Assembly: GCA_038893995.1 (NCBI GenBank)
Contig: JAWAQK010000003.1
Location: 24,710-80,784, forward strand
DNA length: 56,075 nucleotides
Direction of reading: 5' to 3'
Origin: Candidatus Thorarchaeota archaeon
GTDB taxonomy: Archaea > Asgardarchaeota > Thorarchaeia > Thorarchaeales > Thorarchaeaceae
In this document: in pieces, positions 1-56,075 of the stretch
Layout: each line of letters opens with the position of its first letter
Position numbering within the stretch: position 1 is the stretch's first letter
Program-made: the position numbers and the translations under genes
The notes under the pieces: model-generated
Database searches by the model: none
Told to the model about the DNA's origin: nothing
Seen by the model: only the letters and a program-made list of their open reading frames with translations

Positions 1-2
1 TG

Positions 3-971
3 CGTTGGTGGTACGGGCTGATCCTTCGGAGTCTGGGCTACGAGATCTGTAAGGATCCCAGAAAATGCAACGAAGAGAGTCCTTGCAAGAGGTGCGAGAT
101 CTTTGGCAATACTGGACATTCAAGGCAATTCAGCCTATTAGTCTTGGACAGCACCGGACTTCCATTTTGCGAAAGAACACTGAAACTGAAGAAAAGGAAA
201 CAAGGTTATCAAAATGCAACGGGAATTCAATCAGGACAACAAGGACAGAGCACAGGGAAGTCGCACGGCTGGCATCTACCGCCAGGACGTCACGGAAGAC
301 TGACCCTGAAACTCAGGGGACCGAAGGAGGTGGTTGGCCAACTCTTGCATCTACTGTTCTTCCTTGAGAGATACGGCACACTCGGTGCAAAACCGCAACT
401 GGGTTATGGTAGGTTCAAGATTCTCAACCGCTCTGAGCTGCTACTAAAGGTCACGAAAATCGATCCATCTCAAAATCAGAAACAACCATCGGGGATGAGT
501 CTGATCCAATCGGCGTTCTTCACCGTCGAGTTCAGTGAGTCCCCTTTCACACAGTTGCTGAAGAATATCGTCAGTTCGAAACTAACTCTGGAAAGACTCA
601 AGGAGCAAAACCTCGCCCCAATCTCACCAATGGTCAAAGACTACTTGAGGTTCATTGTGGGAGCCAAGTGGAGTACGCAGGAGGAACTGGATATCCTTGG
701 TGGGCAAGACGGAAACAGAAATAGATACCGGTCCAAGATTTCGGCATCGTGGGCTTACAGAACAGAGGGCAAGTGGAGGATAGATGTCTTTGCTGGACCA
801 TGTGCACAACAGACTGGAATTGGATGGAATAGTGCTCTTCAGGTCCTCCGTTCTAAGAACGGATGGCAAGATATCCTGGGCCTCGCGAATCCACCGTCGT
901 CTGTTCAAGAACACAGTGTGAATTCAAGAAACGACTTACAGACCATGCTTGAGGAGGTCATTAAGAAGTGA
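3..971 (+). CDS. cmr1: CRISPR type III-C RAMP Cmr1 (Cas7 group), 5'-truncated by window edge
   Basis: Frame 3 is open from position 3 (RWWYGLILRSLG..C..C..C..CEIFGNTG): the Cmr1 RWWY motif plus Cys cluster. Gly-rich loop GTLGAKPQLGYG. First gene of a cmr operon; the ORF-track start at 144 is internal. Confidence 0.85.
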   Translation, partial: RWWYGLILRSLGYEICKDPRKCNEESPCKRCEIFGNTGHSRQFSLLVLDSTGLPFCERTLKLKKRKQGYQNATGIQSGQQGQSTGKSHGWHLPPGRHGRLTLKLRGPKEVVGQLLHLLFFLERYGTLGAKPQLGYGRFKILNRSELLLKVTKIDPSQNQKQPSGMSLIQSAFFTVEFSESPFTQLLKNIVSSKLTLERLKEQNLAPISPMVKDYLRFIVGAKWSTQEELDILGGQDGNRNRYRSKISASWAYRTEGKWRIDVFAGPCAQQTGIGWNSALQVLRSKNGWQDILGLANPPSSVQEHSVNSRNDLQTMLEEVIKK

Positions 972-2134
972 CTGGTATGTCTGCACGGGGGGACGCGAAA
1001 GAGACTTCGTCATGTGAGATTCTCCCCTCGCTCCCCCTCAGACTGGAATTCGCGAACCAGGCACAAGATGACATTGATCAGGCCCTGAGAGGGAACTGCG
1101 CGGGATACACAATCTCAGACTGGTATGCCAGGGTATGTCTCCTCGTTCAGACCATTGGGAAAGAATCGAGAACCCGTCAGAACCGCACCGTAGACACAAG
1201 GGGGCTTGCCATTCTTAGTCGTGAGGAGGGAAAGCTCGGCCTGGCCCAGTTCTATGCCAGTGATGATGTTTCCAATAATCTGCACGAGTTGCAGAAGATG
1301 GTCCGTGCGCTCGGTCTGGACTCCCCGATCGTATCTGTGGACAAGTGTCCGAGAGGTAGCTTCCTTGTCAGACTGAATTTCACTCTAGAGAAGCCGTACA
1401 TCAGCAAGGATGATGTTGAATTCTACGTGGTCGACAACCCTGTACGAAAGGAGTGGGTATTCAAGGTTCCCTACATATCGGGAAGTCAGTGGAAAGGCGC
1501 ACTGCGTCATTCAGTCGTCAGATCCTTAGTTGAGAGCAGAAACAGCATCTCGAATGATGATGTCGTCAGACGGAGGCTTGCTATCACTCGCATCTTTGGT
1601 ACGGAGAAGGGAACTCCTGATGATGGCTCAGAATGCGAAACATATCTTGATGAGATCTTCAAGGACACTCGGGACGAGTATTGGAAGCGCTTGCGGGAAC
1701 TGCTTCATCTGAACAGTGACGAGATCCCCCACGTTGCAGGGCGCGTACATCTATTTCCGACCTATTTCTCCAGGATCAGTCTGGAAGTCATCAACCCACA
1801 CAATGAAGAGGGGGGCGGCACCCAGCCCATCTACTTTGAAACAGTTCCATCGGGGGCCTCTGGTACCTTCTGTCTACTGTACGTCCCCCTGACGACGTGC
1901 TGGGGATCAGAAGAGAAAGACGTGAAATTGGACAGGGAAATGGTCCTGAGAGGAATCAAGGACATGATGACAGTCTACGGGTTCGGGGCAAAGACATCAC
2001 TCGGGTATGGACGGGCAAATCAACTTGTTCGCGGTGGCAAGGTCTACTGGAGGACTGGAGAGCGTGAATCCGACACAAGAGATGTTTCGTTCGATGATCT
2101 GACTAAGATGGAGGTGGGGGATTGTGAGTGTTGA
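968..2134 (+). CDS. cmr6: CRISPR type III-C RAMP Cmr6 (Cas7 group)
   Basis: PYISKDD..FY..DNPVRKEWVFKVPYISGSQWKGALR, EVINPH, PIYFETVP and C-terminal YGFGAKTSLGYG loop. Overlaps cmr1 by 4 nt. Confidence 0.85.
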   Translation: MTGMSARGDAKETSSCEILPSLPLRLEFANQAQDDIDQALRGNCAGYTISDWYARVCLLVQTIGKESRTRQNRTVDTRGLAILSREEGKLGLAQFYASDDVSNNLHELQKMVRALGLDSPIVSVDKCPRGSFLVRLNFTLEKPYISKDDVEFYVVDNPVRKEWVFKVPYISGSQWKGALRHSVVRSLVESRNSISNDDVVRRRLAITRIFGTEKGTPDDGSECETYLDEIFKDTRDEYWKRLRELLHLNSDEIPHVAGRVHLFPTYFSRISLEVINPHNEEGGGTQPIYFETVPSGASGTFCLLYVPLTTCWGSEEKDVKLDREMVLRGIKDMMTVYGFGAKTSLGYGRANQLVRGGKVYWRTGERESDTRDVSFDDLTKMEVGDCEC

Positions 2135-5009
2135 TGATACACCTCTCTGTTCAAGAGGGGCCAAACTCTTAGAGATCCCAGTCTGGTTACATCTGCTTGG
2201 AAAATTCACATCAGAGTTCTACTCATGTCCATCTGCCGCCAGGGAAATTCCAGACGGACTTGACAAGGAGGTAGATCTGGACAGAAACTACGATACAGTG
2301 CTAGGACTTCAAGCACCGGCCAACCTCACTATCAGGTCCGCAATTACACAACATCACAAACAAAGCAGCAAGATTCAGAGTGTGTTGGACCTTCTCTCGG
2401 ACAGTCACGGACGCTCATCAGGAACCGACAAGGGATGGATGTTTCAAGAGGGAGGGCTGTTCGAAGGATCGGGAAAACAGGAAAATGAGTATTACAGAGC
2501 GTCACCATTTGGCTACGAATCACAGGAATCAAAAATTGATCTTGCAGATATCGACCCGAGGCGAAAACGACTCTACAAGTGCCTTGGCAAGATCCTAAGA
2601 CAACCCTGTACGCGAGAGTCTGTGCGCAAACTGGAAGAGGTCCTTTGCTGTGGATACGAGGGGATGCTCAGTGAAACCCGTCGCCCGATGAACGATGTGA
2701 CGCTGTCTGATGCGACGGAATCAGCGGTTGCTTTTTTCAGAGCTGCGTTGACTGACTACCAGTTCTGCAGATCGTGCAAAAAGCCAAAATGGAGGATGTG
2801 TCGTCTTAGCATTGACACCCTGGAATACATCTCCATCGCATCTGGCATTCCTGAGCTGAGGGGGAAACTGAAAGCAGTCGAGGACATTCTGGATGCGGCC
2901 AAGAACCTCATTGAGTATGAGATGTCCATCGGGCACGAGATCTATCGAGATGAGGGTGGATCGACCTACCTGCTTCCGGTCTTTCCTGAACCGGTTTGGC
3001 ATTGTGTGAAGAAGAAACTTGAGTCTGAAATCAGAGCTATTCTCGGACAAATACTGAATCATGACTTTCCTACAGTACTCGAGGAGTCCAAAGGGGGGCC
3101 AGACAGGAATCTTACAGGATTCCAAGAACTCGTCACCAGGCCAGCCATTTCACTGACCCCAGACTTGCACTCTGTCGATGCTGCTTGGAAGGATATGAAG
3201 ACACCAGTCGGACTCTGCGTGATGTGCGGGTGGAATCCTGTGGAGAGAGGTACACGATCCTACTTGTGTTCCTGCTGTAATGGGCAACGGGAGCCACGAG
3301 CAGCCCAGTGGTTAGAATCCTTGGGATCCACGATCTGGATAGATGAGGTATCTGACGAACACGGTCAAGTTGCGCTACTTTGTGGTTGTTTTGAGCTTGA
3401 CGACTGGCTGAGCGGACACTTGGTCCGAACTATCATGAGCTGGCATGACGAGGATCTTGATCTTAAGAGAGTAAATCAGGCCTTGGCCGAGTGGAAGAAG
3501 GGAAGCAAATCTCAGATGAAAGGAATCATACCCAAATTTGTGACCGAGAATTTCAGTTTTGGTGATGCTCTGAAGTTTCTGTACGGTGATAAGACGGTCA
3601 AGACTGACGAGGTCAAGACGATGGCTTGGCTACTCCTGTCTCAACAGGACTCTCCCGCACGAATAATGCGACTGTGGAGAACAACCCGTGATTTCTGGGA
3701 TTCAAGCTTGGCATCAATTGTAAAAGAAACCGAAGTGAAGAGACGACTCCGAATGACCCCGGAGGACCCTCTAAACATGCCGTGCGGGGCATATGAGCTC
3801 GTACAGGATCGAATCACTTTGCCGGTCTACTGGGATGACCATCGTGGACATTTCATATCGATATTCAGTCTGGAGTTTATTGAAAGACACTACGGAGTGG
3901 GAAACATCATCTCGTTCTTGCAGGGGAACAATTCTGAATTTGAGATTGTAGAAGCTGGAGGCTACGGAGAACCATCTCGCTCCATACGAAGGACGAAGAT
4001 CGCTGAAGTCAAGGAATTGGACTGCAAGTATTCAGCAACCGTGGAAGTGATAACTTCACCCAGAACATTCATGATCTTTGTTCCAGCAAGTAGGGCGCTG
4101 GAACTAACTAGAATGATCAAGGAGAAGTATGAGATTGAGATGGGCTTCGTCAGAAACAGGCTGCCCATCCATCTGGGAGTACTCGTGGGGGATAAGCGGA
4201 CGCCAGTACGTGTCTTTCTAGATGCGGGAAGGAGGATGCTCAGACAGCAATTACCTCAGGATGGCTGGAGAGTAGAGGAGGTCACCGAGTGTCTTGAGTT
4301 GCCAGGTCACCTGAAGCGTAGTCAACAGTATACGAAGGCAGTAAGCATCACTCTGGAAAAAGACGAGCAGAGGCTCCGCTGGATTGTTCCATTGATGATG
4401 GGAGATGGCAAGACCCAGGACGAGTGGTATGGGTATTGCATAGTCACCAAGCCGTCCGGAAATACGGAGAGCAGGAAGAAATACCTGGAGATACCGGATC
4501 CAAGAAACGAGAGCCAGTTGGTCCATCTCTGTCATGTCAGCGAGCTAGCCGTGGGAGATGTTGTATGTTTCATGCCATCCACATTCGACTTCGAATTCGT
4601 TGGGGGTGGGCCCACGAGATACGAGATCTGCTACGCTGATGATGGAACAAGAACGACTACGAAACGACGACCCTATCTTCTCGAGGACCTCGGGATGATG
4701 CTGGCAAAGTGGGAAGAGCTGAAGAGGCACCTGTCAATGACTCAGATACATCAAGTCATCGAGTTGATAGAGGGGAAACGGACTGAATGGGGCATTGTCG
4801 ATCCGCCTGATCCTGTATTCATAGACTTCTGCAGAAGTGTCTTGGAGTCTGCAGAATGGAAGAGTGTGGACAACAGATACCCCTGGAGCGAGACCTCGCG
4901 AGAGGAGTGGTTTACAGAAACAGCCAGGCTGGCTGCAAGAGGAGTGCTAGCAGATATCGTGAATCTGCATATCAGAATCTTAAGATTGGACAAAGGAGGA
5001 GAAGAGTAA
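2124..5009 (+). CDS. cas10: Type III-C Cas10 (Csx11-like large subunit)
   Basis: 961 aa. N-terminal WLHLLGK (HD-like), ETRRPMNDVTLSD, EIYRDE, CxxC..CxxC Zn finger, WIDEVSD, SPARIMRLW, YEIEMGFVRNRLP, PSTFDFEF, RRPYLLE. No GGDD. Sits between cmr6 and cmr4. Confidence 0.85.
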   Translation: MSVDDTPLCSRGAKLLEIPVWLHLLGKFTSEFYSCPSAAREIPDGLDKEVDLDRNYDTVLGLQAPANLTIRSAITQHHKQSSKIQSVLDLLSDSHGRSSGTDKGWMFQEGGLFEGSGKQENEYYRASPFGYESQESKIDLADIDPRRKRLYKCLGKILRQPCTRESVRKLEEVLCCGYEGMLSETRRPMNDVTLSDATESAVAFFRAALTDYQFCRSCKKPKWRMCRLSIDTLEYISIASGIPELRGKLKAVEDILDAAKNLIEYEMSIGHEIYRDEGGSTYLLPVFPEPVWHCVKKKLESEIRAILGQILNHDFPTVLEESKGGPDRNLTGFQELVTRPAISLTPDLHSVDAAWKDMKTPVGLCVMCGWNPVERGTRSYLCSCCNGQREPRAAQWLESLGSTIWIDEVSDEHGQVALLCGCFELDDWLSGHLVRTIMSWHDEDLDLKRVNQALAEWKKGSKSQMKGIIPKFVTENFSFGDALKFLYGDKTVKTDEVKTMAWLLLSQQDSPARIMRLWRTTRDFWDSSLASIVKETEVKRRLRMTPEDPLNMPCGAYELVQDRITLPVYWDDHRGHFISIFSLEFIERHYGVGNIISFLQGNNSEFEIVEAGGYGEPSRSIRRTKIAEVKELDCKYSATVEVITSPRTFMIFVPASRALELTRMIKEKYEIEMGFVRNRLPIHLGVLVGDKRTPVRVFLDAGRRMLRQQLPQDGWRVEEVTECLELPGHLKRSQQYTKAVSITLEKDEQRLRWIVPLMMGDGKTQDEWYGYCIVTKPSGNTESRKKYLEIPDPRNESQLVHLCHVSELAVGDVVCFMPSTFDFEFVGGGPTRYEICYADDGTRTTTKRRPYLLEDLGMMLAKWEELKRHLSMTQIHQVIELIEGKRTEWGIVDPPDPVFIDFCRSVLESAEWKSVDNRYPWSETSREEWFTETARLAARGVLADIVNLHIRILRLDKGGEE

Positions 5010-5902
5010 TGAAACGTGATCCCGGACTACACCATTACCTCATTCAGACCCTAGATCCTGTGCACATAGGAACTGGGGAGATGAGAATAGGTGGCATAGA
5101 CAATACGATCGTGAGAGAGACTGGAACTAACCTGCCCAAGATCCCGGGTAGTAGCCTGAAGGGCGTGATCCGGAGCTACGCCGCCTTTCAGCAACAGAAG
5201 CCTGATTGCGCGGGAGTAGACATCAAGGGGAAGCCGCACTGTAATAAAGAGGACTGTATCATCTGCTATACCTTTGGCAGCAAGGAACGCGGTGGGGTTG
5301 TCGGCATAGGGGATGCTCGGATCTTGTTGTTCCCGGTCCATAGCATGAAGGGGCCAATATGGATTACAAGCCCGATGATGTTGTTCGATTCTCCCCTGCG
5401 TGTTCCTTACGTGAGTATTCCGAACGATACCGCAAGAAGGATCCAGTTCAAGGATAGAGAGAAGGCACCAGACACAGAAACCAGGGATGGTCGAATTAAC
5501 CTGAGCTGGTTGATGCTGAAGCTCGATTCCGAGCCCCTTGTTCTGGATAGGGAGATTCAGACTCACGACCACATCTTGGACCGCGTATACCTCGTTTCAG
5601 ATGCGACTCTGAGTCAGGCTGTGAACAGCAATCTCGAGGTCCGTACATCTGTGAGCATCGATCCGAGGAGCGGTACCGCGGAAGATAAGGCTCTGTTCAC
5701 CTACGAGGCAATCCCCCGGGCCTGTATTCTCTGGTGTGATGTGGTCATCGACGAGATCATCGAGGATGGGGACAAATCCCGCGAGCCGAAGGAGATCATC
5801 AACAAGGCTATCGAATGGCTGGAAACGCTCGGCATAGGCGGGATGGGTAGCAGAGGATTCGGAAGAATCAAGATGACTGAATGGAGTGTGAAACAGGCAT
5901 GA
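5009..5902 (+). CDS. cmr4: CRISPR type III RAMP Cmr4 (target RNA-cleaving Cas7)
   Basis: DPVHIGTG..IDNTIVRE..TNLPKIPGSSLKG, ARILLFPV, RTSVSIDP..GTAED.ALFTYEAIP, GIGGMGSRGFG. ATG at 5009 overlaps the cas10 TAA; the ORF-track start at 4856 is too early. Confidence 0.92.
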   Translation: MKRDPGLHHYLIQTLDPVHIGTGEMRIGGIDNTIVRETGTNLPKIPGSSLKGVIRSYAAFQQQKPDCAGVDIKGKPHCNKEDCIICYTFGSKERGGVVGIGDARILLFPVHSMKGPIWITSPMMLFDSPLRVPYVSIPNDTARRIQFKDREKAPDTETRDGRINLSWLMLKLDSEPLVLDREIQTHDHILDRVYLVSDATLSQAVNSNLEVRTSVSIDPRSGTAEDKALFTYEAIPRACILWCDVVIDEIIEDGDKSREPKEIINKAIEWLETLGIGGMGSRGFGRIKMTEWSVKQA

Positions 5903-6315
5903 TGCAGAACCTGGACTATGCTGCAGCCAAGGCGGCCCAAGACTGTGTCGCCCAGGGCATAGACTACAAGAGCCTTGAACGCGTTGCAACAAAAGCTATT
6001 GGAGTGCTGCAGAGTCAGGGAATCTATGCGCTCTTTCTATTCCTAGGGAGCAGGGGTTTTGAAGAAAAGAAGTCAGCCGAGAGAATCAGCCAACAACTTG
6101 TGAGTCTAGGGGAACAGGTAATTGGCACGGATGTAGGAAAAGACAGACAAATGGGCAGTCAAACGTCCGACAAGACACAGCCCGGAGACAAGGCCACGAG
6201 GATCGCAATGCAACTGGTCGCAAATCGAGAAAGACAGATGCTTGCCTATGACGTCTTTGAGAGGACCCTCACATACATCAGATTCTCTGCTAAGGCGAAG
6301 GAGGAGAAGTCTTGA
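5899..6315 (+). CDS. cmr5: CRISPR type III small subunit Cmr5 (Cas11)
   Basis: Small helical protein with NLDYAAA, KAIGVLQSQGIYALFLFL and ERTLTYIRFSAKA. ATGA overlap with the cmr4 stop. Confidence 0.82.
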   Translation: MMQNLDYAAAKAAQDCVAQGIDYKSLERVATKAIGVLQSQGIYALFLFLGSRGFEEKKSAERISQQLVSLGEQVIGTDVGKDRQMGSQTSDKTQPGDKATRIAMQLVANRERQMLAYDVFERTLTYIRFSAKAKEEKS

Positions 6316-7151
6316 GCTGGAATCAATATCGATTCATGTTCAGATTACTCTCAGACATACATGTTGGCTATCGAAGAACGGGAAACTTGATGCAGTCTAG
6401 GTGCTACGTTCATGGACGAGCAATCAGAGGGGCCCTTGTAAACGCATTGGCAAGTAGTCTGTGCAGCGACGAGCCAGACCCCTATGAAACGGCCTCTGAA
6501 GTTGTCAGGAACATTCGATTCACGTACTTCTGGCCCGCATATTGCAGAGAGACATCACCGGATGGGTGGAACTCTCTCAGCACTGCGTTTCCCTTTCCAG
6601 TATCAGATGGGTTACGCAAGTTATATCCAAATCCAATAAAAATCAGAAAAGAGGCCCTTGAATATCTGTTCATGCATTCAGAGCAGCGGACCTCAGTGGG
6701 TGTCAGTTCCCGCACTGCTGAAGAGGGGGTGTTATTCGAGGTAGAATCCATCTCGAGTCACACAAGAGAGGGCAAGCAGGTCTATCTCGTTGGAACACTC
6801 TGGATATCAGACTCTGATGGGCGGTTGGGGAACCCGACTGAGTCGTTCTCGAATCTGTTACTGGGAGGAGAGAGGACGTACGGTTGGGGAAGGGGTCTGC
6901 TCAGATTGGAACCCGCTGGCTCAGACCGGTGTGATCCAACATCACTCAGATTCTCAGGCCATGTCCCAGCACATCTGATCCCCAAAGAATCCAGACCGGA
7001 TCCTACTGCAAAGGTCGAGGCACTCGCAGGTTGGGAAACAATGAGGGGAAAGACCAGGCTGACAAGTGTTGCTGCCTATGAACCAGGATACTGGCTCGAT
7101 TCAGAGAGCATCGTCGAGATTGACGAGAGTGGGATCTGGAGGCAGACCTAG
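6312..7151 (+). CDS. cmr3: CRISPR type III-C RAMP Cmr3 (Cas5 group)
   Basis: FRLLSDIHVG, YVHGRAIRGAL, RTAEEGVLFEVE, LGGERTYGWG. Last gene of the cmr1-6-10-4-5-3 order typical of III-C. Confidence 0.8.
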   Translation: MSWNQYRFMFRLLSDIHVGYRRTGNLMQSRCYVHGRAIRGALVNALASSLCSDEPDPYETASEVVRNIRFTYFWPAYCRETSPDGWNSLSTAFPFPVSDGLRKLYPNPIKIRKEALEYLFMHSEQRTSVGVSSRTAEEGVLFEVESISSHTREGKQVYLVGTLWISDSDGRLGNPTESFSNLLLGGERTYGWGRGLLRLEPAGSDRCDPTSLRFSGHVPAHLIPKESRPDPTAKVEALAGWETMRGKTRLTSVAAYEPGYWLDSESIVEIDESGIWRQT

Positions 7152-7785
7152 ACTTCATTATGTCGTAAGTTAGTCTCTCATGGTGATAACTCCACTCCTT
7201 GAAACGTAGTGATGAGGACATGAGCCACCTGCATCATAGACCCTGGCTTCGGGAGAAATGAGACCGTTCACTTCGGCTCAGCCCACACAGAAACTGAAAC
7301 CTTCCTTGAATGAAAGTTGGACACTGTCCTCGGTAGGCCCTATCTTGAAGCCATAGTAGGTCCGCCCGGATACGCATGGAGCAGGGCATGACGCAAGAAG
7401 AGGCTTGTGTGAATGAGGACTGTCGGTCCTGCTCAATCCGCTAGGATGCGAGCTGCTCTGGTCCCTCACAGGACCACTACGCCAGACCCCATAAAGAGCA
7501 GTGACCTTCACCGCATGACATTCACTAGTCTTCATGCGTCGCGTTGGAGGTTGTTGTGGACCATGCATTATTCGGGAAATAGTGCATCTCTACACCTCGC
7601 TTGCGATGCCCCTCGTAGAGAAGTCTGGCTTGCCTTCGTCGGCACCTCTCTAGTTGCAACCAAAAAGCCTGCAGTGATCGAAGTCTGTCACGCCTCCGAT
7701 AGTTCGGGCATCGACATATATGCAGTCCCGTACCGTTGCGCGTTGAAACCCCCGCCATCCCATCAAATACACGAGGAGTGTCAGC

Positions 7786-10731
7786 TCATGCAGCGGCACG
7801 TAACGGCTCACGACGTATCCTACCATACTTGGTCAGTATTGTTTCGCGGATCCTCATGATGTCCCTGCTGACGATCTCCGCGTAGGGCGCATCCTGTGTG
7901 CTACGTATGAGGTCCTCTAGACGAGACTCCCCAGTGACTGTCATGCGGGCATGGTCGAACCTGACGAACTTGCCTCTCTGAAGATGGATCATGTGGTGGC
8001 CGACCTGCGACTCGTGGTAGCTGAAGTCGACTCCCTGCCTGAGTATCTCGAGTAGCTCGTCAACCTGTACGGACTCGTCGGGGTGCATCAGTATGGCCGC
8101 AGCAACATCGTACAACAACCTCTGATTGTTGCCGAGGTAGGGCTTCGGTCTTGGTCGGGCTGGTTCCTCAATCCTGCTTGAGTTGTACCTGTAGAATACG
8201 ACCTTCACCAGCTCCACCAGTGCGATGTACACAACGAGAATGCCTGCTAGGATGAGATACAGCACAAGAGGGGGTGGGGTGAATCCGAACAGTTCTCCGG
8301 CCGGCGTCAGGGGCAACAACCATCCAAGCGTGACTACAGAGATGCAGCCTATCAGGAGGCCCCTACTTGGACGATTCTTCCAGAATGGTGCTGCCCTTGT
8401 CCGAATGGAGAATATCACGAGCGTCTGGGTGCTGAGTGACTCGAGAAACCACGCGGTCTGGAAGAACGATGCGCTGGCCTGGAAGAGCATTATCATGATG
8501 AAGAAGGTCAAGAAGTCGAAGAGACTGCTCACTGGGCCCAGAGACACCATGAAGTTCCTGACAAAGACAATGTCCCACTTCTTTGGCCTCATGACGTACT
8601 CCTTGTCAACGTCGTCTGTGCTGATGGTACCCTGACTCACGTCATATAGCAGGTTGTTGAGGAGTATCTGAGTCGCTGTCATGGGCAGGAAGGGAAGAAA
8701 GAGACTGGCACCAGCGACACTGAACATGTTTCCGAAGTTACTGCTGGTCCCCATCATCACGTACTTCATGGTATTCCCGAAGACCTTCCTCCCCTCGATG
8801 ACGCCTTTCTGAAGTATCGTGAGGTCACTCTCGAGCAGGATGATGTCTGCAGACTCCTTCGCAACATCGACTGCATTATCTACGCTGATCCCGACATCAG
8901 CTGCACGGAGGCTTGGAGCATCATTGATACCATCGCCGAGGTAGCCTACGACGTACCCGTCCCTCCTGAGTACGGAGATGATCCGTTCCTTCTGTGCGGG
9001 AGAGACTCGTGCAAATACATTTGTTGCCCTTGCGGCGACTGTCAGCGCCTCGTCCGTCATATTGGCAATCTCGCTGCCCAGAAGAACGCCAGTCACCTTC
9101 ATCCCCACTGCCTCACAGACCTTCTGAGTCACGACCTCATTGTCGCCGGTGAGGATCTTCAGCTCCACACCAGCCTCGTTCAACAGTCGGATAGACTCAC
9201 CGGCGCTCTCCTTTGGAGGGTCGAGAAAGGCCACGAAACCCATGAAGACCAGGTCAGACTCATCGTTGATTCCGTAGACTTGTCGATTGGTGTCTACCTC
9301 TCGATATGCCACACCCAGGACCCTGAGGCCCTCCGCGCTGAGCTCGTTGAAGGTGCGTTCGATGGTAGCCCTGTACGACTCTGTGAGTTCGACCACCCTA
9401 CCATCATGCTCACATGATACCGAGACCTTGAGTATCTCCTCCGGAGCACCCTTGACGATGAGGATTCTCGAGTTGTCTCTCTGTACAATGACGCTCACAC
9501 GGCGTCTGACGAAGTCGAATGGTATCTCATCCACCTTGACATAGGCCGAAGCATCGACCTGCTTGAACTCCAGGATGGCCTCGTCCAGTGGGCTCCTGAG
9601 CCCAGTCTGATAGAAACTGTTGACATAACTGAACAGAAGCACTCCATCACTGTTTTTCCCCTCTATGTCCGTGTGCCGGATCAGTCTGATTATGTTCTGG
9701 GTGAGTGTGCCGGTCTTGTCAGTGCAAAGAATGCTGATACTGCCGAAGTTCTGAATGCTTGCCAGACGTTTCACAATGGCCCCCTGCCGGCTCAACGCCA
9801 TTGCCCCTTTGGTGAGGTTGAGGACCGTGACCATTGGTAGTAGCTCGGGGGTCAGACCCACCGCAAGGGCGATGCAGAACAGAAGCGCCTCAAGAATATC
9901 GGCTCGCTTGAACGCGTTGAGCGCAAAGACGACTATCACCAGCAGGAGTGCGGCCTGCATGATGAGGAGACCGAAGCGGTGCAGTCCCTGCTCAAACTCA
10001 GTTGGCGGACGCGACTCCGTCAGCATCTTGGCAATCCCGCCGTACTCGGTGTTCATCCCTGTGGATGTCACGACTGCCATGGCGGTCCCACTGACGACAG
10101 AGGTACCCATGAAGAGGTAGTTTCTCCGACCGGTGATGGACTCGCCAGGTCTCTCGATTGCGAGAGACGTCTTCTCGACGGGATACGACTCGCCCGTCAG
10201 GGCAGACTCGTTGACGAAGAAGTCCTTGGCTGCAATGACTCGGGCATCCGCTGGTATCATGTCCCCAGCAGACAGAGAGATGATGTCTCCTGGGACTAGC
10301 TCAGAGAATCTCAGTTCCCTCTTGGATCCATCCCTGATGACTGTGGCAGTGGCACTGACTCTCTCTCTCAGGAGTCTGGCTGCGTTCTCCGCCTTGGACT
10401 CCTGATAGAACGTGAGGAGCGTACTCAGTACGATGATGACGTATATCATGAGTACACCCTGTGTTTCACCAAGCGCCAGTGATATGGTCCCGGCCGCAAG
10501 AAGTAGCATGATGAGAGGGTTCTTGAAATGGCTGAGATAGCGCAGCAGGACATTCCGCCTCTTTGACGTGACGATCTCGTTTGGGCCGTGTTCCTCGAGA
10601 CGTTTCATTGCCTCTTCTGATGTGAGACCGTGATCGGAACTGCCCAGTCTCTCCAAGACCTGCTCAGGCGTGAAACCTAGGAGCTCCCTGGGAATCTTCC
10701 TCTCACGTCCGGATGTCGTGTTTCTGCGCAT
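7786..10731 (-). CDS. mgtA: Mg2+-translocating P-type ATPase (P3B) with ~130 aa C-terminal extension
   Basis: TGES, LAVGLTPELLP, DKTGTLT phosphorylation site, DEIPFDFVRRR, KGAPEE, TGDN, GDGINDAP, SSNFGNMFS, NNLLYD. Confidence 0.92.
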   Translation of the reverse strand: MRRNTTSGRERKIPRELLGFTPEQVLERLGSSDHGLTSEEAMKRLEEHGPNEIVTSKRRNVLLRYLSHFKNPLIMLLLAAGTISLALGETQGVLMIYVIIVLSTLLTFYQESKAENAARLLRERVSATATVIRDGSKRELRFSELVPGDIISLSAGDMIPADARVIAAKDFFVNESALTGESYPVEKTSLAIERPGESITGRRNYLFMGTSVVSGTAMAVVTSTGMNTEYGGIAKMLTESRPPTEFEQGLHRFGLLIMQAALLLVIVVFALNAFKRADILEALLFCIALAVGLTPELLPMVTVLNLTKGAMALSRQGAIVKRLASIQNFGSISILCTDKTGTLTQNIIRLIRHTDIEGKNSDGVLLFSYVNSFYQTGLRSPLDEAILEFKQVDASAYVKVDEIPFDFVRRRVSVIVQRDNSRILIVKGAPEEILKVSVSCEHDGRVVELTESYRATIERTFNELSAEGLRVLGVAYREVDTNRQVYGINDESDLVFMGFVAFLDPPKESAGESIRLLNEAGVELKILTGDNEVVTQKVCEAVGMKVTGVLLGSEIANMTDEALTVAARATNVFARVSPAQKERIISVLRRDGYVVGYLGDGINDAPSLRAADVGISVDNAVDVAKESADIILLESDLTILQKGVIEGRKVFGNTMKYVMMGTSSNFGNMFSVAGASLFLPFLPMTATQILLNNLLYDVSQGTISTDDVDKEYVMRPKKWDIVFVRNFMVSLGPVSSLFDFLTFFIMIMLFQASASFFQTAWFLESLSTQTLVIFSIRTRAAPFWKNRPSRGLLIGCISVVTLGWLLPLTPAGELFGFTPPPLVLYLILAGILVVYIALVELVKVVFYRYNSSRIEEPARPRPKPYLGNNQRLLYDVAAAILMHPDESVQVDELLEILRQGVDFSYHESQVGHHMIHLQRGKFVRFDHARMTVTGESRLEDLIRSTQDAPYAEIVSRDIMRIRETILTKYGRIRREPLRAAA

Positions 10732-10916
10732 CAGGGCAACCCTCCGACTGCTTCAGACGCCGCCTGATAAAGTTTGGCACCCTAGTGCGCACATAAGGTT
10801 GTGTACAGACACCTAGTAGTATTGGTCTTCCACCGACCTGACCTCGTGTATGCCCTTCTCTGTTTCATTACTTCAGTGCTCCCATCTCTCGAGGGCTCAG
10901 TGCGGTTGCTCTCCAG

Positions 10917-13089
10917 CTACTGAGCCGTGCCGGATGAGATGTACCCCACCAAGAGTCCATCTGAGGAGAGGTATGCATAGAAGTCCCCTCTGCTCGACAA
11001 ACGAAGAGGCCCTATTGCGACGTTCTGGAGGAGACTGCTGAGAGTGAATCCATTCTCCTCGGTCGCAGCGTAGTAAGTCATTGTCCTACGGGCATAGTCG
11101 TACTGAGCAACGACCACTGTTGTCCCGTCCGTCGAGAGAATGGGGTACGAGTAGCGGAGAGTTGTGGTCTGAGTAAGTGATGCAATCTTGGTTGTCTTGC
11201 CGCTCAGGACATCGTAGATCATCACGTCTTGAACGCAGGTGGTATCTCTTCCAAGAATGTACAGGACTCTGTCTCGGCCGCCCCACATTCCATAGAACAC
11301 CGCACCCGAGTCTATCTCCTTGACTGAAGCTCCCTCAAGACTCATGATCCGCACGGTGGAGGACCGACTCACAAGGTAGCATGCACTGGGGGACAGCACA
11401 CTGCCCTCGAATACGGATGCTGATGTCTGCGAAACAACCTGGGTGGCGGACACGACTGGAACAAATGGGCTACCATCGAGGGGCACCTCGACCATTCCCT
11501 CCCAGATCGTCGACCCGTCGCTGGAGTAGAACGCACCCCACACATATAGGTTAGATTCATCGACGGAACCCTGAGCACCGAATCTGAAACCGGCCATTCC
11601 GTGTGTGTTCTCATAGAGTCTTTGTGGTGCCATCCGTGAAGTCGACCTGTAGGATCTTGGAGCCACAGTCAGCGATGACTATGGCACCATACTTGTCAGG
11701 CACGAGAAACACATTCGTCACATCACAGACTGGCAGCGGGATTCGGCGGACCGAGCCAGTACTCACGCTATCGGAGTTCAGGACAATGAGTTCTCTGTGC
11801 CGACCCTCACTATGAAGGGCCGCAGTCCTGGTTCTCTGGAGCAGTACGACAGAACCCTCGTCGGTCACACAGACCAGTTGTGCGCCGTCAATTCCCATTG
11901 AAACGAGTGTCTGATGAGCCAGACTGAAGCCAGATAGGCCAGTGCCTGGTCCTGCACCAAGAGCCGGTGCTGCATAGGCACTGAGTGTAGGAATCTGGGG
12001 ATTGATTGCATCGGATCTGCGGAGGACGCGGATCGAATTCGGGTACCAGTCCCATACACTGTGGACCATGTTGTTCATGATCATGGTCGACCTATAGGAC
12101 TTGTGACCAAGTGAGATGCTAGTTACTCCGAGAGAGGACGCTGATGACACCTCGGACGGACTTGTGACTGCATTCTGGTCGGCGTCTCGCCATACATAGA
12201 GACCATCGAGTTCCTGACCCTCTATCACTCCATTACTGTCAAGGTCCCTGCTTCGAAGTTTCTCATATCCGTCGGGCCATCCATCGGAGTCGCCAAAGAG
12301 GTTCTTACCTGACAATGAGGTGTCCTGCATCGGCAGTACGTTGATCAACAGCCCATCGTTTGGACCAACCCACTCCATGATGTCCCGCAGGCCATCGCCA
12401 TCAATATCAAACATCTTGATATTGGAAGACCAGATATCAGGATGAGGTAACCATTGTCCGTTGGATGCCTGAAGGATTCCATCACCATCGAGATCGAGGA
12501 CAATGGGTGGAACGGAGTTGAAGCTGCTTATCAGGTAAGACTCTTCAGTATCCTGACTCAGCCCGTACCTTAAGCTGGCACCCTCCAACACACCAAGCTC
12601 TCTCCCCGGACGGTTATAGTTATAGAGCCCGAGGTCTATCCTGGTCCCTGCGCTGGACAGACTGACTCCCTGCGACGATAGAGAGGGGAACAGCGAGGAC
12701 TGAATGTCAACTCCGATGTGATTGACTGTGTCGTGCAAGACCTCAGTAAACAGATTCTCGGCCGCATGAGGGTTGGACAGCAGGAAGCGAGCAACCTCAT
12801 AGACTACCCCGCGGTCCAGTCCTGCCAAAGCTCTGGCATGCTGGGGGAGCGAGTAGTTGAACAGTAGGGCGACTAGGAGTCCTTCGCGTGCTATCTGCAT
12901 GTCACTCCCACCAAATAGGGCGCTGATATCCCATTCAACTGGACCGGGATTCATGAAAACGACAAGCCCTGCTGAAACAACAACTGCCACCACAATTCCT
13001 ACGGCTAGGCAATGATGCCTAACGTGCATCCTGCTTCTGTACGAATACCTTGAGAAAAAGGTTTCCCAGACTCTGCTCGTCAACGACAA
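10917..13089 (-). pseudogene. Frameshifted membrane-anchored secreted protein: N-terminal TM, FrpC SPM-like Ca-binding domain, beta-propeller-like C-terminus (ORFs 11611-13089 and 10917-11666)
   Basis: Upstream ORF ends ...FTDGTTKTL* and the +1 frame continues LYENTHGMAGFRFG with the same beta-rich composition. Contains PIVLDLDGDG, FDIDGDG, WVGPNDGLL, LFGD, DLDSNGVIEG and VWRDADQN. Confidence 0.7.
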
Positions 13090-13372
13090 CCGACGCGCGC
13101 GCCTCTTACGATCCTACCTTATGTCCGGGGTAGGAAGATGCTGTGTTCTTGGCGCGATCATGTGACTATCGTGAGAACGCAAGTATCTAATACTCAGAGA
13201 CCACAACTATTGACCCAGGGTAATGGATCATATGGCCCTGATCTCAAGGAAACAACAAGGCTCAATCCTCATCCCTACGTTCGGGCAGAATGGCGCCTTG
13301 ACCGTTTCAGTTTCGACAAAGGCGTAAGTGCAGGGCCATAGTGAAAGCTCCCTAGACCTCGTGGGATGGAGT

Positions 13373-14911
13373 ATGGCTGATTCAGTTGCAGTATTCTGGG
13401 ACATTGAGAACTGTCCGCCACCCCGGGGAATGAGTGGCATGATGATTGAGAAGCAACTCCGCGAATCACTCAGTATCTTCGGGCCCATCCGACAGATTCA
13501 CGCTTATGCGGAGCTCGCGAAGTTTCCAACGAACCTCAGGACTGAGCTTCAGCGCTCTGGCATTCACCTCATAGATACGCCTCACGGTTCATCAGGCAAG
13601 GACGCAGCCGACAAGATGATCATCACTGACATGTTCATTCTGGCAATGGATAGTCAGAAGGAACTCACGTATGTTCTGATTGCGGGCGATATTGACTACT
13701 CATACCCACTTGCGAAACTGAAGCAGAGAAGACACCAGGTTGTCTTGGTTGTACCGCCTGTGGGGGCCAACCCAATTCTGAAGGAGCGGGCTGACAAGAT
13801 CCTCGAGTGGACTGCAATAATGGCTGTCAGAAATGCTACAGCACAGGATGAATCGCTACGGTTTGAAACACTACTCTCTGCGCTGGGGGAACTGAGTCAG
13901 AAGGGTCAGACACTGCCATCGCTCACCGAGTTGGAGTCATACCTGGACGCTAAGTATCCAACGTGGAGAGAGACCTCGGGATACAAGAGTATCAAGCAGT
14001 ATGTGAGCGATGCAGAGGAGGGCGGTTGGGTAGGTACAACAATGCAGGAGAAGGAGATCCGCGTCTTCATAGTGGAGGACGAGGAAGAAGAGAAAGAGGA
14101 TGTCGAGAAGAGTGTTGAGGAGGACCGGTTCGGTCCACTGGTCACAGTACTTGAGGAGGCAAGGATGGAGGGAAAGAACGAGGTCGAACTCGCGAACCTT
14201 GGTATCAAGCTCAGGAGTCTTCTCATTGACCCTCTGGAGAGGCTAGGAGTAAAGAAGCTAAAGGACTACGTCCTCGAGGCAGAGAAACAAGGCGTAGTAA
14301 AGGTCCGACAGGATGGACTGCAATACTACGTATCGCTGGCAGGACCTGAGCAACATGGACCCTCTGGGCGCGACGAGGTAGACGCGATCCTGGACCTGAT
14401 GGAGAAGGCATTGAATGAACTGAGGGCAGAGGAGATAATGCCGACGGCAAGAACACTCATTGGCAGGATGAGAGAGCTGGTACCAGGGTGGAACCTGTAC
14501 GATTCTGCTGTCGGTGATATCCCTGCACTGCTGAAGGCCGCGAAAGAACGCAGAGAGATGACAGTGGAGAGATACGGGAATCAGTACCTCGTGTTTCCAA
14601 AATCGGGACGCTTCAAGTATCACGACCCCAACGATGACAGTGATCCATTCTCAACCGATCAGTGGAAGGTGCTCGCAAGGTACCTCGTCGAGAACAGGAC
14701 CATCACGGCGAGGGGCAGATACGGGTTTGCAAAGAGGCTGAAGAACTCGGTACCAGGGATCAGCAAGATGAGTATGGGTGCACTGATCCACATGGTTCAG
14801 CTGGCAGTCAAGCGGGGATGGCTTGAGTTTCGTGGTACGACAGTCGGTGTACACCCCATGCTGGACCGACAGGTACCGGAAGAAGAACTCAGTCCTGAAT
14901 CTCCGAAGTAG
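13373..14911 (+). CDS. NYN-domain (LabA/limkain-type) ribonuclease with three OST-HTH/LOTUS-like domains and a C-terminal OHA-like domain
   Basis: VFWDIENCP, GKDAADKMIITDM, LIAGDIDYS (acidic PIN-like site). LOTUS-like repeats GYKSIKQYV, LGVKKLKDYV, VGDIPALL. C-terminal DP..QW..GRYGFAKRLK..MSMGALIHMVQLAVKRGWL. Start moved to ATG 13373. Confidence 0.85.
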   Translation: MADSVAVFWDIENCPPPRGMSGMMIEKQLRESLSIFGPIRQIHAYAELAKFPTNLRTELQRSGIHLIDTPHGSSGKDAADKMIITDMFILAMDSQKELTYVLIAGDIDYSYPLAKLKQRRHQVVLVVPPVGANPILKERADKILEWTAIMAVRNATAQDESLRFETLLSALGELSQKGQTLPSLTELESYLDAKYPTWRETSGYKSIKQYVSDAEEGGWVGTTMQEKEIRVFIVEDEEEEKEDVEKSVEEDRFGPLVTVLEEARMEGKNEVELANLGIKLRSLLIDPLERLGVKKLKDYVLEAEKQGVVKVRQDGLQYYVSLAGPEQHGPSGRDEVDAILDLMEKALNELRAEEIMPTARTLIGRMRELVPGWNLYDSAVGDIPALLKAAKERREMTVERYGNQYLVFPKSGRFKYHDPNDDSDPFSTDQWKVLARYLVENRTITARGRYGFAKRLKNSVPGISKMSMGALIHMVQLAVKRGWLEFRGTTVGVHPMLDRQVPEEELSPESPK

Positions 14912-15189
14912 GAACGCCAGACTGATGAGACATCGTGGGTCACATCCCGGACTACAGGTGGTGCATTGACGCAGAAGCGGCTTGACCGTTCGGGTCACCT
15001 AGTCATCCTGGTCGGGCTCGCCGCGTCTCGTCCTCTGACTGAGATTGACGGCGCTGCTCATTGTACGCTGCAAGCGACACCTCCGAGACGTTGATGGTCA
15101 GGGTCCGTCCACAGGACAAGAGTAGGACTCCTACGGACGATGCCCCATACGCCTACTTTATACAGTAGCCTCTGTCCCGCCACTTCCGA

Positions 15190-16128
15190 GTGAGGTCAGT
15201 GGCCACACGAAACGCAAGGTACTACATCATGATGCTGGTCACCACGTTTCTCTGGGGTGGCTCGTGGGTCTCGGGCGACCTGATTGTCGAACTGGCACCA
15301 CCGATGGCGATCGGATTCTTGCGGTTTATGGTGGCACTGATCCCATTTCTGGTCCTACTACGAGTCTATCAACACGGCCTACGCAGGATCCTCGCAAGAG
15401 AACACCTGCCAGTCGTGCTCGCCACAGCGATCACAGGGATACTGGGATACGGAGTTTTCTTCCTCATCGGAATGCACTACACTACGTCCGCCCAGGGCTC
15501 CATCATCGCAGGCCTAAACCCCACCACGATCACGATCTTCTCCTACATCATCAACCGAGAGAGACTCGAGAGAAGATGGCAGTACCTGGGACTGCTGCTC
15601 AGTTTCATCGGGGTGGTATTCGTGATTGGAGTGCAGGCTCTGTTCGAATTCAGACTCGACTATCTGGTGGGCAACCTACTCATAGTGTTGGCGATGGTAA
15701 ACTGGGGGATGTACTCAGCACTCGGAAAGCGTGCGATGAGAAGCCTGTCTTCAGCAGAAATGACGACAGGTAGCATCCTCTTCGGGACGTTGATGTTCGG
15801 TGTTGCTTCAGTAAACGACTGGAACGATACAGTGTTTCTCTACAGTGGCGAATTCTGGTTCCATATCTTCTTTCTGGGAATACTTGTCACATTTGTGGGG
15901 TACATACTGTTCTTCGAGTCCGTGAAGAACCTGGGAGGCACCCGGACAGGAGTGTTCATCAATCTGGTCCCGGTCTTCGGAGTACTCCTGTCAGTGATGA
16001 TACTCGGGGAGGAGCTACCCTGGACCTTCGTCACAGGTCTGATCCTCATACTGGCAGGCATAAGTGTGATAAACGCCCCAGTGAGCCGGGGTGGGCCAGA
16101 GGCTCTCGCTGGACAGAAGACATCATGA
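15190..16128 (+). CDS. DMT superfamily (EamA) transporter
   Basis: About 10 TM, two EamA repeats, LWGGSW, FLRF, NLVPVFGVLLS..ILGE. Confidence 0.9.
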   Translation: MRSVATRNARYYIMMLVTTFLWGGSWVSGDLIVELAPPMAIGFLRFMVALIPFLVLLRVYQHGLRRILAREHLPVVLATAITGILGYGVFFLIGMHYTTSAQGSIIAGLNPTTITIFSYIINRERLERRWQYLGLLLSFIGVVFVIGVQALFEFRLDYLVGNLLIVLAMVNWGMYSALGKRAMRSLSSAEMTTGSILFGTLMFGVASVNDWNDTVFLYSGEFWFHIFFLGILVTFVGYILFFESVKNLGGTRTGVFINLVPVFGVLLSVMILGEELPWTFVTGLILILAGISVINAPVSRGGPEALAGQKTS

Positions 16129-16141
16129 ACCAGGAGAACAG

Positions 16142-16696
16142 TCACCCTGCATCACGGCGGTGGAGTGGAGGATGTCTAACGAAGAGTATCTTGGCGACCC
16201 TCTCAAACAGGCTCCTGACATTCTCACCAGTCTTTGCGCTTGTCTCCACATATGGCCATCCGATCCGATCTGCAAAGATGAGCGCATCTTCTCTGGAAAC
16301 AGCCCTTGAGTCTCCCATGTCGATCTTGTTCCCAACGACGAAGCCTGTGATCTCTCTGCCCTCGATAGTCTTCACGGTGCCAACAAGTCCGGAGTACCAC
16401 ATTGACAGTCTCTCGAATGACTCGGGCCTGGTGACATCGAAGACCAGCAACGCAGCGTGTGAGCCCTTGTAGTACTGCGTACGAAGGGCGGTGAAGTCTT
16501 CCTGACCACCTAGGTCGATCGCCGTGATGATTACAGGTGTGTTCTCGTCGATGTTGACCGCGACTGCACTGAGGTCGACCCCGACGGTCGCACAGTAGGT
16601 CTCGTCAAACTCATCTAGCAGCACTCTTCTTATGAGAGAGGACTTTCCCACACTGGGATCGCCGACCAGTATGACCTTGTATGCTGGAACGCCCAA
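16142..16696 (-). CDS. Rab-like small GTPase
   Basis: G1 GDPSVGKSS, G2 ATVGVD, G3 DLGGQ, RabF-like LRTQYYKGS and LVFDVT, G4 NKID, G5 ETSAK. No C-terminal prenylation Cys. Confidence 0.92.
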   Translation of the reverse strand: MGVPAYKVILVGDPSVGKSSLIRRVLLDEFDETYCATVGVDLSAVAVNIDENTPVIITAIDLGGQEDFTALRTQYYKGSHAALLVFDVTRPESFERLSMWYSGLVGTVKTIEGREITGFVVGNKIDMGDSRAVSREDALIFADRIGWPYVETSAKTGENVRSLFERVAKILFVRHPPLHRRDAG

Positions 16697-16769
16697 CTGT
16701 CAGCCCACACACTAGAAATGCACGACCCGTTAAGAACTTCAGTAAGACAAGAGACATCTCGCAGAGAAG

Positions 16770-17660
16770 ATGTTCAACATGCCAAGTTACGAGGGCACCA
16801 TCTGGAGACCACCCAGCGAGGCAGATAGCCTCATCCTGCAGGCGACCATAGGATGTTCTCACAATGCATGTTCATTCTGCGTGTCCTACAAGAGCAAGCG
16901 ATTCCGTGTGAGAGGGGTAGAGGGGATCAGGTCAGACCTAGAGGGGGTCCCCAACATACTGAAGCAGAACGCCACCAGAGTATTTCTTGCTGATGGCGAC
17001 GCACTGTCAATTGACACTGTAGAACTGGTGAGCATCCTCCGTCTCCTGCGACAGCATCTCCCCAGTCTTCAGCGTGTGGGACTCTATGCCTATGCCAAGA
17101 ACCTCAGGAACAAGTCAGTCGATGATCTGGTCAGACTGAGGGAGGAGGGCCTGGGCATAGTCTACTTTGGTCTCGAGTCGGGCGACGATGATGTCTTGCG
17201 AGGCATGAGGAAGGGAGTCTCGGCAGAAGAAAACATTGAGGCATGCCTGAAAATCAAGCGGGCGGGAATACCCCTCTCAGTCACCATCATCATCGGACTG
17301 GCAGGCGTCGAGGGCTCAACGAGGCATGCGCAACTCACGGCAGAGGCCCTAAACAGGATCGATCCCGAATACACAGGTGCACTGACTCTGATGCTCCCGC
17401 GGGGCACTGAGGTGTATGAGCGCATGAGTAGAGGTGATTTCAAGCCTCTCACTCCGCTGGACACTCTGAGAGAGCTGAGGACACTGGTGGAGGGGCTGAA
17501 GTTGACCGAGTGCGTGTTCAGGACTAATCATGCATCGAACTACCTACCACTGAGAGGGACACTGAACAGGGACAGACAGGCCATCCTCGAGTTGCTCGAC
17601 TCGGCGATAGCTGGTGATAGCCGTCTCGTGTTGAGACCCGAACCCTTGCGCGGGCTATAG
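16770..17660 (+). CDS. Radical SAM protein
   Basis: RPPSEA.SLILQATIGCSHNACSFC (CxxxCxxC), FLADGDAL, GLESG, FRTNHASNYLPL. Confidence 0.9.
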   Translation: MFNMPSYEGTIWRPPSEADSLILQATIGCSHNACSFCVSYKSKRFRVRGVEGIRSDLEGVPNILKQNATRVFLADGDALSIDTVELVSILRLLRQHLPSLQRVGLYAYAKNLRNKSVDDLVRLREEGLGIVYFGLESGDDDVLRGMRKGVSAEENIEACLKIKRAGIPLSVTIIIGLAGVEGSTRHAQLTAEALNRIDPEYTGALTLMLPRGTEVYERMSRGDFKPLTPLDTLRELRTLVEGLKLTECVFRTNHASNYLPLRGTLNRDRQAILELLDSAIAGDSRLVLRPEPLRGL

Positions 17661-17889
17661 TGGCGTGGATGTGAGTAGTACCGGTCTCACTTCACGAATC
17701 TGTGCGACCCCACTCGGAAAGTAGCGTACCGACCGCAGGTCCGTCCCTCGAACTTACCTGACATGAAACATATTCGCCCCCGCCCGGCTTGCAGAGCGCA
17801 GGGCTCCCGTGCACTAGCAGGCCGGAGGCAACGAACGATGGGTCTCTACACCAGGAGAGTCGACTCTACTGCTCCGGACTGTGACACTG

Positions 17890-20445
17890 TCATGGCCTCT
17901 GTCTCCGGGCAATGTGGACCGTCACGACCAAGAATGTCACTACGACGACCAATACTGCCGATGTGACTATCGACCCTGTCATGGCGGATGTCACAGTCAC
18001 CAAGACAGTGTCAGCTGCCCACTGATCGCTGGCATCGTAGACCACAATTGTATAGTTGTGTGTGCCAATCTCCAGACCGTCTGCATTCACCACGATATTG
18101 CCGCCGTACCAGTCATCGAAATAGAAGAGGACTCCGTCCAAGAATACCTCATATCGAGACGGTCGTGCGTCTTCTGCACTCCAGTTGATCCTGTGTCCAA
18201 ACGTGCCATACTCAAACTGGATGTCATCAGGATGGTCTATTGTTGGTGGAGTCGTGTCCACGACCGTGACAAATACTGTGTCACTTGCCCAGTTGCCAGA
18301 CCCATCATAGACGACGAGTGTGAAGTTATGAATGCCGACATCTAGGTCATCAAGATCAATGACGATCTGAAGACCAGTCCAATCGTGCTCTTCGAAGAGT
18401 GACTCGTGCAGGTATATCTCATACCTGGCCTTGAGTGTCGCCTCATAGACAGTCCAGGTGAGCCTATGCCCACTGGTACCATACTCAAACTGGATGTCAT
18501 CAGGATGGTCTATTGTTGGTGGAGTCGTGTCCACGACCGTCACGAGTACTGTGTCACTTGCCCAGTTGCCAAACTCATCATAGACGACGAGTGTGAAGTT
18601 ATGAGTCCAGGGATCTAGACCGTCGACATCGATGATGACCGGAGAACCGTCCCAGCTGTCGTCATACTCGAGATACTCACCATCCAGATACACAACGTAG
18701 CGCACTGGACTTGCTTCTTGTATGATCCAGACGATGCGGTTCCCAGAGGTCCCATATTCATACTGAATGTCATCGGGGTGGTCTATGATAGGTGGCTCTG
18801 TCTCGGGATAGGCCAGAGGATATCGATCGACGCTGCCTGCACTTCCGGGTACGGAGTACGATCCAGAGCCACTGTAGTCGCTCCAGCGATTTCCCTTTGA
18901 AATGCAGTCATCCCAGGAGTTTGCCGTCCCATTGTCGTGAGCGTTGGATAGACCGTTGTGCCCGATGACGTTTACGAACAGAAGGTTGTAGGAGGAGTTT
19001 CCCCACAGATAGACACCAAGTCTCTGGTTGTGGGTCACTGTATTTTCGAATACTTTGCAGAGTCGTGACGCATGAAGGACGATACCGTCAATGGAGTTAT
19101 TGGTGACAGTGTTCCATGACAGACAACAGGACTCAGATGACTCCAGATAGATCCCACGCAGGCTGTTGTACGTGGCCTCAAGCTCGTACAGAGTGCAGCC
19201 GGTAGAGAAGCCCACCTGTATCCCGACTGATGCATTGGCAAACGTACCATTAATCACGGTCAGTCCAGAACAATTGGCGACAATGATCTGACCGTACTGG
19301 GATCCGTCTACGAGTTCTCCGGCAAGGTCCCTGAAATAACCGAGAGATTTGCCGTTGATCATGTTGTGTTCAATGTCGTGCAACCAATCATGGACAGAGG
19401 GCCCAGACATGACTACCCCGTTGTTGAGGAAAGTATTGTTCATGAGAGCGCATGCCTTGGACTGGGACAGGTAGGAGCCCACGCCGTTGTGTGTCGCTGT
19501 ACAGCCGATCAATGTGCACGAATCAGAAGACTCGAAGTAGAACCCAGAGCCAGCATTGTAGGAAACAGTGGTATTGGACACAGTCAAGAAGTCACATGAC
19601 TCGAAGTTGAAGCCGTCTCGAGCGTTGTAGGACGCGCTGTTCTCTACCAGCGTGCACAGATCGGAGGTCTGAATGAAGAATCCATCGTAGTTGCAGTATG
19701 AGGCGGAGTTGCCTCTCAGGATGCACGAGTGCGACGACTCGAAGTAGAAACCATAGTCGTCACCCAACGCCACATTGTGAGCCAGAGTGCAGACGGTTGA
19801 TGCGAAGAGAAAGAATCCAGCCCAGTTGGCCGTCGAAGTGTTGTTGGTCAGACTGCAAGAGTCAGACTCACGTACATAGAATCCCTGCAACTCGTTCTGC
19901 AATGCAACACTGTTCGTCACTGTGCACGAGTCAGAGCTCTGGAAGAGGAACCCGATCCGGTTGTCCGTTGCAGTGTTGTTGATCAATATCGTGCCGGGGG
20001 AATTATCGACCCTGACTCCAGAGAAGTGTTCACCTATGACACAGTCACGGATGACTCCGTGAACCGCATTACTCAGAACCACTCCATCGTTCATTGATGA
20101 TGTGCTCGACGAGATGAGGCAGTTCCGTATCTCGAAGTAGGCAGTGGTTCCCGATATGCGGATGCACGTATCCGAAGACGTAATGTCAAGACCCTCGATC
20201 ACGTAAGGGTCAGTGGGGGTTCCACTGCCGGGCCATCCCTGTGACAAGAAGTCGTCATTCGAGTCTATGACGATAGGAGCATGCGGTGCGTATGAGGTCA
20301 CGCTGATTCGACCTGGATCAGCCACTCGGCCCAGACCTGCGAAACCCGATGTCTGGCCCCCGAAGCTGATGCAGCTCAGGATCAGTGATAGTAGTAACAC
20401 AAATGAACACGAAACGCGTAGGCCATGCCCGCCCATGGACGTCAC
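17890..20445 (-). CDS. Cell-surface protein: signal peptide, NosD/CASH right-handed beta-helix, three Ig-like repeats, C-terminal TM anchor
   Basis: HAPIVIDSNDDF..WPGSGT..DPYVIEGL, repeated (S)xxCxLxxNxAxxN..GF, GNRWSDY..Y.VPGSAGSVDRYPL, three PPxIDHPDDIQxEYGT..HN(F/Y)TxVVYD..WA.DTV repeats, hydrophobic C-terminus followed by RRQRP. Confidence 0.85.
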   Translation of the reverse strand: MTSMGGHGLRVSCSFVLLLSLILSCISFGGQTSGFAGLGRVADPGRISVTSYAPHAPIVIDSNDDFLSQGWPGSGTPTDPYVIEGLDITSSDTCIRISGTTAYFEIRNCLISSSTSSMNDGVVLSNAVHGVIRDCVIGEHFSGVRVDNSPGTILINNTATDNRIGFLFQSSDSCTVTNSVALQNELQGFYVRESDSCSLTNNTSTANWAGFFLFASTVCTLAHNVALGDDYGFYFESSHSCILRGNSASYCNYDGFFIQTSDLCTLVENSASYNARDGFNFESCDFLTVSNTTVSYNAGSGFYFESSDSCTLIGCTATHNGVGSYLSQSKACALMNNTFLNNGVVMSGPSVHDWLHDIEHNMINGKSLGYFRDLAGELVDGSQYGQIIVANCSGLTVINGTFANASVGIQVGFSTGCTLYELEATYNSLRGIYLESSESCCLSWNTVTNNSIDGIVLHASRLCKVFENTVTHNQRLGVYLWGNSSYNLLFVNVIGHNGLSNAHDNGTANSWDDCISKGNRWSDYSGSGSYSVPGSAGSVDRYPLAYPETEPPIIDHPDDIQYEYGTSGNRIVWIIQEASPVRYVVYLDGEYLEYDDSWDGSPVIIDVDGLDPWTHNFTLVVYDEFGNWASDTVLVTVVDTTPPTIDHPDDIQFEYGTSGHRLTWTVYEATLKARYEIYLHESLFEEHDWTGLQIVIDLDDLDVGIHNFTLVVYDGSGNWASDTVFVTVVDTTPPTIDHPDDIQFEYGTFGHRINWSAEDARPSRYEVFLDGVLFYFDDWYGGNIVVNADGLEIGTHNYTIVVYDASDQWAADTVLVTVTSAMTGSIVTSAVLVVVVTFLVVTVHIARRQRP
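18206..18540. repeat. Intragenic direct repeat, 273-bp period, encoding Ig-like domains
   Basis: 18206-18267 and 18479-18540 are identical over 62 bp, with further shared blocks downstream of each copy. Confidence 0.9.
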
Positions 20446-20693
20446 GAACGTGCATGCTCGTGCTAGGGAAAATAAGGTTTCTTAGAGAGTGGATAGGCCC
20501 TACCTGTGCAACCCATGACATGGATCGACCGGCGTCTGCAGCAGGAATCGGGATCGGTCGCGGAGCTGTCTTACGCATGGGGCCGGCGTACTGCAAGGGC
20601 CGCATGCTCGTCCGTCTCATCGTGCTGCAGCAGCGTGGGGCAGTGGCAAACTACTTATGGAGAGCTCCATTGCCCAGATGCAGAGGTACGATC

Positions 20694-21107
20694 ATGGCCG
20701 AGAACGATGAAAGTATCTATGTCATAAGCTGCAGGCAGGACCTGCTCAGTATGGGGATCGATCGAGTCCGCTCCCGGTTGGAGGGCATGGGCGAAACTCG
20801 AATCGCCCTCGACTGGACGCAGGCCAGACTTGTCCCAGTGGTTTCAGCAGAGAGGGCGTCATTCCAGCCAGGCGAGGCTAGGATACTGAGAATCAGGCCA
20901 ATCAAGGTTGGTCCAAACGCCGCTGTCCTTCCTTCATACTACGGGGTGAACGGCATGGGACACTTGCTGTGTATTGGCGCTCAAGAGTTCGTTCACTTCA
21001 GTAAGGAGAGGATCGCGGACAGTGCCATGTTTCAGTCCCGGATCAAGGCAAGTATACTGCCCGATGACCTTCTTGGACAGGTCTTCGTTGTCCCGCCACT
21101 CACATAG
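20694..21107 (+). CDS. DUF22-like archaeal protein
   Basis: PVVS.E...F..GE.RIL.I.PI.V..N..VLP..Y..NGMG..ER.AD.AMF..DLLGQV resembles DUF22. Start taken at ATG 20694, not 20385. Confidence 0.6.
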   Translation: MAENDESIYVISCRQDLLSMGIDRVRSRLEGMGETRIALDWTQARLVPVVSAERASFQPGEARILRIRPIKVGPNAAVLPSYYGVNGMGHLLCIGAQEFVHFSKERIADSAMFQSRIKASILPDDLLGQVFVVPPLT

Positions 21108-21115
21108 ACCCTGCG

Positions 21116-21418
21116 TCAGAGCGATATGACCTTGTCATATTTCTCCATCATGAGATCGATTATGTCCGGGTAGCCCACAACATTCACAGACTTGTCGATA
21201 CGACTCCTCAGCCCGCGTTCCTCAACATGCTTCTCCGAGGCGTATGTCTTCAATCCACTTCTGATTAGGTCGTGCCCGTGCGTACATCCCATGTCGGCAA
21301 GATATACCCCATCCTGGAGCAACAGGAGCCCGATCTCGTCATTCCTTTGTCTCAGTGCATCGATGACCTCGGAAACGTCAGAGCAATCGCTAGACAACAC
21401 CACTAGAATTCTTGTCAA
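21116..21418 (-). CDS. dsrH: DsrH/TusB family sulfur relay protein
   Basis: LLLLQDGVYLA, HVEERGL, VGYPDIIDL. Third gene of the triad. Confidence 0.85.
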   Translation of the reverse strand: MTRILVVLSSDCSDVSEVIDALRQRNDEIGLLLLQDGVYLADMGCTHGHDLIRSGLKTYASEKHVEERGLRSRIDKSVNVVGYPDIIDLMMEKYDKVISL

Positions 21419-21431
21419 TGGCCTCTACCCC

Positions 21432-21782
21432 CTAGAAGGTCATTACAATGTCAGACTCGCAGAGCAGGGAAGCCACCTGCTTGTCGTCAGCAAGCCTCAC
21501 ACCATCAGAGAGTTCCGATGGATCGATCTTTCTATCTCTCAGGGAACGCATCGAGGCGTAGATGGTTCCCTCGAATCCCTCGTAGGTGCTCTTGAACATG
21601 CGAATGGGGCTCTCGTCAATGCCCCTCAGAAGCACGTAGACACCATCACCCATGAACAACAGTGTTGGGATGTGGTCCATACCAAACATACCAACAGCGG
21701 CTCTCCAGCCCTCGAAATTGTGTATCTTCCCGAAAGGTCTGCTTCTCACCAGCACAAGTACCCTCTTCTCTCTGAACTCCAA
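21432..21782 (-). CDS. dsrF: DsrF/TusC family protein
   Basis: VRSRPFG...EGWRAAVG, LLFMGDGVY, SLRDRKI, D.VMTF end. Confidence 0.8.
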   Translation of the reverse strand: MEFREKRVLVLVRSRPFGKIHNFEGWRAAVGMFGMDHIPTLLFMGDGVYVLLRGIDESPIRMFKSTYEGFEGTIYASMRSLRDRKIDPSELSDGVRLADDKQVASLLCESDIVMTF

Positions 21783-21797
21783 GTCAATCCACCTCTC

Positions 21798-22169
21798 CTA
21801 AGGACCCAGGCACAGAAGTCGGTCACACTGACCAACAATCTCAGCAAACTCTGTGAGGCCGGACACCTGTACCCCGGGAATGAAGTCACTACCACCCTGG
21901 TCGAAACCACGGGCCGATGTGCAGAGTCCACATGCCTGGAACTCGACACCAGCATCAGCCAGCTCCTGGAACCGCCTGTTCATGGGGATATCTGGGTCGG
22001 GATCCTGATTCAGTTTCGCATTGTTGACTCCGTCGATGAAGAGAAAGACTTTCACGTCATATCCCTTCTCGAGGGCAGCCCTGGCAAGTTCATAGAAAGT
22101 GTGGCTGTTCTCGTACGAGTAGGGACCAGTTGTTAGAAGAACCCCTAGAGTCTTGGTGTTCACGCTCAC
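21798..22169 (-). CDS. dsrE: DsrE/TusD family sulfurtransferase
   Basis: TTGPY, VFLFIDGV, ACGLCTSARG (persulfide Cys region), SGLTEFAE. Confidence 0.85.
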   Translation of the reverse strand: MSVNTKTLGVLLTTGPYSYENSHTFYELARAALEKGYDVKVFLFIDGVNNAKLNQDPDPDIPMNRRFQELADAGVEFQACGLCTSARGFDQGGSDFIPGVQVSGLTEFAEIVGQCDRLLCLGP

Positions 22170-22340
22170 TATCTCCGATGTTGCTGCTGACCAGTCGTCG
22201 TCTCGCCGCAGTAAAGAGGTTTTCCATTCGTTCCCACAAGATTGATAGCGCCTACGACACGCAGCATGACTACTCCGAATGACGTGGGATGAGATGCTGT
22301 GGACTTTGTTACCATATGCTACTCGACAAAGAGGGAAACA

Positions 22341-23360
22341 ATGAAGTATGAATACGACACCGACGAGCAGACATTGGACCTACACCACAGAGGTATCGTG
22401 TCAATAGACCTCTTGCCTCTGTCCGGCGCTGCGTGTCTCAAGAGCATAGATCTGAGCGAGAACAGCATTGCAGAGCTCGACATAGAACCACTTAGAGAGT
22501 GCAGTGGTCTGGAAACATTGAACCTCAACAAGAACCCTCTTGGAACCGTTGATCTGGGCCCTCTGTCTGATTGTCGTTCGCTCCGTGAGGTGGGCCTTGC
22601 TTCCACGGGAATTGAGTCAATCGACCTGACTCCTCTCAGAAACTGTCGAGAGTTTCGAAGGCTACGTCTTCAGGGTAACAGGCTCACGAGGATAGACCTG
22701 AGCCCGCTCTCAGGCTGCACGAAGATGGAGATCGTCGAACTTGAGAACAACCGACTTGAGACGCTGGACCTGAATCCGATGGCCGGGTGGCATCGTCTGG
22801 CACACCTCAACCTCATGTACAACCGTCTCAGGTCACTGGATCTGACTCCCCTCCGCTCCTGCACTGGTCTGAGCTACCTCTACCTACACCACAACAGGAT
22901 ACGGGAACTCGACCTCAGTCCGCTGCGTGGGTGTCCAAATCTTCAGATCCTCAGGTTAGGGGGCAACGCTCTTACGTACATCGATCTGAGTCCACTGTCC
23001 GATTGCAGAAACCTGAGCAGACTGGACCTTGAGATGAATAATCTCGAGTCGATAGATCTTACACCACTCTCAGGACTTGAGAGGTTACGGGTGCTCGACC
23101 TGTCAGGCAACAGACTCGAGACTCTGGACCTCAGTCCCCTCTCCGGCTGCAGGTCGCTTGAGGAACTTCATCTATACTCTGAACATCCACAGGAGAACCA
23201 TATCGAAACGCTCGATGTCACGCCCCTGTTCGACTGCCCTGGCCTCGAGGACCTGTGTGTGTCAGAGGATACTGTGTTGACCGCGGATCCTTCTGTCAAG
23301 AACATCGGGGGCACCCCACCAGCCCTGAGGGGTGTCAGCGCAAGGTTGAAGTGGCGCTGA
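22341..23360 (+). CDS. Leucine-rich repeat protein (22-aa repeats)
   Basis: About 12 repeats of LxxLxLxxNxLxxLDLxPLxxCxx. Start taken at ATG 22341 after gaggga. Confidence 0.92.
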   Translation: MKYEYDTDEQTLDLHHRGIVSIDLLPLSGAACLKSIDLSENSIAELDIEPLRECSGLETLNLNKNPLGTVDLGPLSDCRSLREVGLASTGIESIDLTPLRNCREFRRLRLQGNRLTRIDLSPLSGCTKMEIVELENNRLETLDLNPMAGWHRLAHLNLMYNRLRSLDLTPLRSCTGLSYLYLHHNRIRELDLSPLRGCPNLQILRLGGNALTYIDLSPLSDCRNLSRLDLEMNNLESIDLTPLSGLERLRVLDLSGNRLETLDLSPLSGCRSLEELHLYSEHPQENHIETLDVTPLFDCPGLEDLCVSEDTVLTADPSVKNIGGTPPALRGVSARLKWR

Positions 23361-23438
23361 AGGCAGTCCCCTGTCACCACTGAGTAGCGCTACCAGGAGG
23401 ATATGTCTGGAAAGCGCGACATGTGAGGTCGATCGAAG

Positions 23439-24086
23439 ATGGTTGTGGAGATGGATGAGGCAACTCGGGCACAGGTAGCACACTTATTCACTGGTCTCGA
23501 GGCAGATGTGACAATGCACGTCTTTGTGGAGTCCCGAGACTGTCTTTACTGCAACGACACCCTCGCACTGGCCAAGCTTGTTGCAGGAATATCGGACAAG
23601 GTACATGTCCAAGAGCACCGTGGAGCGCTGGGGACTGGCATTGCGGCTGAGCTGGGTGTCAAGTATGCCCCAGCAATAGTGCTACATGGAGAAAAGAGAT
23701 ACAAGGTGAGATTCTACGGTATACCAGTGGGACATGAGTTTGGCGCCCTGATAGGGACGATAGTGGATGTGTCGACGGGAACCCCACCCCTGCCACCCGA
23801 CGTGGTGAGCGACATCGCGGCCATAGAGAGTCCGATCCATACTCTAGTGTTCACGACGCCTCAGTGTCCGTACTGTCCCAATATGGTACGGTTGTCTCAC
23901 CAGTCTGCAATAATCAATCCACTCATCGAGTCGGACATGATCGAGTCGCTCGAGTTCCAACACCTCACAATGCACTATGGGGTCTTTGGGGTACCCAAGA
24001 CTGTAATCAATGACCAGGTCGAGATAGAGGGACTTGTACCGCCGGAGGTGTTCGTCGAGAAACTCTACCAGGCTGTAGAGAGATGA
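23439..24086 (+). CDS. Protein disulfide oxidoreductase (PDO, two thioredoxin folds)
   Basis: CLYC and CPYC motifs, RFYGIPVGHEF, GVPKTVIN. Confidence 0.9.
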   Translation: MVVEMDEATRAQVAHLFTGLEADVTMHVFVESRDCLYCNDTLALAKLVAGISDKVHVQEHRGALGTGIAAELGVKYAPAIVLHGEKRYKVRFYGIPVGHEFGALIGTIVDVSTGTPPLPPDVVSDIAAIESPIHTLVFTTPQCPYCPNMVRLSHQSAIINPLIESDMIESLEFQHLTMHYGVFGVPKTVINDQVEIEGLVPPEVFVEKLYQAVER

Positions 24087-24140
24087 CCATACAGTGGCGG
24101 TCTCCCTGAGGGCAAGAACCGAAGTTGGACTCAGAAAGGC

Positions 24141-25082
24141 CTACTGTCCCCCTGTGCCACAGGTGATGACAAACTCGGTCTCGTTGACATATCGGTAGGC
24201 CTGATACGCCGCATGCACACCCTCCGCGACTCCTGTGATGGCCTGCTTGAACTCCGAGTCTGTGACATCACCAGCCGCAAACACACCTGGTACGTTTGTT
24301 CTACCGGTGCGGTCTATCATGATCTCACCTCGGTCGTTAAGGGCCACACCAAGACGCTTGGCCAAGTCTGACTTCGGTATCCAGCCGATCGCCACAAACA
24401 CACCATCGAGAGGCAATACGTCGGAACCGTTGTAGGCTCTATCTAGCCTGACCGCCCTCACAGAGTTGTCACCCATTATCTCTACCACGTTGGCCTCGTT
24501 GATGATCTCGATATTGTCTGACTGCATGATCCTGCGGGCATTGACGGGCTCGGGTCGTATCTTCTTCCCCCTGTAGACTATGTACACCTTACGACAGTAC
24601 TTGGAGAGCAACAGGGCCTCCTTTGCAGCGCTGTCGGAACCACCTATTACCGCCACGGTCTTGTCCTTGTAGAGCGGAGCATCGCAGAGCGCGCAGTAGC
24701 TCACACCGCGATTCCTGTACTTGTCGTGCCCCTCGACTTGTAGCTCTCGCTCCTTGACACCGGTCGCAAGCACCAGGCTCTTTGCGAGAAAGGTCTTCTT
24801 GTCGGTCACGACGTAGAACAGGTTGTTGGAGCCACGGAAGACATCTGTCACGGTACCAGATTCCATATCGACGGGGTAAGACTTCGCATGTGACTTGATC
24901 TTCTCTGCGAGTTCCTTTCCCGTAAGCTGGATGAAGCCAGGGTAGTTTGCTACATCATCTGTCAGTGTTATGGTACCCCCATCCGTATCGCCAATCACGA
25001 GAGTTGACAGGTCAAGTCGCGCGGCATACATGGCGGTGGCATAACCGGTCACCCCAGAACCAATCACTATCAAGTCGTACAT
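24141..25082 (-). CDS. trxB: Thioredoxin-disulfide reductase
   Basis: GSGVTG FAD motif, NYPG, GVSYCALCD, GGSDSAAKEA, VFAAGDVT, QAITGVAEG. Confidence 0.92.
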   Translation of the reverse strand: MYDLIVIGSGVTGYATAMYAARLDLSTLVIGDTDGGTITLTDDVANYPGFIQLTGKELAEKIKSHAKSYPVDMESGTVTDVFRGSNNLFYVVTDKKTFLAKSLVLATGVKERELQVEGHDKYRNRGVSYCALCDAPLYKDKTVAVIGGSDSAAKEALLLSKYCRKVYIVYRGKKIRPEPVNARRIMQSDNIEIINEANVVEIMGDNSVRAVRLDRAYNGSDVLPLDGVFVAIGWIPKSDLAKRLGVALNDRGEIMIDRTGRTNVPGVFAAGDVTDSEFKQAITGVAEGVHAAYQAYRYVNETEFVITCGTGGQ

Positions 25083-25084
25083 GT

Positions 25085-25327
25085 CTACTTGCCTCCCAGC
25101 CTTCGGGTCATTCTCCTCTCTATCATCCGGTCATAGCCAACGAACACGTCGTTGTCAATCACTGTAACAGGCACTCCTCTCTGACCACTGATCTTGTACA
25201 TCTCCTCGAGTATGCGTGGGTCGTCGAGGACGCATTTCATCTCGAAGTCTACGCCTTTCTCCTTCAGGAACTCCCTCAATGCCTTCGTGTGCGGACAGTC
25301 TGGGACAGAATATATCGTCACCTTCAT
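25085..25327 (-). CDS. Glutaredoxin/NrdH-like redoxin (monothiol CPHT)
   Basis: IYS.PDCPHT, SGQRGVPVTVI, VGYD. Directly upstream of trxB. Confidence 0.85.
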   Translation of the reverse strand: MKVTIYSVPDCPHTKALREFLKEKGVDFEMKCVLDDPRILEEMYKISGQRGVPVTVIDNDVFVGYDRMIERRMTRRLGGK

Positions 25328-25473
25328 CGTCTGACCTCCGCCAACATCTGCAGTTGCTCAGAAACGACCTGTTGGGACATATAGCTTTTGGACCGTGTGT
25401 GTGCAATACCTTAACAGTCATAAGACAGGACGGCCAGACTAGGATCAGCGTAAACAGAGAGGATCAGCTGCAA

Positions 25474-25950
25474 ATGAGACGAGAGGAAACTATTGCCTTC
25501 GTGAACAGGCAGATCGAACTTGAGGAGAGGATAATCCAGATCACTGAGAGCAATGTGTCCAGACTTGGGAATGTCTTCGTCAAGGAACTCCTTCTAGGTA
25601 TAGCTCAGGACTCAAGAAAGCATATCTCGCTCCTGAACGCACTCAGACGTGCTGTGGAGGGACCAACACCCTTCATAAGTACAGCAGAACGAGACGCAAT
25701 CGCGAAGGGGATCGAGAAGCACATAGAGCTTGAGGCAAAGGCAATAGAGTCCTACGGCTATCTGATGGACACTTCTGATAACGAGCAGGTCAAGAGCATA
25801 GCCGCAATGATAAGAGAGGACGAGGTGCGACATCATCGACTCATGGTCGAGCTCCACAAGGCCATGATCGAACCTGAGACGCTCGATGAGGATACCATCT
25901 GGGACATGATATGGAAAGACACGCCCTGGCATGGCAGCCCTGGGGGATAG
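25474..25950 (+). CDS. Ferritin-like/rubrerythrin-like four-helix-bundle protein
   Basis: Two repeats: QIELE..DSRKH and HIELE..DEVRHH. Start taken at ATG 25474. Confidence 0.8.
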   Translation: MRREETIAFVNRQIELEERIIQITESNVSRLGNVFVKELLLGIAQDSRKHISLLNALRRAVEGPTPFISTAERDAIAKGIEKHIELEAKAIESYGYLMDTSDNEQVKSIAAMIREDEVRHHRLMVELHKAMIEPETLDEDTIWDMIWKDTPWHGSPGG

Positions 25951-25986
25951 GCACTACCAACAGCCAGCAGACATCAGGAAGTCGGT

Positions 25987-26529
25987 TCAGAGCGCAAACT
26001 TCTGGAGAATGCTCATGAACTTGAAATCCAGGCTCTCAATCCCAACCCCTGTCTTGGCTGATATGAGCTGTGTCGGCATGCGGTAGGGGACAGCCAGCCT
26101 GTCCATCTCCTGCTGGACTTGGTCAAAGGGGGGATGCAGAAGGTCAATCTTGTTGCCCACGAGGATGAAACGCTCTCCGTCCCCATTGGAGAACTTGAAA
26201 TTGCTGTTCCTCTCGATGGCAGGAATCCAGTATCCGAAGATGGCGTCAAGTGTAGCCAGTTTCGTGACGTCAAAGAATAGCAGTCCAATCTTCGCACCTC
26301 GTATCATGGCCTGAAGAGACTCGATGAACCGCATCTGGCCACCAAAGTCCCATAGGCTCAGGGTGACCTCGCGACCATCGGGGAGAGTGACTTTCTTTGT
26401 GTCGAACGAGGCTCCAACGGTTGTCTTGAGTAGTGCGGGATCAGGAAAGCAACCGGTCGTCCACCTTGTAGTAAAGCTGGTCTTCCCACACTCAGTGTCT
26501 CCAAGGATCACAGCCTTCACTATTGCCAT
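25987..26529 (-). CDS. Small GTPase (Rab/Roc-like), module copy 2
   Basis: GDTECGKTS, KTTVGASF, WDFGGQ, LLFFDVT, NKID, ISAK. Confidence 0.92.
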   Translation of the reverse strand: MAIVKAVILGDTECGKTSFTTRWTTGCFPDPALLKTTVGASFDTKKVTLPDGREVTLSLWDFGGQMRFIESLQAMIRGAKIGLLFFDVTKLATLDAIFGYWIPAIERNSNFKFSNGDGERFILVGNKIDLLHPPFDQVQQEMDRLAVPYRMPTQLISAKTGVGIESLDFKFMSILQKFAL

Positions 26530-26591
26530 CAGTATGACACCTCGTTGTCAGCCGTACGATGTGTCTGCAACGTGGCTATTCAGCATAGCTG

Positions 26592-27980
26592 TTACGTACT
26601 TCCTCCAGCCAGCACCTTGGGATTCGCACGATTCAATAGTAGACCGGAGAGACCCATGCATCCAAGCCAGATCAGTGTGGTAGCGGGTTCAATGAGTAAC
26701 ACAGTCAGTCCGAAGAGCAGACATGCGCCCGAGAAGGCCGCAAATCTCACAGCAGCTCGGAAAGACCCCAGCCGTGCAAGCCTTCGTGCGATCTCAAGAT
26801 AGCCCACCGTCCCGACGAGCAGTAGGGCGATCATCACCGGATAGAGGGCCTCATAGTCCCATCGCATTGCTGTCCAGGTCGAGTCGTACCTGAGAGCGGG
26901 CAGTGCCAGAACTGCCTGCGATGATGACAGCCCAATGATAGAGAGTCTGAATATGGAGAACGTCATTGGCGAGAACAGGGGCCTAGTGGATGAGAGGATG
27001 AATGCTGCCACTCCTACAGTGCCTATCAACCATTCGACGTACAGCAGATATTCTCCACCGACTGTGCTGCGAGGCATTTCACCGGCGACGATAGCGGTCC
27101 ACATCAGCGACTGAAACGCAGATAGGCCACATATCACAATGAGAGATACCGACAGGTAGAGAGGCACCTTCGTCGACGGTGAGATATGACCCAGCAGGGG
27201 CTCCAGAGAACCTACTGCGACGATAGAGACTAGAAGTGCCACGATCGAGAACGTCCAGACCTGCCAGAGAGAGATCCCGCCTACCAGAACGGCAACAATT
27301 GAGATCGAAACAGTCGGCAACAGCACCAAGAACAGGGCAAACAGTGAAACTGATCTTCGCCATGTCTTGAGCAGAGACCCCATCATCGAACTGACCACTA
27401 TGACTGGCAGGAAAATCAGGAAGAACTTCAGATATAGCAGGATCTCGGTCAGTAGCGGGCCGCTGGCAATCAAGTACCAGAGTCCCAGGAATGTCAGATT
27501 CAGTAAGAATACTCCATTCGTGAATGGGGATGGTGCAGCACGTAGCAGATAGACGGACAGGAGCAGGCTCACGACTGACGAGATCGTGAGTGCGGTCATC
27601 AGAATCGGTGACACCTCTGTCGGGCTGATGCTGACGGCGTAGATCGCTCCAAGTGCCGAAAAGACAGCGATTGCATACACGAGCAGATGTGCACGTCTGT
27701 CTTCTGTTGCGACCTGCACCTCGCAGTTGATGATGAATATCAGGTATATCGAGATCCATAGCCGCTGCACAATTGTACCCTCGGCAAACACTAGCGTGAT
27801 CGCCATGAGACCAACCATAAGCGACGATATCCCAAAGAATGCCAGCGCACGGACTGTTGAGGGTTTCAACGCTCTCCTCTTGGACCCCACTGCGAGCGTG
27901 TACTGGACAAGGCTGACCAGCAGTATTCCAAAGGAGAGGACTGCAGCTACAGAGTACGTCAGACTCCAGGGGAATGCCAT
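26592..27980 (-). CDS. 15-TM membrane protein, paralog C
   Basis: 15 hydrophobic segments by eye. Shares RALxF/YG, PSxF, SLxxxWRR, PLYL, YVEW and GxxRAAxR motifs with the two paralogs. Confidence 0.85.
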   Translation of the reverse strand: MAFPWSLTYSVAAVLSFGILLVSLVQYTLAVGSKRRALKPSTVRALAFFGISSLMVGLMAITLVFAEGTIVQRLWISIYLIFIINCEVQVATEDRRAHLLVYAIAVFSALGAIYAVSISPTEVSPILMTALTISSVVSLLLSVYLLRAAPSPFTNGVFLLNLTFLGLWYLIASGPLLTEILLYLKFFLIFLPVIVVSSMMGSLLKTWRRSVSLFALFLVLLPTVSISIVAVLVGGISLWQVWTFSIVALLVSIVAVGSLEPLLGHISPSTKVPLYLSVSLIVICGLSAFQSLMWTAIVAGEMPRSTVGGEYLLYVEWLIGTVGVAAFILSSTRPLFSPMTFSIFRLSIIGLSSSQAVLALPALRYDSTWTAMRWDYEALYPVMIALLLVGTVGYLEIARRLARLGSFRAAVRFAAFSGACLLFGLTVLLIEPATTLIWLGCMGLSGLLLNRANPKVLAGGST

Positions 27981-27990
27981 GTTTCATCTA

Positions 27991-29433
27991 TCACCTCTGA
28001 CGACCAAATCCACGTTTCAAGAAGGATGGCCAGGCGACTCCGGTCGGACTGCTTCCGATCAGCACAAGCCCTGCACCGAGGAGAGACACAACCACGAGAC
28101 CAAGCACTAGTCTGTCCGAGAACATTGCAATCATGCCGATGGCGAGCGCGGCAAAGACAAACCTCAGATACCGACCGGCTGCTTTCCCCGATCCAGACTT
28201 CTGCATACCCCTCGCAACCCATACGAAAGCAGAAACACCAGCAAGAAGGACGAAGATCACAGGTCCATAGATGTCCGAGAGCTCATACCTGCTCTCCATG
28301 ACCACAGGGTGCGCCAGTGTGAGCAGAGCTGCGATCAGCAAGACTAGGAGGTCGATGGTCAACGAAATCGCCCGTTCACTGAATGTGGATGAGAGGGCTG
28401 CCAATGAGAAGCTGAAGACGGCCACCAGGCCGATGATCCACGAGACATATAGCATGTTCGGATCCCAGTTCTGAAACTCATACATCGGCATCATGAGGGC
28501 AGTTGCCAGATCGGACGGAGCATGTGGAAGACTCCAGTTTCCGGTCATGGTCGCTATTGCCCAAGACACTGTGTGAGTTGATTCCAGAATGGACACGGCC
28601 ATGATAGTGATCGACATGAATAGTGGGCTTCTTGCTCTGGTTATGACAGCCTGGTCGACAAAGTAGCCCAGGGGAACGAGCGCAAGTACCGATGCAAATG
28701 TGCCAGCCAGGACATACGGCACGATTATCGCATCCAGAAGAGTGCCACTCATGGCGCATGCAGTCAGATTCGCCACACAGATGGTGACCGCGAGGAGCAG
28801 AGCCGAATAGGTCAGGATCATACGCCATGGTCTTCTTATTGACACTAGGATCGCTGATGCTACCACTGACGGCGCTATCAGCAATGGGAAGTACTGAAAC
28901 TGAGGCGCTGGTGGTGCAAAGATACCATAGAACTGGGAGTACCAGGATACGACAAAGAGTATCAGCAGGACAAGATTGCTCATGCTGAAGGCGGACAGGC
29001 TCCGGCGGACAAAACGGACCGAGAGCCCTGCAGTGACCAACAGCCCTGCAAACAACATGAGCGACCGTATCACCTCAAAGCCAGGAGGTGAAAGCAGGAG
29101 CATGATGATGAGATAGGCGCTCAGAGGAACGGTCAGGATTGCAACCGCCAGTCGTCTCACTCTGCTGGGTATGGCAACCTGTCCAACACCGTTCACCATG
29201 AGTAGAAAGAACATCACGACCCAGACTCTGGCCAGTTCCAGTACGAATGCGGCAAAGACTATCTGTAGACCAAGCATGAGTGTCGCCGCACCATACATGA
29301 CTAGCGCTCGTCCGGATTCTTTCGACAGAGTGGGATAGACCCTCCTCAGGACCAGCCCGTAGTGCAGGGTTGACAATGCCAGCAGGGCAAACGAGACGAG
29401 AGCCGCAGTCTGATATGCTATCTGAAAGTCCAT
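27991..29433 (-). CDS. 15-TM membrane protein, paralog B
   Basis: 15 hydrophobic segments; RALVMYG, SAFS, SIRRPWR, PLFM, HTVSW, YVSW, GSGKAAGR. Confidence 0.85.
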   Translation of the reverse strand: MDFQIAYQTAALVSFALLALSTLHYGLVLRRVYPTLSKESGRALVMYGAATLMLGLQIVFAAFVLELARVWVVMFFLLMVNGVGQVAIPSRVRRLAVAILTVPLSAYLIIMLLLSPPGFEVIRSLMLFAGLLVTAGLSVRFVRRSLSAFSMSNLVLLILFVVSWYSQFYGIFAPPAPQFQYFPLLIAPSVVASAILVSIRRPWRMILTYSALLLAVTICVANLTACAMSGTLLDAIIVPYVLAGTFASVLALVPLGYFVDQAVITRARSPLFMSITIMAVSILESTHTVSWAIATMTGNWSLPHAPSDLATALMMPMYEFQNWDPNMLYVSWIIGLVAVFSFSLAALSSTFSERAISLTIDLLVLLIAALLTLAHPVVMESRYELSDIYGPVIFVLLAGVSAFVWVARGMQKSGSGKAAGRYLRFVFAALAIGMIAMFSDRLVLGLVVVSLLGAGLVLIGSSPTGVAWPSFLKRGFGRQR

Positions 29434-29441
29434 CGGAATGG

Positions 29442-29816
29442 CTACCTCCAGAGGTCTCCGATCTCCTTTCCCTTCTGGGAGAGAATGTCTTCTGCTGCAG
29501 CAGCGAGGTCATTCTGCTCCTCCTGAGCCCTCCTGTACAGCGCTTGGAGGGCGTCGCCAGTCTCTCGTTCTCCGTCTCCCTCGCATATGAACACGGTTCG
29601 GTCTCGCAGAATATAACCAATGACACCCGTTTCAGCCTTCATGAACATGGGTTGACCGCTAGTGGTCCTGCTACCCGCCCGTTCTAATGCCGATGACACC
29701 AACTGGGTCACACCAGTCAGCAGCGCGATTCTCTGGTCATTAGATCCCTCGCGAGGGTAGAGTATGTCTGAGTTCATTGTATCAAGCTCGACGCGAGCAA
29801 TCAGTCGGATGACCAT
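29442..29816 (-). CDS. Longin-fold protein, module copy 2
   Basis: 124 aa, beta-beta-alpha-beta-beta-beta-alpha-alpha pattern. Paralog of 32203-32574 (ARVELD, LYPRE, ALL.GV.QL, FMK..TGVIGY, EIG.LW). Confidence 0.7.
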   Translation of the reverse strand: MVIRLIARVELDTMNSDILYPREGSNDQRIALLTGVTQLVSSALERAGSRTTSGQPMFMKAETGVIGYILRDRTVFICEGDGERETGDALQALYRRAQEEQNDLAAAAEDILSQKGKEIGDLWR

Positions 29817-29819
29817 CTC

Positions 29820-30089
29820 TCAGTTACCTCCAAACGCGGATCGTATCCAGTCAATCTCCTGTCCCTTCTTGGCACCGGTCCTGACTGCAACATTGACATC
29901 CCTGACAGCAAGACCCTTCTCAGTGAGGTAGACCGTTACCAAGAGTTCGTGCCCCTTCTCACACTTGGTGATCACTGTGGGGGACCGACCCTCACTCTTT
30001 ATTCTTGCCTTGAGGGTTTCTGCTTCCTCTGTCGACAGTCGGAGGAATGCAGGTCCTCTGCACTCGGGACACGAGAATCGGAGCTCCAA
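29820..30089 (-). CDS. Small Zn-ribbon protein (CxxC...CxxGH), module copy 2
   Basis: FSCPEC, EGRSP, KCEKGHELLVTV, DWIRSAFGG. TTG start. Confidence 0.8.
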   Translation of the reverse strand: MELRFSCPECRGPAFLRLSTEEAETLKARIKSEGRSPTVITKCEKGHELLVTVYLTEKGLAVRDVNVAVRTGAKKGQEIDWIRSAFGGN

Positions 30090-30159
30090 CTACATCACCG
30101 CGAATGCACTGACACTTGGCTGGGATATAGAGATTGCCTGTGCATACCCGATCAATCGA

Positions 30160-30729
30160 TCAGTCATTTCCGTTGATCACCGGTACGCTGCGGAATCGCT
30201 CGACCTTCGACATAAAGTCACGTTCAAGCTCCTGAAAGCCCACGCCTGTCTTTGCTGAGATGATGTGACCTGTCATCCCGTATCTCTTGACGAACGTAGC
30301 CATCTCATTGGCCACCCCGTCTAGCGCATCCGGCCCAAGGAGATCGGCCTTGTTCCCTACTACTATGAATCGTGCACCGTCACTTCCCCTGGGTTTCAGG
30401 TTGCTGTTCTCCTCAATCGCACCGAGCCAGAAGTTTTCCAGGCTATCGAGGGTCTGAAGTTTCGAAACATCGAAGAAGAGTAGACCAAGTGAAGCACCCC
30501 TTATCATGGTCTTCATGTGGTCAATGAACCTTGACTGGCCGCCAAAGTCCCATATGGAGAGCGTGACATCCGAGCCGTCACCGAGGCTGACCTTCTTGGT
30601 GTCGAAAGAGGCGCCTATAGTTGTGCGAAGATATGCGGGGTTTGGGAAATTTCCTGTCGTATAGCGCTTGGTGAAGGAAGTCTTCCCGCACTCAGTGTCT
30701 CCAAGCACGCACACCTTCAAGATAGTCAT
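30160..30729 (-). CDS. Small GTPase (Rab/Roc-like), module copy 1
   Basis: GDTECGKTS, RTTIGASF, WDFGGQ, LLFFDVS, NKAD, ISAK. Close paralog of 25987-26529. Confidence 0.92.
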   Translation of the reverse strand: MTILKVCVLGDTECGKTSFTKRYTTGNFPNPAYLRTTIGASFDTKKVSLGDGSDVTLSIWDFGGQSRFIDHMKTMIRGASLGLLFFDVSKLQTLDSLENFWLGAIEENSNLKPRGSDGARFIVVGNKADLLGPDALDGVANEMATFVKRYGMTGHIISAKTGVGFQELERDFMSKVERFRSVPVINGND

Positions 30730-30738
30730 TGATGTACA

Positions 30739-32187
30739 TCACCACCTGATTGCACCATCCTCGGTCACACCCAACTCGCTCAGCTCATCCAGCCTGCGGA
30801 CCGCCCTCTGGACCCTGGCAACAAACCACGGGCTTGCAGCAATCGTGAAGAGACCGCCGAAGAAGTATATCGCAGCCAACAACAGGTCGAATCCTATTTG
30901 AGAGCTCCAGACGGACACTACGATCATGATGAACGCAGAGAGCTGGAAGAGGACTAGTCTCTGTGCAGCTCTCTGGGCGCCTCTCTTGGAAAATCTGTAG
31001 AAGACGTACATCATCATAGGGAAGGACAAGATAACACCGAATGTGACTGCGCCGTTGACGAGCAATCTCTCTGCTGTGGCAGATAGTCCAGCTATGGCGA
31101 CAAAGGGGAGTGCTACGACGCTTATGGCCGTAGGAATCATCGTGGAAACTACGATGGAGGGAACATGCCACCAGGCCGAGAGAGCGACGTTAACATAGGC
31201 CATGAAGAAACATGAGATGGTCACTGCTGTTGTTACCACCACAAACCACTCGAGATACGGTAGTGACCCGGCGAGTGTTGGGTCGAATCTGATCGAGACC
31301 TGTAACATCCAGACCAGTGAATGCATGATGAGCACCAGGGCCGACCCCGCACTACCAGCGCCTAGGTACGCGGGCGTCCGGGAACCGGAGGATGCCGCTT
31401 GCCGGAAGAAGTAGTCCGTTGACAATAGCAGTGCGGCGATCGCAAAGATCTGGAATCCGACTACCAACCATACCGAGAAGTCGCCAATGGTCGGAACGAA
31501 CAGGGACACTAAGAATATGGACAGGCAGACTGATACAAGATAGGTTATCAGGAAAAGCAGTATGGTGACCCTCCTGGGTTGACGCAGAGAGCCGAGCACG
31601 GCACCCATCAGTGCCAGAGGGAATATCTGCACTGGAAATATCTCAACTGGGGATGTCGAACCTTCGATAGATATCAAGTACGTCACCGGAAATAGCGAGA
31701 TGAGGGCCACGAGGGAACCCGAGAATACCGAGGGTAACCCGAAGACTGCTCTCAGGGCACCAACAAAACATGCTATCGCTAGCAGGATGAGCAAAGACTG
31801 AGCCAAGATCACACCATGAAGGAACGAGAGCCTGGCAAGGACGTACTCTACAGCCAGAATGACCAGCAGGACAGCTACCGATAGACGACCTGTCCTGACT
31901 GAGAAGGACGGACGGAGTACGTGCAGTTCGCTGGTCAGCGTCAGGACCAGAAATGCGGCACCCATGGTCGTGACAAATTCAGACACTCCGACAAGTCGAC
32001 CCATCACTATCATGAGGCTCAACACAAGACATGCTCCACCAAAGTATCTCAGGGCATAACGAGTTGCGGCGGAGATGGCCTCTGTTGCCCGGGTCCTCTT
32101 TATGAATACCGCGAGTGAAACCAGCACTGACAATAACGCCAGTAGAAGCCCCAGAGAGATAACAGTACTTATCGCCTCACTGTTCAT
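30739..32187 (-). CDS. 15-TM membrane protein, paralog A
   Basis: 15 hydrophobic segments with basic loops after odd-numbered helices; ALRYFG, PSVFS, SLRQPRR, PAYL, HSLVW, YLEW, GAQRAAQR. RBS aggagg upstream. Confidence 0.85.
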   Translation of the reverse strand: MNSEAISTVISLGLLLALLSVLVSLAVFIKRTRATEAISAATRYALRYFGGACLVLSLMIVMGRLVGVSEFVTTMGAAFLVLTLTSELHVLRPSFSVRTGRLSVAVLLVILAVEYVLARLSFLHGVILAQSLLILLAIACFVGALRAVFGLPSVFSGSLVALISLFPVTYLISIEGSTSPVEIFPVQIFPLALMGAVLGSLRQPRRVTILLFLITYLVSVCLSIFLVSLFVPTIGDFSVWLVVGFQIFAIAALLLSTDYFFRQAASSGSRTPAYLGAGSAGSALVLIMHSLVWMLQVSIRFDPTLAGSLPYLEWFVVVTTAVTISCFFMAYVNVALSAWWHVPSIVVSTMIPTAISVVALPFVAIAGLSATAERLLVNGAVTFGVILSFPMMMYVFYRFSKRGAQRAAQRLVLFQLSAFIMIVVSVWSSQIGFDLLLAAIYFFGGLFTIAASPWFVARVQRAVRRLDELSELGVTEDGAIRW

Positions 32188-32202
32188 TCGTGTCTACCTC
32201 CT

Positions 32203-32574
32203 CTATCCCCACAGACTGCCAATTTCCGAACCTGGCCGATTTAGTGACTCCTCAATTGCCTTGATTATCTCAGACTCTTCTGCGTTTCTCATATCCAGTA
32301 CGAGGTTGAGTATGTCCCTGGCCTCTCTCTCGTCATCGGCCTCACTGAAGAACACAGTATTTCGCGTCTGGGCATAGCCGATGACGCCAGTACCGGACTT
32401 CATGAAGTGTACCCTGTTCTCTGCATTCTCTCCCATCTGTGCAAGTGCGGCCTGGATCAGTTGTACAACGCCTGCCAGTAGGGCCACTCTCTCCTCGTTG
32501 TCTACCTCGCGAGGATAAAGCTCATGTGCCTTCATTGCGTCCAGTTCAACGCGCGCCACGAAACGAACCGTCAC
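32203..32574 (-). CDS. Longin-fold protein, module copy 1
   Basis: 123 aa: VRFVARVE / HELYP / helix / VHFMKS / VIGYAQ / TVFFSEA / two helices. GTGA overlap with the upstream Zn-ribbon gene. Confidence 0.7.
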   Translation of the reverse strand: MTVRFVARVELDAMKAHELYPREVDNEERVALLAGVVQLIQAALAQMGENAENRVHFMKSGTGVIGYAQTRNTVFFSEADDEREARDILNLVLDMRNAEESEIIKAIEESLNRPGSEIGSLWG

Positions 32575-32852
32575 AGGTCTTCACCACCAAATGCCTTCAT
32601 CAGCCACTCGTCGTCTTTCTTGCCAGTCTCCTTTCTCTGCGGGACTGCCACGTCTCTGATGCACAGACCCTTGCCGGATGGGACCGTACTGACAGTAACA
32701 AGGATCTCGTGTCCGTTCTCACACTTGACTATGAGAGGCGGCGACCTACCTTCCTTCTGGATCCTCGACAGAATCCTTTGTGCCTCGTCATCCTCGATCT
32801 CGAGGACTGCCGATACCTTGCACTCGGGACATCTGAACACCAGTCGTACCAA
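32571..32852 (-). CDS. Small Zn-ribbon protein (CxxC...CxxGH), module copy 1
   Basis: FRCPEC, EGRSP, KCENGHEILVTV, EWLMKAFGG. TTG at 32852 aligns with the paralog's start; the ORF-track start at 32927 is probably too early. Confidence 0.8.
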   Translation of the reverse strand: MVRLVFRCPECKVSAVLEIEDDEAQRILSRIQKEGRSPPLIVKCENGHEILVTVSTVPSGKGLCIRDVAVPQRKETGKKDDEWLMKAFGGEDL

Positions 32853-32899
32853 CGATCCCACGTCCCTGTTATCTGCGCGAGACTGCCACGTCCAATCCA

Positions 32900-33060
32900 T
32901 TATTAAGTCTACTCGTGGGCAATCCATGCTATCGACTAGACATCAGGTTATTAAGATTTGTTTAATATCACTAGGTGCGTATCAGAACTGTAGACCAAAT
33001 GACTTGTGTCCATAGACAGTCCGATGCCAAGTGTCAGATTGACAAGTATTAAATCAGCTT
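32900..33060. promoter_or_regulatory. AT-rich divergent promoter region between the GTPase module and the TrxB-like operon
   Basis: Several TATA-like boxes (ttattaag, tttaatat, gtattaaat) in an otherwise GC-rich sequence between divergent genes. Confidence 0.5.
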
Positions 33061-33085
33061 TAGATTCAGAGCATATTGCAAGGAC

Positions 33086-34093
33086 ATGACAGATATCTAC
33101 GACTGCATCGTCGTAGGCGGAGGACCTGCAGGATGTTCAGCAGCGCTTCATCTTGCCTACCACGACAGGAGGGTGTTGGTGCTCGATAGGGGCACAAGTC
33201 CCATGCACTTTCACACCAACACTATCATGAACTTCCTCGGTGGTCCAACATACCACGAGGGACGCACTCTGTTACGCCAGATGCAAGGACTCGCAAGGGC
33301 TGCGGGAGCTAGGCTCGTCAACGCCAACGTAGTCGAGGTGTCAGGGACCTGCCCAGACTTCGTGGTGAGAACCGACAAGAGCTACCGCACCAACGACAGG
33401 TCAACATACCGCGCGAAGACACTCATATTTGCGACAGGGACCGCAAGGAAACATCCCAGAGTAAATGGGTCCTGGAGACAATGGCTTCCGGTCGCAAACG
33501 CCGGGAACTCAGCCTTCTACTGTCCTGACTGTGAGGCACCCCTATGTCGTGACAAGAAAGTACTGGTCGTAAACGCAGGCACAGTGGGGAGTGCCCTACA
33601 TGTGGCCAATTCGCTGACCCGCTTCACGAACTCAATAGAGATACTCATGACAGAGGATGCTTACGTTCCCATAGAGTCCCAAGACCTCAGCAGGCTTGAC
33701 GACTCGCCATACGTGTGGTACAGAGGAAAGATCAAGGCTGTCGACTATTCCCAGCCAGGTCAGAGACAATCGGTATTGCTTGAGTCAGGAGAAAAGCTCA
33801 AGTGTCAGGTGTTCTTTGTCGCTCACGTCGCCGAGGCCAGATCGGAGTTGGCCAGGACGTTAGGAGTCCAGGTGGACCAGAGAGGGAACATCTTGACGGA
33901 CCACCGCGGAAAGACCAATATCGAGGGAATCTGGGCAGCGGGTGATGTCAGGCCGGTCACGCAGCAGGTGGCTTTCGCAATTGGGACGGGCAATTACGCT
34001 GCTCTGATGGTCAACCAGTACCTCGGCAACGAACATGAGTCCAGAGGCGAGTTTGATCATCCAGACTGTCGGAGCCCACTGTTCATGGGGTAG
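33086..34093 (+). CDS. TrxB-like FAD-dependent disulfide oxidoreductase
   Basis: GGGPAG, FATG, FYCPDCE, GIWAAGDV. The NAD(P)H-binding loop is atypical (NAGTVGSA). Confidence 0.85.
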   Translation: MTDIYDCIVVGGGPAGCSAALHLAYHDRRVLVLDRGTSPMHFHTNTIMNFLGGPTYHEGRTLLRQMQGLARAAGARLVNANVVEVSGTCPDFVVRTDKSYRTNDRSTYRAKTLIFATGTARKHPRVNGSWRQWLPVANAGNSAFYCPDCEAPLCRDKKVLVVNAGTVGSALHVANSLTRFTNSIEILMTEDAYVPIESQDLSRLDDSPYVWYRGKIKAVDYSQPGQRQSVLLESGEKLKCQVFFVAHVAEARSELARTLGVQVDQRGNILTDHRGKTNIEGIWAAGDVRPVTQQVAFAIGTGNYAALMVNQYLGNEHESRGEFDHPDCRSPLFMG

Positions 34094-34184
34094 CAGTGCG
34101 GACCAAGACGCGTGGCCCGTGAGGACTCAAGCGAATGCTTAAATACACGGCCTGGTTAAACATCGTTAAGGGTGAGGAGATAGA

Positions 34185-34658
34185 ATGACCAGCACCACTG
34201 GAAGCATCAGAGAAACTGTGATGAGACAGATCGAGATCGAGAAGAGCATCATTCAGCAGATACTGCAGGCCGAAAAAGAGGCAGAAGACACCGCAGTCAA
34301 ACTTGTGTATACTGATGTGAGGATGGACAGCGAGAAGCATGTCAGGTTCTTGGAAGTACTACTCGAGCTGATGGACAAGACTCCCTGTGATGAATGGAGT
34401 GCAAAGATCGATCGCTACATAGACAGAGTGAAGCTTGAGAGGACGCTGCAGTCCATGAAACAGAAGGAGAACGAGATGTCCGAACTATCCGAGAAACTCG
34501 TTGAGATGATCAACGACCCTCTCGGGCGGTTTCTCGTGACTCACCTGTCTGAAGACGAGAAGAGGCACGAGTCCGACCTAGAGGAACTCATCAAGTTGGT
34601 CAAGACAGCACCGCTGCAGCCAAAGCGGGCAAAGAAAGGTTCAGACATCAAGTGTTAG
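34185..34658 (+). CDS. Ferritin-like four-helix-bundle protein
   Basis: QIEIE..DSEKH and E..DEKRH. Same family pattern as 25474-25950. Confidence 0.75.
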   Translation: MTSTTGSIRETVMRQIEIEKSIIQQILQAEKEAEDTAVKLVYTDVRMDSEKHVRFLEVLLELMDKTPCDEWSAKIDRYIDRVKLERTLQSMKQKENEMSELSEKLVEMINDPLGRFLVTHLSEDEKRHESDLEELIKLVKTAPLQPKRAKKGSDIKC

Positions 34659-34692
34659 CTGAGAACAGGGAAGACCTGGAGAGTGCAGGTAA

Positions 34693-35166
34693 ATGCCGAC
34701 TCTCAGTGATATTGATCACAATGCCCCATCGTGTACCGAGTACATAGAGAGGATGTCGCCGGTCTACCGGGGTGGCTACACCAGGTTCGCACAGGACTAT
34801 GTCCTGAAGACAGAGGCGGTGAAGAAGCTCGAGGAGTGCGTGCGGGACTACACCATCGTGGTCCTCTTTGCCGACTGGTGCGGGGATGCCAGGAGGGTGG
34901 TCCCGGTCCTCTCACTGCTGGAAAAGAGGCTGGGGATAAAGGTGATCGCGCTTGGAGGTATGACCAAACCTCCGTATGGCTCGACAGAGCTCTGGCAGGT
35001 GCCTCCAAGCCCAAGAGAGGTCAACATCTTTGGCGTGACTGCAAGTCCTACTATAATCGTCTTTGACAAGTCAGGCGAGGAGGTGGGACGAATGAGGACT
35101 AGGCCCAGGATGGCGAAGACAGTAGAGGAGGAGATCCTCAAGATAATAGAATCGGGTGGTCACTAG
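34693..35166 (+). CDS. Thioredoxin-family protein (WCGD monothiol)
   Basis: FADWCGDARRVVP, cis-Pro PTIIVFD..G.EVGR. Confidence 0.8.
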   Translation: MPTLSDIDHNAPSCTEYIERMSPVYRGGYTRFAQDYVLKTEAVKKLEECVRDYTIVVLFADWCGDARRVVPVLSLLEKRLGIKVIALGGMTKPPYGSTELWQVPPSPREVNIFGVTASPTIIVFDKSGEEVGRMRTRPRMAKTVEEEILKIIESGGH

Positions 35167-35171
35167 GATCC

Positions 35172-35588
35172 TCACTGGGGGTCCTGTGGACATCCGCCAC
35201 ACCGCTCTGGCTGCATCACGGGACAGGTCCTCACATGGGGTCCACCATGCTTCAGGCCCCACTGACGCATCCGATCGAGTATGTCTCTCAGGTCATTTCC
35301 TCTATCGGTGAGTGCGTAGTACACGTTGGTAGTAGGGCCCGACGAGTCTACTGTCCTCGTCAATAGACCCTCTGCCTCCAGGTCCCTCAGATGTTCTGTC
35401 AACACCTTCCTGCTCACCCATCCCATACGCTGGTGGATGTCAGTGAATCTGATACCACGGGGATCTGAGGCTGCCATCAGACCCTGGAGTACAAGGATAG
35501 TCCACCTCCTCTTGAGAATGGAGAGTGTCCTGAAGACTGGACATGCCTCTACAAGGGCCCTATCATCGGTAGATACGGGATGTGTCAT
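35172..35588 (-). CDS. HxlR/MarR-type winged-helix transcriptional regulator
   Basis: CPV..TL.IL..RWTILVL, RFTDI, VSRKVLTEHLRDLEAEGLL.R, YALTDRG..L, QWG. Confidence 0.9.
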   Translation of the reverse strand: MTHPVSTDDRALVEACPVFRTLSILKRRWTILVLQGLMAASDPRGIRFTDIHQRMGWVSRKVLTEHLRDLEAEGLLTRTVDSSGPTTNVYYALTDRGNDLRDILDRMRQWGLKHGGPHVRTCPVMQPERCGGCPQDPQ

Positions 35589-35646
35589 ATCGATACTCTC
35601 AATAAATGCCCAAGTACGTGGATAAATCTCTTGTCAGATGCGGGCC

Positions 35647-36525
35647 TCATAGACGAGACGGAGACATGGCTGAGTATTCAATCCCCCTTCCGGCTCTGGC
35701 TATAGCAACTGGCATGTGCGGCGTGTCATGAAGTACAGCGGTGTTGCCTTTTGCATCAGCGATCGCAATCCCTGCGCTTCCCGCTGTCCGTTCACGCAGC
35801 ATTCTCATCACTCTCGATGCAGAGTCTGTGACGTTGAGGCCCTGTTCCACCAGGAATACGGACACTCGTGCCATAGATATCCTGAGTATCTGCTCACCCC
35901 TCCCAGTACAGCAGGCGCCAGCAGCCTCATTTGCATAGACTCCTGCTCCGACTATGGGAGTGTCGCCCACTCGTCCCGGCAGCTTTCCAGTCCATCCGCT
36001 GGTTGACGAGGCGCAAGCAATGTGACCACGACTGTCGACAGCAATGCACCCGACCGTATCACATCCCTGCGATATCCTTGGCCCTGTCACCGTCCCGGTA
36101 CTCTTCTCCTCACGATAGCCCTCTAGGATCATCTTCCTGTATAGCTTGGTTGCACCCTCACCTGCTACTTGGGCGATGTTGGTCCTCTCAAGGACATACC
36201 TTGCCAGAGTCACAGGATGCCACACACCCTTTATGGCCATGACCGCACCACTCTGAAGTCTGTGACCATCCATCACTATCGCGTCAAGCTCGATCTCTCC
36301 GTCGGCGTTCGGCGTTGCACCTCGGCCCGCTGTGAATAGCGTGGTCTCCTCGAGTGTCCAGACCGCAGACTCTGCGGCATCCAGGGCAGAACCACCTCTT
36401 TCAAACACGCACAGACCCGCTCTGGCTGCTCTCCGCACTGCGTCGAGTATCTCATGGTGATGACTCTCATCGAATACAGTCGCACCGCCATGGACAACGA
36501 CCAGTGGTAGACTATCGTCGCTCAC
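35647..36525 (-). CDS. iaaA: Isoaspartyl peptidase/L-asparaginase (Ntn hydrolase)
   Basis: VVVHGGA, ELDAIVMDG, autocleavage DTVG, STSG..GKLPGRVGDTP..GAG.YA, TGRGE. Confidence 0.9.
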   Translation of the reverse strand: MSDDSLPLVVVHGGATVFDESHHHEILDAVRRAARAGLCVFERGGSALDAAESAVWTLEETTLFTAGRGATPNADGEIELDAIVMDGHRLQSGAVMAIKGVWHPVTLARYVLERTNIAQVAGEGATKLYRKMILEGYREEKSTGTVTGPRISQGCDTVGCIAVDSRGHIACASSTSGWTGKLPGRVGDTPIVGAGVYANEAAGACCTGRGEQILRISMARVSVFLVEQGLNVTDSASRVMRMLRERTAGSAGIAIADAKGNTAVLHDTPHMPVAIARAGRGIEYSAMSPSRL

Positions 36526-36748
36526 GAGCTCGCGTCCGGTTCCAAGACAGAAAAAGCATTTCGTCCAGTCTGGGGACGTACCCAGCGGATGACCAGCAGA
36601 ATAGACTCAGGACGGATTCAGCAACGCAGCGGAGTCACTCTTGTCCGGAGGTGCGTCCAGGGATTGTCGGCGCACCCCACGGGGCAGGCTTGGCGATGCC
36701 TCATCAGGGATCCTGTACACAGACTAGACGTGACAGTCAGCAACAGTA

Positions 36749-37639
36749 TCAGAGGCCTAGTCGGTGAAGCTCTTCCTCAAACACCTTCAACCGTGACTGG
36801 AGGTCGATCCTTGTTGCGGCAAATACTGACAGATCGATGCCTCCCCTGCGCGCCTTCTCATCAAGGTCGGCGATCTCATTCTTCAGCTCACGTATCCTGT
36901 CCTTCACCAGATCGACCCTGCTGACTGCGGAAGTATCGCTCTCAGTCGGTCTCTGAACGCTGATTATCTTTCCATCCGAGATCCTGAATATGCGGTCGCA
37001 CTGTCTTGCAACTGCAGGGTCGTGTGTCACCATCAGGACAGTCTTGCCCAGCTCTCGGTTGACCTTCTGGAGGTACTTGACGACTTGTGCTCCTGTGTCT
37101 GAGTCGAGGTCTCCCGTAGGTTCATCGCACAAGAGGACCTCAGGATTGTTGGCCAGAGCGGCCGCAATAGCTACTCTCTGACGCTGGCCTCCTGAGAGCT
37201 CGTCGGGCTTGTGATTCATCCTGTCTTCAAGGCCCATCGATGTCAGCAGTTCGACCGTTCTCTTTCGCCTGGTACTGCTAGGCACTCTTGCTGCGAGCAT
37301 GGGGAGCTCCACATTCTCATACGCCGTCAGGGTCGGGATCAGGTTGAGTTCCTGGAATATGTGACCGACCACATCTCTTCTCAGGAGTCCCAGCTCTGCA
37401 GGAGAGGCATTTGTCACATCTCTCCCTGCGACAATGGTAGTGCCGGCTGTCGCTCGAGTTATGCCCCCAAGTATGTTCAAGAGGGTGGTCTTTCCGCTTC
37501 CAGATGGTCCCACTATGGCCACCATCTCGCCCCTGTCGACCGTCATCGAGAGCCCCCTGAGTGCCTGAACCTCAACTCGACCCAGTCTGAATACCTTCAC
37601 AAGATCGACCGTCTTGACAAAACTGCCATCTTCGCTCAT
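36749..37639 (-). CDS. ABC ATPase (LolD/MacB-type) with C-terminal helical extension
   Basis: GPSGSGKT, LSGGQRQRVAIA, LLCDEPTGDLD, VTHD. Confidence 0.92.
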   Translation of the reverse strand: MSEDGSFVKTVDLVKVFRLGRVEVQALRGLSMTVDRGEMVAIVGPSGSGKTTLLNILGGITRATAGTTIVAGRDVTNASPAELGLLRRDVVGHIFQELNLIPTLTAYENVELPMLAARVPSSTRRKRTVELLTSMGLEDRMNHKPDELSGGQRQRVAIAAALANNPEVLLCDEPTGDLDSDTGAQVVKYLQKVNRELGKTVLMVTHDPAVARQCDRIFRISDGKIISVQRPTESDTSAVSRVDLVKDRIRELKNEIADLDEKARRGGIDLSVFAATRIDLQSRLKVFEEELHRLGL

Positions 37640-37649
37640 TCTACTTCAC

Positions 37650-40418
37650 CTACGACCTAAGCAAGATCACCTTCTCCTCTGGACGAAGTGACGCACGCCA
37701 GACTGGCACAATGGCTGCAAGTATCACAACTCCTATCACCATTAGCAGGTAGAGTCCCGGTTCTCCCATGAGCACGATGCGGTATCGGATGAGGCCTGTC
37801 ATCGCGGAGTTGTTGAGCTGGCTGACGTTGCCAAAGATCTGGATGAGGCCTACTAGAGAACCGAGGATGATAGAGAAGACAACAAGTATCATGACCTCTG
37901 CCGTCAGAGTCAGGAAGAGCTGCCACTTGTTGAATCCTCTCACAGTCAGCAGAGCAACCTCTTGATCCTTCTCCTTGAGGGTGAGGACTATCACGAGGCC
38001 TGAACCTACGACTGCAAGAACTGCTGCAAAGAACACAGACACGCGCTGTATCTTTGACACACCACTCTGGATCGGACGTGCATTATAGTAAGCCATCTGC
38101 GATGTGTATGAGTAACTGGACGCAACTGACGAATATGTATTCATCAGCTGCTCCTGAAGAAGTGTACCATTAGTCCCAGGTAGTGTCCTTATCAGGACGT
38201 TGGGTTGTGAATAGCCTACCAGTCCTGAGCTACGAAGGAAATCGACCGATACAAAGGATGGATAGTCACCCCCTACAGAGACCACCTGTTGCGGAAACAG
38301 CTCCTCCAACAGAGACCGGTGGCCTACAAGACCCACAATCTTGAGTTCGCGAGTCACAAGGCCGGCAAGATCACTCACATGGATCGTGTCACCCACATTC
38401 AGGCGCAGGTCCTTCGCGACGCTGAGCGACAACAAGATCCCGTCCTCATCGAGGGATGAGAACATCTCATTGAGATTACCCACGAACCAGTCAGACTCCC
38501 AGAAGGCAACATCTCTCCACTCATCAGGGGATATCGCCCTGACTGCTATCCGGGTCGAACCTGAAACGAGACTGATTCTATACTCGACTGTGGCCCCCGC
38601 GACGTTCTCCATGGACCTTATCTCATCGACGATGGCGCTCACGTTGGCACCCATCCCGAACTGAAGTCGGACATCCGATCCCACGGTATAGTAGGCATCG
38701 CGCTGAACATGGTCCAAGTCCGAGTACAGACTTCCAATCGTGAACACCCCGTATGACACGATCAACGAGAGGAGGAAGACCATCGCTGCATTCCTGGCAG
38801 GGTTCCTCCTGACATTGCGCGTCGCCAATGTCCCAAAAGCGCCGAAGATCCTCTTACCGCCCATGACTATGAGTTCCTGGAATCTCGTAGAACCCCGCAT
38901 GAAGACCTTCGTGGCACCGTAGAGGAAGAACAGCGGTCCAACGTAGTTCAAGACTGCGTCAACACCTATCCATGCAATGATACCTATCGCGAGGAACAGG
39001 TTTCCTGGGTTGAGTGATGTCAGCAAGTATGACACGTCTACGCCAAGTCCCCAGACGACTAGCTTGTAGGTACCCAGAAGGAGGAAGACTGTCGGCCAGA
39101 ATCGCTTGTACTCAGAGGTCTCCTCGACGTAGACGTAATGCTTGAGTGCGTCCAGGATCTCGAGCCTTGACGCCCGGTTTGCAGGCCTGTAGACCGAGAT
39201 GAGCGCCAACGCCATACCCAGCGCAATGGAAAGCACGACGGATGTCGGGTTTGTGCTCACTACCGTCAGGAGCTCGGTCCCTCTCGCTGCTACGGTGGCC
39301 CATGCAACGATCGAGCCCAGGAAGACCGCTGCCGCCCCGGCCATTGCCCCGATCAATGCGCCCTCGATGAGGAAGATGTTTCGTATCTTGTCTCTTCGGT
39401 AGCCCTTCGTGAGGAGAAGGCCGATCTCACGTCGTCGCAGATTGTACGTCATGTCGCTGACGAGCGTGCCTGTGAAATACGTCATGAAGAAGATCGGTAG
39501 ACTGAGTGATATGAATACCAGATTCATGACTGCTGATATCACCGTATACATGGTGAGTGGCAGCGTCAGCATCGAGTCTATCTCAACTGAGTACGGCGAT
39601 AGCTTCGCTGTGATCCTCTGCCTTATCTCTTCGACCCTCTGGTTGGAAGCAGGAATATTGTAGGGATCAATGACTCGGGCCCTGTCGATCTTGGCCTGAA
39701 AGGTGTTGACAACAGTGACGCTGGTCCTGCCGCTGATGTTGTCAGCCTCTTCAAGCATCGGGCGGACCGTCTTCTCCCAGTCAACCAGAATCATGTTATA
39801 CGGGTACTCGAAACGTATGCCGAAGGGGCCCATGAGTATCCCCGAGAAACCATATTGAAGCAGGGCATATCGGTAGGCCAATGGGACCTCCACTACCCCC
39901 GCGACAGTGATGTTTCGATTGATCATCTGGACGCCAGGCAGTCCTTCGGTCCTCACGACTACTTTCATGGTTATGACATCATTCACTGAATACAGTGACT
40001 CATTCAAGGAACCTGCGACCACATACGCCTCATCTGGTCCGAGGGTCGGATCACCTGCAACGACAGTCATAGGATCGGCCAGACTGCTGTTCCAATCTAT
40101 TCCAAATACGTGAAACAGAGTGCGGTCGTTCACCACATGGTAGAAAGAAGTGATTCTGGCGTACTCCAAAACATCGTCGAGCTCCGATAGGGCATTGCCA
40201 ACAGCCTCAAACGTGTCGACGGTCCAATTGCCTTCTCGAGAGTTGATCACATAGTCGTATACGACTCCGTCGAGAGTGGCATCAAGCGCGTCTCTCGCCA
40301 GGATGTCAGCAGCAACGTTTGTGCTTGCAAAGAATGTTGTTGCAACAAGAATCCCGACGGTCAGTGCAAGAAATAGCCTGTAGCTTCTGACAACGCGCTT
40401 GAGTGCATACTTGAGCAT
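37650..40418 (-). CDS. FtsX/MacB-like ABC permease
   Basis: Two FtsX repeats (RRREIGLLLTKG, EVALLTVRG) and large extracytoplasmic domains; adjacent to the LolD-type ATPase. Confidence 0.88.
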   Translation of the reverse strand: MLKYALKRVVRSYRLFLALTVGILVATTFFASTNVAADILARDALDATLDGVVYDYVINSREGNWTVDTFEAVGNALSELDDVLEYARITSFYHVVNDRTLFHVFGIDWNSSLADPMTVVAGDPTLGPDEAYVVAGSLNESLYSVNDVITMKVVVRTEGLPGVQMINRNITVAGVVEVPLAYRYALLQYGFSGILMGPFGIRFEYPYNMILVDWEKTVRPMLEEADNISGRTSVTVVNTFQAKIDRARVIDPYNIPASNQRVEEIRQRITAKLSPYSVEIDSMLTLPLTMYTVISAVMNLVFISLSLPIFFMTYFTGTLVSDMTYNLRRREIGLLLTKGYRRDKIRNIFLIEGALIGAMAGAAAVFLGSIVAWATVAARGTELLTVVSTNPTSVVLSIALGMALALISVYRPANRASRLEILDALKHYVYVEETSEYKRFWPTVFLLLGTYKLVVWGLGVDVSYLLTSLNPGNLFLAIGIIAWIGVDAVLNYVGPLFFLYGATKVFMRGSTRFQELIVMGGKRIFGAFGTLATRNVRRNPARNAAMVFLLSLIVSYGVFTIGSLYSDLDHVQRDAYYTVGSDVRLQFGMGANVSAIVDEIRSMENVAGATVEYRISLVSGSTRIAVRAISPDEWRDVAFWESDWFVGNLNEMFSSLDEDGILLSLSVAKDLRLNVGDTIHVSDLAGLVTRELKIVGLVGHRSLLEELFPQQVVSVGGDYPSFVSVDFLRSSGLVGYSQPNVLIRTLPGTNGTLLQEQLMNTYSSVASSYSYTSQMAYYNARPIQSGVSKIQRVSVFFAAVLAVVGSGLVIVLTLKEKDQEVALLTVRGFNKWQLFLTLTAEVMILVVFSIILGSLVGLIQIFGNVSQLNNSAMTGLIRYRIVLMGEPGLYLLMVIGVVILAAIVPVWRASLRPEEKVILLRS

Positions 40419-40454
40419 GGGAAGGCCCTCCTGCCCGTGGGGACAATCATGACC

Positions 40455-41000
40455 TTAAAAGGGTTGACCCCAGTTGGTATCGCGTGAGCCACTGGTCGGC
40501 CTCTTGCGGTCATACAAGTGAGAGAGGGTAATCACGACTGCAGCCAATGCCAGACTCGATGACACTACAACTGGCATTGTCGCTGTGGTATCGATCGCTC
40601 CTGATGTCGTCCTCCTGTCAATGATAATGGCATAGCTCGTCGCCGAATTGTTGGCCATGTCAAACGCCAAGATTCGCAGTGAGTACGTCTGGTTTGCTGC
40701 CAGCGGAGCCACATCCGACACGTACATCGTGCCATTGAACCCCAGCGGCTGGGAGTACAGTGGCGATACAGACGGCTGGATCATGAGTGTCACGTTTTGA
40801 ACACCGGACTCGTCCCACACGACGGCCCAGGCGAGAAACGCCTCACCTCCACGGGCGTTGCCCACTATTCCCCAACGAGATATCTCAGGACGAACGGTAT
40901 CATTCCCCGTGACTTCAGACGACGACAGGCAGATCAGGCAGACCACTGCCAGCCCGAGGATGAATAGACGAGAACTCGTGTGCATCGGACTTGAAGTCAC
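40455..41000 (-). CDS. Exported Ig-like single-domain protein with C-terminal TM anchor
   Basis: Signal-like N-terminus, VWDESGVQNVTL, YSLRILAFDMANN, C-terminal hydrophobic helix followed by RKR. Confidence 0.65.
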   Translation of the reverse strand: MTSSPMHTSSRLFILGLAVVCLICLSSSEVTGNDTVRPEISRWGIVGNARGGEAFLAWAVVWDESGVQNVTLMIQPSVSPLYSQPLGFNGTMYVSDVAPLAANQTYSLRILAFDMANNSATSYAIIIDRRTTSGAIDTTATMPVVVSSSLALAAVVITLSHLYDRKRPTSGSRDTNWGQPF

Positions 41001-41424
41001 TCATCAGGATATTACTTCTCCGGTGGCAGCAAGAGAGTCGTCGTTCTTGCTCCCACACTGGCAGGCCCTGCCACAGCAGGTTTAGACATCAGAAATAGAT
41101 GACCGGTCTCTGAGACAGGGGTGGGCACAGGAGGGACGGCAACACAACGCCTGCCGCGCCACCACCTTTTCTTTTGAGCGTCGTGTTTCAGAGCGGCTAT
41201 TCTGAGCCCTCTGCGAAACCCTGAACGCACGCCAAATTCAGGGATCGGCCCAGTCCCGATGCCTGTGCCCCTGCGCTGTATGTTGGCGTGTCGGCTATAT
41301 GATTCTATTGGTGAGACCTTGCAGGAAGTCCCTCACGGCGTATCAGCATGTGTAATAACGCATATGAGCAGATATAAACAGTTGTCGTATAGGTTTCTCA
41401 GGCTTCGAGAGAAATAGAAAGTGA

Positions 41425-41447
41425 AGCAGAGGGTTGCTCCCTCTGCT
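41425..41447 (-). terminator. Probable terminator hairpin after dppA
   Basis: Perfect 9-bp stem AGCAGAGGG/CCCTCTGCT with a 5-nt loop, 14 nt past the dppA stop, followed on the minus strand by a T-rich tract (tcactttctatttctc). Confidence 0.7.
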
Positions 41448-41461
41448 GAATTAGTCTATGT

Positions 41462-43339
41462 CTATGGTGGGGCTGTCAATCCAGCTGCAGCCCAGGTCTT
41501 GTAGTAGTGGTAGAAGTAGGCGTCATGCATCGGGTTGAACTGGTATCCGACCAGGTAGTGGTTCTCCACGTGGAAGCTGACAGCCTGGTAGCACCAGATG
41601 TAGGCAATGTGGTCAACAATTGCCTCCTGGATCATGTAGTACAGCTCCTGCCTCCGAGTGGTGTTGAGAGTCTGAGCTGCCTCAGAGATCCATCCGTCAA
41701 CCTCTGTAGCATTCCAGCCTTCCGAACCTGCCAGACCAATCCTCATCGGGAAAGTACCTGTCGACTTGACGAACGGCCCAACATAGTTGTCGGGGTCCGC
41801 ATAGTCAGGAGCCCAGCCCAGGAAGAAGATTGGCAGCTGTCTGTGTCTCACCTGGTAGAGGTAGTTAGCCCACTCAAGCGCCACCACATCGATCTGGAGG
41901 GGCTGTGATGGCTGGGTGGCCTCCGGATGTGCAAGGATGGCGTTTATGCCGTCCTTCAGGAGCAGACAGGCCCTCTGGCGGTTGACGTTACCACTGTTGT
42001 AGTAGATCTCGAGCTTGTAGGAGTTGTTCGCAAGGATATTGTCCAAGCCTGCAGCCATTGCATCGTTCCAGGCGTCAACTGCCTTGTCGATGTCGTAGCT
42101 GAACATGAACAGGTCATCCTTGTGACCGAACATTCCCTTCGGAATCGGTCCCTGCAGCTGTGTTCCAAAGCCGTTGAGGACGTTGGCAATGTATGAACTG
42201 TAGTCGAAAGCGTATGAGAATGCCTCACGGACAGACTTCATCTGGAACATGCTCTGAGTTATCACACCGGACCTGTTCAGATACGGGTTCATGTTGAAAC
42301 CTAGGAACATGACGTCAAAGGTCGGTTCGTGGGCCCAGAGTTTGAGATACGGGATCTTCGACTTCCGGGTTCCGTCGCCATTGTCACCTGTGACGTTGTT
42401 CCAGATCTGGTTTGCGTGGCTGACAGGCCAGTATGCCGAGTCTGTCTCGTTGTTAAGCAGGTTCAGGATCCTGCTGTTGACATCCTCATTGGTCTTGATC
42501 ACGACCTGTCGGATGTTTCCAGCATACGGGAATTGTGCCTTTGCCTGAGCGGCCCTCCAGTAGTTCGGGTTGAGGTCGAGTGTGATGTGATCGTCGACGA
42601 CCCACTCGCTCACCATGTAGGGCCCAGTGCCACAGGTATGCCTGTCTACGTAGTCGTTGTGCTGACCGATAGCGACACCGCCGTGTGCCTCAACGAAGGT
42701 CGGGCTGATCATTGCCCCAACCTCGTATGTGATGGCAGCCAGGAATGGGGCATATGGATAGGCCAGACGAATCCTGACTGTGTAATCATCGAGCACGATA
42801 ATTGCACCGGTCCCATTGTCATTTGCCGCCTTCCACTCATTGAAGGCTGCAATGTGCTCGGGAGAGCCCTCACCATACTCGTACACGGCATCCTCAACGG
42901 CCTGACCACCGAGTATTGGCTCTGCGAGCATCCATGCTGGGCCCCAACCGTCGAAGATCGCCATCACTCGCTCAAAGTTGTACTTCACACACGAGGCATT
43001 GAAGGGCGTTCCATCATGAAACTTGATTCCCTGCCGAAGAGTGAAGGTGTAGTTCAACCCATCAGCAGACACGTGCAACGACTGTGCCAGAAGAGGCACA
43101 CTGGGAGTTGTGTCAGCTGAGTCCCACTGATACGTGTACAGGGTCTCGTAGACGTTGTAGCTGATCCACGATCCAAACGACTCATAGTCGACGTGCGGGT
43201 CCAGATACTCTGGATTACCGATCGTCTCCCAGATCATGGTCGCGGGATATGGTGGGGGCGGAGAGAACACGACAAACGCCACCGCACCGATAGCGATCAC
43301 GGCCACGAGACCAACCACGATTAGTTGGTTTCGCTCCAA
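41462..43339 (-). CDS. dppA: Peptide/nickel ABC substrate-binding protein (family 5)
   Basis: N-terminal TM anchor, LDPH, NVYETL, LA.S...SADG..YTFTLRQGIKFHDGTPFNA..VKY, GTGPY, GWAPDYADPDN. Confidence 0.9.
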   Translation of the reverse strand: MERNQLIVVGLVAVIAIGAVAFVVFSPPPPYPATMIWETIGNPEYLDPHVDYESFGSWISYNVYETLYTYQWDSADTTPSVPLLAQSLHVSADGLNYTFTLRQGIKFHDGTPFNASCVKYNFERVMAIFDGWGPAWMLAEPILGGQAVEDAVYEYGEGSPEHIAAFNEWKAANDNGTGAIIVLDDYTVRIRLAYPYAPFLAAITYEVGAMISPTFVEAHGGVAIGQHNDYVDRHTCGTGPYMVSEWVVDDHITLDLNPNYWRAAQAKAQFPYAGNIRQVVIKTNEDVNSRILNLLNNETDSAYWPVSHANQIWNNVTGDNGDGTRKSKIPYLKLWAHEPTFDVMFLGFNMNPYLNRSGVITQSMFQMKSVREAFSYAFDYSSYIANVLNGFGTQLQGPIPKGMFGHKDDLFMFSYDIDKAVDAWNDAMAAGLDNILANNSYKLEIYYNSGNVNRQRACLLLKDGINAILAHPEATQPSQPLQIDVVALEWANYLYQVRHRQLPIFFLGWAPDYADPDNYVGPFVKSTGTFPMRIGLAGSEGWNATEVDGWISEAAQTLNTTRRQELYYMIQEAIVDHIAYIWCYQAVSFHVENHYLVGYQFNPMHDAYFYHYYKTWAAAGLTAPP

Positions 43340-43820
43340 ATGTTTTCCTCCTTCTCTTTCTAGTCGAACGGACGACGTGACACGCTTTGCACACTCACGT
43401 CGGTCCTGAAGGTAGGGACTTCTTCAGTGGATGCTCACTAATATACGTTACTGCTCGCGTCCTCGACTATCCGCTGCCCCCGTCAGGGCTCAGAAAGGGG
43501 AACGGACCCAGTGTCCTGAATCGCATCACCGCCTCCTGAGATGCCAAGAGCCGTCATCAGTGAGGGTGACAGGAACCAGTTGTGACACTCCAGATGCGCT
43601 GAGAGCCGGGCGAGCAACTGTGTGTAACACAGAACATATCGACTGTCAGTCCGAGTGCTCTCGCGGGATGCTGGCAAACGAGTCCTGATCCACCACCAAG
43701 CGTCTGACATGGACGACAGAAAGACAGATTCAGCAACTACTTTCAACTAAAGGCTTAAGTATATCAACAGGCGGCCAAGCTCGCGACGCAAACCCCTCCC
43801 CACAGACGAGGATCAGACAG

Positions 43821-44894
43821 ATGAAACTACGTGACTTCGTGCTTCGCCGTGTGATCCTGGCGATTCCTGTCGTGTTCGGCGTGTTGACGGTAACGTGGGT
43901 TCTTGTGTACTTCGTGGGGGACCCTCTGGCCCTCTACATAACTGAGAGGACACCTGAATCTGCAATACCGGGAATAATCAAGTCGCATGGTCTTGACCAA
44001 CCTCCCATTGTTCAGTACTTTCTGTACATGAGGTCCCTGATACTAGGAGACTGGGGACTATCGAGAAGCGTGGGTGGCGATCCACCCGTACTCGAAGTGA
44101 TACAGCAGAGATTCCCCGCAACAGCAGAGCTGGCTATGGCAGCAATGGTGTTTGCAGTCATCCTCGGGATACCACTGGGAATACTGTCGGCGACCAAGAA
44201 GGACAGACCAGTGGACCACGTGACCAGGGTCTTCGCTCTTGCTGGTGTTTCAATGCCCATATTCTGGTTTGGCCTCATCCTGAAGTATGTCTTCTACTAC
44301 CAGTTCAAGGTCATGAAGATCTCGCTTCTGGGAATACCCCTCTACCTACCGGGAGATAGCAGGGTTGACAATGAGCTCTGGAAGGCCCTGATGGGCAACA
44401 CACAGGGCTATGTGCCCATCACCAATCTGGTCCTGCTTGACTCCATCCTGTATCTTCAACCGTGGGGATTCATAGATGGTGTGCGTCACCTCATCATGCC
44501 AGGTTTCTGCCTTGGATATATGACAATGGCGATAGTGACGAGGATGATGAGATCCAGTATGCTCGAGGTCCTAAAGGAGGACTACATCACTCTTGCCAGG
44601 TCCAAGGGCCTCAGAGAACGAGTGGTCATATACAGACATGCCCTGAGGAATGCCATGATACCCACCACGACCGTGATTGGCCTGGCCTTTGGTGGGCTGC
44701 TCTCAGGTGCTGTGCTCACCGAGACCATCTTCAACTGGAACGGTCTCGGGAGATGGGCTACCAGAGCCATACTGATGTCTGATGTGGCCGCAATAATAGG
44801 CTTCACACTGATGGTGGCACTGATATACGTGACAGCTAATCTGATCGTGGACCTCACCTATGCAGTCCTCGATCCAAGAATAAGGTACGGATAG
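43821..44894 (+). CDS. dppB: Peptide ABC permease
   Basis: GDP, GLDQP..VQY, GDWGLS, RFPATAEL, RSSMLEVLKEDYI..ARSKGL, HALRNA, ETIFNWNGLG, DPRIR. Confidence 0.92.
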   Translation: MKLRDFVLRRVILAIPVVFGVLTVTWVLVYFVGDPLALYITERTPESAIPGIIKSHGLDQPPIVQYFLYMRSLILGDWGLSRSVGGDPPVLEVIQQRFPATAELAMAAMVFAVILGIPLGILSATKKDRPVDHVTRVFALAGVSMPIFWFGLILKYVFYYQFKVMKISLLGIPLYLPGDSRVDNELWKALMGNTQGYVPITNLVLLDSILYLQPWGFIDGVRHLIMPGFCLGYMTMAIVTRMMRSSMLEVLKEDYITLARSKGLRERVVIYRHALRNAMIPTTTVIGLAFGGLLSGAVLTETIFNWNGLGRWATRAILMSDVAAIIGFTLMVALIYVTANLIVDLTYAVLDPRIRYG

Positions 44895-44905
44895 CAGGTG
44901 ATATC

Positions 44906-46618
44906 ATGGCTCAAGACACCACTACATTGAATGGAGAGCGAACACGCTCCAATGTCTCGTTGCTGACATCGGTCGCATACTTGGCATACATTATCGTTCT
45001 GATCGGCACTGGTCTGACTGCACTGCTTGGTGGGGCCGTACTGATGCTCGTGAAGGCCCTCGTGGGCGTCACATTGGCACTCCCGAGTGAGTTGTCCGGA
45101 TGGCCGTTCCAAGGCCTACTGATCTCACTCATCGCAATAGCGGTGAGAGGAAATGTCCGTGGCCTGAGGAACAGAGAGGGTCACTCATTCTCCTCGCTAT
45201 TCTACTCGAACCTCCTAATTGCACTAGTATCTCTCAGCATCGGGATGTTGGGATATGTCCTGGCAATCCTGAGCCTCGCCATCATTGCACTGACATTCTT
45301 GCCGGGGAACAGGGAACTATGGTTGTCTGAATTCAGGGAGGACCTCAAGCCAAGAGTCAAGGAGATCAGGTACAGTCTCCACCTTGTCCGGAAGAGCCCC
45401 CTCGTAGTGCTTGGGATAATCATTCTGACCTCTGTCACTGTTCTCTGTCTCTCAGCTCCGTGGATTGCCCCCTTTGGGCCGGAGGAGAGGATACCCGCTG
45501 ACTCCAAGCTTCCGCCAGGCTCACCTGCATCGATCCTGAAGAACACAAGACTCGACCTCGCTATCGTGTCGAACGAAACGGTCACGTCCAATCCATATCA
45601 AACAATATCCGGGTTCTCGATGAGCTACGACATGGTGAGAACCGAGTATCCCCCAGTCCTGTCAGTATCATTCAATCTGAAATCTGGCGCTGACGCGGGC
45701 CTGACGACATTCGCACTGTACAATGTGAGCCAAGAAGTATATGGCGCTCTCAGCGACTCAGAAAGGCTGAACTATAGGATGCTTGAGAACTCAAGTACGG
45801 GAAGGCTGCGACTCAGCATCCAGTTGTCAAATCAACCTATGCAGTACACATGGGTGATAACGTACTCTGCTCCAAACAAGACGACGACCTGGACCACATC
45901 AGAGTACATAATACTCTACTACAATCACTGGCGACCGATACACTACTGGGGAACTGATGACGAGCTGGGCGGTGATGTCTTCAGCCGTGTCCTGTGGGCC
46001 GGTATCACGGACTTGCGTATATCCGTGACCGTTGTTCTCGTGGCCACCACGATCGGCGCCATCATTGGAGCCGTATCCGGCTTCTACGGAGGTAAGATAG
46101 ACGAGCTTGTGATGAGGGTCACAGACATCTTCTTCGCCTTCCCTGGACTGATACTGGCAATGGCAATCGTAATGGTCCTGAAGGTGAGAAGCTTCGACAA
46201 CATTGCGCTGGCACTGATGGTGACCTGGTGGCCGGTGTATGCACGTCTCGTCAGGGGCCAGGTGCTGGTGGAGCGCGAAAAGCTCTACGTCGAGGCCGCC
46301 CGTTCGGTCGGCGCCAGCGACTCGAGAATACTACTGGTGCACATCCTCCCCAACACGTTCCAACCACTGATCGTACAGGCAACAATGGACACTGGAGGCG
46401 TGCTCCTCACAGCTGCTGGCCTTGCATTCATAGGCTTCGGGCCACCTGCCGGATTTGCAGAATGGGGACTGATGATTGCAGGAGGACAGTCACTGATGTA
46501 CACTCACCCGTGGATAGCGTTCTTCCCAGGAATGTTCATCCTGCTGACTGCCCTTTCGCTGAACCTGATAGGTGACGGAATCAGAGACATTTTCGATCCC
46601 AAGCTCAGGAGAAGGTGA
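44906..46618 (+). CDS. dppC: Peptide ABC permease with extra N-terminal TMs and an extracellular insertion
   Basis: HYWGTD..GGDVFSR, YVEAARSVGA, HILPN, EWGLMI, GDGIRDIFDP. 570 aa. Confidence 0.88.
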   Translation: MAQDTTTLNGERTRSNVSLLTSVAYLAYIIVLIGTGLTALLGGAVLMLVKALVGVTLALPSELSGWPFQGLLISLIAIAVRGNVRGLRNREGHSFSSLFYSNLLIALVSLSIGMLGYVLAILSLAIIALTFLPGNRELWLSEFREDLKPRVKEIRYSLHLVRKSPLVVLGIIILTSVTVLCLSAPWIAPFGPEERIPADSKLPPGSPASILKNTRLDLAIVSNETVTSNPYQTISGFSMSYDMVRTEYPPVLSVSFNLKSGADAGLTTFALYNVSQEVYGALSDSERLNYRMLENSSTGRLRLSIQLSNQPMQYTWVITYSAPNKTTTWTTSEYIILYYNHWRPIHYWGTDDELGGDVFSRVLWAGITDLRISVTVVLVATTIGAIIGAVSGFYGGKIDELVMRVTDIFFAFPGLILAMAIVMVLKVRSFDNIALALMVTWWPVYARLVRGQVLVEREKLYVEAARSVGASDSRILLVHILPNTFQPLIVQATMDTGGVLLTAAGLAFIGFGPPAGFAEWGLMIAGGQSLMYTHPWIAFFPGMFILLTALSLNLIGDGIRDIFDPKLRRR

Positions 46619-47832
46619 TCGTTCAAGTGACTTCAGATGACATAGTTCTAAAGGTCGAGGACCTCTACGTGAACTTCTACACCTACGAGGGCGTGGTACA
46701 CGCGCTTGACGGGGTCAACTTCGAGCTCAGACGCGGCGACACGATGGGACTGGTCGGAGAGACAGGCTGCGGTAAGAGTGTGACCTCGAAGGCAATCCTC
46801 AGACTGATTGACCCGCCTGGGAGAATTGAGAGCGGCAGAGTTCTCCTCTACCTCGACGATCCATCCACGGGTCAGAAGACTCCTGTCGATATCCTTCAGT
46901 TACCTGAGAAGAAGATGCTGGAAATAAGGGGTAACAAGATCGGTATCGTCTTCCAGGACCCCGCAACGTATCCAAACCCGGTATTCAAGATAGGTGACCA
47001 GATAGCAGAGGTGATCCAGATACACCAGGATCTCTCGAGGGACGCACTTCTCTGCAAGATCGAGGAACTTGAGAAGCTAATGGCCAGTTCCACCAGTTCC
47101 AGTCAGAACGCATCCGCCTCGGGTCAGACAACATCGCTGATGAACAGGGTTTCTCCGGAGAGGGTCAAGGCCCAGATAGAGCAGTATCGTTCGATGCTCG
47201 ATAACCCGCCAAAACCCGACAACAAGAGTCTGAAGATGGCGGCCAAGAGGAGAGCAATCGAGATGCTGCGAATGGTAAAGATGCCGGCACCCGAACGTGT
47301 CGCCGAGCAGTATCCACACGAGATGTCCGGAGGAATGAGACAGAGGGCATTGATAGCAATGGCACTTGCCAGTGATCCACTCGTCCTCATATGTGATGAG
47401 GCCACGACAGCACTGGACGTCACCGTTCAAGCACAAGTGTTGCGGCTGCTCAATGAGCTCAAGACAAAAGTGGGGAGCTCCATCATTATAATCACGCACG
47501 ACCTGGGAATTGTTGCGGAGACCTGCAACAGGGTCACTGTGATGTATGCTGGTACTGTAATCGAGTCAACATCAGTCTGCGAACTGTTTGGGAATCCTAT
47601 GCACCCATACACAATAGGCCTACTCAAGGCTGTACCCAAGCTTCACGAGCAGAAGGAGAAGCTTGATCAGATACCCGGATCTGTACCAAATCTGATAACG
47701 CCGCCTCCCGGGTGCAGATTTCATCCTCGCTGTTCATTTGCGACTGATATCTGCAAGAGAGAGAAGCCCGAACTCATAGAGATTCGGCCCGATCACAAGG
47801 TGGCCTGCCACCATCCGCAGGGCAAGTTCTGA
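46615..47832 (+). CDS. dppD: Peptide ABC ATPase
   Basis: GETGCGKS, YPHEMSGGMRQR, ICDEATTALD, HPYT, GCRFHPRC..C..VACH. Confidence 0.92.
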   Translation: MIVQVTSDDIVLKVEDLYVNFYTYEGVVHALDGVNFELRRGDTMGLVGETGCGKSVTSKAILRLIDPPGRIESGRVLLYLDDPSTGQKTPVDILQLPEKKMLEIRGNKIGIVFQDPATYPNPVFKIGDQIAEVIQIHQDLSRDALLCKIEELEKLMASSTSSSQNASASGQTTSLMNRVSPERVKAQIEQYRSMLDNPPKPDNKSLKMAAKRRAIEMLRMVKMPAPERVAEQYPHEMSGGMRQRALIAMALASDPLVLICDEATTALDVTVQAQVLRLLNELKTKVGSSIIIITHDLGIVAETCNRVTVMYAGTVIESTSVCELFGNPMHPYTIGLLKAVPKLHEQKEKLDQIPGSVPNLITPPPGCRFHPRCSFATDICKREKPELIEIRPDHKVACHHPQGKF

Positions 47833-47845
47833 AGGAGGACTTGAG

Positions 47846-48877
47846 ATGAGCAGAGAATCGGACGTATTGATGAGCGTGATCAACCTGAAAAAGTACTTTC
47901 CTCTCACGGGAGGGGTCTTCAGGAAGGTCATAGGGAAGGTTCATGCCGTAGACGATGTATCATTTGACGTGTATCGGGGAGAGACACTTGGAGTTGTGGG
48001 AGAGTCCGGTTGTGGGAAGACCACCCTCGGAAGGACCGTGATACGACTCCTGAAGCCCACATCTGGAAGGATCATATTTGAGGGCACTGACATTGCTAAC
48101 CTCAAACCGAGCGAGCTCCGACCCTTCAGACGTGAGATGCAGATAGTGTTCCAGGACCCGATGGCCTCCCTCGACCCGCGGATCACAATAAAGAACTCCG
48201 TCGGAGAACCACTAGTTACAGCCGGTGTAGCACACGGATACAAGATGCGAAAGATGGTACTGGACCTACTGCAGAAAGTTGGACTCACAGAGGACCACCT
48301 CAACAGGTTTCCACATGAGTTCAGTGGAGGCCAGCGTCAACGTATCTGTATCGCGAGAGCGCTTGCGCTCAATCCCAAGCTCGTAGTATTGGACGAACCT
48401 ACGTCTAGCACTGATGTGTCGGTGCAGGCACAGACGCTCAACCTGATGAAGGATCTGCAGAAGGAGTTCAATCTCACTTACATCTTCATATCACACAATC
48501 TCAGCGTCGTCAAGCACATGAGCGACCGAGTAGCCGTCATGTATCTGGGAAAGATTGTAGAGCTGACTCCGTACGACATCTTCCGCGAGCCCCTGCATCC
48601 CTACACGTTCGCGCTCGTGAGTGCGGTCCCGATACCAGATCCATCATTCTCAGGAAAGACGCAGGTGCTTGAGGGTGAGGTCCCGAGCCCAATCTATCCG
48701 CCTCCTGGATGTAGATTCCATCCGAGGTGCATCTTCGCCCAGGAGAAATGCATGACAGAAACGCCTGAGCTCAGAGACATCGGAAATGGACACCTTGTCG
48801 CCTGTCACTTCGCAGGAGAACTAGACTTCGGAAGGAGTGCACAACAGGAGTATGCTCAGGCGAACCAGTGCGCGTGA
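47846..48877 (+). CDS. dppF: Peptide ABC ATPase
   Basis: GESGCGKT, FPHEFSGGQRQR, LDEPTS, HPYT, GCRFHPRC. Confidence 0.92.
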   Translation: MSRESDVLMSVINLKKYFPLTGGVFRKVIGKVHAVDDVSFDVYRGETLGVVGESGCGKTTLGRTVIRLLKPTSGRIIFEGTDIANLKPSELRPFRREMQIVFQDPMASLDPRITIKNSVGEPLVTAGVAHGYKMRKMVLDLLQKVGLTEDHLNRFPHEFSGGQRQRICIARALALNPKLVVLDEPTSSTDVSVQAQTLNLMKDLQKEFNLTYIFISHNLSVVKHMSDRVAVMYLGKIVELTPYDIFREPLHPYTFALVSAVPIPDPSFSGKTQVLEGEVPSPIYPPPGCRFHPRCIFAQEKCMTETPELRDIGNGHLVACHFAGELDFGRSAQQEYAQANQCA

Positions 48878-48900
48878 TGACCAGATAGGAGGAACCTCAA

Positions 48901-49101
48901 CTGGACGAGGAGAACCCAGAGAGAGAAGAGCAAGTCGATTGGAGAAGTATCGTTCAGAGGGAGGAAAGTAGAACATCCTCGGTCAGTCTAGATAAGAAGG
49001 ACTATGTGGCATTCTTCATAGCCGCGCTCCAGACGATCTTCCTGCCCCTTGTGATCTTGACGATACTCCTCCTCCTGTTAGCAGTCCTGGTGGGTATCTG
49101 A
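48901..49101 (+). CDS. Small membrane protein (66 aa), CTG start, absent from the ORF track
   Basis: RBS aggagga at 48887-48893, in-frame TAG at 48886, CTG at 48901. Translates to (M)DEENPEREEQVDWRSIVQREESRTSSVSLDKKDYVAFFIAALQTIFLPLVILTILLLLLAVLVGI. Stop abuts the next gene's GTG. Confidence 0.7.
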   Translation: MDEENPEREEQVDWRSIVQREESRTSSVSLDKKDYVAFFIAALQTIFLPLVILTILLLLLAVLVGI

Positions 49102-49461
49102 GTGACAGAGGTAGGGGGACGCAAACCAGCAACGAACAAGATCGTCATAGATTCATTGGCGATCTCGTCAGGTCTAGCAGGGGTAGACCTGGTAGTTGCA
49201 CTGCTACTGGCACTATCTGTTCCTACTGTGAAGGCCCTAGACGTTGCATCCGTTGTCATGATACTGGAGTTCGGGATTCTCTTGATCGTGGGTTCCTGCA
49301 TGCTGGGGACGGCTCCACTTGACGACCAGACAGGCACAAGCCAGTCCGAGTCATCCCCATCCGACCGAAACCTCGAACGTGGGAAGAAGCTGTTTGCAGT
49401 AGCACTCTTTCTCCTGCTGTACGCGCTTCTGACAGGAATGGTCGGTTCGATTCTTCAATGA
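49102..49461 (+). CDS. Small 3-TM membrane protein
   Basis: Three hydrophobic segments; contiguous with the dpp operon. Confidence 0.65.
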   Translation: MTEVGGRKPATNKIVIDSLAISSGLAGVDLVVALLLALSVPTVKALDVASVVMILEFGILLIVGSCMLGTAPLDDQTGTSQSESSPSDRNLERGKKLFAVALFLLLYALLTGMVGSILQ

Positions 49462-49465
49462 TTGA

Positions 49466-50254
49466 TCACCACTGCGTCCGCTCGGCTGCAACACTCTCAT
49501 CGCCATCATGATGACGCAACCTCCGGAGCGTCCAATAGGGTAGCAGGAGGAAGATCAGTGGCGTCAGGACAGCTATGTACACGACGGACAGTATGACAGA
49601 GAGATCTAACAGGGCAAGCGCAGGGCCAACAACAATCAGCACAACGACCGAGGAGAGGAGGACACTCAGGGCGGGTAAAATGGAGTCCGCGTAGGGGGCC
49701 ATCGCTATCATGACCATGCCAATCAGCGCCGATGAGAGTGTCCACTTCCTGACCTGCCGTATGGCCAATACAAGGTACACATAGTCCTCTTCGTTCAGAC
49801 GTTCGATAGCGACTGTGTTCAGGTCGTCAAGGTACTCCTCACACAGCCTTGCCTCATCAGGTCCCAGTGCCACAAGACCTCCGACAACAAGAAAAAGGAG
49901 CCCGCCTCCCATGAGAGAGATGGCATCAACCATCAGGGCGCCCAGTATCATTGCAGACCAGCCCAACATGAGCCCAATCGCTAAGAATGACACGAATGTT
50001 CTGTCCCTGAGCAGACCCAGAATCTTGGCAGTAAATCTTCCCTCGTACCTATAGACGGTCCTGTCAATCATCCACTGGTGAGAGAGACATCTGACGTACT
50101 CACCGTTTCCTGATGTGTCAACCCTTGAAACGTCTATCCTAGATTCGAGCAGATGCTTCAGTTTCGACGTGCGAGACAGGCGGCGTGCCCTGAACAGAGT
50201 GCGCACCACCAGTAAGACACCAGTCAATGCCACCATGAGTTGCAACGGAACCAA
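49466..50254 (-). CDS. Hypothetical polytopic membrane protein
   Basis: About 6 hydrophobic segments; no recognised motif. Confidence 0.65.
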   Translation of the reverse strand: MVPLQLMVALTGVLLVVRTLFRARRLSRTSKLKHLLESRIDVSRVDTSGNGEYVRCLSHQWMIDRTVYRYEGRFTAKILGLLRDRTFVSFLAIGLMLGWSAMILGALMVDAISLMGGGLLFLVVGGLVALGPDEARLCEEYLDDLNTVAIERLNEEDYVYLVLAIRQVRKWTLSSALIGMVMIAMAPYADSILPALSVLLSSVVVLIVVGPALALLDLSVILSVVYIAVLTPLIFLLLPYWTLRRLRHHDGDESVAAERTQW

Positions 50255-50274
50255 CTGGGCTCACTTCCATCTTC

Positions 50275-51225
50275 TTATCGACCATGCCCACTCAGACAGA
50301 GCGCGACCGCCCTGAGCCAGAGATGGGCATTCACAATGTCGGCCGGGTCCAGTCGTTCCACGGGCAACCCTATATAGACTACTACGTCGCCCCGTAGTCT
50401 GGACTCTCGCCCGTGACCGATCCTGACAGACACTCGGCTCCCGTCGGTCCGGAGCCGGATGCCATTCTCGAGGAACACCCTCGGGCTCTCGCAGTATGTG
50501 TAGTCTAGAATTGGGTCGGGTGGCGGATACATGAGCACTTCAGTGCCGTCGTCGATATCGAATCTCAGCAAGAACGACTCAATCTTGTAGGTCGGGACAA
50601 GTGAACATCGCCGGATATCGCCTGGCAAGATGAGCGGTCGCTTGACCTGACGCATCAGAGACACTCTTGTGTCCAGTATGCCGCAGAAGTCCCCGCACCT
50701 TCCCTGGATCGAGAGCTGATGCCCATCGTCATCAACACTGAAGACTGGCGTCCCCAGGTCAACGCGCTCTATCATGTTGTTGGATCCACCCTCGGGATCG
50801 TACACAAAGAGTGGGACTGAGAGCATCGGTAGCATCTTGTCTGGATGTGTCGGTTTCTTCCTCATTATGGACCATGTAGCAGAATTGATCACAAAGAGAC
50901 CAACCGAGGGAGACGCGTTGCCTCCAGGACCAGACCTCACGAACTCAGCCCTCTCGCCCGGTGAGGGATAGATGAGACTGAGAGCACGATCGACCTGTTC
51001 AATGAGTAGCTGGGTGTGTCCCCTGCTGGCAAGTTCATCTCGCTGGTCCTCGGTCAGATCAAGATCTACGCCCAGCTCAGCACGGAACGCCTCGATGGAA
51101 TCCAGCTCGAATGCATGACCCGTCCTCATGTCGAATGGGCCCTCGTTACAACACCTGATAATTCTTGGGGATGAGGAGGCCTTGAGCTCAGATACGTTGA
51201 AATCCCGATGACCAACCGGCCTCAC
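50275..51225 (-). CDS. Hypothetical soluble protein (start uncertain)
   Basis: Long ORF with protein-like composition. The start may be further in (e.g. MRTGHAF), since only 8 bp separate it from the divergent GNAT gene. Confidence 0.6.
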   Translation of the reverse strand: MRPVGHRDFNVSELKASSSPRIIRCCNEGPFDMRTGHAFELDSIEAFRAELGVDLDLTEDQRDELASRGHTQLLIEQVDRALSLIYPSPGERAEFVRSGPGGNASPSVGLFVINSATWSIMRKKPTHPDKMLPMLSVPLFVYDPEGGSNNMIERVDLGTPVFSVDDDGHQLSIQGRCGDFCGILDTRVSLMRQVKRPLILPGDIRRCSLVPTYKIESFLLRFDIDDGTEVLMYPPPDPILDYTYCESPRVFLENGIRLRTDGSRVSVRIGHGRESRLRGDVVVYIGLPVERLDPADIVNAHLWLRAVALCLSGHGR

Positions 51226-51233
51226 GAGTACTC

Positions 51234-52076
51234 TTGAGACGTGTGACTGTCAGTCAGATATCACTGGAAGAACTCGAACAGTGGATCCGCCTGTATGAAA
51301 CGGGTCAGGACCTCAGCTACACACCCATCTCACCAAAGGACCTGAGGTCGCTTCTGAGATCCATGCCAGGTTCTCAGCTCCTGATGGCCTACTCGCGAGG
51401 GATTCCTGTCGCAGCTTGTAGGGTCACGAGGACAGAGACTCGTGACACACTGATCTGTGATTTCTCGATCAGGCACGGCGAGGAACAGGAGGCCAGATCG
51501 TTGGTATGTCGCGTGATGGAGCGGGCCAGAGACGAGGGGTCCAGGCGTGTGAAGATGTGGATCAGCGACAACAATGAGGAACTAGGAGACATAGCTGCCT
51601 CGTTCGACATGGAGGTCTACGACATAAGGACCCTGCTGGAACTCAGTTGTCCTAGGAGGGAGGACGAGGCTGGCAGGTCAACAACACTGCTGACGAGGCA
51701 CAATAACAGTGTACGTCTTGAGTCCAAGCTCGATGAAGGACAGATCCCGCTGCCATATCTACTCGAGATATCAAGATACGGGTACGTCAACCAGTTCGAG
51801 ACAACCCTGAGGGGGAACGTACATCTAGACATCTTCACATCGAAGCGCAGGCGAGGAGATGCGTGGCTCATCGTGGGTCACAGGGGACCAGAGACCAGTA
51901 GGTGCGCGGAGGTCAGCAAGGAGGACGTCGTTGATGTGGTCCACGAACTCGCGCGACTCGGTGTTCGCAAGATTCGGTGTCACACACACACTGACCACTC
52001 GCTCAAGGGACCTCTCACTGATGCCGGCTTTGAAACGGTGACGAACACTTTCCTCGTGGGGCTCGAACTGCTCTGA
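51234..52076 (+). CDS. GNAT-family acetyltransferase (tandem GNAT-like)
   Basis: LLMAYSRGIPVAAC, ARSLV..VMERARDEG.RRVKMW, C-terminal L..AGF. Confidence 0.6.
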   Translation: MRRVTVSQISLEELEQWIRLYETGQDLSYTPISPKDLRSLLRSMPGSQLLMAYSRGIPVAACRVTRTETRDTLICDFSIRHGEEQEARSLVCRVMERARDEGSRRVKMWISDNNEELGDIAASFDMEVYDIRTLLELSCPRREDEAGRSTTLLTRHNNSVRLESKLDEGQIPLPYLLEISRYGYVNQFETTLRGNVHLDIFTSKRRRGDAWLIVGHRGPETSRCAEVSKEDVVDVVHELARLGVRKIRCHTHTDHSLKGPLTDAGFETVTNTFLVGLELL

Positions 52077-52462
52077 ACACGTTCAGAGAAGGTACACCAA
52101 CAGAAAGGTATTCAGGGCCGCGTTCTCGGTATACCCTGCTCTTGATGGCAGTAGTTGTTGCGGGGCGGATCGCTGGCCATCGTGGGAGCAGTCACTCATT
52201 CTTCAGATGAGAATGGCGCCATACGCGTTCCACCAGGTCGAATGCAGGAAAGGTGTATATACCAACACGCGTGCACATATCGTGCGGCGTGAAGCCGGGA
52301 GGACGTTGACAGGAGGCCAGCAAACAGTCTGTCGTGATTCGCCGCGAACAGAACAGTACCCCCAAATCGCCGATGTACTGGCAGGACATGTTATGGACAC
52401 CATCGCGGACCCCACATCGCTGAGCGCCATTTCCAAGGCGCTCAGTACCACAGTCTGTCGGA

Positions 52463-53560
52463 TCATCTATGGTGACATCGGATCCAGTGTCCAGGGCCTA
52501 TTTCTCGATACTCTGGAACCTCCGACCTACAGATCTCGGTGGCATAGTCACATCGAGGGTGGAAAGGACAACCGCTCGGTACATCGGCAAGGTCTGGAGG
52601 ATCTCCTCGGATTCCCCTCAGGACAGGACGACGACCGTCAATCCTGGCCCGCATCATCGCAATGGTCGGGAATGAGGACATGAGACCGGCCGTGTAGGGA
52701 TGGAGAGGGTCCAGGAACATCTGCCGGGCGTCTCCAATCTCCATGATCTTTCCTGCATACATGACCGCAACCCTGTCCGAAAGTTCAGCTATCACGCCTG
52801 CATCGTGACTTATCATCAGGATCGATACCCCAAACTCACTTCGGATCATGGTGAGTACATTCATGATCTGCCTCTGCACAGTCACATCGAGGGCGGATGT
52901 CGGTTCGTCAGCAATCACCAGGCGCGGACCAGATATCAGTGACATCGCTATCAGTATCCTCTGTGCCTCACCTCCCGAGAAGTTCCTCGGATCGAGAACA
53001 TAACGTGTGTTCGCATCCGCAAGTTGCACCAGGTCCAGGTATTCCAGGACTCTCTTTCTGATGGCGGACCGTCGAGCATCCTCCTCATGGACCTCTATTG
53101 GTTCGCCGGTCTGATAGCCTATGCTGAAGAGTGGATTCAGGGCGTGTGTCAGTCCCTGGGGAATCATGGAGATGTCACGCCCCCTGATTCTGACAAGCTC
53201 AGGCTCATCCATACCGATGAGCTCTCTCCCACAGAACCGGACAGACCCGCTTACGCCCGGTCGGTCCTGAAGATCACCATCACGAGTGTCGTAGGCCTCA
53301 ACCAGTCCAGGTATCTTAGATATCCCCGCGCTGAACCGGGCCATTCTCTCAAAGAGACCTATGATTGACAGGGCCAACGATGTCTTGCCACAACCGCTTT
53401 CACCGAGTATGCCCAGGCACTCACCGCGCCGCATCTCAAACGAAACATCATCAACAGCTCTCACAATGCCCTTCTTGGAAACATAGTAGGCCCTCAGATT
53501 TCTGACCTCTAAGAGAGACGAGTCGCTCAAGTCACACTCACTCGACGGACGCGAAACCAA
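52463..53560 (-). CDS. DppD-like ABC ATPase (orphan)
   Basis: GESGCGKT, FSGGEAQR, IADEPTSALD, ISHD, HPYT, GCPFHPRC. Confidence 0.88.
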   Translation of the reverse strand: MVSRPSSECDLSDSSLLEVRNLRAYYVSKKGIVRAVDDVSFEMRRGECLGILGESGCGKTSLALSIIGLFERMARFSAGISKIPGLVEAYDTRDGDLQDRPGVSGSVRFCGRELIGMDEPELVRIRGRDISMIPQGLTHALNPLFSIGYQTGEPIEVHEEDARRSAIRKRVLEYLDLVQLADANTRYVLDPRNFSGGEAQRILIAMSLISGPRLVIADEPTSALDVTVQRQIMNVLTMIRSEFGVSILMISHDAGVIAELSDRVAVMYAGKIMEIGDARQMFLDPLHPYTAGLMSSFPTIAMMRARIDGRRPVLRGIRGDPPDLADVPSGCPFHPRCDYATEICRSEVPEYREIGPGHWIRCHHR

Positions 53561-53594
53561 CCCACATTAAGTGTTTCCGTATCGAGCAAATCGA

Positions 53595-54722
53595 CTACCA
53601 CTCCGGTAACTCCTCGTAACGATGACATGCGACCCAGTGGCCTGGCCGTACCTCTCTGAAGTCTGGTCTGACCCTCCTGCAGTGGTCTGTCACGTACTCA
53701 CATCTCTCGCGGAAGATGCAACCAGGATGTAGACGTGTCACATCTGGAGGACCACCAGGGATACCCCTGAGCCTCAGATTCCTCTGTCGAATCCGCCTCA
53801 TCATCTCCATGCTGGGACTGCTCATCAGCATGGCTCTTGTGAAGGGATGACCGGGCGAGCCCAGGACATCTCGAACGTCGCCCAGCTCTACCAGCCTGCC
53901 ACCAGTCATTACTCCCACTCTATCAGCAGTCTCTGCCACCACCCCAATATCGTTGCTGAGGATCATCAGTGAGAGGTCAGTCTTCTCCTTGATGATCCCT
54001 ATCGCGCTGAGGACCTGTCTCTTGATCACTGCGTCAAGACCGGTAGTCGGTTCATCGAGTATTATCAATGCAGGATTAGTGACAAGCGCCATTGCAATCA
54101 TGACGCGCTGGTCCTCTCCCTGGCTGAACTGACTGGGCTTCAAGTCCTTTCTCAGTTCCGCCTCCGACAGCTCTGTGAAGTTCAGTGCCTGGAGTACTCG
54201 GCGAAGGATCTCACGGTCTGAGAGTTCGTCCTCCTCGTCATGGGCCTTCATGCTCTCTGCGATCTGAAGTCCCACAGTCGTGTAGGGATTGAGACTCATC
54301 CTGGTCCCCTGGGGTACGTAGGTGATGTCGTTTCCCCGGACCCGTTGGTACTCGTTCTCGTCAAGTCCTACAAGGTCCCTACCTAGGAACCAGACATGAC
54401 CCTCCACGCCCGGGAGCTCAGTCCCCATCTCCCTTGAGGTGACACCCCTCTCTCTTGCCTCGTCCCTGAGTTTCCACAGTCTCTTATTCTCCTCGTCACC
54501 TGATGAGGACGCATAACGCCTTGAGACTTCGTCAAACACGCCCAGGATAGCCAGAGCAACAGAGGTCTTACCTGCTCCAGACTCGCCGAGCAGCCCCATT
54601 GCCTCGCCACGCCTGATCTCAAAGCTCACGCCATCGACTGCTCGGACCAGACCGCTTCTCGATGTATGATATGCTCTCAGATCCTCGACCTTCAACACTA
54701 GGAAACTGTCATCAGACCTCAT
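53595..54722 (-). CDS. DppD-like ABC ATPase with degenerate signature and H-loop (orphan)
   Basis: GESGAGKT, FSQGEDQR, ILDEPTTGLD, LSND in place of the H-loop, HPFT, GCIFRERC. Start taken at ATG 54722. Confidence 0.85.
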   Translation of the reverse strand: MRSDDSFLVLKVEDLRAYHTSRSGLVRAVDGVSFEIRRGEAMGLLGESGAGKTSVALAILGVFDEVSRRYASSSGDEENKRLWKLRDEARERGVTSREMGTELPGVEGHVWFLGRDLVGLDENEYQRVRGNDITYVPQGTRMSLNPYTTVGLQIAESMKAHDEEDELSDREILRRVLQALNFTELSEAELRKDLKPSQFSQGEDQRVMIAMALVTNPALIILDEPTTGLDAVIKRQVLSAIGIIKEKTDLSLMILSNDIGVVAETADRVGVMTGGRLVELGDVRDVLGSPGHPFTRAMLMSSPSMEMMRRIRQRNLRLRGIPGGPPDVTRLHPGCIFRERCEYVTDHCRRVRPDFREVRPGHWVACHRYEELPEW

Positions 54723-54817
54723 GACGAGATGAGGCAGCAAACACGAACAGAAAAGGACTGCGAAACAAGCATCTCCTGACACGATGTCATTAGAGAACGA
54801 GTTAATATGGGAACCAG

Positions 54818-56068
54818 ATGCCGGCACATCTCGATACCATGGGTTCAGTTCCTGACGGATTCCGGTCACTTGTGGTGTATCCGGCATTTGCCTTGCAGGC
54901 CACTGCTCAGTCCATATCGTGGCAATTCATCACCTACTTCGTGAACCATGAACTTCAGGTGGAGTCGTTCCTGATGATGGCGGTCATATGGTCACTGCCT
55001 GCGTTCGTGACAATGGTCGCCACATCATTCTGGGGGATCATATCGGACAGGACTGGAGCAAGAAAGCCATTCATGGTGATGGGTTTTCTGGTCTACGCCG
55101 AGACATTCCTGTTCTACTCGATGGTGAGCACAGGACTGCAGTACTTTCTCATTGCAATGATCGGGGCAGCCGTTGCTCCAGCTGCCATTCCCGCTGGACA
55201 GGCCTACGTCACGCGGGGAATCACCCAGAGGGGAGCGCGAATAGGATACCTCCTGGTCGCCCAGTCTGTGGGCTGGTCAGTAGGTGCACTCTTCAGCGGA
55301 CTCCTGTACGATCTGATCGGTATGTTTGCCCTCTACAGAGCGAGCGCAGCTCTCTCGCTGCTGGCGGCTATCACGGTATTGACCCTGGCCGAGACCAGGC
55401 ATGTGCAACCATCAATACCCCGGCGGCACATTGGTGTCCCGCCCATCCTGCATCAGCGTGGGATCTGGACACTCCTGCTGGCAGTTGGCCTGAGTGCTCT
55501 GGGGAACAACGCAGTATCATTTGTCTTGGCAATAATCATTGTAGACGAGCTTGGTGGTTCAACTGTGTACGTGGGTTACGCGAATGCAGCTGCCACCCTG
55601 CTGGCTGCAACACTGGCCGGTTTCATCGGACGACTTGCTGACAGAAAGGGAGCCGCGAATGTTCTGGTCGCGGCGTATGCAAGCTACTCGATGTACGCCA
55701 TCGCGTTCGCTCTTGCAGGAGACGCCATGAGCGCAACACTGCTATACGCCCTCCCACTGTATCCGATGGCGTCTACAGGAGCCTATGCACTGGCCGCTAC
55801 TCTGTCTGACGACTCCAAGCGTGGTTCGGCCATGGGACTTGTGAATGGAATGATGAACGCGGGGGCGGCACTTGGACCGATGATGGGCGGTTATCTTGCA
55901 GAGACCGTGTTTGGCCGGGCGCAACCAATTTCCTGGCTCAATGCCCTCTGCAATGCGATGGCACTAGTGCTTGCATTGCTCCTAGTGAGGAGCACTAGGA
56001 CAGTGCGTGTGAGGCTCACAGCTGAGAGTGACTCTGGAGTCGAGACTGACCGAGACATACATCAGTAG
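54818..56068 (+). CDS. MFS transporter
   Basis: About 12 TM; motif A WGIISDRTGARK and GRLADRKG; RGSAMG, GAALGPMMGG. Confidence 0.9.
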   Translation: MPAHLDTMGSVPDGFRSLVVYPAFALQATAQSISWQFITYFVNHELQVESFLMMAVIWSLPAFVTMVATSFWGIISDRTGARKPFMVMGFLVYAETFLFYSMVSTGLQYFLIAMIGAAVAPAAIPAGQAYVTRGITQRGARIGYLLVAQSVGWSVGALFSGLLYDLIGMFALYRASAALSLLAAITVLTLAETRHVQPSIPRRHIGVPPILHQRGIWTLLLAVGLSALGNNAVSFVLAIIIVDELGGSTVYVGYANAAATLLAATLAGFIGRLADRKGAANVLVAAYASYSMYAIAFALAGDAMSATLLYALPLYPMASTGAYALAATLSDDSKRGSAMGLVNGMMNAGAALGPMMGGYLAETVFGRAQPISWLNALCNAMALVLALLLVRSTRTVRVRLTAESDSGVETDRDIHQ

Positions 56069-56075
56069 ATTGGGC

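What the first reader, a model, noticed from the sequence alone, without database searches (positions are those of the whole stretch)
13373..14911. Eukaryote-like NYN-LOTUS x3-OHA ribonuclease (MARF1/limkain-like architecture)
Seen in sequence: the NYN domain has the eukaryote-style FWDIENCP and GKDAADK signatures rather than the common prokaryotic LabA-type F(I/V)DGxN. Three ~75-aa wHTH/LOTUS-like repeats follow, then a C-terminal DP..W..GRY..AK.LK..S(M/L)G...H.VQLA domain resembling OHA (OST-HTH-associated). Established: NYN plus multiple LOTUS is the MARF1 layout (mRNA decay, transposon silencing); to my knowledge OHA is described from eukaryotic proteins. Inference: a candidate eukaryotic signature protein for RNA surveillance, ~6 kb from an RNA-targeting Cas operon.
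Basis: partly seen in the sequence, partly recalled or inferred. Interest (0 to 1): 0.72.

Follow-up and report, generated by a model that had tools for sequence, protein, structure and literature searches.

The report
Asgard RNase of a eukaryotic family
An Asgard archaeon encodes a probable RNA-cutting enzyme whose catalytic domain and tail are otherwise found, in these searches, only in eukaryotes (protists, fungi, plants); it is a good candidate for an RNA-decay protein that predates eukaryotes, and its closeness to a CRISPR operon here looks like chance.

Summary
Confirmed. Window 13373-14911 (+) encodes a 512-aa protein of a Thorarchaeote: an NYN RNase domain (Pfam 78 bits; best structural match MARF1 NYN, Z 22.5), three winged helices and an OHA domain (34 bits, over cut-off). 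Acidic residues sit at all four MARF1 catalytic positions. In three trees the NYN domain joins eukaryotic NYN proteins (100/99 or better), apart from LabA and from a commoner bacterial-type NYN-2xLOTUS family that Asgards also carry. The family was found in only 6 of 400 Asgard genomes, yet spans several Asgard lineages. Corrections: it is not a MARF1 orthologue (no RRM, about 26% NYN identity). Its closest architectures are NYN-LOTUS-wHTH-OHA proteins of Chromosphaera and amoebozoa, and plant MNU1/2. Repeats 1-2 are divergent LOTUS domains (Pfam misses them); repeat 3 pairs with OHA. No CRISPR link: no Cas hit in 18 other loci. Inheritance from Asgards versus transfer from an early eukaryote is unresolved (AU p 0.19 and 0.21). 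I found no paper reporting it in Asgards; this scan noted the family before on other genomes (e1-925225, e1-5455596).

The parts
13373..14911 (+). Gene for the 512-aa NYN-LOTUS-LOTUS-wHTH-OHA protein (P0001); flanked by a divergent gene upstream and a 278-bp gap downstream, so probably transcribed alone (inference)
   Evidence: GC 52.9% and GC3 0.61, typical of the genome (53.6%, median 0.61)
13379..13822 (+). NYN (PIN-fold) RNase domain of the eukaryotic NYN.1/limkain type; acidic pocket D10, E47, D80, D106 (plus N13, D108)
   Evidence: Pfam; alignment to MARF1 NYN; Foldseek TM 0.88 to 5yaa/6fdl against 0.70 to 2qip; VIA Z 22.5, rmsd 1.8 A over 149 residues; residues
13850..14080 (+). Winged helix 1, divergent LOTUS/OST-HTH (G-Y-K-S-I fits the Ghxph motif)
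14120..14347 (+). Winged helix 2, divergent LOTUS/OST-HTH (G-V-K-K-L); the best conserved repeat, shared with Chromosphaera and with bacterial-type NYN-2xLOTUS proteins
14366..14608 (+). Winged helix 3 (DUF7602/DUF7625-like); found together with OHA in all full-length Asgard members and in the eukaryotic OHA-bearing hits aligned here
14609..14863 (+). OHA (OST-HTH-associated) domain, net basic (14 K+R against 7 D+E)
   Evidence: Pfam PF14418 over cut-off; Atlas structure matches TM 0.67-0.76 to eukaryotic OHA clusters; charge

Best explanation
A stand-alone, metal-dependent (Mg2+/Mn2+) single-strand RNA endonuclease. The NYN pocket cuts; the two LOTUS-type winged helices and the wHTH-OHA tail select structured RNA or dock on a ribonucleoprotein partner, so the enzyme acts in mRNA decay or RNA end-processing as DNE1, MARF1 and MNU1/2 do. 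It is the Asgard branch of the eukaryotic NYN.1 family with the OHA tail, old within Asgards but accessory (often lost, probably also exchanged between lineages). Shown: domains, fold, conserved acidic residues, clade membership, distribution, lack of Cas linkage. Inferred: catalysis (about 0.85), RNA binding by the repeats (about 0.7), role in RNA turnover rather than defence (about 0.6), inheritance by eukaryotes from an Asgard ancestor (about 0.5).
For: D10/E47/D80/D106 align with mouse MARF1 D178/D215/D246/D272, each required for cleavage (alignment; PMC6217404); the first, third and fourth are invariant or nearly so in 16 Asgard homologues and the second is mostly E/D. MARF1 needs its LOTUS repeats for cleavage. 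Asgard plus eukaryote clade 100/99, 100/99 and 100/100 in three trees. NYN identity of the Asgard family: median 46% to opisthokonts, 36-38% to amoebozoa and plants, 25% to the bacterial-type family, 21% to LabA. The wHTH-OHA tail aligns over its whole length with Chromosphaera, Clastostelium, Phalansterium, Planoprotostelium and Welwitschia proteins. Full-length homologues with a source name are all Asgard: Thor-, Hermod-, Heimdall-, Hod-, Odinarchaeota by NCBI label. Contigs are archaeal, so not contamination. Without long branches, eukaryotes are one clade (97/90) with Asgards outside it.
Against: No activity data; no RNA run holding the gene was listed. Found in only 6 of 400 Asgard genomes and in none of the two largest other families searched (149 genomes). 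With all sequences the Asgard clade nests among eukaryotes next to opisthokonts (98/82), and that topology is not rejected in the trimmed set (p-AU 0.21). LOTUS identity is indirect: no Pfam hit, and solved LOTUS domains tie with generic winged helices (Z 7.4-8.5). Repeat 1 is net acidic. Arabidopsis MNU catalysis itself is unproven (PMC9181182).
Confidence: 0.6

Rival explanations
1. Same biochemistry, opposite history: an early eukaryote (opisthokont-like) gave the gene to an Asgard lineage and it then spread sideways among Asgards.
For: Nesting with fungi and Chromosphaera in the full tree; Asgard-opisthokont identity (46%) exceeds opisthokont-amoebozoa (36%) and opisthokont-plant (40%); found in 1.5% of Asgard genomes; Thor-Thor identity (42-48%) equals Thor-Hermod (45-48%) while SecY gives 71-77% against 52-53%, so the gene does not track the species tree at that level.
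Against: Eukaryote monophyly not rejected in the full set (p-AU 0.19) and recovered at 97/90 without long branches, 66/83 with LOTUS added; deep divergence inside Asgards (NYN 41-92%, median 53); compact two-repeat layout like that of prokaryotic NYN-2xLOTUS genes; short Heimdall/Hodarchaeales forms without the tail branch near the base.
Confidence: 0.3
2. A stand-alone anti-virus or anti-mobile-element RNase (abortive-infection type), with the winged-helix tail as sensor.
For: Patchy spread, variable neighbourhoods, a broken paralogue in G397, an integrase near one homologue and a TnsA-like gene beside another; MARF1 silences retrotransposons.
Against: No PADLOC model matches; annotated neighbours are mostly housekeeping (SHMT, uvrABC, MutS, ABC transporters); only distant 25% matches in viral contigs; genome-typical GC3.
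Confidence: 0.25
3. An ancillary nuclease of the nearby type III-C CRISPR system (crRNA trimming, like Bacteroides fragilis NYN).
For: 6.2 kb from cmr1-cmr6-cas10c-cmr4-cmr5-cmr3; a CRISPR-associated NYN is known (bioRxiv 10.1101/2024.04.08.588522); 3 of 6 carrier genomes have RAMP genes against 85 of 400 overall (small, non-independent sample).
Against: Three opposite-strand genes lie between; none of 18 other loci (275 kb, some redundant) hits the six Cas proteins and 8 Pfam-annotated loci show no Cas domain; no RAMP match in G352, G111, G397; the listed G313 RAMP hits lie about 645 kb away or on another contig; no CARF/SAVED sensor; this Cas10 has no GGDD.
Confidence: 0.05
4. An ordinary prokaryotic LabA/DUF88 + OST-HTH protein, or a eukaryotic contaminant.
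For: NYN-LOTUS fusions are common in bacteria (PMC2848206) and in Asgards; the Atlas feature search ranks bacterial NYN clusters first for the NYN domain (0.90).
Against: Long, fully supported branch away from all 32 prokaryotic outgroup rows; OHA present; best plasmid-borne bacterial match 30% identity, 49 bits; Atlas structure search of the same domain returns only eukaryotic clusters, TM 0.90-0.92; intron-less gene on an 80.8-kb archaeal contig with homologues in many independent Asgard assemblies.
Confidence: 0.03

Closest known systems
Arabidopsis MNU1/MNU2 (NYN + two LOTUS + OHA + putative WW; mitochondrial 5' RNA maturation; PMC9181182)
   Same: Same domain set and order by the published description (NYN, two LOTUS, OHA); a plant NYN-DUF7625-OHA protein (Welwitschia) aligns over the tail.
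   Different: No WW domain or targeting presequence; the review lists MNU only in seed plants; the MNU sequences themselves were not in my trees.
Uncharacterised protist NYN-LOTUS-wHTH-OHA proteins (Chromosphaera perkinsii P0027; amoebozoa Clastostelium P0035, Phalansterium P0054, Planoprotostelium P0165)
   Same: Closest relatives by sequence in every domain; Chromosphaera 47% in NYN and homologous LOTUS and tail.
   Different: Longer, with linkers, usually one detectable LOTUS; some amoebozoan forms add a glycogen-binding domain or duplicate the tail.
Mammalian MARF1/limkain-b1 (PMC6217404, PMC6294520) and Arabidopsis DNE1 (bioRxiv 10.1101/2021.10.01.462782)
   Same: Same NYN subfamily and fold (Z 22.5), same catalytic positions, LOTUS repeats behind the nuclease.
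   Different: MARF1 has two RRMs, eight LOTUS and a decapping-complex-binding tail and no OHA; about 26% NYN identity; DNE1 is described as NYN plus two OST-HTH only. No XRN-type partner was found in carrier genomes, but that search had no positive control.
Prokaryotic LK-nuclease (DUF88/NYN.COG1432) + OST-HTH proteins (PMC2848206, PMC5499597), including the second Asgard family seen here
   Same: NYN followed by two LOTUS repeats; WDxEN motif.
   Different: Separate clade, 25% NYN identity, no Cys-x-Pro after the motif, no wHTH-OHA tail.
Plasmodium Md1 (LOTUS + OHA; PMC9750867)
   Same: LOTUS-OHA C-terminus; localises to RNP granule-like foci.
   Different: Described with no NYN domain; sex-determining N-terminal extension.

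Membership tests
NYN domain RNases (PF01936) | PIN-like fold and Pfam score over cut-off | tested here: met
   78.2 bits against 24.2; Z 22.5 to 5yaa
NYN domain RNases (PF01936) | Acidic catalytic tetrad | tested here: met
   D10, E47, D80, D106 at MARF1 D178, D215, D246, D272; the second is Glu rather than Asp
NYN domain RNases (PF01936) | Metal-dependent RNA cleavage | not testable with these tools
   needs an assay
Eukaryotic NYN.1 / limkain-b1 subfamily (Matelska 2017, PMC5499597) | Branches with eukaryotic NYN.1 proteins, apart from LabA/COG1432 | tested here: met
   100/99, 100/99, 100/100
MARF1 orthologues | Two RRM domains between NYN and LOTUS | tested here: not met
   no RRM by Pfam or in the model; only about 10 residues separate NYN from repeat 1
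MARF1 orthologues | Eight LOTUS repeats and a decapping-binding tail; sister to animal MARF1 | tested here: not met
   three winged helices plus OHA; MARF1 rows group elsewhere in the clade
LOTUS/OST-HTH (PF12872) | Pfam OST-HTH score over cut-off | tested here: not met
   no hit in P0001 or in 20 homologues over repeats 1-2
LOTUS/OST-HTH (PF12872) | Winged helix with Ghxph insert motif and profile link to known LOTUS | tested here: met
   GYKSI and GVKKL in repeats 1-2; HHalign of repeat 2 to Pfam-positive LOTUS, probability 75, E 2.7e-5; an iterated repeat-2 profile scores Pfam-positive LOTUS stretches at 41-44 bits; repeat 3 weaker (probability 37, motif unclear)
LOTUS/OST-HTH (PF12872) | Structure closer to solved LOTUS domains than to other winged helices | tested here: inconclusive
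   TDRD5, Tejas, MARF1, TDRD7, Oskar, NE0665 at Z 7.4-8.5, tied with generic wHTH; Foldseek ranks Egalitarian first at E 5e-3
OHA domain (PF14418) | Pfam score over cut-off | tested here: met
   34-37 bits against 26.1; all six carrier genomes over cut-off
Plant MNU1/2 | NYN + two LOTUS + OHA | tested here: met
   architecture from PMC9181182
Plant MNU1/2 | WW domain and mitochondrial targeting | tested here: not met
   NYN starts at residue 3 and no WW hit
Plant MNU1/2 | Orthology by tree | not tested
   MNU1/2 sequences were not retrieved
CRISPR-associated NYN (type III ancillary) | Conserved linkage to type III cas operons | tested here: not met
   0 of 18 other loci; no RAMP match in 3 of 6 carrier genomes
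Eukaryotic signature protein of Asgard origin | Asgard sequences sister or basal to a eukaryote clade | tested here: inconclusive
   met, not; neither topology rejected
Eukaryotic signature protein of Asgard origin | Absent from other prokaryotes | tested here: inconclusive
   no non-Asgard prokaryote among named hits, but many hits are unnamed and an earlier scan note reports the tail on a Thermoplasmata nuclease, which I could not check

The most novel reading that the evidence does not exclude
The NYN-LOTUS-wHTH-OHA ribonuclease was assembled in Asgard archaea from a prokaryotic NYN-2xLOTUS gene and inherited by the first eukaryotes, giving rise to MARF1, DNE1, MNU1/2, the fungal NYN proteins and the LOTUS-OHA module of Plasmodium Md1. 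This would replace the proposed bacterial entry route and give a small, soluble model for the uncharacterised OHA domain.
Probability: 0.45. Interest if true: 0.72.

Novelty: new member of a known kind. Interest (0 to 1): 0.56.

Why it matters
NYN.1 was classed as eukaryote-specific (PMC5499597) and MARF1-type proteins were proposed to come from bacteria (PMC6217404). An Asgard clade that shares both the nuclease subtype and the OHA tail with several eukaryotic supergroups puts a piece of eukaryotic mRNA-decay and germ-granule machinery in the archaeal relatives of eukaryotes, or else records a rare eukaryote-to-archaeon transfer. Either way the compact 512-aa protein is a practical route to the structure and function of OHA, which has no solved relative in the searches run here.

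Tried and rejected
Literature: no paper with Asgard + LOTUS + NYN, Asgard + MARF1, Asgard + OST-HTH, or Asgard + ESP + NYN; no mention in the main text of bioRxiv 10.1101/2024.07.03.601958 or PMC13700489; the supplements of PMC12962969 are not held, so a listing in a large ESP table cannot be excluded. Expression: no RNA holder listed. A conserved NYN-EamA-radical SAM-GTPase module was suggested by locus L046 and rejected: the radical SAM and GTPase are not the best matches, and the EamA is a core Thorarchaeote gene (70 of 86 genomes) that is not adjacent in other carriers. EF-2 as a species marker was confounded by paralogues; SecY was used instead. Piwi found in only 1 of 5 genomes tested and not in this one; the XRN search had no positive control. 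PADLOC, NCBIfam: no match. One tree label is wrong: the row named G352_P0292 is another Thorarchaeote; the G352 copy is P0010. No complex prediction was run, as no partner is proposed.

Full report
Observation. Pfam gives NYN at aa 5-144 (78.2 bits) and OHA at aa 442-484 (34 bits), both over cut-off, and nothing between. The AlphaFold2 model (pLDDT 81.8) fills the gap with three winged helices and models OHA as a further wHTH-like domain. Repeats 1 and 2 are homologous (HHalign 99%); repeat 3 is distant from both and gives weak DUF7602/DUF7625 hits. GC and GC3 are typical of the genome.

Host. The genome is a Thorarchaeote: a genome of the same family, G352, carries the 73,748-base contig that titles Candidatus Thorarchaeota, and the best named homologue is Thorarchaeotal.

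Nuclease domain. The best structural matches are mouse and human MARF1 NYN (Foldseek TM 0.88-0.89 against 0.70 for the Vibrio LabA-type 2qip; VIA Z 22.5 against 17.1). D10, E47, D80 and D106 align with mouse D178, D215, D246 and D272, each needed for ssRNA cleavage (PMC6217404). D10, D80 and D106 are invariant or nearly so across Asgard homologues. Activity is therefore likely but inferred.

Repeats. Pfam OST-HTH hits none of 20 homologues, so the LOTUS call is indirect. Repeats 1 and 2 carry the Ghxph motif of PMC2848206 (GYKSI, GVKKL). Repeat 2 matches a profile of Pfam-positive LOTUS domains at probability 75, and its iterated profile finds both repeats of bacterial-type NYN-LOTUS proteins, including Pfam-positive stretches. 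Solved LOTUS domains appear at Z 7.4-8.5 but tie with generic winged helices. Repeat 3 and OHA form one module: it aligns end to end with proteins of Chromosphaera, Clastostelium, Phalansterium, Planoprotostelium and Welwitschia, and its nearest Atlas structures are eukaryotic OHA clusters (TM 0.67-0.76).

Distribution. Full-length homologues (35-54% identity) with names are all Asgard: Thor-, Hermod-, Heimdall-, Hod- and Odinarchaeota by NCBI label. Only 6 of 400 Asgard genomes carry the family, and these are the only six with OHA over cut-off; many of the 400 are incomplete. Short forms without the tail occur in Heimdallarchaeota/Hodarchaeales. The next named hits are all eukaryotic, and three unnamed ones that I checked lie on eukaryotic contigs. 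A second, commoner Asgard NYN-2xLOTUS family is bacterial-type, about 45% identical to Syntrophorhabdales proteins.

Phylogeny. In a 105-row NYN tree the Asgard family and all eukaryotic rows form a clade at 100/99 on a long stem, apart from LabA and the bacterial-type family. Inside it the Asgards group with opisthokonts at 98/82, but eukaryote monophyly is not rejected (p-AU 0.19). After removing 38 rows (the long branches, distant outgroups and near-duplicates), eukaryotes are monophyletic at 97/90 with Asgards outside; the transfer topology is again not rejected (p-AU 0.21). Adding one LOTUS repeat leaves the base unresolved (eukaryotes 66/83). Gene and species distances disagree between Thor and Hermod, which points to lateral exchange or old paralogy within Asgards. 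Membership of the eukaryotic subfamily is firm; the direction is not.

CRISPR. The operon at 144-7151 is type III-C; its Cas10 has no GGDD. None of 18 other loci hits those Cas proteins, three of six carrier genomes have no RAMP match, and the listed G313 RAMP hits are far from the gene. Neighbourhoods vary. The proximity looks accidental.

Comparison with known proteins. It works like MARF1 or DNE1 but is not a MARF1 orthologue: no RRM, three repeats, OHA tail, 26% NYN identity. The published architecture closest to it is Arabidopsis MNU1/2 (NYN, two LOTUS, OHA, WW; PMC9181182); that lead came from earlier scan notes and I checked it in the paper, not by tree. LOTUS-OHA also forms the tail of Plasmodium Md1, which localises to RNP granule-like foci (PMC9750867). 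NYN.1 was published as eukaryote-specific (PMC5499597).

Verdict. A real, probably unreported Asgard member of a eukaryotic RNase family and a credible candidate eukaryotic signature protein. It is rare, its history is unresolved, no activity is shown, and this scan has noted the family on other genomes. Novelty: new member of a known kind. Interest 0.56.

Noticed in passing
window 144-7151 (+): Type III-C cmr1-cmr6-cas10c-cmr4-cmr5-cmr3 operon; the Cas10 has no GGDD motif; my simple scan found no CRISPR array on this contig, but arrays on seven other contigs.
   Followed up: partly
L013, L014, L017-L036 (other Asgard genomes): A second, commoner Asgard NYN-2xLOTUS family of bacterial type; Thorarchaeote members (about 450 aa) carry an extra unannotated C-terminal region.
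   Followed up: partly
L016:756-2087 (-), G013; weak hits also in G123 and G125: A protein with an AAA_12 helicase-type domain followed by two repeats matching the LOTUS-like profile: a possible helicase-LOTUS fusion in Asgards.
   Followed up: no
L053:5601-6800 / L006 (G397): A second, broken copy of the family (internal stops), 74-86% identical to the intact copy in the same genome.
   Followed up: partly
L046:4671-5711, L061:9660-10688: Short Asgard forms (NYN plus two repeats, no tail) that branch near the base of the family; GCA_046759345.1 has both a short and a long form.
   Followed up: partly
window 15190-16128 and L046:3681-4586: An EamA transporter homologue is adjacent to the NYN gene in both a Thorarchaeote and a Heimdallarchaeote, on opposite sides; not seen in 17 other loci.
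   Followed up: yes
L056 and L058: Records labelled Odinarchaeota and Hodarchaeales share the SHMT-NYN gene order and 72-74% protein identity, so one taxonomic label may be wrong.
   Followed up: no
P0319 and P0323: Oomycete (Globisporangium) NYN groups with fungal proteins in all three trees: possible fungus-to-oomycete transfer or contamination.
   Followed up: no
window 10917-13089 (-): Two ORFs (249 and 492 aa) divergent from the NYN gene with no significant Pfam, NCBIfam or PADLOC match and no hit in the other loci.
   Followed up: no
P0020, P0021: Unnamed 668-713-aa metagenomic proteins made of five or more repeats matching the LOTUS-like profiles, without NYN or any Pfam hit.
   Followed up: no

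Follow-up and report, generated by a model that had tools for sequence, protein, structure and literature searches.

The window analysed here is a 56,075-nucleotide stretch of a Candidatus Thorarchaeota contig (JAWAQK010000003.1). It carries two cassettes, each with genes for a Zn-ribbon protein, a longin-like protein, one or two membrane proteins with 15 transmembrane (TM) helices (A, B and C) and a Rab-like GTPase (Table 1). A preliminary description of this DNA had dealt with the membrane proteins and the GTPase and missed the longin-like and Zn-ribbon proteins, which are obligatory members of the cassette.

Table 1. Genes of the two cassettes and structural parts of membrane protein C (positions within the window)
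Feature	Position	Strand	Remarks
Zn-ribbon protein, cassette 1	32571..32927	minus	up to 118 aa, true start may be internal; Zn_ribbon_Brz E 0.008, weak
Longin-like protein, cassette 1	32203..32574	minus	123 aa; no Pfam match; fold matches of Atlas model
Membrane protein C	30739..32187	minus	ORF, 482 aa; 15 TM and C-terminal helix; the only membrane gene in cassette 1
C, 7TM unit 1	31579..32187	minus	residues 1-203
C, linker TM8	31498..31575	minus	residues 205-230; AF2 helix; turns chain back to the outside; conserved (R/K)-P-W-R motif just before
C, 7TM unit 2	30835..31479	minus	residues 237-451; conserved H289, W293, G403xxxAAxR loop, S452-P453
C, cytoplasmic basic helix	30769..30831	minus	residues 453-473; AF2 helix; position of GPCR helix 8
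Rab-like GTPase, cassette 1	30160..30729	minus	189 aa; 9 nt downstream of C; Pfam Ras 1.5e-23
Zn-ribbon protein, cassette 2	29820..30089	minus	89 aa; Zn_ribbon_Brz E 0.01, weak
Longin-like protein, cassette 2	29442..29816	minus	124 aa; paralog of 32203-32574; conserved C-terminal EIGDLW tail
Membrane protein B	27991..29433	minus	ORF, 480 aa; first of two membrane genes in tandem cassette 2; long TM10-TM11 outer loop
Membrane protein A	26592..27980	minus	ORF, 462 aa; second of two membrane genes in tandem cassette 2
Rab-like GTPase, cassette 2	25987..26529	minus	180 aa; Pfam Ras 3.1e-23

BLASTP aligned A with B over the full length (4e-19) and B with C (2e-9), and A matched C at only 0.05. A family profile unites all three at E 1e-111 or better, and A and B are colinear with C in the alignment. 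Judged by sequence, A, B and C are real paralogs that have diverged from one another. Searches of the three proteins against Pfam (E up to 1) and NCBIfam returned no match, and nothing in the PDB was hit by the family profile (E up to 10). The Pfam result agrees with the earlier statement that a soluble output domain is missing; indeed, C consists of TM helices and a tail of about 30 aa (Pfam, AlphaFold2).

The AlphaFold2 (AF2) model of C had a pLDDT of 88.5 and a pTM of 0.88, although the structure models were built on a shallow alignment of 22 sequences. It revealed 15 TM helices in the 7+1+7 arrangement that had been proposed, followed by an additional C-terminal helix after TM15. The helices of unit 1 span residues 2-34, 40-65, 69-91, 95-118, 125-150, 154-175 and 184-199, and those of unit 2 residues 237-267, 270-299, 303-335, 338-365, 370-401, 405-431 and 434-451. 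The basic loops quoted in the preliminary description were found in C following TM1, 3, 7, 9 and 13. Across the 58 family members, lysines and arginines numbered 18.8 in the loops after odd-numbered TMs plus the tail versus 3.9 elsewhere (3.6 on average in the C-terminal tail). By the positive-inside rule the protein should therefore be oriented N-out/C-in, as previously suggested, and since a single linker helix, TM8, joins the two bundles, both share one orientation. As modelled, two seven-helix bundles of GPCR shape are thus linked covalently in each protein, which can be described as a pseudo-dimer. To our knowledge, an architecture of two parallel 7TM bundles and one linker helix was not previously known, and we found no description of one in the literature searched.

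We also compared the two units with each other. The preliminary description had seen a likeness between TM1-2 and TM9-10; this was not supported, as hhalign of unit 1 against unit 2, run locally and globally with 22 or 58 sequences, gave a probability of 3% and nothing significant. The one weak match, also seen in weak BLASTP pieces, was out of register and paired TM1-loop-TM2 with TM13-loop-TM14. On the structural level, both units aligned with the same solved chains, 8jmt_A (rmsd 3.7 and 5.1) and 8oyy_B (rmsd 3.5 and 3.7). The expectation that the two halves superimpose was borne out in this indirect way, which suggests that units 1 and 2 have one common fold.

In the AF2 model, each unit reveals the seven-helix order and packing of a GPCR and is placed in GPCR orientation, N-out/C-in. 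Structural neighbours of the units include the 7TM domains of adhesion, class B and class C GPCRs (for example ADGRL3, 8jmt, and GABA-B, 9jqx), at a sequence identity of 7-12%. Several of the GPCR alignments of C extend to residues 470-475. Searches for membership in a GPCR family (7tm_1, 7tm_2, 7tm_3 and others) gave no match in Pfam to E 1, in NCBIfam or among PDB chains to E 10, and equivalents of DRY (TM3/TM11) and NPxxY (TM7/TM15) are absent from the sequence and the family profile. Eukaryotic GPCRs thus have no sequence relationship with the 15-TM family; they also differ in that the 15-TM protein carries two units per chain, and is partnered by a small GTPase and a longin protein instead of a heterotrimeric G protein. 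Of the GPCR-like logic proposed earlier, the GPCR-shaped 7TM units and the conserved GTPase operon stand, whereas a sequence signal to eukaryotic GPCRs is missing.

Further matches were obtained to LYCHOS (GPR155), a 17-TM lysosomal cholesterol sensor, where they cover the GPCR-like part (chain residues about 370-716) and not the transporter part. Besides this part, LYCHOS has a PIN-like transporter domain and carries a DEP domain, whereas the 15-TM protein has another 7TM unit; LYCHOS shows no sequence similarity to the 15-TM protein, and the likeness is limited to logic. Nearly all other matches were receptors. A 12- or 14-TM transporter fold, named in the preliminary description as the outcome that would overturn it, was not found: the model has 15 TMs in two parallel 7TM units, and the best 50 VIA matches of either unit contain no MFS, APC or MOP transporter. 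A single MATE match in Foldseek had E 0.17 and a TM-score of 0.12. PAQR/HlyIII proteins and microbial rhodopsins are likewise absent from the best 50 VIA matches of either unit, and we set these readings aside as less probable; a list of best matches may nevertheless miss such a fold, for the transporters too. The hits to HlyIII and DUF6962 were to predicted models only, with unit 1 (TM-score 0.58-0.65). PAQRs are inserted the other way round and bind zinc through several His residues, a site that the 15-TM protein lacks. Bacterial 7TM receptors (7TMR-DISM, 7TM-HD, 7TM-GGDEF) are examples of 7TM bundles employed for sensing in prokaryotes, and unit 2 resembles predicted 7TM-GGDEF/7TM-HD models (TM-score 0.35-0.48). 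No Pfam match links the 15-TM protein to them, however, and they combine one 7TM bundle with a fused cytoplasmic output, whereas here two units act with a separate, unfused GTPase module.

The motifs noted earlier in TM10, TM11 and before TM14 were recovered in the family in a more precise form. H289 is kept in 54 of the 58 members and an aromatic residue at position 293 in 57; the outer end of TM11 carries an aromatic-V-(D/E)-W motif, and G403, present in all 58, begins the G403xxxA407A408xR410 motif before TM14. Conserved motifs of the family comprise PSxF, (R/K)PWR, FxxQA, GxxxAAxR and SP. The cytoplasmic third contains defined conserved motifs and holds most of the 40 best-conserved positions, although a cytoplasmic face better conserved than the outer loops is commonplace among membrane proteins generally. 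Family-wide, the cytoplasmic loops are constant in length and the outer loops vary, corroborating the variability of the external loops described for the three paralogs. The TM10-TM11 outer loop ranges from 7 to 30 aa, and both the alignment and the loop lengths confirm the insertion reported for B.

The order Zn-ribbon protein, longin-like protein, one or two 15-TM genes and Rab-like GTPase was found at 30 loci in 28 other genomes wherever the contig reaches, with the genes on one strand and separated by gaps of few bases. Among solved structures, the cassette 1 GTPase is nearest to Rab7 (1e-17) and Thor-Rab (7ezb, 2e-16). The G1-G5 motifs of the cassette GTPases are invariant, and their mean column identity is 64% versus 37% for the membrane proteins. 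They have no C-terminal Cys and therefore need a protein partner to reach the membrane. The Zn-ribbon protein of cassette 1 shows a CPEC...CxNGHE motif and a DW..KAFGG tail. The 123-124-aa partner looks longin-like by structure in the Atlas model (pLDDT 0.66), which matched COPI zeta/AP sigma (TM-score 0.71), sybindin/sedlin (0.72) and Longin (0.69) within a range of 0.67-0.72; one cluster named Roadblock/LAMTOR2 was also near by features. Since the longin-like and Zn-ribbon proteins are obligatory, coupling may run via the longin and not directly, and this may be a conservon-like rather than a GPCR-like logic.

The family is rare: an exhaustive HMMER search returned 22 matches among 1.84 billion representatives and no member longer than 482 aa. 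Word-indexed homolog searches came back almost empty or were swamped by hydrophobic words; the one for longer forms found none, which is weak evidence. It is limited to one Thorarchaeia family, plus one marginal match in a sister family. This possible distant relative (L055, sister family f2) reached an hhalign probability of only 20% and was left out of the membership. In the tree, the membrane-protein clades track cassette position. C falls, on a very long branch, into a clade from single-gene cassettes; B belongs to the clade of genes that come first in tandem cassettes, and A to the clade of those that come second (SH-aLRT 99). From their sequences, A, B and C represent three orthologous subfamilies of an unannotated family restricted to Thorarchaeia. 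The GTPase tree mirrors that of the membrane proteins, and the cassette 2 GTPase clusters with GTPases from tandem cassettes. Together with the operon, kept in every locus the contig reaches, these matching trees uphold the proposed link to the co-encoded GTPase. The literature searched yielded no published description of the cassette or the family; a 2026 preprint mentions '7TM proteins' from Asgard archaea and 'a class C GPCR' cluster, with no details that could be matched to the 15-TM family.

Asgard genomes encode dozens of small GTPases, plus dozens of longin and roadblock proteins. Their partners are generally not co-encoded, as stated explicitly for MK-D1 (PMC10933270), and are therefore hard to assign. 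The cassette, being a fixed quartet, pairs each GTPase with its longin, Zn-ribbon and membrane protein, and so ties these soluble proteins to a receptor-shaped membrane protein of an unannotated family. It offers a defined, expressible set for asking how anchor-less archaeal Rab-like GTPases reach membranes, and bears also on archaeal longins as exchange factors and on the control of a small GTPase by a 7TM bundle.

A comparable four-gene operon is known from the actinobacterial conservons (CvnA-D/Mfp), which have been regarded as the prokaryotic equivalent of G-protein signalling (PMC13343842, PMC13621833, PMC4316618); the Thorarchaeota cassette can be seen in the same way. Both combine a polytopic membrane protein of sensor type and a Ras-superfamily GTPase with two small proteins, one of them a regulator of roadblock/longin type. 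However, CvnA is a histidine-kinase-like sensor, whereas the tandem 7TM protein carries no HisKA/HATPase or other Pfam domain. The conservon regulator is MglB/roadblock, here it looks longin-like and has no Robl_LC7 Pfam match; the fourth protein is DUF742, here a CxxC...CxxxH Zn-ribbon with no DUF742 Pfam match; and the GTPase is MglA-like, here Rab-like and adjacent in every locus the contig reaches. Detectable homology between the two systems is confined to the GTPase superfamily. A second likeness concerns Mon1-Ccz1, the longin-domain exchange factor of Rab7. Among solved structures the cassette GTPase is nearest to Rab7/Ypt7, including chain 5ldd_C from a structure of Ypt7 bound to Mon1-Ccz1, and its cassette also encodes a longin-like protein. 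This archaeal longin, with a putative exchange role, consists of one domain of 124 aa, and the Mon1-Ccz1/Ypt7 system has no 7TM partner.

We lean towards the 15-TM protein being the membrane component, for sensing or docking, of a small-GTPase module comparable to the conservons; as the receptor of a small-GTPase switch, or the platform on which its parts dock, it is a strong candidate that is yet unproven. A signal would be received by the variable outer face and, in the outer half of unit 2, by the conserved His/Asp-Glu/Trp cluster. On the cytoplasmic side, the rigid and conserved face would dock the longin protein and/or the GTPase. The longin protein would act in the manner of the longin-type exchange factors or platforms that serve eukaryotic Rabs, and docking would determine which nucleotide the GTPase carries or where on the membrane it is located. 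The conserved operon indicates a functional link, not a direction of signalling; we infer that direction, like sensing and docking, whereas architecture, topology, fold likeness, operon conservation and co-diversification are shown by the data. The GTPase could instead regulate the membrane protein. More tentative, and on balance doubtful, is a native Asgard prokaryotic pathway in which a tandem GPCR-fold receptor, a longin exchange factor and a Rab-like GTPase form a switch responding to an external or membrane cue. If true, it would represent an independent or ancestral-type receptor-G-protein coupling, in which a single operon brings together two hallmarks of eukaryotes, namely 7TM receptors and Rabs under longin control.

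Other readings of the cassette have to be weighed against a sensor or docking subunit. The 7TM bundles might move a solute or ion, gated by the GTPase and longin in a FeoB-like manner, and OST-alpha, a GPCR-fold transporter, and the transporter domain of LYCHOS provide precedents. We regard this as quite unlikely, given that the LYCHOS matches lie on its GPCR-like part, the other matches are nearly all receptors, the units are parallel with no inverted repeat, and Pfam and NCBIfam gave no transporter signal. It is also improbable that the GTPase recruits or rearranges the membrane protein in protrusions or vesicles, with no external signal involved. The pairing of a Rab7-like GTPase with a longin does resemble eukaryotic trafficking modules, and a trafficking-like role is the usual interpretation of GTPase and longin families in Asgards (PMC10933270; 10.1101/2020.10.19.343400), but by Pfam the locus encodes no coat, ESCRT or SNARE-like parts, and such a role explains neither the receptor-type fold nor the variability of the outer loops.

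Finally, the 15-TM protein might sense nothing and passively tether the complex of anchor-less GTPase, longin and Zn-ribbon protein, as Ragulator and the SR-beta/SR-alpha longin pair do in eukaryotes. The missing lipidation site of the GTPase, the conserved cytoplasmic face with its fixed-length loops and the conserved operon are all in line with an anchor or scaffold, which we nevertheless consider unlikely. Fifteen helices in two elaborate 7TM bundles exceed the needs of an anchor, and conservation extends to the aromatics in the outer half of unit 2, to H289 and to the acidic position where TM11 reaches the outer side. Moreover, three subfamilies have long been maintained, each with its own GTPase clade, hinting toward different inputs.

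The window carries two tandem copies of a small operon, here called cassettes, both on the minus strand and with intergenic gaps of -4 to 70 nt. Each encodes a Zn-ribbon protein (CPEC...CxNGHE), a longin-like protein, one or two 15-TM membrane proteins (A, B and C) and a Rab-like GTPase.

Cassette genes and flanking genes in the window
Feature	Coordinates	Strand	Database match
Zn-ribbon protein, cassette 1	32571-32927	minus	weak Pfam Zn_ribbon_Brz match
Longin-like 123-aa protein, cassette 1	32203-32574	minus	no Pfam or NCBIfam match
Membrane protein C, 482 aa, cassette 1	30739-32187	minus	no Pfam or NCBIfam match
Ras-family GTPase, cassette 1	30160-30729	minus	Pfam Ras 1.5e-23
Zn-ribbon protein, cassette 2	29820-30089	minus	weak Pfam Zn_ribbon_Brz match
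Longin-like 124-aa protein, cassette 2	29442-29816	minus	no Pfam or NCBIfam match
Membrane protein B, 480 aa, cassette 2	27991-29433	minus	no Pfam or NCBIfam match
Membrane protein A, 462 aa, cassette 2	26592-27980	minus	no Pfam or NCBIfam match
Ras-family GTPase, cassette 2	25987-26529	minus	Pfam Ras 3.1e-23
Pyr_redox_2 reductase, flank	24141-25082	minus	
Pyr_redox_2 reductase, flank	33086-34093	plus	
Thioredoxin-like proteins, flanks	23439-24086 and 34693-35166		
Rubrerythrin-like ORF, flank	25216-25950		
HxlR regulator, flank	35172-35588		
LRR protein, flank	22299-23360		

The order Zn-ribbon gene, 124-aa protein gene, one or two membrane genes and GTPase gene, all on one strand, was found in all 30 loci compared (from 28 other genomes), wherever the contig reaches. 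A maximum likelihood tree (quick search) divided the membrane genes into three groups: the C type from single-gene cassettes, the B type comprising the first genes of tandem cassettes, and the A type comprising the second genes (SH-aLRT 99). The branch leading to C is very long. The GTPase tree gave an identical partition, and we therefore conclude that cassettes are inherited as units. Mean column identity was 64% for the GTPases compared with 37% for the membrane proteins. In two loci (L019 and L039, from genome G353 and a Thorarchaeota MAG) the tandem pair is a recent duplication inside the C-type clade, apart from the old B/A pair; a second membrane gene was therefore acquired more than once.

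A and B could be aligned over their full length (BLASTP 4e-19, 23% identity), while B and C matched at 2e-9 and A and C at 0.05 at best. The family profile recognized each of them at E 1e-111 or better, confirming the three paralogs of the preliminary description, and revealed no fourth copy in the source genome. Searching 1.84 billion cluster representatives exhaustively with HMMER, with C as query, recovered 22 proteins, none longer than 482 aa and the full-length ones spanning 441-482 aa. Among 400 genomes of the phylum, the 22-member profile matched 40 of 85 further genomes belonging to the window's family, gave one marginal match in a sister family and none in more than 300 genomes from other families. 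Related contigs belong to Candidatus Thorarchaeota/Promethearchaeota MAGs, which bears out the Asgard-type genome assumed earlier. The marginal match (L055:3350-6571; genome G311, sister family f2) is a 457-aa polytopic protein (genome profile search E 7.5e-9, hhalign probability 20%) that carries a K-x-G..A-x-R loop and an SP motif. Its gene has as neighbours a GTPase of the Ras family, which matches the cassette GTPase profile at 8e-46, an ORF of 138 aa and a gene for a zinc-finger protein of 266 aa; the locus may be a diverged cassette version beyond the main family.

The AlphaFold2 model of C, built from a shallow 22-sequence alignment (pLDDT 88.5, pTM 0.88), contains seven helices (residues 2-199; unit 1), one linker helix (205-230; TM8), seven further helices (237-451; unit 2) and a terminal helix (453-473), as expected from the proposed 7+1+7 architecture. 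Modelling residues 1-204 separately reproduced the seven helices of unit 1 (pLDDT 89.2). Across 58 non-identical family members, the loops following odd-numbered helices plus the tail contain on average 18.8 K+R versus 3.9 in the other loops. This supports the N-out/C-in topology, and consequently both units begin outside and finish inside. Cytoplasmic loop lengths are nearly invariant, whereas outer loops vary (7-30 aa for TM10-11, 4-20 aa for TM12-13); the long insertion reported for B indeed lies in the TM10-11 loop.

The majority of the 40 best-conserved columns fall in the cytoplasmic third. Motifs on this side are T-(R/K)-R-A-L where TM2 begins, P-S-x-F-(S/T) following TM5, (R/K)-P-W-R following TM7, P-L-(D/N/E)-(Y/F)-F-x-x-Q-A..T-G-A-R-T-P linking TM9 to TM10, G403-x-x-x-A-A-x-R-F in the TM13-TM14 loop (which connects helices 5 and 6 of unit 2) and S-P opening the terminal helix. 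Conserved features of unit 2 in its outer half are H289 (54/58 members), an aromatic residue at position 293 (57/58) and, at the outer end of TM11, the motif aromatic-V-(D/E)-W. The three motifs described previously, in TM10, TM11 and before TM14, are thus real and occur family-wide.

Foldseek again returned GPCR-type families, although the E-values were weak: unit 1 reached 3e-3, and its TM-score to mGlu2 was up to 0.64. Matches among predicted structures included, for unit 2, 7TM-GGDEF and 7TM-HD proteins of bacteria and, for unit 1, DUF6962 and HlyIII. Since both units of C align to identical solved chains, they appear to share one common arrangement. On these models, GPCR membership is a matter of fold only. 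The suggested internal repeat was not recovered in sequence, as hhalign found none between units 1 and 2 (probability 3%). The sole internal similarity in C is weak and not in register: it links TM1-basic loop-TM2 to TM13-basic loop-TM14 (residues 18-65 and 382-430; hhalign E 0.013-0.016, also small BLASTP pieces between paralogs) and may reflect common loop chemistry rather than ancestry.

In the cassette GTPases the G1 (GDTECGKT), DxxGQ, NKxD and SAK motifs are invariant, and the family alignment shows no C-terminal cysteine. Among solved structures, Rab7 (1e-17) and the Thorarchaeota Rab 7ezb (2e-16) come closest. Both window GTPases have an unusual P-loop, in which Thr/Glu occupy the Ras G12/G13 positions, and the extended switch I, F-P-x-P-x-x-L-(R/K)-T-T-(I/V)-G-A-S-F-D-T, is invariant. 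The 123-aa protein resembles COPI zeta/AP sigma, sybindin/sedlin and Longin (TM-score about 0.7; Atlas model of medium confidence), and one Thorarchaeota family carries a longin-type domain fused to an Arf/Ras GTPase. The longin-like and Zn-ribbon proteins have short, strongly conserved ends (...G-x-E-I-G-D-L-W-G and ...D-W-L-x-K-A-F-G-G, respectively) that look like candidate docking peptides.

We slightly favor the 15-TM protein as the sensor/docking membrane subunit of a small-GTPase module, in which the conserved cytoplasmic face would dock and the outer face diversifies. A passive membrane anchor for the co-inherited partners is unlikely, and a transporter regulated by the GTPase appears less probable still. 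That the cassette is a trafficking-type effector we regard as the most doubtful reading. The closest functional analogue of the putative sensor/docking module would be the actinobacterial conservon/G protein system of sensor kinase, roadblock, DUF742 and Ras-like GTPase (PMC13343842, PMC13621833, PMC4316618), although cassette components belong with it solely by the GTPase superfamily, all other comparisons being negative. In MK-D1, GTPase and longin/roadblock genes are mostly outside operons (PMC10933270). The main text of the asCOG preprint makes no mention of proteins described as 7TM, transmembrane or receptor. Asgard "7TM proteins" and a "class C GPCR" cluster figure in a 2026 preprint, with no details matchable to the 15-TM family.

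Thiol-redox genes are located on both sides of the cassette pair (21192-25950 and 33086-35588). An AT-rich stretch at 32928-32985 (...GATATTAAACAAATCTTAATAACC...), 10-40 nt 5' of the first ATG in the Zn-ribbon gene of cassette 1, is a plausible candidate for the archaeal TATA/BRE region of this operon. The annotated start of this gene may be too far upstream, because orthologues start near the CPEC motif.
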